Notes: generated from the letters alone by a model not told the origin. A stretch of DNA of 31,440 nt from Armatimonadota bacterium (GCA_018056145.1 JAGPGE010000001.1:1-31440); one strand, 5' to 3'; numbered from the stretch's first letter, positions 1 through 31,440 are shown. Made by a program: numbers and translations.

Positions 1-1410
1 GTCCAGCATCACCCGGTCGCCTAAGAGCTCCAGGTATTCCGACGGTTCCCAGGGGATGTTTGGGAAGACCTCGTTCACGTTAGGCGACACGCAGACATAG
101 CCGGTCTCAAAGAGCGGGTTGCGTGTACCGTCGGTCTTCGGTTCATAGACCGAACTGCCCTGGGGGCTGCGCGAGGATCCGGTCCTTGTCCAGTCAAGGT
201 ACCTGCCCACGAACAGCAGGTTCGCCGGGAGCCAGTCTACCGAGCCCCTGCTCCAGTCGGCAGGCAGGTAGGGGATGGTGATGGTGCGCCGCAGCGGCGC
301 GTCGGCGACATTGCCCAGCGAGAAGCCCTCGACCACCGGTTCATCGCAGGAGACCTCCACCGTGAGGGCCTTGGCCTGAACCCCGAAAGTCCAGGTTGCC
401 CGGACAGGATTGCCCGGTAAAGCGTACTCCCAGACCGCCCGGACTTTGCCCCCGCCGACATCTGCCGAGATGAGGCTCGCAGGAGCGTTCCTGGCTGCCT
501 CCCCGAAGTTGATGGCTCCTCCGCCAGCAGGCCGGAACGGTGTGCCCCCGTCGACACGGACCCGGAGATCGTCAAGCGTCCCGGTACGCGGCTCGTAGGT
601 GTAGGTGATGTCGGCATCCGCGGCCTGGTAGACGAACTCGAACCCGTCGCCTGCCTTCCGCACGGCGTTCTGGTAGTCCAGGAGATTCGATGGCGCGATC
701 CCCTGGCCTGACGCGTTGCTGAGACGCACCAGGCTGACTCCGTCAGTTGCCTTGTAGGCGCGGCTGCCGGTGATGCGTTCGATCAGGGCCGCCCGGGCCT
801 CAGTGCCCTCTCCGCAGGTGATGGTTGCGCCGCCGAAGTATGAGTAGTCGAAGGATGGGCTGTTCTCCGGTCCGGGTTCGGTCTGCAGGCGGAGAGTTAT
901 CCGCTCGCCCGCATACCGCGACAGGTCGAAGGTGTGGTCCCGCCATTCGCCTTTGTCGTAGTGGACCCGCAGCAGTTCCTCCGTCGTATCCCGGTGGACC
1001 ACGGCGGCGCTGAAAGTCACCCCATCGCTCTTGTCCGGGACCGCAACCTCCGGCAGCATGGCGATTCCGAAGCGCAGTGTGACCGGACCCTGCTCGGGAA
1101 GCTGCAGCGGGTAGTCGACCCAGGCGGGCCCGGTCGGTACGCGCCACGGGCAATGCAGCAGGATCGCCGGGCGGCCCAGGAGCCACTCCGCGGGCGAATA
1201 TGAGATTCCGCTGGTGGGTTCGAAATGCCCGGTCCACGATGGCGGCATGTCCACCTGCTCGCCTCCGTAGGACTGGTATGAGACCTGGTAGACTCCGATG
1301 TCCGACAGTGCGGTCTCGCCGGGCAGAAGTGTCACGGCATCAGGCTCTCCGCTGGCTGGCAACGCGGCGAGAAACAGCAGCGCAAGCAGCACGGCATATT
1401 CGACGGACAT
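1..1410 (-). CDS. Large secreted protein, 3'-truncated by the window edge; possibly carbohydrate-binding or glycoside-hydrolase related
   Basis: Not in the ORF track because there is no stop in the window. Manual translation from ATG 1410 (GGAGAGG RBS upstream) is open for 470 codons to position 1: MSVEYAVLLALLFLAALPASGEPDAV... (signal-peptide-like) ...SDGVTFSAAV...FDLSRYAGERITLRLQTEPGP (NPCBM-like by inference) ...ELLGDRVMLD. Confidence 0.8.
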   Translation of the reverse strand, partial: MSVEYAVLLALLFLAALPASGEPDAVTLLPGETALSDIGVYQVSYQSYGGEQVDMPPSWTGHFEPTSGISYSPAEWLLGRPAILLHCPWRVPTGPAWVDYPLQLPEQGPVTLRFGIAMLPEVAVPDKSDGVTFSAAVVHRDTTEELLRVHYDKGEWRDHTFDLSRYAGERITLRLQTEPGPENSPSFDYSYFGGATITCGEGTEARAALIERITGSRAYKATDGVSLVRLSNASGQGIAPSNLLDYQNAVRKAGDGFEFVYQAADADITYTYEPRTGTLDDLRVRVDGGTPFRPAGGGAINFGEAARNAPASLISADVGGGKVRAVWEYALPGNPVRATWTFGVQAKALTVEVSCDEPVVEGFSLGNVADAPLRRTITIPYLPADWSRGSVDWLPANLLFVGRYLDWTRTGSSRSPQGSSVYEPKTDGTRNPLFETGYVCVSPNVNEVFPNIPWEPSEYLELLGDRVMLD

Positions 1411-1585
1411 CGGGAACACCTCTCCACGGGTTCCGGCATCGCTGACCTGTCCGTTCTTTCGCCATAGGGCCGTCGCGTCCTTCCGCGAGTGTCAGGAGGA
1501 GAAGGCGCCTTGCCCTGCGAAACAGGAATCATACATACGGACCGGGAGCAATGTGCCGGGCCGCCATACCTCTGGAGCCACGCCC

Positions 1586-2923
1586 ATGAAGCAGCTCTTC
1601 CTGGCGATGTTCCTCGTGCTTGCGATCCTCTCGGTGGTGGCGCAGGTGACCAAGCCCAGCCGCGAGTTCGCCGGCCGGACGAGGATAATCTGGACCACCG
1701 ACGACAACCCTGCGCGGCAGGCCCAGATCGACATCTTCGACCAGCAGTTCCCTCACCTGAAGCTCACCATCGACCCCGCGAACAATGACATGAGCAAGAT
1801 CATCGTCCAGACCATGGCCGGGATCGGGCCCGATGTCATCGACTGCTACAACCGCATGCAGCTTCACACCTACTATCAGGCGGGGATCCTCGAAGACATA
1901 ACCGATTGGGCGAAGGAAGCCGGAACTACGCCGGACGTTTGCTGGGAATCGGCCCGTGAGAACATGATGATCGAGGGGCGGCAGTACGGTTTCCCCACCA
2001 ACCCCGGTCCGTGGGTCATCTTCTACAACAAGGACATCTTCGATAAGGCGGGCCTGCCGTATCCCAGCGGAGACTGGACCTGGGATGAGTTTGTGGATGT
2101 GGCCAAGAAACTGACCCTAAAGGAGCCGGGCAGCCGCCGAAACACCACCTACGGCATCATGGGATACGACATCATGGAGGCGATCTGGCAGAACGGCGGC
2201 AGCCTTTACAACAAGGATGGCACCCGCTGCGCTCTCGATTCGCCCGAGGCAATTGAGGCGGCTCAGTGGCTCATGGACCTTCAGTTCGTGCATGGCTGCG
2301 CCCCCAGCCCCAGTGAAGAAGAGGCCATGGCCGCGGCTGGCGGCTGGGGGCAGGGGATCATCACCCTGTTCGACGCCGGACGCCTTGGCATGATCCGTTA
2401 CGGTCGCTGGGGGCTGATCGTCTGGCGCAAGAACCCGAAGTTGCGCATCGGCGTCTGCCCGCTGCCCTACAGGAAGCAGAAGGCGACCACGTTCGTGACC
2501 CGCATCAGCGTCCTCAACAAGAAGAGCCCGTACAAACGCGAGGCCTTCAACTTCATGAAGTTCCTGGCCAGTGAGGACTACGGTAACCAGATCAATGACA
2601 GCGCCGACAACCTCGCGCCGGTGAAAAGACTCTGCTACCTGGACCGCTTCCTGCACAACCCGCAATACCCGCAGGAGGATTACAACGAGGTCTTCCGCGA
2701 CGAGATGGCCTGCGCCAAGAGCGTGGAACTGAGCAAGTTCTCGAATCCTTTCGTCGTGGACCGCATCTTCCGGCGCTACATCGACCTGATGCGAAACAAG
2801 GAGATGACTGCCGTCGATGCCATGACTGCGGCGGCGAAAGAGATCAATGAGTCGATCGAAGAGAACGTGGCGAAATTCCCGGAGCTTCAGGCGGAGTATG
2901 ACAAACTGACGGGATCGCATTGA
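1586..2923 (+). CDS. Sugar ABC transporter substrate-binding protein (CUT1/SBP_bac_1-like)
   Basis: Start moved to ATG 1586 (GGAG RBS; MKQLFLAMFLVLAILSVVAQ hydrophobic N-terminus). Motifs GIGPDVI, VIFYNKDIFDKAGLPYP, WTWDEFVDVAKKLT. Upstream of two permeases. Confidence 0.92.
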   Translation: MKQLFLAMFLVLAILSVVAQVTKPSREFAGRTRIIWTTDDNPARQAQIDIFDQQFPHLKLTIDPANNDMSKIIVQTMAGIGPDVIDCYNRMQLHTYYQAGILEDITDWAKEAGTTPDVCWESARENMMIEGRQYGFPTNPGPWVIFYNKDIFDKAGLPYPSGDWTWDEFVDVAKKLTLKEPGSRRNTTYGIMGYDIMEAIWQNGGSLYNKDGTRCALDSPEAIEAAQWLMDLQFVHGCAPSPSEEEAMAAAGGWGQGIITLFDAGRLGMIRYGRWGLIVWRKNPKLRIGVCPLPYRKQKATTFVTRISVLNKKSPYKREAFNFMKFLASEDYGNQINDSADNLAPVKRLCYLDRFLHNPQYPQEDYNEVFRDEMACAKSVELSKFSNPFVVDRIFRRYIDLMRNKEMTAVDAMTAAAKEINESIEENVAKFPELQAEYDKLTGSH

Positions 2924-2961
2924 TCGCCCTTGCCCCACCCATCTAGTGCAGGGGGAAATCC

Positions 2962-3867
2962 ATGACAAGACGCGAGAACAACTGGCCCACGGCGCTGCTC
3001 TTTCTGGCGCCCAACTTCCTGGGCTTTCTGGCATTCATGCTGCTGCCCATCGTCTTCAGCCTGGTGATGGCTTTCACCAACTGGCAGATGACCGCCACCG
3101 CGCCCCTGGAGTTCGTGGGCATCGACAACTTCAAGGATCTCATCACCGATAGCCGCTTCTGGCAGTTCTTCGGCAATACGGTCTACCTGATGATGGGCAT
3201 CCCGGTGAGCATCGCCGGTTCCCTGGTCCTCGCAGTGGTCCTCAGCGCCCGGCTGCGCGGCGTGGTGCTATTCCGCACCATGTTCTACCTGCCCACCATC
3301 ACCAGCGGCGTCGCCCTGTTCATCCTGTGGAAGGCCATCTACAACCCGGAATTCGGCCCGCTGAACACCATGCTCGGCGGGGTGTTCGACCTGCTAGGCA
3401 TCCAGGCTGAACCTCCCGACTGGCTCTTGTCCATTGCCTGGGCCAAGCCCGCGATCATGATCATGGGGATCTGGACGGCTATCGGCGGAACCAACATGCT
3501 GCTTTATCTCGCGGGCATCAGCAACATCCCGCCTGAGCTGTATGAGGCCGCGGAGATCGATGGAGCGGGCCGCTGGGCCATGTTCCGGCACGTCACCTGG
3601 CCGCAGCTTGCGCCCACCACCTTCTTCATCGTCGTCATGAGCGCAATCGGCGGCCTGCAAGGTGGTTTCGAGCAGGCCCGGGTCATGACCCGCGGCGGCC
3701 CGGCCGAGTCAACGGTTACTCTCGGCTACTACATCTACATGAAGGGTTTCGAGGAGTACCAGCTTGGCTATGCCTCGGCGATCGCCTGGGTCATGTTCCT
3801 GCTGATTTTCGTGATGACCCTCATCAACTGGAAGTTCGGCAAGAGCGCCTTCGACATGGACGTGTGA
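2962..3867 (+). CDS. Sugar ABC transporter permease (MalF/UgpA-like)
   Basis: Multiple TM segments; EAA loop IPPELYEAAEIDGAGRWAMFRHVTWP. Confidence 0.95.
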   Translation: MTRRENNWPTALLFLAPNFLGFLAFMLLPIVFSLVMAFTNWQMTATAPLEFVGIDNFKDLITDSRFWQFFGNTVYLMMGIPVSIAGSLVLAVVLSARLRGVVLFRTMFYLPTITSGVALFILWKAIYNPEFGPLNTMLGGVFDLLGIQAEPPDWLLSIAWAKPAIMIMGIWTAIGGTNMLLYLAGISNIPPELYEAAEIDGAGRWAMFRHVTWPQLAPTTFFIVVMSAIGGLQGGFEQARVMTRGGPAESTVTLGYYIYMKGFEEYQLGYASAIAWVMFLLIFVMTLINWKFGKSAFDMDV

Positions 3868-3916
3868 AGCAGGTTCTCGAAGCTGTTCCCACAATCCGCG
3901 GTACACGAGGACGCCA

Positions 3917-4798
3917 ATGGCGGCACACGATTATCTGGACGAGAAGGAAACGCGAACCGCGCAGGGGTTCCGCAAGCGCACGCCTCTGCAGGCGGTGGTC
4001 ACGATTGGTGGCTACGTCTTGCTCACCGCCACCGCGCTGACGATGATGTACCCCTTCCTGTGGATGGTCTCGACCAGCCTCAAGCCACTATCCGAGGTGC
4101 AGTCGGGCCAGTTCCTGCCCATGGAATGGCGCTTCGGTAACTACGCCGAGGTCATCCGCACCATCCCCTTCGGGCGTTACTACTTCAATAGCGTCTTCGT
4201 GGCCGCGTGGGTGACATTTGGGCAGGTGCTGACCAGCGCCGCCGCAGCGTATGCCTTCAGCCGTCTGCGGTGGAAGATGCGCGACCAAGTCTTTCTCCTG
4301 TACCTCGCGACCCTCATGGTCCCCGGCCTTGTCACGCTCATTCCGAACTACTGGGTCCTGACCACCCTGAAGCTCATCAACACGTATACCGTTCTCATCC
4401 TGCCGGCGTGCTTCAGCGCGTACGGAACTTTTCTGCTGCGACAGTTCATGCTGACCATCCCCACGAGTCTGGACGAGGCCGCCGAAATCGACGGCGCCAG
4501 CCACTGGCAGATCTTCTGGGACGTGGTGATGCCCCTGGCGCGTCCGGGCCTGATCGTCCTGGCGATCTTCACCTTCATGGGCAATTACCAGTCCTTCTTC
4601 TGGCCGCTAGTCATGATCAAGGACGATTTCCTGCGCACCCTGCCCATCGGCCTGTTGTACTTCGACAGCACCTATGGCCGCGAGACCACGCTGCTCATGG
4701 CCGCATCGGTGATGGCGATGATTCCGCTGATCGTGCTGTTCGTGGTGGGCCAGCGCTTCTTCGTCCGGGGCATCCAGCTTGGGGCGGTGAAGGGATAG
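3917..4798 (+). CDS. Sugar ABC transporter permease (MalG/UgpE-like)
   Basis: EAA loop IPTSLDEAAEIDGASHWQIFWDVVMPLARP; C-terminal QRFFVRGIQLGAVKG typical of the family. Confidence 0.95.
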   Translation: MAAHDYLDEKETRTAQGFRKRTPLQAVVTIGGYVLLTATALTMMYPFLWMVSTSLKPLSEVQSGQFLPMEWRFGNYAEVIRTIPFGRYYFNSVFVAAWVTFGQVLTSAAAAYAFSRLRWKMRDQVFLLYLATLMVPGLVTLIPNYWVLTTLKLINTYTVLILPACFSAYGTFLLRQFMLTIPTSLDEAAEIDGASHWQIFWDVVMPLARPGLIVLAIFTFMGNYQSFFWPLVMIKDDFLRTLPIGLLYFDSTYGRETTLLMAASVMAMIPLIVLFVVGQRFFVRGIQLGAVKG

Positions 4799-4831
4799 GC
4801 GAGACGCACCAGCAGCCCAGGAGTGATGACC

Positions 4832-7150
4832 ATGCCCCGAAGAGACCGTGTGGAACGCGTTATCGAAGTCCCGTCCGGGTTTGATGCAACATCCGCATCG
4901 GGGCGCATCCTGCGCGTGCAGATGTGCACTGAGGATATCGCGCGCATCAGGATCGCGCGAGACGGCCAGTTCGTGGATGGTGGGCTGTCACGCTATGGCT
5001 TCGTGCGTGACGACTGGGGGCCCGTTGATTGTCAGCTCTCGGACAGTTCACGGCGGGCAGTCCTGTACACTGAACACCTGCACCTTACACTCCACAAGAC
5101 CAGCGGGCAACTCGATTTCGCCGGACCAGATGGCAGGCTGCTGGCTGAGAGGGCGCCTTGCTGGTGCAATGAGGACGGGTTTGGCGCGCAGTTCGACCTG
5201 GAGCCCGGAGAGCGGTTCGTTGGTTTCGGGGACCAGACGCGGGATCGGATCGAACACCGCGGCCACCGTGCGCGCATGTGGGTGCGCAACGTGAGCAGCT
5301 ACATCCCGATCCCATTCTGCATGTCCAGCCGCGGGTACGGGCTGTTCGTCAACTCCACTTGGCAGCACTACTACGACATGGGGTGCTCAGACCAGGAGTG
5401 GTTCGGCTTCGCTGGCCCGCGAGGCGACCTGGACTACTATGTGATCCACGGTCCAACGTACGCGGACATTCTGGACCGATACACACAGATCACAGGCCGT
5501 CCCTGCATTCCGCCCCTCTGGAGCTTCGGGCTCTGGTACATCTGTCATACCGATGCGGATGCCCGGGCGATGCTTGACGAGTGCCTGCGCTTCCGGGATC
5601 GAGACATCCCCTGCGACGTGGTGGGGCTCGAGCCCGGTTGGATGGAGCGCAACTACGATTTCTCCGTTGACAAGAGATGGCATCCGGAGCGGTTCAGTAT
5701 CCCGCCCTACTGTCCCCGGGGGCCGCACAACTTCATGGACGCGGCGCACCGCATGGGCTTCAAGGTCATGCTCTGGCTGTGCTGCGACTACGACCTCAGC
5801 CACGAAGAGGAGCGGCATGCCCGGCCTGCCGCGGTGCCCGATGCCCCTGCCAGTGGCGCTGCCGCGCAGATGGCCGGAGCCTTCGAAGTGGATGAACACC
5901 TCACAGGGACGCGTTCCATGGACGCCATCACCCGCCCGGAGGAGCCCTGGTTCCAGCACCTGTCCGGATTTGTCGATCAGGGCGCCGAGCTGTTCAAGCA
6001 GGACGGCGCAAACCAGGTGCTGGAGCACCCCGACCGCAAGTGGGCGAACGGGATGGACGACCAGGAGATGCACAATCTGTATCCCCTGCTGTACTCAAAG
6101 CAGATGCGCCAAGGCTTCCGCGAGCACACAGGCAAACGCGCGACGTGCTTCACAGCAGCAGGCTATGCAGGGCTGCAGAAGTGGACGGGCACGTGGTCGG
6201 GTGACACCGGTGGCGGACCGAAGCCGCTGGTATCAATGCTGAACCTGAGCATGAGTGGCCATTCGCTCATGACCTGCGACATGGAAGTGACCACGAAGGA
6301 AGGCATCCATTTCGGGTTCCTGCAACCGTGGGCTCAGCTGAACAACTGGAACTACTGGCGCCAGCCGTGGTATCAAGGGACGGAGATCGAGGGCACCTTC
6401 GCACGCTACGCACGGCTGCGATACGAACTGGTACCGTACCTGTACTCCATGGCCCACGTGGCGCATCGGACAGGCATGCCGATGTTGCGCGCCATGCCCC
6501 TCGTCTGCCCGGATGACTCTGAGGCGTACAGCACGCTCACTCAGTACATGCTCGGTGATGCCCTGCTCGTATCGGCCTTCGCCGACCGGGCGTACCTGCC
6601 GGCGGGCCAGTGGCGCGACTGGTGGTCGGGAGCGATTCACGAGGGGCCGGGATGGGTGGATCTGGCTCCCCCTGAATGGGCCGGAGGAGGGCTCTTCGTG
6701 AAGGCTGGGGCGGTGATCCCCTGCATGCCTTGCGCCAGTCATCTCAATGCGGAGCCGTGGCGGCACCTGATCGTGCGCGTCGTCCCCGGCGCCTGCGGTC
6801 ACCAGGTTCTGTACGAAGACGACTTCACCACTTACGGGTACGAGGATGGACAGGTCTGCTCGACAGCTTTGGATTGGACCGAGGAGGAAGGCCGAGGGAC
6901 GCTGACCATCGGTGCTCCCAGCGGCCCCCGGGAACTGCTGCCCGATGTCCGCTCCTTCGAGGTCTGGCTCATGTCGCAGACGATCCCGGAGGAGGCTACC
7001 GTGGATGGTTTGGCCGTGGGCACGCACTCACTGGCCGATGCCGGCGCCCCACAGGACGCCGATACCACCGGGACTGCATGGGGTGTGCGTCTCGCCCTCG
7101 GTTCCGCGCCTGTGGGCGAGCGGCGCGTGTCGGTAGTCTACGCGCGCTGA
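4832..7150 (+). CDS. Glycoside hydrolase family 31 (YicI/alpha-xylosidase-like)
   Basis: GH31 landmarks: GFGDQT, YIPIPFCMSSRGYGLFVN, YTQITGRPCIPPLWSFGLW, FKQDG (nucleophile Asp region), WSGDT (acid/base Asp), LRYELVPYLYS, PMLRAMPL, QYMLGDALLV. ATG 4832 chosen from CAGGAG spacing; 4823 and 4826 are possible. Confidence 0.9.
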   Translation: MPRRDRVERVIEVPSGFDATSASGRILRVQMCTEDIARIRIARDGQFVDGGLSRYGFVRDDWGPVDCQLSDSSRRAVLYTEHLHLTLHKTSGQLDFAGPDGRLLAERAPCWCNEDGFGAQFDLEPGERFVGFGDQTRDRIEHRGHRARMWVRNVSSYIPIPFCMSSRGYGLFVNSTWQHYYDMGCSDQEWFGFAGPRGDLDYYVIHGPTYADILDRYTQITGRPCIPPLWSFGLWYICHTDADARAMLDECLRFRDRDIPCDVVGLEPGWMERNYDFSVDKRWHPERFSIPPYCPRGPHNFMDAAHRMGFKVMLWLCCDYDLSHEEERHARPAAVPDAPASGAAAQMAGAFEVDEHLTGTRSMDAITRPEEPWFQHLSGFVDQGAELFKQDGANQVLEHPDRKWANGMDDQEMHNLYPLLYSKQMRQGFREHTGKRATCFTAAGYAGLQKWTGTWSGDTGGGPKPLVSMLNLSMSGHSLMTCDMEVTTKEGIHFGFLQPWAQLNNWNYWRQPWYQGTEIEGTFARYARLRYELVPYLYSMAHVAHRTGMPMLRAMPLVCPDDSEAYSTLTQYMLGDALLVSAFADRAYLPAGQWRDWWSGAIHEGPGWVDLAPPEWAGGGLFVKAGAVIPCMPCASHLNAEPWRHLIVRVVPGACGHQVLYEDDFTTYGYEDGQVCSTALDWTEEEGRGTLTIGAPSGPRELLPDVRSFEVWLMSQTIPEEATVDGLAVGTHSLADAGAPQDADTTGTAWGVRLALGSAPVGERRVSVVYAR

Positions 7151-7571
7151 CATCGCTGACCTTCCGCTGCCACCCACTGTGTCAGTGCGGGTTCCGGGCA
7201 GGAGAGCACATCCGACGCAGGCGGTGCGGTCGGTAGGTCAAGGCGTGCGGGCCGGCTCACTGTCCGGGTCCGGGTGGCGATGGCGGGAGCGCGCCGGCGG
7301 CTAGGCGCGCCGATGATAGCACGGTTCGCACATCTCCCACGAGTGGATCTGGTGAGCACTCGTGGTCGCTGCCAGCAGGCGCCTGGGAAGAAGACAGCGC
7401 ACAGACCCACGCCGTACTAGGCCCGTAGCGGGCAGTGCCTGGGCCAGCGTTGGCGTGGACATGCTCTTCGCGGTGGCGCAGGCGGCTTGAGAACCAAGAA
7501 GGCCGCGCAGGCGGAACGCGCGCGCGGCTGAGAGGGGAACGCTGGGGGCCTCCGACGACGGCCAACACGGC

Positions 7572-7613
7572 AAACCCGCGCGGCCTTGAGTGCTGAGACG
7601 CGACCGCGCGGGT
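7572..7613 (-). terminator. Candidate intrinsic terminator of rpsR
   Basis: 10-bp perfect inverted repeat ACCCGCGCGG/CCGCGCGGGT (7574-7583 and 7604-7613), 14 nt after the rpsR stop; only a short U run. Confidence 0.5.
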
Positions 7614-7627
7614 GCAGTATGTGTTCG

Positions 7628-7891
7628 CTAGTCGACGACGTAGGGCAGCAAAGCCATGACCCGTGCGAGCTTGATGGCCTTGGCGACCTGGCTCTGATGC
7701 TTGCGGCAACTGCCAGTCTGCCGGGCCTTGCGCACTCGGCCATGCTCATCCACGTACTGCCGGAGCAACTCGAGGTTCTTGTAGTCCACGATGTTTACCG
7801 CGGGATTTGCGCACATCGCGCACGGCTTCTTCCTGCGCCGGCGGAAGGGGCGCGGCCTGCGCTGCCCGCCACGACGTCTGTCCTGTGCCAC
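7628..7891 (-). CDS. rpsR: 30S ribosomal protein S18, zinc-binding (C+) type
   Basis: CAMC...IVDYKNLELLRQYVDEHGRV...TGSCRKHQSQVAKAIKLARVMALLPY is the S18 signature; GTG start with GAGG upstream. Confidence 0.97.
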   Translation of the reverse strand: MAQDRRRGGQRRPRPFRRRRKKPCAMCANPAVNIVDYKNLELLRQYVDEHGRVRKARQTGSCRKHQSQVAKAIKLARVMALLPYVVD

Positions 7892-7936
7892 GTCTGCCCA
7901 GCCTCACTTTCTGATCCTGCGTCACAAAGCTGGGTA

Positions 7937-7965
7937 ACTATACCAGACACGCCCCGTGCCGTCAA
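7937..7965 (-). promoter_or_regulatory. sigma70-type promoter of rpsR
   Basis: TTGACG-N17-TATAGT, 45 nt upstream of the GTG start. Confidence 0.8.
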
Positions 7966-8258
7966 TGAAGCAGCGGCTTTTTTGTGAGCTAGTAACATAC
8001 ATGGGTTACAGCGGTCAGACAGGGTGGCGGTGTCCCCCAGTTGGACGGCCGGGGGGATAACACCCATCCCCGTTGCGCGGAGACGGTCCAGCAATTCCTC
8101 GGCGGTCGGTGGTTCCTCATTTGCCCGGAGCAGAGCGGCCATCAGCGACGGCGTGTCCCGATAGCCACCCTCGGGTGCTCTCCCATCGAGCCAGTGCACT
8201 CGCGCCTTGCTCCCTCATGGGTGATCGCGGGTGTGAGGTGCTGTCACCGGAAGCCCGT

Positions 8259-10184
8259 TCAGATGAATATCTTGTAGTTGCGTATGCCAAGGGCTGGCCC
8301 GATGATGGCCCAGATCGAGCCAAAGACGTAGTCGCCCAGGAGGAGCCCCAGGAAGAACCAGATCCCGTTCCGGTGAGCCTTCTGTCCCCCGTAGCGCAGG
8401 ATCACGGTCTTCACGAGCCAGCTTACGAAGAACGCGAACCAGAAGTAATCCATCGCGAAGGAGATGGCCAGCGCGTAGCCCGCCGGGTGAAGGGGAAGCC
8501 CGGTGTACCGGTACCTGAGCGACTTGAGGGCGAAGACGATCGCACCGCCGATGACCATGAACGCGATGGCCTTGTAGTCAGTCGGCTCCGGCGTCTGCAG
8601 CCAGCCCGCAAGCCGGTTATACGTCTCCCAGCCCACCCAGGATTTGAAGCCCTGGCATCGTGCGGAAGCCCCCTCGCGCATGGTAATGTGCAGGTTCGCC
8701 CAGTAACCGAGGACGATGGCCGCGACCGTTGCGATCATAATGGCCCGGGCCAGCCACTTGCGGTCCAGGTCCACGAACTCGCTCATCTTGAATGCTTCCA
8801 GTTGGCATGGCATGGGGTGGCAGCGATAGCCGCGGTTGAACCAGTAGGTTGCCGACAATGCCGTCAGATCTCGGATGGTGAAGGCGCCCACGCCCGCAAC
8901 CTGGACCATCACCCGGTGGGGGTTCACGAAGTAGATCTCATGAGGCGTGCCCAGCTCCGCGCGCACCCGAGTGATCGCCACCGAGAGCAGGTAGAAGATG
9001 GCGAAGAAACCGATGATTGTGCCCAGCGACATGCCTGCATAGCTGCAGAAGACGCCCAGGGCGACAAGCCCCACGGCAATGCCGATGAGCGCCGTACGGT
9101 AGCTCATTGGCTCGTCCGCGTCATTCAGGGTAGTCTTGTAGCCCATCACATGCCGCCAGACCTCAAGCAGGTGGGACTTGGTGGCGATGATTGCGATGAG
9201 CCCGAGGCCGATCCAGGCTCCCGCTGCCTGCTCGTTCAGGTACGGGAACCCCTTGACCAACTCCCAGCCCATGGTGGCGCCGAGGACCCGTTCCAGCTTG
9301 GATATGACGTAGAAGAACCAGCAGGAGAAACTCAGATCGGACGGCAGAAAGAAAGCCAGGCCGATAGCGAAGGGGTACATTCCCAGGCGCGTGGAGCCTG
9401 TTGCGTTCCAAGGACGGAACGGCCAGTGCTGCGACAGCTCGTAGAGCTTGATGTACTTGATCTCCGGGATTTGCGGCCAGATGGCTGAACAGCCGTTCAC
9501 CAGGTCGATCACAAAAGCGACGCCAAGCCCGGCCCACATGAGTCGGTTGCGGAAGAACCGGGCGGTTTCCTGGCCCCGTGTCAATTCCAGCGGCAGGACG
9601 ATCAGCGGGTAAGACAGCTTCTCGTGCTCCGTCCACGGCTTGCGCACCAGGACGTTGATGCACAGCATCACGAAGATCAGGACCAGCAGGAAGCCGCCCC
9701 AGGCGATGAGAGCAGGCAGGAACGGCCGGTACATCGCCGGGCTGAGCCAGCTCTCATCGCCCTCGTACAGGCCCCGGAGCGCAATCTCGTCGGAGACCGT
9801 CAGCCAGTCGGGCACATACTGCAGGAACAGGTCTTCCCACTTGTTCTCGGGAGTCGCGAACTGGAACGGATGCCCGATCACCCCGAACAGGTTCTGGACG
9901 AAATCGTGGCCCGCCAGCGTCTCGGAGATGACCACCATGAGATACGTCACGAGCAGTTCGGCCTGGTTGAAGGCCAGGCGCGGCCAGAGCCTCATCAGGA
10001 CAAGGTTGAGCACCGCGAGACAGAAGAGCAGGAAGACCGGGGTGATGAACAGAGGCAGGCAGGAGCCGTCCAGCGAGTACCATCGCACCTCGACGATGGT
10101 CACCCAGTAGACGTTCACGGCCATCAGGATCAGGCCGATCAGAACCGATCTGAGCGTGACGCCACGGCCGCGAGGCGACTGCAA
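8259..10184 (-). CDS. Polytopic membrane protein, DUF6785/DUF6784-like putative transporter
   Basis: 641 aa with many hydrophobic segments; TTG start with GGGAGG RBS 6 nt upstream. N-terminus GVTLRSVLIGLIL recalls OPT-family N-termini. Family name recalled, not searched. Confidence 0.75.
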   Translation of the reverse strand: MQSPRGRGVTLRSVLIGLILMAVNVYWVTIVEVRWYSLDGSCLPLFITPVFLLFCLAVLNLVLMRLWPRLAFNQAELLVTYLMVVISETLAGHDFVQNLFGVIGHPFQFATPENKWEDLFLQYVPDWLTVSDEIALRGLYEGDESWLSPAMYRPFLPALIAWGGFLLVLIFVMLCINVLVRKPWTEHEKLSYPLIVLPLELTRGQETARFFRNRLMWAGLGVAFVIDLVNGCSAIWPQIPEIKYIKLYELSQHWPFRPWNATGSTRLGMYPFAIGLAFFLPSDLSFSCWFFYVISKLERVLGATMGWELVKGFPYLNEQAAGAWIGLGLIAIIATKSHLLEVWRHVMGYKTTLNDADEPMSYRTALIGIAVGLVALGVFCSYAGMSLGTIIGFFAIFYLLSVAITRVRAELGTPHEIYFVNPHRVMVQVAGVGAFTIRDLTALSATYWFNRGYRCHPMPCQLEAFKMSEFVDLDRKWLARAIMIATVAAIVLGYWANLHITMREGASARCQGFKSWVGWETYNRLAGWLQTPEPTDYKAIAFMVIGGAIVFALKSLRYRYTGLPLHPAGYALAISFAMDYFWFAFFVSWLVKTVILRYGGQKAHRNGIWFFLGLLLGDYVFGSIWAIIGPALGIRNYKIFI

Positions 10185-10217
10185 ATCGACCCTCCCAGTG
10201 GGCGCGAAATACGGCCC

Positions 10218-10246
10218 ATTCTAAAGGCCCCCATAGACGGGGTCAA
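10218..10246 (-). promoter_or_regulatory. sigma70-type promoter of the membrane protein gene
   Basis: TTGACC-N17-TAGAAT. Confidence 0.75.
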
Positions 10247-10358
10247 GCGTGGAACTCCGCGGCAGGACATCGCGCTTCTGTTGGGGAAAGCCACTCCGTT
10301 CCGGATCCGCGTTCTCACTGAGGACCGGTGCAACAGGATTGGGCAGACGGAGGACCAG

Positions 10359-11387
10359 ATGACCCATCGCCAGCGCTTCATGGCTTGTCTTGCGCAGCAG
10401 CCCGCGGACCGCACGTCCGTCGGAAATGCAGTGTCGGTCGCGACTGTCGAGCTCATGGGACAGACCGGGTGCTGGTTCCCGGAGGCCCATCTGGATGCCC
10501 AGACTATGGCCGGTCTGGCTGCGGCAGGGCACCACATCCTTGGCTATGACACGATCGCTCCCGTCTTCTCCGTGCAGCAGGAGGCAGCGGCCCTCGGCTG
10601 TGAAGTGGACTGGGGGCGCCGGGACCTTATGCCCGACGTGGTCGGCAGACTATGTCGCACGGTCGAGGACATCCGAATACCCCTGGACCTGATCAGCCAT
10701 CCTGCCTGCCGGGTCGTCCTCGATGCTCTGCGGATTCTGCGGAGACAGTACCCTGACGTGGCGCTCATCGGAAAAGTGTTCGGGCCGTGGACGCTTGCAT
10801 ACCACCTCTTCGGCGTACAAGAGTTCCTGGTGATGACCATCGACGATCCGGCCCAGGTCGGCGCCATCCTGCGGCAGTTGCAGCCGGTCGCCGCTTTGTT
10901 CGCGACGGCCCAGTTCGATGCGGGGGCCGACGCGATCACGCTCGCCGATCACGCTACCGGCGACCTTGTATCCGGAGCGATGTACCGCGAAATGCTCTGG
11001 CCAATCCATTGCGAACTGGCCGCAGCCATCCCGGGACCGGTCATCCTCCACATCTGCGGCAATACGGCGGACAGGTTGGGCGCGATCTCGCACACGGGCT
11101 TCGCGTGTTTCCACTTCGACTCCAGAGTCCCCGCGCGGAGGGCCCGCGAGATCGTGGATGCGGAGGGCATGACCGACCACGGATCGCGCCGCATCACTCT
11201 CATGGGCAACATCAACAACCCGGATACGTTGCTGCGGGGCACACCTGAGGACGTGGCGCGGGAAGTGCGTGAATGCCTCGCGCAAGGCATAGAGATCATC
11301 GGCCCCGAATGCGCAGTGCCACTGACCACGCCAACTGCCAATCTGCAGGCGATCGTTTCTGCGGTCGAGCAGGCGCGGGGCGCCTGA
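10359..11387 (+). CDS. MtaA/CmuA family (UROD superfamily) methyltransferase
   Basis: True start ATG 10359 (GGAGG RBS). Motifs GKVFGPWTLA, ILHICG (HxC), LMGNI, IGPECAVP (distal Cys) match the MtaA-type Zn-ligand set. Confidence 0.85.
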   Translation: MTHRQRFMACLAQQPADRTSVGNAVSVATVELMGQTGCWFPEAHLDAQTMAGLAAAGHHILGYDTIAPVFSVQQEAAALGCEVDWGRRDLMPDVVGRLCRTVEDIRIPLDLISHPACRVVLDALRILRRQYPDVALIGKVFGPWTLAYHLFGVQEFLVMTIDDPAQVGAILRQLQPVAALFATAQFDAGADAITLADHATGDLVSGAMYREMLWPIHCELAAAIPGPVILHICGNTADRLGAISHTGFACFHFDSRVPARRAREIVDAEGMTDHGSRRITLMGNINNPDTLLRGTPEDVAREVRECLAQGIEIIGPECAVPLTTPTANLQAIVSAVEQARGA

Positions 11388-11534
11388 CGAGACAGCCGGA
11401 ATCGATCGCCCTTGCCCTTCAGCCTGTTGGGCCGAATGTGGTATTCTGAGAGCTGTCAGACGGAGCAGCCTGAGCATCGCGCCGGGTCCGGTGGTGCATT
11501 CCGCCGGGTCTGTTGGCGTCTGGGAGACTGACGC

Positions 11535-12338
11535 ATGCAGCCTGAAATACGTCTCATAGGGATCGATCTGGACGGAACCCTCGTAGTGGGTGCTCACCAG
11601 GTGTCGGAACGCAACATCCGCGCAATCAAGGCAGCAACGGCCAGGGGAGTGACGGTAGCCATCGCTACCGGCCGCCCTCACGTATCCGCGGAGACCTTCG
11701 TGGAGCGCCTCGGCCTGCACGGTGTGCCGATCATCTCCTTCAACGGAGCCGTCATCCGTGTTCCGGGTGACCCCGTGCCGCTCTACCAGCAGCCGGTTCC
11801 CGCTGACCTCGCCCGCGAAGTGGTGCGCTATTGCATCGACCGGCGCTACCATCTCCACTACTACCTCGGCGACACGATGTACGTCACCCGAGTGTCTCAT
11901 TGGGCACTACTGTACTACCGTCGCACCGGTCTGCCGCCCGTCCCGGCGGGGGATATGAGACGGTTTGACGGTGAGAGCCCTATCAAGCTCCTGATCTGCG
12001 TGCCCCCGGACGATGCCATGGATGTGCTTGGCGAGGCGAGCGCGGCCTTCGGCGATCGAGTGATGGTCACCCGTTCCATGCCGGAGTACATCGAGTTTCT
12101 GAGCCGCGACGCCGGAAAGGGAAATGCTCTGCGCTGGCTTGCGTCCCATCTCGGAATCCCGATGTCGCAGACAATGGGCATGGGGGATATGCTCAATGAT
12201 CTGCAGCTTGTCGAGATGGCGGGCTTTGGTGTGGCCATGCCGCATGCACAGGAGCCCGTAAAGACTGCCGCGCAGTACGTCTCCGACAGCGGCCCGGAGG
12301 GGGTCGCCGAAGCGATTGGGAAATTCGTCCTTGCCTAA
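11535..12338 (+). CDS. Cof-type HAD-IIB phosphatase
   Basis: IDLDGTL, IATGR, IISFNGA, GKGNAL, GDMLNDLQL motifs. Confidence 0.93.
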   Translation: MQPEIRLIGIDLDGTLVVGAHQVSERNIRAIKAATARGVTVAIATGRPHVSAETFVERLGLHGVPIISFNGAVIRVPGDPVPLYQQPVPADLAREVVRYCIDRRYHLHYYLGDTMYVTRVSHWALLYYRRTGLPPVPAGDMRRFDGESPIKLLICVPPDDAMDVLGEASAAFGDRVMVTRSMPEYIEFLSRDAGKGNALRWLASHLGIPMSQTMGMGDMLNDLQLVEMAGFGVAMPHAQEPVKTAAQYVSDSGPEGVAEAIGKFVLA

Positions 12339-12423
12339 CCCCGTTCCCCTGCGGGGCGGCAGCAGGGGCATTGAGAAACTGCTGTCCCGATGCAACCGAT
12401 ACTGTACTGGAGAGGATGCGCCA

Positions 12424-13812
12424 ATGCGCCGATACATGCTGCTCTTCCTCGCCTGCATCGCCATAGCGCAGCCTGCCGCCTACGCGCTTGACGTCACACA
12501 GTTCCGGCAGCTTGTCGCTCTGGGCGACCAGCTTGTGGGGGAGACCCTTGGTGAGAGCGCTGCCTGGCTGCCCACCGGGAAGGGGGTGGTCATTGGTGGC
12601 TGGGAACGCTGGCCCGACGTGCCGGCAATCATTGTCTGCGCGGAACCCGCAGCCAAGGTGAGCCTTGACAGCCCCGCCACGCCCCATTTCGCCGTGTCAC
12701 CCGACGGTGAAATGATCGCGTACTGGGTGGCGACCGGTAACGGCTGGTGCCAACTCGCGCTCACCGCGGTCAGAAACGGCGCCCGGCGGTATGTGGGCGA
12801 CCCTGTCAAAGCGGGCCCTGCCATGCACCTCGCTTGGCCGTCGCAGTACACTCTGGTTGCTCTGATGCAGGACGGCGAGGACTGCACCGCGGTCGCGATC
12901 AACACCGCGACAGGGGCGCGCCGGCCGATGGTGCAGGTTCGCGGTGGCCAGTGGGTGAGACTCAGGCAGTGGCTTGGATGGGATCCCGTGGCGGTCTGGG
13001 CCGGAAATGAGAAGCGGTGCTTCCGGTTGTCACTGACAGGCAGACCGGAGGAAGTCAGCCCGGACTTCGACGATGAGAGGCCGTCTCCTGATTCCGCGCT
13101 CTACTGCTTCTTCGATGCAGATGCATCGCTCTGGCTGGGGGGCTTGCCCTCTCTGGCGCCCGTCAGGCTGGCTCAGAGCGTTGGGGCGGCGTGCTGGTCC
13201 CCTGATGGAAGTCTTCTTGCCTACGCCGCAAACGCCGGGATGTGGTGTGCGTGGCCACCCACGCAGGAGCGTCGCCAGATTGTGGGCACCGTCCTGGACG
13301 GTGGCGGTCCCAACTCGCCCGTGCCTCTGGGCATGAGCTGGGCGCCGGATGGGAGCGAGATCCTCTATTGGCGGGCTGCAGGCCAGGCTGGGCAGGTCCG
13401 GCGGGTCCAACTCGGGCTGGAGGAGGTCACCATCCGCGTGCGCTACCCGAAGGATGCGCGCCCGCAACCGGGGCAGCAGGTGTGGGTCGCGAGCAAGCTG
13501 CACTTCGATTCATCGGGGCGCGTCAAGGAGCCCGTGTGGAAGACCCTCAAGGGCCAGTTCCTCGTGCGCAGGATCCTGCCTGGTGTCGACGGTGCGATCG
13601 CCGAGGCGGTCAGTATCGGGACGCAGGCACGGGTACTGAGCCGCATCTCAAAGCCGGGGCCCGAGGCCGCGCGCACCGCTTCACGAGCCGAACTCGACCC
13701 GCTCCCCGGCCTCTTTGCATGGGTCCAGGGCACACAGTGGGCCGGCGAACTCGTGGGCGTCGAAGTCCGGCGCGCACCACTGGGGGGCGGTCCGGGCGCC
13801 GACGGGCCCTGA
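12424..13812 (+). CDS. Secreted protein with TolB/WD40-like propeller repeats
   Basis: ATG 12424 with GGAGAGG RBS; signal-like MRRYMLLFLACIAIAQPAAYA; repeats AVSPDGEMIAY, CWSPDGSLLAY, SWAPDGSEILY. Confidence 0.75.
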   Translation: MRRYMLLFLACIAIAQPAAYALDVTQFRQLVALGDQLVGETLGESAAWLPTGKGVVIGGWERWPDVPAIIVCAEPAAKVSLDSPATPHFAVSPDGEMIAYWVATGNGWCQLALTAVRNGARRYVGDPVKAGPAMHLAWPSQYTLVALMQDGEDCTAVAINTATGARRPMVQVRGGQWVRLRQWLGWDPVAVWAGNEKRCFRLSLTGRPEEVSPDFDDERPSPDSALYCFFDADASLWLGGLPSLAPVRLAQSVGAACWSPDGSLLAYAANAGMWCAWPPTQERRQIVGTVLDGGGPNSPVPLGMSWAPDGSEILYWRAAGQAGQVRRVQLGLEEVTIRVRYPKDARPQPGQQVWVASKLHFDSSGRVKEPVWKTLKGQFLVRRILPGVDGAIAEAVSIGTQARVLSRISKPGPEAARTASRAELDPLPGLFAWVQGTQWAGELVGVEVRRAPLGGGPGADGP

Positions 13813-13877
13813 TGAATGCCAGGCAGCACCCAGGCGCCGGGACATCTCCAGTGCCGGCGATGACGAAGGAGTGCCAG

Positions 13878-14801
13878 GTGAAAGATCACGACATTCTCTG
13901 CATCGGTGACGTCAACGTCGATCTCATTCTGGCCGGGGTCACGCGCCTGCCCGATTTTGGCGAGGAAGTCCTGGCAGAGGCCATGGGAATGCACCTTGGT
14001 GGCTGCACCGCGAACGTTGCCACTTTCGCGGCGCGCCTCGGGCTGCAATCTGCTCTGCGGGCGAGGGTGGGTGAGGACGATTTCGGGACATTCGTGCTCG
14101 AAGGCCTCAACTCCAATGGCGTTTCCACCGCGCACATCATCCGGGATGGGTCGCTGCGCACCGGGCTGACGGTCTCAATTTCCGGGCCCCGCGACCGTGC
14201 CTTCGTCACATACCTGGGCACGATCGACTCGCTCACTGGCGCCGACGTCTCGGATGAACTCCTTCTGAAGGCCCGGCACGTGCATATCGGGAGCTACTTC
14301 CTGCAGAGCAAGCTGCGACCCGCTATCGTTGATATCTGCCTGCGGGCGCGCGAACTGGGGATCACGACATCCCTGGATACGGGGTATGATCCATCTCAGA
14401 AGTGGGATTCCGGGGTGCGCGAGGCGATCCGGGCAGTCGACTACTTCCTCCCGAACGAGGTGGAAGCCGCCGCGGTATCGGGCATCGACGATCCACTTAA
14501 GGCCGCTCGCGGCCTCGCCCGGGGGGGAACTACGGTCGCGCTCAAGCTGGGGGCGGCCGGGTCTTTCCTGGTCGGCCCAGAGGGCGAGTTCCGCTCCGAA
14601 GGCTTCCGCGTGGAGGTGGTCGATACCACGTGCTGCGGCGATGCTTTCAACGCGGGCTTCCTGGCGGCGATTCTGGCGGGCCTCGGCGGGTCTGATGCGC
14701 TGCGATGGGGAAACGCCGTGGGTGCCATCGTGGCGGGCGGTCAGGGCACATCCGCGCACAGGCTCAGTCGACCCGCGGTGGAGGAGCTCCTGTCGGGTTA
14801 G
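13878..14801 (+). CDS. PfkB-family carbohydrate kinase
   Basis: GTG start with AAGGAG; GGCTANVA, VGEDDFG, PNEVEA, VVDTTCCGDAFNAGF (PfkB signature, with CC where GA is common). Confidence 0.92.
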   Translation: MKDHDILCIGDVNVDLILAGVTRLPDFGEEVLAEAMGMHLGGCTANVATFAARLGLQSALRARVGEDDFGTFVLEGLNSNGVSTAHIIRDGSLRTGLTVSISGPRDRAFVTYLGTIDSLTGADVSDELLLKARHVHIGSYFLQSKLRPAIVDICLRARELGITTSLDTGYDPSQKWDSGVREAIRAVDYFLPNEVEAAAVSGIDDPLKAARGLARGGTTVALKLGAAGSFLVGPEGEFRSEGFRVEVVDTTCCGDAFNAGFLAAILAGLGGSDALRWGNAVGAIVAGGQGTSAHRLSRPAVEELLSG

Positions 14802-14812
14802 CCGTCGCGGAA

Positions 14813-15889
14813 CTACCGCGCCCGCAGCACCAGCCACAGACCGAGTGACCCGAAGATGATGTTCTGCGCCCAGGCGGCCACGATCGGGTTCAGGTCGCCC
14901 ACAAGACCGAATGCAAGTCCCCACGAGCGCACGCCGTTGTAGAGGAAGACCACCAAGATCGAGATGACGATCCCCACGAAGCTGCCCAGATGGGCGAACT
15001 GCATTCCCAGGGGTGCGGCGACCATCGCGAAAACCAGGCAGGCAACGGGCATGGAGTACCGGAACTGCAGCCGGACTTCCCACCTTTGCGGGTCCTGACC
15101 CGAAGAGCGCAGCAGGTCGACGCGCTCGCGGATCTCACGAGCGCTCATCTCGTAGTCCGTCCGCTGGTCGCTGTAGTACTCGTCGAGGGCGCTCCACAGG
15201 CTTATGGCCTCTGCTTCGAACGGCTCCCATGGCCCGAGTTCGCTCCCGCGAGCGCCTAGTCGCAGCCGGATACCCTCGCGCAGCATCCATTCATTGCCCT
15301 GGCGTTCGGCGCGCCGGGCCGCAGTGATGACCTTGGGGCTACCGTCGTCTCTCTGGTCAACAACCAGGACATTCTGTAACTGGTTGCTGACCACATCCAT
15401 ATGCCCAACGTAGATGATCTGCCCCTTTTCGTCGCGGAAGACCTGATCGCTTCGCGACTCCATGACAGGCTGGGTGCGGGTCATGGTGTTGAAGACCCTG
15501 GTGCCCCGGGTGTTGGCAGCGGGTACCAGGAACTCCTCGACCGCAAACGAGACAACGGTTGCCGCCATCGCGAGAGCCACAATCGAGACCCAGATGCGCC
15601 GCAAGCTCGCTCCTCCGGCGCGCATGGCAGTCGCCTCTCCGGCCCTCGCCATCTGCGTCGTCACCATGGCGGCGCCAACCAGAATGCCGACGGGGAGGGA
15701 CCAGGCGAATACACGGGGGAGGCGGAAGAGGAAGTACTGACCGATGAGAGCAGGCGGAACTCTGAGGCCGATCACCGTATCGCCGAGTTTGATTGCCGTC
15801 TCGGACAGCATGATGACCATGAAGACGGCGACGCCGATGAGCGTCGGCATGACCATCAGTCGCAGGACATAGCGGTCGATCAGACGCAT
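14813..15889 (-). CDS. LptF/LptG (YjgP/YjgQ) family permease
   Basis: MRLIDRYVLR start, GEATAMRAGGASLRRI, periplasmic beta-jellyroll region, RYSMPVACLVFAMVAAPLG, AAWAQNIIF. Confidence 0.92.
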   Translation of the reverse strand: MRLIDRYVLRLMVMPTLIGVAVFMVIMLSETAIKLGDTVIGLRVPPALIGQYFLFRLPRVFAWSLPVGILVGAAMVTTQMARAGEATAMRAGGASLRRIWVSIVALAMAATVVSFAVEEFLVPAANTRGTRVFNTMTRTQPVMESRSDQVFRDEKGQIIYVGHMDVVSNQLQNVLVVDQRDDGSPKVITAARRAERQGNEWMLREGIRLRLGARGSELGPWEPFEAEAISLWSALDEYYSDQRTDYEMSAREIRERVDLLRSSGQDPQRWEVRLQFRYSMPVACLVFAMVAAPLGMQFAHLGSFVGIVISILVVFLYNGVRSWGLAFGLVGDLNPIVAAWAQNIIFGSLGLWLVLRAR

Positions 15890-15949
15890 GGTGGGACTCG
15901 CTTGGTGGGGTGGACCGGGAATGGGTGGAAACCGGGCTCGCGACCCACG

Positions 15950-16351
15950 TCAGTCGGTCCAGGGACGGCCGTCCGCCGCCTCGAGAACCACGAATGCAAC
16001 GGCTTGCTCGCGTTCGTGAGAGAGCGACACATGAATGCGTGTCACACCGATGGACTCCGCCCAGCTCGCGGCGGTTCCCACGAGCCGCACAACCGGGCGC
16101 CCTCCAAACTCGTTGGTCACGTGGATGTCCAGGAAGCGCACACCGCACGCCCAGCCCGTCCCCAGTGCCTTCATGGTGGCTTCCTTGGCGGCGAAGCGCG
16201 CGGCCAGCCTCTCGGCCGACCCCGCTTTGCACCTGGCACGTTCCTGCTCCTCGGGCGTGAAGACGCGGTCGAGAAAACGGGCGCCATACTTCTCGGTCAT
16301 GTACTGCATACGCTTGACCGAGCAGATGTCTGTGCCAACACCAAGGATCAT
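15950..16351 (-). CDS. acpS: Holo-[acyl-carrier-protein] synthase
   Basis: MILGVGTDICSVKR, AARFAAKEATMKALGTG, GRPVV, HVSLSHE. Confidence 0.96.
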   Translation of the reverse strand: MILGVGTDICSVKRMQYMTEKYGARFLDRVFTPEEQERARCKAGSAERLAARFAAKEATMKALGTGWACGVRFLDIHVTNEFGGRPVVRLVGTAASWAESIGVTRIHVSLSHEREQAVAFVVLEAADGRPWTD

Positions 16352-16370
16352 CGAGTTCACCCTTGCGCAT

Positions 16371-17429
16371 TCACTCGTGGATCGTGACCCGAGTGCCGAT
16401 CGGTATGACTTCGTACAGCTCGATGATATCGGGGTTCGGCAGACGGACGCAGCCGCCCGATATCCTGCGTCCGATGGATGAAGGCTGGTTCGTTCCATGT
16501 ATCCCGATGGTCCAGCCGGTGACGCGCCCTCTGGCCGACGTGCCCATGAACCTTGCACCGAGCGGATTGCGGCTGCTACCGCCGGGGATGAACTCGCCCC
16601 AGTATGCGCGCCACCCGGGCCACACACACTTGTTCTGGATATGGAACCGGCCCACTGGCGTGTTCTCGCCCGCACCAGTGCACGCGCGGTAGTGTTTGGC
16701 CAACTCCCCGGCGTAGAACACCCGGACCCAGCGGTCTGAGCGGTCGATTTCTATGCTGAACGCCTGCGCCGGGATGAGGGCCCGGACCGTGGTGGCGCCG
16801 CGGGTCAGACACACCACGGAGCCCCCTCGTTCCTGGGTCAACTCCAGGCCCAGTGCTACTGCCGCGCTGCGAACCGGAACATACAGGTCGTGACCCTCCA
16901 CAAACGGTGGAGCGGGAAGGGTCAGGCTGTGCAGGTTTCGCCGAGCTGTACGTGAACCTGGCGCGAACTCGGTGACACCCTCAGACCCGGATACCAGGGC
17001 GGGTCCAGCACCGTCCCAGGTGAACTGATTGCCAAGGCTCGCGCAGAGGTCACGAAGGCTGACTGCTGCGGTCCCTTCGTGGACCCTGGCTGTCAGCAGC
17101 GGCCCGAGTTCGTCTCGGATGCGCTGGATCCGGGCGACCAGATCATTCCTGCCCAGTGTCTCATAAGCCGGAACATCGTCATACAGGGAAGCGCTCGCAG
17201 GCGCCACGACGCCTGCGTCGGGAACCAAGGCGGCGGTGTCGACGTAGGCCCAGAGCCTGGGCTTCGCAGCGGATGCCGGAGGACCAGTCGACCAGGTGTC
17301 GACGAACACAGAGGGCGTCAGTGACAAGCGCAGGTCGACGCCCCAGATGAGTACATAGAGTATCCCAGCTGTCGCAGCGAGGGGGATTGCGTTGCTCAGA
17401 CATTGGTGGCCTGAGTTGTGTCTTGGCAT
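16371..17429 (-). CDS. L,D-transpeptidase (YkuD domain) with N-terminal anchor and copper-amine-oxidase-N-like domain
   Basis: IEIDRSDRWV, IGIHGTNQPSSIGRRISGGCVRL (catalytic His and Cys), IGTRVTI; LYVPVRSAAVALG motif. Start placed downstream of the promoter at 17487-17515; exact start uncertain. Confidence 0.88.
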   Translation of the reverse strand: MPRHNSGHQCLSNAIPLAATAGILYVLIWGVDLRLSLTPSVFVDTWSTGPPASAAKPRLWAYVDTAALVPDAGVVAPASASLYDDVPAYETLGRNDLVARIQRIRDELGPLLTARVHEGTAAVSLRDLCASLGNQFTWDGAGPALVSGSEGVTEFAPGSRTARRNLHSLTLPAPPFVEGHDLYVPVRSAAVALGLELTQERGGSVVCLTRGATTVRALIPAQAFSIEIDRSDRWVRVFYAGELAKHYRACTGAGENTPVGRFHIQNKCVWPGWRAYWGEFIPGGSSRNPLGARFMGTSARGRVTGWTIGIHGTNQPSSIGRRISGGCVRLPNPDIIELYEVIPIGTRVTIHE

Positions 17430-17486
17430 GCGGTTGCCGGACGCTCTGATGGGGAGTACCTGCCGGGCCGACCCGTCACACGAATG

Positions 17487-17515
17487 AGTATACAGCCCGC
17501 TGACACCCGCGTAAA
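17487..17515 (-). promoter_or_regulatory. sigma70-type promoter of the ldt-acpS-lptF/G run
   Basis: TTTACG-N17-TATACT with extended TG. Confidence 0.7.
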
Positions 17516-17558
17516 GATGCCACGGGCGCCGGAGTCGCGACGCTCTGGCAGGCACCGA

Positions 17559-17586
17559 ACCGCCCGGGATGGCGCTCCCGGGCGGT
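17559..17586 (-). terminator. Hairpin downstream of the isomerase-like gene
   Basis: 11-bp perfect stem ACCGCCCGGGA/TCCCGGGCGGT with a 6-nt loop; weak U tract. Confidence 0.55.
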
Positions 17587-17612
17587 GCATCCCATAGCGT
17601 TCGAGGGTGACT

Positions 17613-18491
17613 CTAGCTCTTCAGGTTCGCAACCATCCCGAGAATCTTCTCGAAGCAGATGCGGCTGGCCTGCTCGCCGCCGGCGGAGAAAGCCGCGCCA
17701 CCCGGCTTGTTCATCGTCTCCTCGTCGAGTTGCGAATCGGGCCGCCAGTGGGTCTCGAGGCTGCAGGCTCCCTCGTACCCCATGTCCACGAGCGCCTGGA
17801 ACTGTGCGGGGTAGTCGATATACCCGCCATCACCCACCGGGACGCAACGGGCGCCTCCCTCAGCCTGCGCGTCGCGGACCGCGTCTTTGATATGCATGTG
17901 GATCATGAAGGGCTTCATCCGCTCAAAGGCGTTCGGGAAAGGCAGCTCACCGTCGGCGGCATATACCTCGTTTGCCGGGTCCCAGATTGCGCGGACGCGG
18001 TCGCTGGCGAGGTCCTTGTACATTGCTTCCGCCTCGGCAGCGGTGGCGATATGCGTGGATGCCTCGTTCTCGATCCCGATGTACACGTCCTCCTGTTCGC
18101 AGATGCGGATCGGCTCGGAATAGGCGTCCAGAAGCTGCTGCCACACGGCCTGTGCGGGCCCGGTCTTCCAGAAGGTGAACCCGCGGATGATCTTGCAGTC
18201 GAAGCGGTGCGCGATCTCGATGCAGCGGCGCAGGATACCCAGATGCTCCTGGTACTGGTCTGCGTCGCCAAGATCGCACTTCAGGAAAGGCGATGCAATG
18301 CAGGGCACGCTGAACCCGCTGGCATCCATGATCGCCTTCATCTGGTTGAGCTGCTCGTCAGACAGCTTGTGCGGCGGGGTGTCCCACACGGACCGCGGCT
18401 CCACCATGGCAACCCCGTACTCCTTGCAGACATCGACGACCCGCTGGAAGTCCTGGGAGATCTCGTCGCTGATGACGCTGAGTTTGAACAT
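17613..18491 (-). CDS. Sugar phosphate isomerase/epimerase (AP-endonuclease-2/xylose isomerase-like TIM barrel)
   Basis: MFKLSVISDEIS; metal-ligand pattern IENE, WDPAN, HMHIKD, SLETH. Confidence 0.88.
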   Translation of the reverse strand: MFKLSVISDEISQDFQRVVDVCKEYGVAMVEPRSVWDTPPHKLSDEQLNQMKAIMDASGFSVPCIASPFLKCDLGDADQYQEHLGILRRCIEIAHRFDCKIIRGFTFWKTGPAQAVWQQLLDAYSEPIRICEQEDVYIGIENEASTHIATAAEAEAMYKDLASDRVRAIWDPANEVYAADGELPFPNAFERMKPFMIHMHIKDAVRDAQAEGGARCVPVGDGGYIDYPAQFQALVDMGYEGACSLETHWRPDSQLDEETMNKPGGAAFSAGGEQASRICFEKILGMVANLKS

Positions 18492-18504
18492 GCATATCAC
18501 CCTG

Positions 18505-18535
18505 AAAGTAAGGGCCGCGCAGGATGTGCGCGGCC
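18505..18535 (-). terminator. Candidate terminator closing the two-lipoprotein operon
   Basis: 9-bp stem GGCCGCGCA/TGCGCGGCC with a 5-nt loop, followed by CTTACTTT on the minus strand. Confidence 0.6.
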
Positions 18536-18599
18536 TGGTACGCTGTTAGGCTCGAGTTATGCGGCAACGCGCGCCGGATTGCCGGGGCCTGCCGTAGCG

Positions 18600-19814
18600 C
18601 TACTCAGCGCCACCCATGTCACCGGGAGGAGGCCCGGCCGCGGCGCCACCAGGAGGCCCTCCCGCGCCACCAGGCGCCATGTCAGCGGGAGGTCCGCCCG
18701 GTCCGCCCATTGCGGGAGGCCCGCCCGGTCCGCCCATTCCAGGCGGTCCGCCGGGACCACCCATGCCGGGAGGTCCACCAGGGCCACCCATTCCAGGCGG
18801 TCCACCGGGGCCACCCATGCCGCCACCCATCCCACCGGCTGCGCCGGCACCACCAGCGGTCGCGGGTGCGCCGCCACCCGAGGCGGCAACCTCGTCACGC
18901 TGTTTCTGGCCACGATGGTACCAGCATGCCAGGTCGGTCTTGTCCTTCCCGTGCGCGTGGAGCTTGTTTGGACAGCGCCTTCCGGTAACCGCGGTGTAGG
19001 CGGTGCACTGGTCGCCCTCGCCAGAGCCCGTGAAGTCCACGGGGGTCGGCGCTCGGGCAGGCCAGTTGCCAAAGGGCACGTCGAAGTTCCACTTCGCGCC
19101 GCACTTGGGGCAGCGCTGGCCCTGTCGGCTGAGTACGCTCGTCGCGTAGCCGCAGCGAGAGCAGTGCTTCTCGGACCCTGCCCAGCCGCGGCTGCACGTC
19201 GGACAGCGGGGCCCGAGCTGTGTTCCGGCCATCACATCGTGGCAGTTCGGGCAGTGGTAGATCAGGCCGGTTGGGAATGAGTCGCGGGCGCCGCAGCGCG
19301 GACACTCGACGTGCTTCTCGCCATCTTCCATCGGCCAGCGCATGAGGCTCTTGGGCATCGGGAGCCCGCACCACTTGCACCGCGGCACGTACCCGTGGGG
19401 GACTGAGAAGTGGCCGCCATGTTCGAGGATGAGGTGATCGGCCGCATCAGTCGCACCCGCGAAGAGGCTGTTACGCTTGGTCTCAATCTCGAGCTTCTGC
19501 TTGTCGTCAGCGGCAGACTGTGGAGACTCATACAGGCGCGTGGCATTGGCAAAAGCCCACTGCGTGTAGCCCATTGCAGCAGGCATCTCGGCTTCGCTAC
19601 CATAGCTGTCGGGCGCCATATACCGGCCCTTGCGGATGTGGTAGTGGGCCTCCTGCAACTCGAACTCGATGGCGGCAGCCATCGGCGAGTAGCTGGGCCA
19701 GCCCGGGTCTGGCGGCGGCGGCGCGGCCGCCTCCGGCTCCGGCTCCTCTTTGCACCCAATAAGCAGCACCGGAATGGTCAGCAAGATGGCTGCAATGATC
19801 AGGCGATGTCTCAT
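18600..19814 (-). CDS. Hypothetical lipoprotein B: six CxxC motifs, a C-x10-C-x15-C-x2-H motif and a Gly/Pro/Met-rich tail
   Basis: GGAGGG RBS; MRHRLIIAAILLTIPVLLIG-C lipobox (Cys21); CKWC, CPRC, CPNC, CPTC, CSRC, CPKC; (MGGPGGPP[G/A])x5. Confidence 0.88.
   Translation of the reverse strand: MRHRLIIAAILLTIPVLLIGCKEEPEPEAAAPPPPDPGWPSYSPMAAAIEFELQEAHYHIRKGRYMAPDSYGSEAEMPAAMGYTQWAFANATRLYESPQSAADDKQKLEIETKRNSLFAGATDAADHLILEHGGHFSVPHGYVPRCKWCGLPMPKSLMRWPMEDGEKHVECPRCGARDSFPTGLIYHCPNCHDVMAGTQLGPRCPTCSRGWAGSEKHCSRCGYATSVLSRQGQRCPKCGAKWNFDVPFGNWPARAPTPVDFTGSGEGDQCTAYTAVTGRRCPNKLHAHGKDKTDLACWYHRGQKQRDEVAASGGGAPATAGGAGAAGGMGGGMGGPGGPPGMGGPGGPPGMGGPGGPPGMGGPGGPPAMGGPGGPPADMAPGGAGGPPGGAAAGPPPGDMGGAE
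18684..18818 (-). repeat. Five 27-bp coding repeats (MGGPGGPP[G/A])
   Basis: Units at 18684, 18711, 18738, 18765 and 18792; nearly identical protein sequence with synonymous DNA divergence. Confidence 0.92.
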
Positions 19815-19834
19815 CCAGCGCCCTCCGGACTGGG

Positions 19835-19860
19835 GGTCGGGCCAATGACGATGCCCGACC
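19835..19860 (-). other. Intercistronic hairpin between the two lipoprotein genes
   Basis: 8-bp perfect stem GGTCGGGC/GCCCGACC with a 10-nt loop and no U tract, in the 54-nt gap just before the RBS of gene B. Confidence 0.55.
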
Positions 19861-19868
19861 TTGCCCGT

Positions 19869-21701
19869 CTAGTTGCGTTGCGGCTGACGGTCGTTCGGTA
19901 TGGCTGCGGCTCGCAGGCGAACCTCGTGAGCCTCAAGCTCCATCTGGTGCAGCGACGGCACGCGTTCGGGCGACGGCGAGGCCGCGACCCAGGCCTCGTA
20001 CGCCTGGCGGTCGGCCTTGGTCGGGAGCACCGAACTGCTCGCGAACACGGCCTCGGCGGTCTTGTGGGTCTTCTGCGCGTTCTTCATCCCCTGCTGGCGC
20101 CTTGCGAACGTCGGCGAGTTCCAGGAGCGGGTGAGACGGTAACGCCCATCGGGGCTGGTGTAGCAGGACGGACACTGGATAGCGGATACGCGGTACTGAT
20201 CACGATAGCCACAGTCCAGACATTCATGGGGTTCGACGACCTCGAACGTGCCGGGGATGGCCGGACGCGTTGCCTTGCCGCAGCGTGAACAGCGCCACAT
20301 CTGCCCGTCTCGTGTAAGCTTCCGGCCGCAGGAATCGCAGGTGTAGGTGGGAACATTGGCGGACACGCGGGACAGGTAAGCCCAATTGCGCGACCGCTCC
20401 CAGTGCCAGTTGTGCCCCAACTTCAGGTAGTTGTCGAACACCTCGACCATCAGGCGGCTGCGCTTGGTCTCATCGCGCTCGACCGATGCCGGGTCATAGT
20501 TCGCGTTGCCGAAGCTCACGCGGATCGCGTTGATGGTGTGGGAAATGGTGGGGGAGATGAGGCGGCCGATCTTGGTTGCGTCCACGTTCTCCATCAGGAG
20601 ACCGTAGCGGCAGATCGCGTGGATTGCAGCCAGCCCGACGCGCGCTTTGGCGATGGCATCAGCGCTGTCCAGCAGGTCTGAGTAATCAGCCTGTGCCAGC
20701 ATTTTGCGCATCGCCCAATGCCACAGGTAGGCTTCCCAGTCGCTCTTGGTCTGGGCGGCGTGAGAAAGCTGCGCCAGCGGGAAGTCGCTGTACTTGGTCT
20801 GGACCTCTTCGAGTAACGAGCGGGCCATGAAGAACCAGTATTCGTGGAACCACTTCTGCTGGTTCATCTGGACACCGCGGGTCTTTTGACAGACGCGCTT
20901 GACGGCGATTGCGAGGGCCAGCGGAGGAACGCCGTCCGCAGCGGGAGCGGCTCCAGCGGCAGGACCGTCTCCACCGGGCCCACCAGGACCGCCGGCACCC
21001 GGTCCACTGGGGCCGCCCGGTCCGCCCGGTCCACCAGGTCCACCAGGTCCACCAGGTCCACCAGGTCCACCAGGTCCACCAGGTCCACCAGGTCCACCAG
21101 GTCCACCGGCCTGGGCGAACTGCATGCCGCCCGAGGAGGCCTGCACTGCCGGGGCGTCTGTGTCGTCCCCATCGCCGGTCTTCTTGTCAGCGGCAGTGGG
21201 TGCCGGAACTTCGCGCGTCAGGAATGTTCGCAGTATGCCGAGCGCTTCCTCAACCGCCGCGACCTGCTTGGCAGTTGCGGGAGGAGCCTTTTCCACCTTT
21301 GCCGGCTGAGCTGCGGGACCGCCGGCAGCGCCGCCTTCGCCCTCGTCGCCCTCAGACGGACCTGCAGCTGGGCCACCAGGTCCGCCGGGTCCACCAGCAC
21401 CCTCACTGGGTCCACCCGGTCCTGCCGGTCCTGCCGGTCCTCCAGCTGGTGGTGCGCCCCCGGGCGCGCCTGGGCCTCCAGGAGGACCAGCGGGACCACC
21501 GGGCATCCCGCCACCTTCAGGCATGCCCATCGGTGCGCCGCCGGGTGCACCCGCCATCATCTGTTCAGGGCCCCCAGTCGGGGCCCCGCCTGCGGCGTCT
21601 TCACCCTTCTTGCCGCAACCCGTGCCGGACAAAGCGATGAAGGCCAGTGCTGCGATGCAGAGTACGATCGCTGGTAGCAATGCTCGCGCCCGATTGCGCA
21701 T
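19869..21701 (-). CDS. Hypothetical lipoprotein A: two Gly/Pro-rich regions, a helical core and four CxxC motifs
   Basis: ATG 21701 with GGGAGG RBS; MRNRARALLPAIVLCIAALAFIALSGTG-C lipobox (Cys29); (GGP)x11; CDSC-x12-CSRC and CLDC-x12-CPSC. Confidence 0.88.
   Translation of the reverse strand: MRNRARALLPAIVLCIAALAFIALSGTGCGKKGEDAAGGAPTGGPEQMMAGAPGGAPMGMPEGGGMPGGPAGPPGGPGAPGGAPPAGGPAGPAGPGGPSEGAGGPGGPGGPAAGPSEGDEGEGGAAGGPAAQPAKVEKAPPATAKQVAAVEEALGILRTFLTREVPAPTAADKKTGDGDDTDAPAVQASSGGMQFAQAGGPGGPGGPGGPGGPGGPGGPGGPGGPGGPGGPSGPGAGGPGGPGGDGPAAGAAPAADGVPPLALAIAVKRVCQKTRGVQMNQQKWFHEYWFFMARSLLEEVQTKYSDFPLAQLSHAAQTKSDWEAYLWHWAMRKMLAQADYSDLLDSADAIAKARVGLAAIHAICRYGLLMENVDATKIGRLISPTISHTINAIRVSFGNANYDPASVERDETKRSRLMVEVFDNYLKLGHNWHWERSRNWAYLSRVSANVPTYTCDSCGRKLTRDGQMWRCSRCGKATRPAIPGTFEVVEPHECLDCGYRDQYRVSAIQCPSCYTSPDGRYRLTRSWNSPTFARRQQGMKNAQKTHKTAEAVFASSSVLPTKADRQAYEAWVAASPSPERVPSLHQMELEAHEVRLRAAAIPNDRQPQRN
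21028..21107. repeat. Perfect 9-bp tandem repeat (GGTCCACCA)n encoding (GGP)n on the minus strand
   Basis: 8 identical units (21028-21099) plus 8 nt of a ninth, preceded by two degenerate units (21010-21027). Confidence 0.97.
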
Positions 21702-21759
21702 GCTGGGATCCTCCCGGGACTGGACCGGGGCCACGGGACTCCGGAAACAGCCGGACATG

Positions 21760-21785
21760 AAAAGAGGCCGACAGACTGACGGCCT
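21760..21785 (-). terminator. Terminator-like hairpin inside the 5' leader of the lipoprotein operon
   Basis: AGGCCG-tcagtctgt-CGGCCT followed by CTTTT, between the promoter and the RBS. Confidence 0.45.
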
Positions 21786-21846
21786 GCCCAATGCATCCGA
21801 AGCGTCTGGGCCCGGGTCAAAGCGGGCTCACCCTACGCCAACGCTC

Positions 21847-21876
21847 ATTTTAGCACAAAAGAACGGCGACACGCAA
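21847..21876 (-). promoter_or_regulatory. sigma70-type promoter of the lipoprotein operon
   Basis: TTGCGT-N18-TAAAAT with extended TG (TGC TAAAAT). Confidence 0.7.
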
Positions 21877-21904
21877 ACGCCATATGACCGCTGATGCGGA
21901 TCGC

Positions 21905-22777
21905 CTACTCGATGCCCTCATGGGGCTCAAGCGGCATCAGCCGGAAGTTGGGCAGCAGGTCTGCAGTGCGGTCCATCCGCGTGTTGTGCGACAGGTTCCA
22001 GAAACCCTCGTAGCGCTCGTTATCCTCATCGTAGTCGAGCACGGACCATGAAAGCCCAACAATCTCGCCGGCTGTCAGCTTGTGGATTGCGCTGAACTCC
22101 GGGCCAAGGTAACTCGCGTAGTTGAACGGACTTATGCTGAACTCCAGGCACAGTGGGCCCGGTTCGCCCGGCCCAAAGGCATAACTGTACGCGTGCTCAC
22201 TCCAGGGCTTCTCAACCAACCACTGCTGCGATCCCCATACCCAGGCCCACGGCCTGCCCGGCCCTGGCGGGGTGAAGATGTGGTAGTTCTGGCAATGTGT
22301 GCTCTTGAGCTTCTCCTCGACTTCGGGCGTCACGTCCGAGTAGCTGTGATACTGGCCGCCGGAATGGTCGGCGTCAAGCACGACCTCGAAGATGTCGCCC
22401 CAGTCCTCCCGGAAGTTATGCAGATCATCCCAGACGCGGTACAGGAAGTACAGCCGGTTAGTGGTCGGACTCCATGCCACAGTGACCTCGACGCGCAGGT
22501 CATCGGGCGACATCCGGTCGTCTTTCCCCATGACTGTGTCGCGCAGATGACTGCCGTCCACACTGTACTCCGCCGGCACACGCGCCCAATCGCCCCCATC
22601 CCCATCGATCACGGGCAATGCGTCATCGGGAAAGCAGTATATCTTGTACTCGATCCCAGGTGGCTGGTGCCCATTGACCCTCGATATCGGCACGATGCAA
22701 GCCAGGCAGACCAACGCCGCCAGGACGGCCGGGTTCAGTGCCTGCGCATATCCGCGATCTGCTGTTCGCAAACGCAC
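21905..22777 (-). CDS. Secreted hypothetical protein, CBM9/DOMON-like sugar-binding fold suspected
   Basis: GTG start with GAGG; hydrophobic N-terminal segment; PVIDGDGGDW, VAWSPTTNRLYFLYRVWDD, DIFEVVLDAD, LEFSISPF, IVGLSWSVLDYD pattern. Confidence 0.75.
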   Translation of the reverse strand: MRLRTADRGYAQALNPAVLAALVCLACIVPISRVNGHQPPGIEYKIYCFPDDALPVIDGDGGDWARVPAEYSVDGSHLRDTVMGKDDRMSPDDLRVEVTVAWSPTTNRLYFLYRVWDDLHNFREDWGDIFEVVLDADHSGGQYHSYSDVTPEVEEKLKSTHCQNYHIFTPPGPGRPWAWVWGSQQWLVEKPWSEHAYSYAFGPGEPGPLCLEFSISPFNYASYLGPEFSAIHKLTAGEIVGLSWSVLDYDEDNERYEGFWNLSHNTRMDRTADLLPNFRLMPLEPHEGIE

Positions 22778-22786
22778 TTGCTCGCC

Positions 22787-23506
22787 TCATATCCGTTCCA
22801 GCGGCGGCACATTGCCGCGCCGGAACTGTGGGCCGCCGCTCGGGGCCGCCCATTTGATCGCGTTCAGGATGACTCTGAGCACTTCCTCGTTGTGGTAAAT
22901 GGGGTGTGTCTCGTGCCCCGGACGGAAGTAGAAAACGCGACCATTTCCCCGGCTGAAGCAGCAGCCACTGCGGAACACCTCGCCGCCGGGAAACCAGCTA
23001 ATGAAGACAAGTTCGTCGGGTACCGGAATGTCGAAATGCTCCCCGTACATCTCGGTGTTTTCGATCTCGATGTACTCGCCCAGTCCGGCAGCAATGGGGT
23101 GCCCGGGGGCCACGACCCAGAGCCGCTCCTTCTCGCCTGACTCGCGCCATTTGATGTCACAGGTGGTGCCCATCAGCCGCAAGAAGACCTTGCTCTTGAG
23201 GGCCGAGTGCAGCACGATCAGTCCCATGCCTGCCAGTACACGAGTGCATACGCGGTCTGCGACCTCATCGCTCACCTCGCCCTGAGCCACGTGACCCCAC
23301 CAGATGAGGACGTCCGTATCATCCAGCACCTGCTCTGTCAAGCCGTGTTCAGGCTCATCAAGGCAGGCCAGCCTCAGCCTGAAATCAGTGTTGCGCTCGA
23401 GGTAGTCCGCAATGGCGGCATGTATGCCCTCGGGGTAGATCTCTCGGCAGGCGTCCAGTTGTCTCTCGTGCCTGAACTCGTTCCAGAGCGTCACGCTCAG
23501 CGCCAT
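22787..23506 (-). CDS. thuA: ThuA domain (trehalose utilisation) protein
   Basis: [71 protein letters not shown]. Confidence 0.88.
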
Positions 23507-23610
23507 GCTACATCCCTCGGTTCGACGGGCAGTCACGGTGCCCTCCGTATGTTCCAGTGTGCTCTTCTCCACGGTGCCGCGCCGCACCTGCATTCCGGGG
23601 ACGCACCTAT

Positions 23611-25389
23611 CTACCGGAAGGTCCACAGTCCGAAGTTGTCTGGCTCGACAAACCCGCCGACGCACTGTGACCAGGAGGTTTGTTCGCCGCCAGTAATCCG
23701 CTGCCTGCACAGGTTCGCGTACAAGGTCTGTCCCGCGACTGGAGCATTCCTGCTCAGCGACTTCCAGGGAAGGGACAGTTCCACCGACCAGTACCCCGCA
23801 TCGCGGTGCGTTGCCACGTGCAGGTCCGGGCTCCAACTGAGATCGTCTGACCCGTTGCAGGCGGCGTCCCACAGCACGCCCTCGGGGTTGACGATGAGGT
23901 GGTAGTAGGGCTTCCGTTCCTGACCGGCGGACAGGAATAGATCTACGCTGTCGCCGTTCCACACATCATGGTCCCGCGCCGAACCGATGACCTTGACGCC
24001 CGCGGGATTCGGCTCGTAGCAGTAGCAGGCGATGTACAGGTTATCCTGGTCATAGGCCGCCCACGCAAGAGTGGCCGCGAGCTTGGGGTCGGGCTTGACC
24101 CCGATGTACGGCACGAACGCCTCCATGGCGCTCACCGAACGCCAGAGCGGGTCATCGAGCACGCCGTCGATCGCCGGCGTCTGCCCTGCCGGAACCGGGG
24201 CCACATCCGCGGATCGGCGAACCAGACTGGCCGCGAGCATCGCGGATCGCCGTTCCGTGGCTTCCTCGATCACCGCGCTCAGGTCGAACCCCAGCGGCTC
24301 GCCAGCGGCCAGCTTCGCCCGCGCACGCCTGATGGCCACTGGAAGCAGCTCGGGCACGTCGCGGTCAAGCCACCAGTTCATGCGCTCGCTGTACAGCCAG
24401 ACGTAGCGGTCCGCCGTGGAAAGCGCATAGTAGACATTGTGCTCGAACCACAGCGCGCGCTCTTCGGGGGTCATGAACTCGCTGATGTTCTTGCGCACAC
24501 GCAGGTCGAAGAGATGGTCCACGTAGAGCGCCTGACTCACCTGGACATGCGCCGGGTAGCGCGCCTGGTTCGCCAGGGACAGCATCTTCCACGCCTGGTC
24601 TCGCATCACATCGCGCGACTTTTCGAACTGCTCCGCCTTGGTGTAGTAGTACGACGATTCGTTGCCATCGGTGATCACGGTTCCCGGGTCTGCCGCATCC
24701 AGCATGCCCTCAATGAACGCGGGCAGCAGACCGTAGTGGCGGTTGATCAGCCCCGCCTCTCGCATCGCGGGGTCGGCCTCCGCCGCCAGATCCCCGAAGT
24801 AGCTGAGCAGAAAGAACGTGTGGATGACCGGGGTCTGCATCTCGGCTTCGATGGCATCCACGAACTGTGCCCCGCGCTTGCGCACAATGGTCTGGTATTC
24901 GGCGAAGCTCCTCGTGCCAGCCTGCGCCTGCTCCGGGTAGATCCATGGGTTATTGCCGTATGGCTCAGCGTCGAAGCAGAGCCCTTTGCACCGCCCGATC
25001 CTCGCCGCCTTCGCGCAGAGGCGTACGTTGTTCACCACGCAGTCCCAGTCTGCGTCACTGAACCAGTCCATCGTCGAGGCGGCGTACATGATGATGAAGT
25101 TGTCTGTGAACTGCTTCCATTCAATGCGGCCGAGTGCCTGGAGCTCCGCTGCTACCTGGCTCTCCTCGTACTTCCGGTTGGTGAAGATGCTCCCAATCGG
25201 CTGGACTCTCATGATCAGCCCGTCGAAAGGGCGCTCTTCCATCGCGCGGATGTTGTCTGCCACGAAACTCGGAGCAGGGACGTCCCACCCGTATTCGATC
25301 AGCTTTTTCTCGGTAGGTTGGGCCTGCACTCCCGTCGAGATCGACAGCACGAACAGGACCAGCAGCCCCGTACACGTAGTTCTTAGCAT
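23611..25389 (-). CDS. Secreted protein: putative glycoside-hydrolase-like barrel plus C-terminal CBM9-like domain
   Basis: ATG 25389 with GAGGAG RBS; signal-like N-terminus; FDAEPY and DGNESSYYY in the N-terminal domain; [41 protein letters not shown] in the C-terminal domain. Confidence 0.8.
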
Positions 25390-25496
25390 GGACCGCACGC
25401 TCCTCACCTGTTGATGGGACACAATTCGCCTGTGGCTCTCGAGGTCCTTCTCTGGATCGACCCACCGGGGCACGCAGATTGCAGGGCCGCGTGAGT

Positions 25497-26498
25497 ATGC
25501 GCCGCGGAAGATCACGAAGGCCAGGCCGGTCGGTTCTGCGCGGGGTCGCGCTGGCGATCTCGTGCACGCTCCTGCTCGCCCGGGCGGTGCTCCCCCAGTC
25601 ACGGGGCATTGCACGGCTCACCGAGCAAGTTGCCCTCGCCGAGCGCCAGAGGCAGCCGGGCGGCGATGCTCCCCGTGCCACTCTCGCCGACCGCCTGGAT
25701 GAGCACAGCGAATCGAACATGCTGGGACACGTGCGGGCTCTCGCAGACCAGATCGGCCCCCGCGAGGCTGGCAGTGACGCGGAGCGGCGGGCCGGAGACT
25801 ACATCCTGGATGAACTATGTGAAATTGGGGTCCAAGCCCGGGTTCAGGACCGGATCGCGATCGGGCTCACGGGAACGAGCACGCGCAACATCGAGACAGT
25901 TTTGCCGGGAGCGGGTGAAGGAGCCCTCCTCCTGGGCGCGCACTATGACTCTGTCGTTGGCAGAAAAGCGTCCCCCGGCGCCAACGACAATGCATCCGGC
26001 GTCGCCGTCCTGCTGGAAATCGCCCGGGTTCTGCGGACAGCCGACCTTCCCTGTGATGTGCGCCTGGTGTTCTTCGGTGCCGAGGAGTTCTGCGGGAGCC
26101 CGCCAGTGCACCATGTGGGGTCAAGTTACTACGTGCGCAAGGCCAGGGACGCCGATCTCGCCCGAATCCGGGCTATGCTGAGCGTCGACATGGTGGGACT
26201 CGGTGCTCCTCTTCACGCGAACCGCATAGGGCTGGGCACGGACGAGGCGCGCCGAAAGCTCTCACGCGCCGCCGATCGGGTCCGCGTCGACCTGTCCCTG
26301 GCAGACTCCTTCCCTTACGGTGACCACGAAGCCTTTGAGCTTGCGGGCATCCCTGCGGTGTGCCTGACGCAGTTCGGGGATGACCCGCATTGGCACTCCG
26401 ACCGCGATGGAGCGGCATCCATCGAAGCCAGCGCTCTAATGACCGCTGCCCGGCTCTGCCTGTGCTTCCTTGATCAGTACGCGGCTGCTGAGCCTTGA
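25497..26498 (+). CDS. M28 family metallopeptidase
   Basis: Zn ligands GAHYDS, GANDNASG, FGAEE, SVDMVG, distal DH and WH; N-terminal hydrophobic segment. Confidence 0.92.
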   Translation: MRRGRSRRPGRSVLRGVALAISCTLLLARAVLPQSRGIARLTEQVALAERQRQPGGDAPRATLADRLDEHSESNMLGHVRALADQIGPREAGSDAERRAGDYILDELCEIGVQARVQDRIAIGLTGTSTRNIETVLPGAGEGALLLGAHYDSVVGRKASPGANDNASGVAVLLEIARVLRTADLPCDVRLVFFGAEEFCGSPPVHHVGSSYYVRKARDADLARIRAMLSVDMVGLGAPLHANRIGLGTDEARRKLSRAADRVRVDLSLADSFPYGDHEAFELAGIPAVCLTQFGDDPHWHSDRDGAASIEASALMTAARLCLCFLDQYAAAEP

Positions 26499-26523
26499 CA
26501 ACCCACAAGACCGAGTATATACT
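26495..26523 (+). promoter_or_regulatory. sigma70 promoter of the tRNA gene
   Basis: TTGACA-N17-TATACT, overlapping the M28 TGA stop. Confidence 0.88.
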
Positions 26524-26542
26524 CACCCCTGTTGTCAGTGGT

Positions 26543-26617
26543 GCGCCCATAGTCTAGCGGTCAGGACGGCGGGTTCTCAGCCCGCTAGCCGGGGTTCGAA
26601 TCCCCGTGGGCGTACCA
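26543..26617 (+). tRNA. tRNA-Glu (anticodon CTC)
   Basis: 75-nt cloverleaf: acceptor GCGCCCA/TGGGCGT, D-arm GTCTAGCGGTCAGGAC, anticodon arm GCGGG-TTCTCAG-CCCGC, T-arm CGGGG-TTCGAAT-CCCCG, encoded ACCA end. Confidence 0.96.
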
Positions 26618-26676
26618 AACAATGATCACCATGCTTGCCGGTCGCGGCCCCTGAGGTCGTGCTGGAAGTATCTCTG

Positions 26677-26703
26677 AAGGCCACGCATGGGCGTGGCCTT
26701 TAT
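26677..26703 (+). terminator. Terminator after the tRNA
   Basis: 10-bp perfect stem AAGGCCACGC-atgg-GCGTGGCCTT followed by TAT. Confidence 0.7.
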
Positions 26704-26794
26704 CGTTGCAGCAGATGTTTCGTCGCGGCACGGGGTGCTCGGACATCGGTCCGGCGCCTTCTCGCACCACGGCTGGGGGACGATGGGAGTCGCT

Positions 26795-27964
26795 ATGCAC
26801 CGAGTCTGCACGGGCATCCTCGCGTTGGTCATCTCAGTCGCTCTTGCCGCCGACCTACCCCTGTTTTCGTCCTATCCCACCGAACCAGGGCAGGCTCTCG
26901 CCGCGTACTCGCGGGTCCGTGAGGCTCTCAACCCGGCCTCCGGCGTGGGGAAAGGGCCGGCTCCCGCGCCGTCGGACTACTCAGGGAAGGCGCTGGAGCT
27001 GTCCGGCGAACTGGCGGGGCGCATCGCGGTCAACGCCACCGATTCCACCCGCGCCAGTGTTATAGTCCGTCTGAAACTGGGTGACGGCTCCACGGTGTGC
27101 GCGAGTTCGACCAGTGAGCTTTCTGGGCTGGACGACGGTGAACCGGTGCGGGCGATCCTGGACGTCACCACGACCGCTGGGGATCCCCCTCGTTTCCGTC
27201 TGCGCGCAATCATCAGCGAATTCGACCTCCCTTCCGTAGCCCCTGCTCCTCAGCCCGCCGCCGCAGGCTCTGCGTCCGTAACCAGACCACCATCGACGGC
27301 GCGACTCACTCCCGGGTTGAGCGCGCCGACCCACGGCAGCATGGCACTTCCCCCGGAATTGCGTGGACAGGCGCCAAGCGTTCCCGGTCTCGCACCTTTC
27401 GCGCTTGGGGTCGTGGGAAACCCCAGGGACGGCAAGGAAGGAGCATGGGATCCGGTCGGCAATGCAGGCTTCCCCATCGTTGAGACAACTGTTCTTGAGC
27501 CTTGGAAAGCCTGGGTGCGACGCCAGAACTCAAACCTTGACGATTGGCAGGCGGACTGGATCGTTCGCTGGGTGACCTACTACTCCGGGCTGTACGGCGT
27601 GGATCACCGACTGATATTCGCGATGATCAAGTGCGAGTCCAGCTTCAACCCATTCGCCGTTTCCAGCGCGGGGGCCGTGGGCCTCACGCAGTTGATGCCC
27701 TGCAACATTGTCGACTACAAAGTCTCGAACAAGTGGAACGTGCAGGAGCAGATCCGCGCGGGCGTGCGGCATTTCCGGGACATGCTCGACATCTGGGAAG
27801 GCCGCAGTCCATACGAGCAGTTCGCCCTCGCAGCCGCGTCCTATAACGCCGGCCCAAATCGCGTCAAGCGGGACGGCGGCATCCCCAACATCCCCGAGAC
27901 TCGTAACTACGTGAAGAAGCTCGGCGATCTGTTCTACCAGCTCGTGAAAGACGGGTATCCGTAG
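26795..27964 (+). CDS. Lytic transglycosylase (SLT domain) with N-terminal signal and extra domain
   Basis: AMIKCESSFNPFAVSSAGAVGLTQLMP, ASYNAGP, ETRNYV. ATG 26795 has a GGGAG RBS; 26783 is an alternative start. Confidence 0.92.
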   Translation: MHRVCTGILALVISVALAADLPLFSSYPTEPGQALAAYSRVREALNPASGVGKGPAPAPSDYSGKALELSGELAGRIAVNATDSTRASVIVRLKLGDGSTVCASSTSELSGLDDGEPVRAILDVTTTAGDPPRFRLRAIISEFDLPSVAPAPQPAAAGSASVTRPPSTARLTPGLSAPTHGSMALPPELRGQAPSVPGLAPFALGVVGNPRDGKEGAWDPVGNAGFPIVETTVLEPWKAWVRRQNSNLDDWQADWIVRWVTYYSGLYGVDHRLIFAMIKCESSFNPFAVSSAGAVGLTQLMPCNIVDYKVSNKWNVQEQIRAGVRHFRDMLDIWEGRSPYEQFALAAASYNAGPNRVKRDGGIPNIPETRNYVKKLGDLFYQLVKDGYP

Positions 27965-27995
27965 AACCTCGTCGCACAACTCCGCAGACGCGCAG

Positions 27996-28022
27996 ACGCC
28001 CGCCTTCACCATTGGCGGGCGT
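27996..28022. terminator. Hairpin between the convergent SLT and C26 genes
   Basis: 9-bp perfect stem ACGCCCGCC/GGCGGGCGT with a 9-nt loop; no U tract. Confidence 0.5.
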
Positions 28023-28058
28023 AGCTGTGACTTGGGCAGTCTGCCGTTGCCGGCGGGG

Positions 28059-28787
28059 TCAGGCCGTGGCGCGTGCCTCCTCAACAAGGCGTTGGAACAG
28101 CGCCATCATTGGCCCGCCGCACTCTGCCATGAGCTCCGGGTGAAACTGCACACCCAGGCAGAGGCGCGCATCCTGGCGCTCGATGGCCTCCACGATGCCG
28201 TCGCTGGCCCTTGCCACCACGCGGAACCCCGATGCAACAAAATCCACCGCCTGGTGATGAAAACTGTTGGTGCGGATCGTGGTCGCACCGAGTGTCCGGG
28301 CAAGCTCACAGTCAGCCTCGATCTGGACCTCGTGCGTACCGTACCAGCCGGGCGCCTGCTGCGAGTGCTGCAGCTTGCTGCCGGTGCAGGAGGGGATATC
28401 CTGGTGCAACGTTCCTCCCGCGAAGACATTCAGTGCCTGAATGCCCCGGCAAATCCCGAGCACTGGGACCTCAGGATGCTGCAAAACCCACTCAATGACG
28501 GCCCGATCCTGTGTGTCCCGCTCCGGGCTGATGCGCCCCAGTTCCCGCGCAGGTTCCTGACCGTACAGTGCCGGGTCCAGGTCGACGCCCCCCGTAATGA
28601 TCAGCCCCCCGACCGCTCCCAGAGCATCCTCCGCGACTGCTGGATCGTCCATGCAAGGGATCAGGATCGGTACCCCGCCGGACCGGGTCACGCACCGGCC
28701 GTATGCGTGGGGAACCGTGTCGCTGCCCGAAACAGCCGAACCCTCGGGCGACGAGTAGGAGCAGCAGACGGCGATCAGGGGTCTCAT
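28059..28787 (-). CDS. Gamma-glutamyl-gamma-aminobutyrate hydrolase family (PuuD-like, peptidase C26)
   Basis: LIITGGVDLDP, VLGICRGIQALNVFAGGTLHQDI, NSFHHQAV, GVQFHPE. Confidence 0.92.
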   Translation of the reverse strand: MRPLIAVCCSYSSPEGSAVSGSDTVPHAYGRCVTRSGGVPILIPCMDDPAVAEDALGAVGGLIITGGVDLDPALYGQEPARELGRISPERDTQDRAVIEWVLQHPEVPVLGICRGIQALNVFAGGTLHQDIPSCTGSKLQHSQQAPGWYGTHEVQIEADCELARTLGATTIRTNSFHHQAVDFVASGFRVVARASDGIVEAIERQDARLCLGVQFHPELMAECGGPMMALFQRLVEEARATA

Positions 28788-30328
28788 GGCGCGCGGTTAC
28801 CTCGCAGGAACGCCAGGCAGTAGAGGGCAGCCCAGATCAGCACCAGCGGCAGATCGCCCATGCGGTGGTAGGGAGTGATCGCGTCTCGCGCGTAGATTGT
28901 CTCGGTCGCGATGCCCTCGGTGAAAACGGGCACGCTGGCGATCTGCTCGCCGTAGGGGTCGTAGATAGCGCTCTCCCCGGATGTGGCGGCTCGGCAGACA
29001 TACCGCCTGCTCTCGACTGCTCGAATGGGCGCGGTGTGGCTGTGCTGGGCGGGTTCGATCGTCTGCCCTTCCCAGGGATCACCCGTCATGAAGACAATGG
29101 CCTGGGCGCCCAGAGCGCAGATCTCCCGGCTCGCGTCCGGGAACATCGCCTCGAAGCAGATGAGCGGCGCTATCTTCACGCCTTTGACGTCCATGAGTGT
29201 GCGCTCGTGTCCCGGGGTAAAGTCCCTCTGCCGGATCGGGTAGCGGTTCAGGAACTGGAGATGCTCCCGGAAGGGCACATACTCCCCGAAAGCCACAAGG
29301 TCAACTTTGTAGTACTCATCGACGCGCTGGCCAGTCGGGTCGTAGAGTATGGCGGCGTTGTAGTACACGCCATCAATGTCCTCCAAGGCGCCGGCCAGAA
29401 GGTAGCCCCCAGTCTCGCGGGCTGCATCGCGCGCTGCGAGATCCAACTCGGGCCACTGCTGGATGTAGCTGGGAAGCGCGGCCTCGGGCCAAACGGTCAG
29501 GTCGGTCTCGTCCGGCACCAGTTGCGAGAGCCGCAGGTAGGTTAGGCGGGAGCGCTCCATGTCCTCCTCAGTCACGCTGGCGCGAGGCGAGCAGTTGCCT
29601 TCGGCCACCGTCACCTCCAGCGACTGACCCTCCTCAGGGCTCCGAACCTTTATGGTGAAAGCTCCCCAAATGTAAGAGAGGATGAGCAGGACGTAGCAGG
29701 CTACGGCCACCCGCGCAGATGCTTGCGACCACCACTTCAGGGGAGCGTCGGCACGCAGCAGGGGCATCGGCAGCACACCGAGCAGGGCCTGGGAGAGCGC
29801 CGCGTTCACGCAGGCGATCGCGAAAGTCAAGCCGAACTGGCCGACAATGCTGACCACCTGAAGGATCGGTATCTGGTCGAATTGCGAGAAGGCGAGGTCG
29901 CCGCCAGTGAATGGGATCGGGATCGCGTGGGCACGCAGATAGGCGCATAGCGTCCAGGCAGTCGCGCCGCCTAACACCCTCCAGCCCGGCCGGACCAGGC
30001 GCATGGCAGGCCCTGCCGCGACACCAAATATGAACCCGAAGAACGCCTGATACAGGGCCGCAATCGCCCAAGGGAAGGTTCCGTAGGGCAGCAAGAACTG
30101 AACGTAGTGCCCAAAGAACACCAGCGCAAAGACGAAGCCGCACAGCCCCCCCTGCAGGACTGTGCGGGTCTGGCTCAGCGCGAAGAAAAGCGGCACGAGC
30201 GCGACCCAGGCCAACGGTCCCAGGTCGGTCGGGGGGAAGGCCAGGATCAGCAGTACCGCTGAGATCATCGAATACCCCACTAGCGCGGGAACGCTGATGT
30301 ACCGGGGCAGGGGAGAGGCTTCGTTCAT
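28784..30328 (-). CDS. lnt: Apolipoprotein N-acyltransferase
   Basis: N-terminal TM bundle (LAWVALVPL); nitrilase triad WPEAA, YKVDLVAFGEY, LICFEAMFP; RAVESRRYVCRAATSGES. Confidence 0.94.
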   Translation of the reverse strand: MNEASPLPRYISVPALVGYSMISAVLLILAFPPTDLGPLAWVALVPLFFALSQTRTVLQGGLCGFVFALVFFGHYVQFLLPYGTFPWAIAALYQAFFGFIFGVAAGPAMRLVRPGWRVLGGATAWTLCAYLRAHAIPIPFTGGDLAFSQFDQIPILQVVSIVGQFGLTFAIACVNAALSQALLGVLPMPLLRADAPLKWWSQASARVAVACYVLLILSYIWGAFTIKVRSPEEGQSLEVTVAEGNCSPRASVTEEDMERSRLTYLRLSQLVPDETDLTVWPEAALPSYIQQWPELDLAARDAARETGGYLLAGALEDIDGVYYNAAILYDPTGQRVDEYYKVDLVAFGEYVPFREHLQFLNRYPIRQRDFTPGHERTLMDVKGVKIAPLICFEAMFPDASREICALGAQAIVFMTGDPWEGQTIEPAQHSHTAPIRAVESRRYVCRAATSGESAIYDPYGEQIASVPVFTEGIATETIYARDAITPYHRMGDLPLVLIWAALYCLAFLRGNRAP

Positions 30329-30353
30329 GAGCGTCGCCCCTCGCAGGGCGCCA

Positions 30354-31440
30354 TCACTCCTCGATCCTGACCTTGCCAGCCTTGAGCTTGCCGAGGAAGC
30401 GCTCCATCCGCACGAGCGCCTCCTTCAGGTTCTCCATGCTTGTGGCGTATGTGCAGCGCAGATAGCCTTCACCCGACTTGCCGAACGCCGTGCCCGGAAC
30501 CGCCGCCACGTTCTCCTCGAACAGCAGCGCGCGTGAAAACTGCTTGGACGTCAGGCCCGTGTGAGCGATCGATGGAAATGCGTAGAACGCGCCCTTTGCC
30601 TCGAAGCATGGCAATCCGATGTCATTAAGGCCCTTGATGAAGACGCGTCTGCGTTGGTCATACTGCCGGACCATGTCCTGCATTTCGCGCTCGCAGTTGG
30701 TCAACGCCTCGAGGGCCCCGATCTGCCCCATAATGGGCGCGCACAGAGCAGTGTAGGCGTGCAGCCGCACCATGCCCTCGATCACCTCGGTCGGGCCGCA
30801 TGCGTACCCGATGCGCCAACCTGTCATCGCGTAGGCCTTTGAGAAGCCGTTCATCAGCAGCGTGCGTTCGCGCGCTCCCGGCAGCGCCGGGAAACACGTA
30901 TGCTCGCCAACGTAGGTCATGTGGCAGTAGATCTCATCTGAGACGACGAACAGGTCGTGCGCGGCGGCCAGTTCAGCAATCGCGGCCAAGTCTTCCCGCG
31001 GCATGATGGTCCCCGTCGGGTTGCTCGGGTAACCCAGGATGATCCCCCTGGTTCGCTCCGTGATCGCTCTTTTCAGGTCGCCAGCCGTAGGCCGGAAATC
31101 GGTGTCAATCGTGGTGGGTATGGTCACTGGCACCCCGCCGGCCATCGAAACGCATGCCGGGTAGGAGACATAACATGGCTCCGGCACGAGCACCTCATCG
31201 CCCGGGTTGAGCAGGGCGCGCATCGCGGCGTCCATGGCCTCGCTGACGCCCATGGTGACGACGATCTCGGTCTCCGGATCGTACTCCACGCCGTAACGAG
31301 ACTGGATGTCAGCGGCGATTGCGCGTCGCAGCTCGATCATCCCGTAGTTGCTGGTGTAGGACATCATGCCCCTGCGAAGACTGTCGATCACCGCGTCGCA
31401 TATCTTCCACGGGGTCGCAAAATCGGGTTCGCCCACGCCC
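30354..31440 (-). CDS. PLP-dependent aminotransferase class I/II, 5'-truncated by the window edge
   Basis: GVGEPDFATP, YTSNYGMIELR, PSNPTG, SDEIY, NGFSKAYAMTGWRIGY. Frame is open to the window end, so the real start lies outside. Confidence 0.94.
   Translation of the reverse strand, partial: GVGEPDFATPWKICDAVIDSLRRGMMSYTSNYGMIELRRAIAADIQSRYGVEYDPETEIVVTMGVSEAMDAAMRALLNPGDEVLVPEPCYVSYPACVSMAGGVPVTIPTTIDTDFRPTAGDLKRAITERTRGIILGYPSNPTGTIMPREDLAAIAELAAAHDLFVVSDEIYCHMTYVGEHTCFPALPGARERTLLMNGFSKAYAMTGWRIGYACGPTEVIEGMVRLHAYTALCAPIMGQIGALEALTNCEREMQDMVRQYDQRRRVFIKGLNDIGLPCFEAKGAFYAFPSIAHTGLTSKQFSRALLFEENVAAVPGTAFGKSGEGYLRCTYATSMENLKEALVRMERFLGKLKAGKVRIEE

Follow-up and report, generated by a model that had tools for sequence, protein, structure and literature searches.

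A neighbouring pair of predicted lipoproteins with Gly/Pro-rich tracts and CxxC ribbons in one Armatimonadota lineage

The window, a stretch of 31,440 nucleotides, comes from an uncultured Armatimonadota bacterium whose source is anaerobic digesters, and contains two neighbouring genes, A and B (Table 1). The ATG of gene A lies 7 nt downstream of a Shine-Dalgarno sequence, GGGAGGA (21715-21709). An in-frame TTG at 21791, which would make the product 30 aa longer and place the extension ahead of the signal peptide, is unlikely to be the start. Compared with a same-genus genome, dN/dS is 0.12 for gene A and 0.07 for gene B, and the low-complexity tracts are constrained as well. Purifying selection acts on both, and they are conserved coding genes.

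Table 1. Features of the A-B locus, in window coordinates
Feature	Position	Strand	Description or basis
Promoter-like element	21847-21876	minus	TTGCGT (21876-21871), 18-nt spacer, TGc-TAAAAT (21855-21847); read from sequence
Gene A leader, ~115-140 nt	21702-21846	minus	Shine-Dalgarno and terminator-like hairpin (21770-21788)
Gene A	19869-21701	minus	610 aa predicted lipoprotein precursor (P0001), ATG start
A signal peptide and lipobox, residues 1-29	21615-21701	minus	lipobox pattern, Cys29
A Gly/Pro/Ala-rich disordered tether, residues 30-255	20937-21614	minus	composition, tandem repeats
A helical core, residues 256-445	20367-20936	minus	conserved; invariant Trp, Arg, Asp, Glu abundant
A zinc-ribbon insert (putative), residues 446-520	20142-20366	minus	two Cys4 ribbons
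A C-terminal helical region, residues 521-610	19872-20141	minus	alignment and AF2; retained in P0023
A-B spacer, 54 nt	19815-19868	minus	8-bp hairpin (19835-19860), GGAGG upstream of the B start
Gene B	18600-19814	minus	404 aa predicted lipoprotein precursor (P0002)
B signal peptide and lipobox, residues 1-21	19752-19814	minus	lipobox pattern, L-I-G-C
B Pro-rich linker and N-terminal helical module, residues 22-140	19395-19751	minus	DPGWP, EEAHYH-RK-R and DHL--E motifs
B three putative zinc ribbons and C-x10-C-x15-C-x2-H knuckle, residues 141-305	18900-19394	minus	six CxxC
B Gly/Pro/Met-rich C-terminal tail, residues 313-404	18603-18878	minus	composition, tandem repeats
Terminator-like hairpin 3' of gene B	18503-18535	minus	9 bp, 8 GC, weak T tail

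Contigs from RNA libraries of four studies, which are uninformative as to strand, transcript ends and a single mRNA, cover A-B without a break and span the junction in 4/4 assemblies, including the spacer for which RT-PCR had been proposed. Several bins flanking A-B are empty in two of the RNA runs. Co-transcription of A and B is part of the favoured reading. The claim that the pair forms a self-contained operon stood in part. It agrees with the contig ends, which lie just 3' of the promoter-like element in two studies (21831 and 21814, the latter with adapter) and at 18486-18553, around the hairpin 3' of gene B, in all four, one with adapter sequence at 18503; two other runs, however, read through from the gene upstream of A. 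The promoter, intergenic hairpin and terminator described earlier are all present, but the promoter-like element is under the threshold of the consensus scan, and the hairpin does not fold better than shuffled sequences (z -0.9) and is conserved within the genus only, the spacers of other lineages (25-168 nt) having none. The terminator scan picked up the 3' hairpin at 18513-18535. The leader of gene A matches no Rfam family, and its fold is likewise not better than shuffles (z -0.9).

In both proteins the N-terminus is basic and precedes a hydrophobic stretch, after which comes a lipobox cysteine. Lipoproteins were called on a basic n-region, an uncharged hydrophobic h-region and a lipobox Cys within ~35 residues, and the PROSITE-style (PS51257-type) pattern was found in A, in B, in 8/8 full-length A homologues and in 9/10 B homologues, distant ones included; Cys21 of B is invariant in 10 homologues. 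Lgt (PF01790, E 2.4e-59) and LspA (PF01252, E 4.1e-35) are encoded side by side on contig C496 of the genome. As originally predicted, A and B carry Sec/SPII-type signals, with lipidation predicted from the pattern. Tat export was considered and rejected, the N-termini (MRNRARALL and MRHRLII) having no adjacent RR before the h-region.

Residues 31-255 of A consist of 34% G, 20% P and 18% A, against 9% G and 6% P in nine neighbouring ORFs, and contain a 9-bp repeat array (20970-21107). The tether is broken by an amphipathic helix at about residues 150-175 that is conserved in the alignment. All indels relative to the same-genus genome fall inside the tether, one of them being 18 aa, or 6 GGP units. 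The AF2 model of A shows helices, with pLDDT up to 90 at model residues 40-110 and about 30 at 112-195. The CxxC motifs of A start at residues 455, 471, 494 and 510; the first ribbon (C455, C458, C471, C474) is invariant within the family, and the second (C494, C497, C510, C513) is lost in 6/13 aligned A sequences. In B, the most constrained part is residues 22-140 (dN/dS 0.016). Six CxxC motifs follow at residues 146, 171, 188, 204, 218 and 235, together with a C-C-C-H site (C270, C281, C297, H300) that is invariant in 10 homologues; the third ribbon is lost in one. The B tail (residues 313-404) is 48% G, 24% P, 15% A and 9% M; a 27-bp repeat array occupies 18686-18822, and one RNA run has a 27-nt in-frame deletion at 18781. 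The paired CxxC motifs and the mirrored order of the tracts, N-terminal in A and C-terminal in B, are thus where they had been placed. Taken as tandem knuckles 10-25 residues apart, they form two pairs in A and three in B, and their cysteines vary little or not at all within the family.

The tracts are not a special feature of the pair, for about 15 other predicted signal-bearing envelope proteins of the genome carry G/P/A/M tracts, among them BamB-like and PD40 propellers. Tract length differs between strains and genera, and the heads do not. Several A and B homologues have literal GGMP-like repeats, and the Met content of the tracts (0-13%) is not conserved. The tracts would therefore be generic spacers, used on many envelope proteins of the organism. 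A collagen-like triple helix was rejected: the 27-bp repeat of B gives 12 Gly-X-Y triplets, yet the periods in homologues are 4-8 residues, and neither protein matches Collagen (Pfam) at E ≤ 1. In E. coli, a disordered N-terminal linker is present in about half of the lipoproteins bound for the outer membrane, and those of the LpoA/LpoB type share with A a lipobox, such a linker and a globular head held off the membrane (El Rayes et al., bioRxiv 10.1101/2021.01.05.425367). A and B have no sequence or fold similarity to them; the A linker (~225 residues) contains a conserved helix, and the tract of B is C-terminal. The linker of LpoB is far shorter than that of A, and zinc ribbons are not known as a feature of lipoproteins of this type. 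The GGMP repeats of eukaryotic Hsp70 C-termini and the GGM tails of GroEL are Gly/Pro/Met repeats of cytosolic chaperones, which the A and B tracts, their Met content not being conserved, resemble in composition only. Extracytoplasmic disordered regions function in cell-wall homeostasis in B. subtilis, where RsgI and PBP1 are, as A and B would be, membrane-anchored envelope proteins with disordered tracts within the cell-wall mesh (PMC9732909); these are other proteins from another phylum, and the analogy extends to design only.

Neither A nor B matched any known family, solved structure or fold, in agreement with the original prediction. About 12 homologues of A were found among 1.84 billion representative proteins, B has about 10 homologues, and the pair is limited to one Armatimonadota family and one rare distant locus (L018). 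In each of the 10 lineages that have A, the distant one included, the gene immediately 3' of it on the same strand is B, so the expected synteny was observed at every locus with A. The genes downstream of the pair (AP_endonuc_2, YkuD, ACPS and LptF/G) are syntenic within the family too; since the whole neighbourhood is, common descent explains part of the adjacency in close relatives, and the independent test of pairing is one distant locus only. There, in a neighbourhood otherwise different from that of the family loci, a ribbon-less A (P0023, 39% identity over the helical core), which lacks the zinc-ribbon insert entirely, adjoins a mini-B (P0030) of 144 aa with a lipobox, a DPGWP/EEAH-H module (38% identity, E 1e-13), a G/P/M tail and no ribbon. 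The conserved core is the all-helical domain of A and the short N-terminal helical module of B, each joined to Gly/Pro-rich disordered tracts. Because the distant pair keeps lipoboxes, A core, B module and tracts in the absence of ribbons, the ribbons are an accretion and not the essence of the system, and the earlier placing of metal sites at its centre, given also the losses in homologues noted above, is not borne out.

Prediction of a complex between the two cores gave a score of 0.45 (runs 0.00, 0.54 and 0.45), against 0.00 for the best of three controls. The mark used is reached by 58/80 solved complexes and 2/110 mismatched pairs, and at ≤ 0.60 by only 7/80 solved complexes plus both of the mismatched pairs that passed. 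At least 1% of contacts are shared between the runs, and the partner pLDDT is 50 or more. This weakly suggests that A and B may bind physically. With mean pLDDT values of 55.6 and 54.4, the monomer models are too poor for a fold or interface to be named. The TPR-like stretches proposed to mediate A-B contact were not recovered, no TPR family matching A or B at E ≤ 1. That A and B are a pair nonetheless stands, on the order of the genes in 10 lineages and the bridged junction, with the complex prediction as a weak addition.

The ribbons match known families below their curated cut-offs. B scores 20.6 bits against Pfam DZR (cut-off 27.3) and A 22.7 bits against DUF7129 (cut-off 30), matches of rubredoxin type, including rubrerythrin-type domains, are faint (E 0.03-0.7), and no zinc-ribbon or rubredoxin family tried against A and B reaches its cut-off. 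Tandem CxxC-x(10-21)-CxxC motifs, often by low-complexity linkers and a hydrophobic segment, are common to A/B and to DZR (PF12773), DZR_2 (PF18912) and Zn_Ribbon_1 (PF13240). Double zinc ribbon membrane proteins usually have cytoplasmic ribbons, placed N-terminally of a TM helix, whereas those of A and B follow a cleavable lipoprotein signal and should be extracytoplasmic. CxxCG ... CPxCG pairs are shared with rubredoxin-like Fe(Cys)4 knuckles (RUBY_RBDX PF21349, NCBIfam NF033497), in which the spacing is longer than in A and B. A c-type cytochrome (CxxCH) was rejected, C191 being followed by H in 7/10 homologues and by S, N or A in the rest. Searches of metagenome-assembled genomes with four Pfam models detected no DsbA, DsbB, VKOR or Thioredoxin_4 in the organism's own genome (85% complete) and no DsbB, VKOR or DSBA in five others of the family, two of which are 98% and 96% complete; other oxidases could exist. 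Dsb enzymes have been linked to oxidative folding of exported proteins (PMC12453122). As none was found in these six genomes, Cys4 sites could remain reduced after export and hold metal, which eases the objection, raised at the outset, that exported cysteines usually form disulfides.

The reading we favour, at somewhat less than even probability, is that A and B are real co-transcribed lipoproteins forming a tethered envelope complex with structural zinc modules in one Armatimonadota lineage. After lipidation, the A head would stand at the end of a flexible tether long enough to span the peptidoglycan or the periplasm, and the B head would remain near its own membrane, trailing a 90-residue tail; binding of the two heads would give a scaffold or bridge tethered within the envelope. 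The zinc ribbons (two in A; three in B with the CCCH knuckle) would be a late addition in this family, most likely small structural Cys4 metal modules, probably for zinc, that stiffen or enlarge the heads, and would be tolerated outside the cytoplasm because the lineage apparently lacks a DsbA/DsbB/VKOR oxidising pathway.

That A and B are instead independent envelope neighbours, alike in design through local duplication or domain shuffling and descent and forming no complex, is unlikely. The inherited part of their adjacency and the weak complex support are in keeping with it, and the first ribbons of A and B look homologous (hhalign probability 81%), which suggests module exchange and not partnership. 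It accounts poorly for adjacency and order surviving at the distant locus while the rest of the neighbourhood differs, for ribbons gained or lacking in both genes together, for a short, bridged spacer with no conserved terminator, and for the contrast with the complex-test controls. Uncleaved N-terminal membrane anchors, or surface-exposed stalked adhesins, in place of periplasmic lipoproteins are highly improbable: the lipobox of A (G-T-G-C) is atypical at position -3, one B homologue has no lipobox pattern, and the A tether exceeds the linkers of well-studied periplasmic lipoproteins, which are far shorter than 225 residues, but the Cys after the hydrophobic stretch is retained in all full-length A and B homologues, distant ones too, and the Lgt/LspA machinery is encoded.

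As to the cysteines, disulfide-knotted mini-domains, the usual fate of exported Cys pairs, are quite unlikely in place of metal sites. Even cysteine counts in exported proteins usually mean disulfides (PMC12453122), all 8 ribbon cysteines of A are in CxxC pairs, and the organism is also found in aerated activated sludge; set against this are the missing Dsb and VKOR genes, a zinc-ribbon pattern, with knuckles spaced as CxxC-x12-21-CxxC and followed by Gly and Pro, and the invariant His of the fourth site, a residue suited to ligating metal and not to a disulfide. Very unlikely is a periplasmic metal-scavenging or redox complex, as the original prediction offered, with Cys4 sites (Zn or rubredoxin-like Fe) on tethers as the working parts. 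Ten CxxC motifs and the CCCH knuckle, many of CxxCG or CPxCG type as in rubredoxin knuckles, the weak rubrerythrin-type matches, possibly free thiols, an anaerobic digester habitat and tracts with up to 13% Met would suit it. It is contradicted by the distant pair, ribbon-less with all else kept, by the dispensability of A ribbon 2 and B ribbon 3 in close homologues, by the variable Met content and sub-cut-off scores, and by the lack of conserved metal-transport or redox genes next to the pair.

There is a slight chance that A and B represent a new type of envelope metalloprotein complex, in which arrays of extracytoplasmic Cys4/Cys3His centres would be borne by a pair of tethered proteins with lipid anchors. 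If that were true, the lineage would have given up oxidative protein folding, and the ribbons would be working parts, for example in periplasmic zinc buffering or iron-based electron transfer, and not structural filler.

The minus strand between 18503 and 21876 carries two ORFs, A and then B, separated by a spacer of 54 nt. In the product of A, MRNRARALL forms the N-terminus and a hydrophobic stretch leads to G-T-G-C (Cys29); in that of B, MRHRLII and a hydrophobic stretch precede L-I-G-C (Cys21). CxxC motifs are located at residues 455, 471, 494 and 510 of A, forming two zinc-ribbon modules (ribbons), and at residues 146, 171, 188, 204, 218 and 235 of B, forming three; B also has a fourth site composed of C270, C281, C297 and H300. 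Residues 31-255 of A contain 34% Gly, 20% Pro and 18% Ala, and residues 313-404 of B contain 48% Gly, 24% Pro, 15% Ala and 9% Met, compared with 9% Gly and 6% Pro in a comparison set of nine neighbouring ORFs. All the elements listed in the original prediction (ORFs, motifs, Gly/Pro tracts, promoter-like element and hairpins) were found in the sequence. The C-terminal residue is acidic in nine of ten B homologues, usually as GE, DE, EE or ED after the Gly-rich tail, in one case as a single D.

Features of the A-B region and related loci; positions refer to the window unless a contig or locus is named
Feature	Position	Strand	Description
Gene A	19869-21701	-	610 aa, ATG start, GGGAGGA 7 nt upstream
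Gene B	18600-19814	-	404 aa, ATG start, GGAGG upstream
9-bp repeat array in A	20970-21107		15.7 copies (Tandem Repeats Finder)
27-bp repeat array in B	18686-18822		5.1 copies (Tandem Repeats Finder)
Amphipathic helix in A tether	21178-21255		A residues ~150-175
Leader hairpin	21770-21788	-	Terminator-like, then TCTTTT, ~70 nt before A start codon
Block downstream of B	14813-18500	-	Xylose-isomerase-like TIM barrel; YkuD L,D-transpeptidase with Cu_amine_oxidN1; ACPS phosphopantetheinyl transferase; LptF/G
tRNA gene	26543-26614	+	Sole Rfam match in the window
A/B-type genes of distant metagenomic locus L018	L018:1-2360
Tract-bearing proteins of the window's own genome	C32 (4517-7991), C108, C120, C195, C368, C557, C584, C793, C821, C60

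A PROSITE-style lipobox pattern and a basic N-terminus are present in both proteins; the lipobox pattern is satisfied in all eight full-length A homologues (two distant ones included) and in nine of ten B homologues, and Cys21 of B is invariant in the alignment. The genes for Lgt and LspA adjoin each other in the genome. Neither N-terminus has a twin-arginine motif, and Tat export was rejected on this ground. Since basic residues precede the hydrophobic stretch, everything after the lipobox cysteine should, by the positive-inside rule, be located outside the cytoplasm. Relative to a genome of the same genus, A has a dN/dS of 0.12 and B one of 0.07; the value falls to 0.016 in the N-terminal module of B and is 0.19 and 0.06 in the two tracts. 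Every indel between the two A sequences lies inside the tracts, one of them comprising 18 residues or six GGP units. A and B are very probably real genes for exported or lipid-modified proteins.

The original prediction recognised no known family, and the searches agreed: nothing beyond sub-threshold zinc-ribbon matches came from Pfam and NCBIfam, and PDB sequence profiles yielded only ribosomal or nuclear-receptor zinc knuckles with E > 0.01. AlphaFold2 models of the cores, built with the shallow family alignments, are helical outside the ribbons and have a mean pLDDT of 55.6 (A) and 54.4 (B); residues 40-110 of the A model reach 80-90, and the strongly conserved Trp/Arg-rich stretch at 112-195 about 30. 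With query models this poor, Foldseek gave no match in AFDB clusters, PDB or ESM Atlas (TM 0.1-0.2), and an ESM Atlas feature search no usable one. A word-indexed search of 5.8 billion proteins yielded about ten homologues each for A and B, all unnamed or 'hypothetical', and a cluster look-up provided no names. An exhaustive search of 1.84 billion representatives with an HMM of the A core returned 12 proteins, all family members or ribbon noise. A is present in five of six other whole genomes of its own family and was not found in 34 genomes from other families of the same order. In a sample of 401 genomes of the phylum, full-length matches to A were confined to the window's own family (four of five genomes sampled), and the remaining nine matches were zinc-ribbon noise with E ~1e-4. 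According to record titles, the family belongs to the Armatimonadota, under the label Armatimonadia or Candidatus Zipacnadia. No relevant literature on periplasmic zinc-ribbon lipoproteins or on Armatimonadota envelope lipoproteins was found. A and B represent two lineage-restricted protein families without annotation.

The stretch is present in 20 public runs, of which six are RNA libraries; the runs come from 13 studies of anaerobic digesters, biogas fermenters, wastewater and sludge. Contigs of four RNA runs from four studies were placed on positions 16300-23000. They span A and B contiguously except for an assembly break at the 9-bp repeat, and the A-B spacer is bridged in all four runs, although contigs are no proof of a single mRNA. 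In all four runs contigs break at 18486-18553, at a terminator-like hairpin 3' of B (9 bp, 8 of them GC) that was also detected by a terminator scan. One run has contigs ending with adapter sequence at 18503 and at 21814, and a second has a contig end at 21831. Several flanking bins are without coverage in two runs, which makes uniform DNA carry-over unlikely. The pair had been predicted to form a self-contained unit; the contig ends at 21814 and 21831 agree with this, but contigs of two runs extend into the gene upstream of A, so the unit may not be fully insulated. Depth over A and B exceeds that of the flanks in three runs, a depth that cannot rank genes. A promoter-like TTGCGT-18 nt-TGcTAAAAT is present in the sequence and scores under the scan threshold. 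An Rfam search of the A leader matched no family, and a riboswitch or other known RNA was rejected. Folding of the leader and of the intergenic hairpin is no better than that of shuffled sequences; the hairpin, conserved only within the genus, was rejected as a conserved element. The terminator-like leader hairpin could act as an attenuator.

A whole-genome scan detected tracts rich in Gly, Pro, Ala and Met in some 15 different predicted proteins, almost all of which have N-terminal signal-like segments. The carriers include two BamB-like PQQ_2 propellers, one PD40 propeller and three consecutive genes on contig C32; a tract-bearing lipoprotein on C584 has an N-terminus like that of A. The tracts thus represent an envelope spacer shared across the lineage and are no hallmark of the A-B pair; the combination of tracts with at least four CxxC motifs occurs only in A and B among the 316 lipobox-bearing ORFs of the genome. 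The tracts span 127 to 280 residues in homologues of A and 61 to 92 in those of B, and a 27-nt in-frame deletion at 18781 (B) in one RNA run indicates variation at the strain level. Among homologues, Met makes up between 0 and 13% of the tracts; a Met-based copper site is thus not conserved, and a Met-rich Cu(I) site was rejected. The B repeat fits Gly-X-Y over 12 triplets; a collagen-like tail was rejected, since homologues lack this register and Pfam Collagen gave no match. The tract of the C557 protein exceeds the Pfam Collagen threshold (50.4 bits). The amphipathic helix inside the A tether is kept in all full-length homologues, distant ones included, and may be a docking motif.

B lies directly downstream of A on the same strand in every locus that holds A (ten distinct lineages), in line with the predicted co-location in other genomes. 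That the two are mere neighbours gains something from the block downstream of B, which is syntenic throughout the family, so that adjacency there is partly inherited (its LptF/G implies an LPS-bearing outer membrane). However, adjacency persists at L018, where the neighbourhood is otherwise different (MatE, YfhO, GT2), and this explanation is considered unlikely. In the L018 A protein (P0023), which has no ribbon, the lipobox, the G/P/M tract and the C-terminal helices of A are retained, as is the helical core (39% identity, E 1e-40). The next gene encodes a mini-B of 144 aa (P0030) with the lipobox, DPGWP + EEAH-H module (38% identity, E 1e-13) and G/P/M tail of B, again without a ribbon; its C-terminal end is not acidic, unlike that of B homologues, and a homologue search with it returned only itself. 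A third small lipoprotein (P0031) is almost entirely G/P/M tract. The older conserved unit is therefore a helical A and a helical B with tracts, to which a single family added ribbons in both genes. The second ribbon of A is missing in 6 of 13 aligned sequences (at least four lineages) and the third of B in one of ten. An hhalign comparison aligned the first ribbons of A and B with each other (probability 81%, E 1.2e-5), suggesting that the two genes have exchanged modules. Prediction of an A-B core complex scored 0.45 (runs 0.00, 0.54 and 0.45), the best of three controls 0.00; the runs share at least 1% of their contacts, and the pLDDT of the partner is 50 or more. Of 80 solved complexes, 58 passed the score mark, as did 2 of 110 mismatched pairs; scores of 0.60 or less include only 7 of the 80 solved complexes, yet both passing mismatches. 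The modelling thus lends weak support to contact. The idea of a partner pair draws on constant adjacency and on the score relative to the controls, against which one run of three gave 0.00; the chance that the proteins bind each other is put at about even. The TPR-like stretches proposed as contacts were not borne out, and TPR repeats were rejected for lack of any match at E <= 1.

The cysteines may be read as disulfide knots rather than metal sites, as exported cysteines usually form disulfides, a puzzle raised by the original prediction. It is eased by the genomes: searches for DsbA, DsbB, VKOR and Thioredoxin_4 gave no match in the window's own genome (85% complete), and those for DsbB, VKOR and DSBA none in five further genomes of the family (G001, G002, G004, G005 and G006), two of them 98% and 96% complete, while the same searches matched in the expected control genomes. 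The lineage may lack a classical oxidative protein-folding pathway. DsbA with DsbB or VKOR has been linked to oxidative folding of exported proteins (PMC12453122), and obligate anaerobes are described there, in a statement citing Dutton et al. 2008, as tending to avoid exported cysteines. Together these points make reduced, metal-binding Cys4 sites outside the cytoplasm plausible in this lineage. At the fourth site of B, the invariant His fits metal ligation better than a disulfide, and disulfide knots appear quite improbable. A haem CxxCH in B was rejected, the His being S, N or A in three of ten homologues. That the pair is a metal-scavenging or redox complex, as first proposed, is held to be slightly less probable still, and hydrophobic segments acting as uncleaved anchors, or the proteins being surface stalks, least probable.

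A and B are two co-inherited lipoprotein-type genes covered by RNA contigs, each with a conserved helical module. They are tentatively read, at somewhat below an even chance, as a tethered envelope lipoprotein complex with structural zinc ribbons. After lipidation, the head of A would sit on a tether of ~225 residues broken by the one conserved amphipathic helix, and that of B near its own membrane behind a short Pro-rich linker, with a trailing tail of 90 residues. The heads would bind each other, giving a tethered envelope scaffold or bridge, with the ribbons as structural zinc modules, Zn and Fe being indistinguishable by sequence. Analogous designs are found in outer-membrane lipoproteins of E. 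coli that have disordered linkers (bioRxiv 10.1101/2021.01.05.425367) and in the wall-acting extracytoplasmic disordered regions of B. subtilis (PMC9732909).

The design consists of known parts (lipoprotein signal, disordered tether and zinc ribbon) in an unusual place. To our knowledge, zinc ribbons are regarded as cytoplasmic modules, and the envelope biology of the Armatimonadota has been little studied. The A-B pair defines two unannotated families covered by RNA-library contigs of anaerobic digester and sludge communities. The many envelope proteins with Gly/Pro/Met tracts point to a lineage-wide spacer or matrix element of independent interest. If the proposed reading is true, the pair would offer a clear example from nature of metal-binding cysteine modules at work in the envelope of bacteria without recognisable disulfide machinery.
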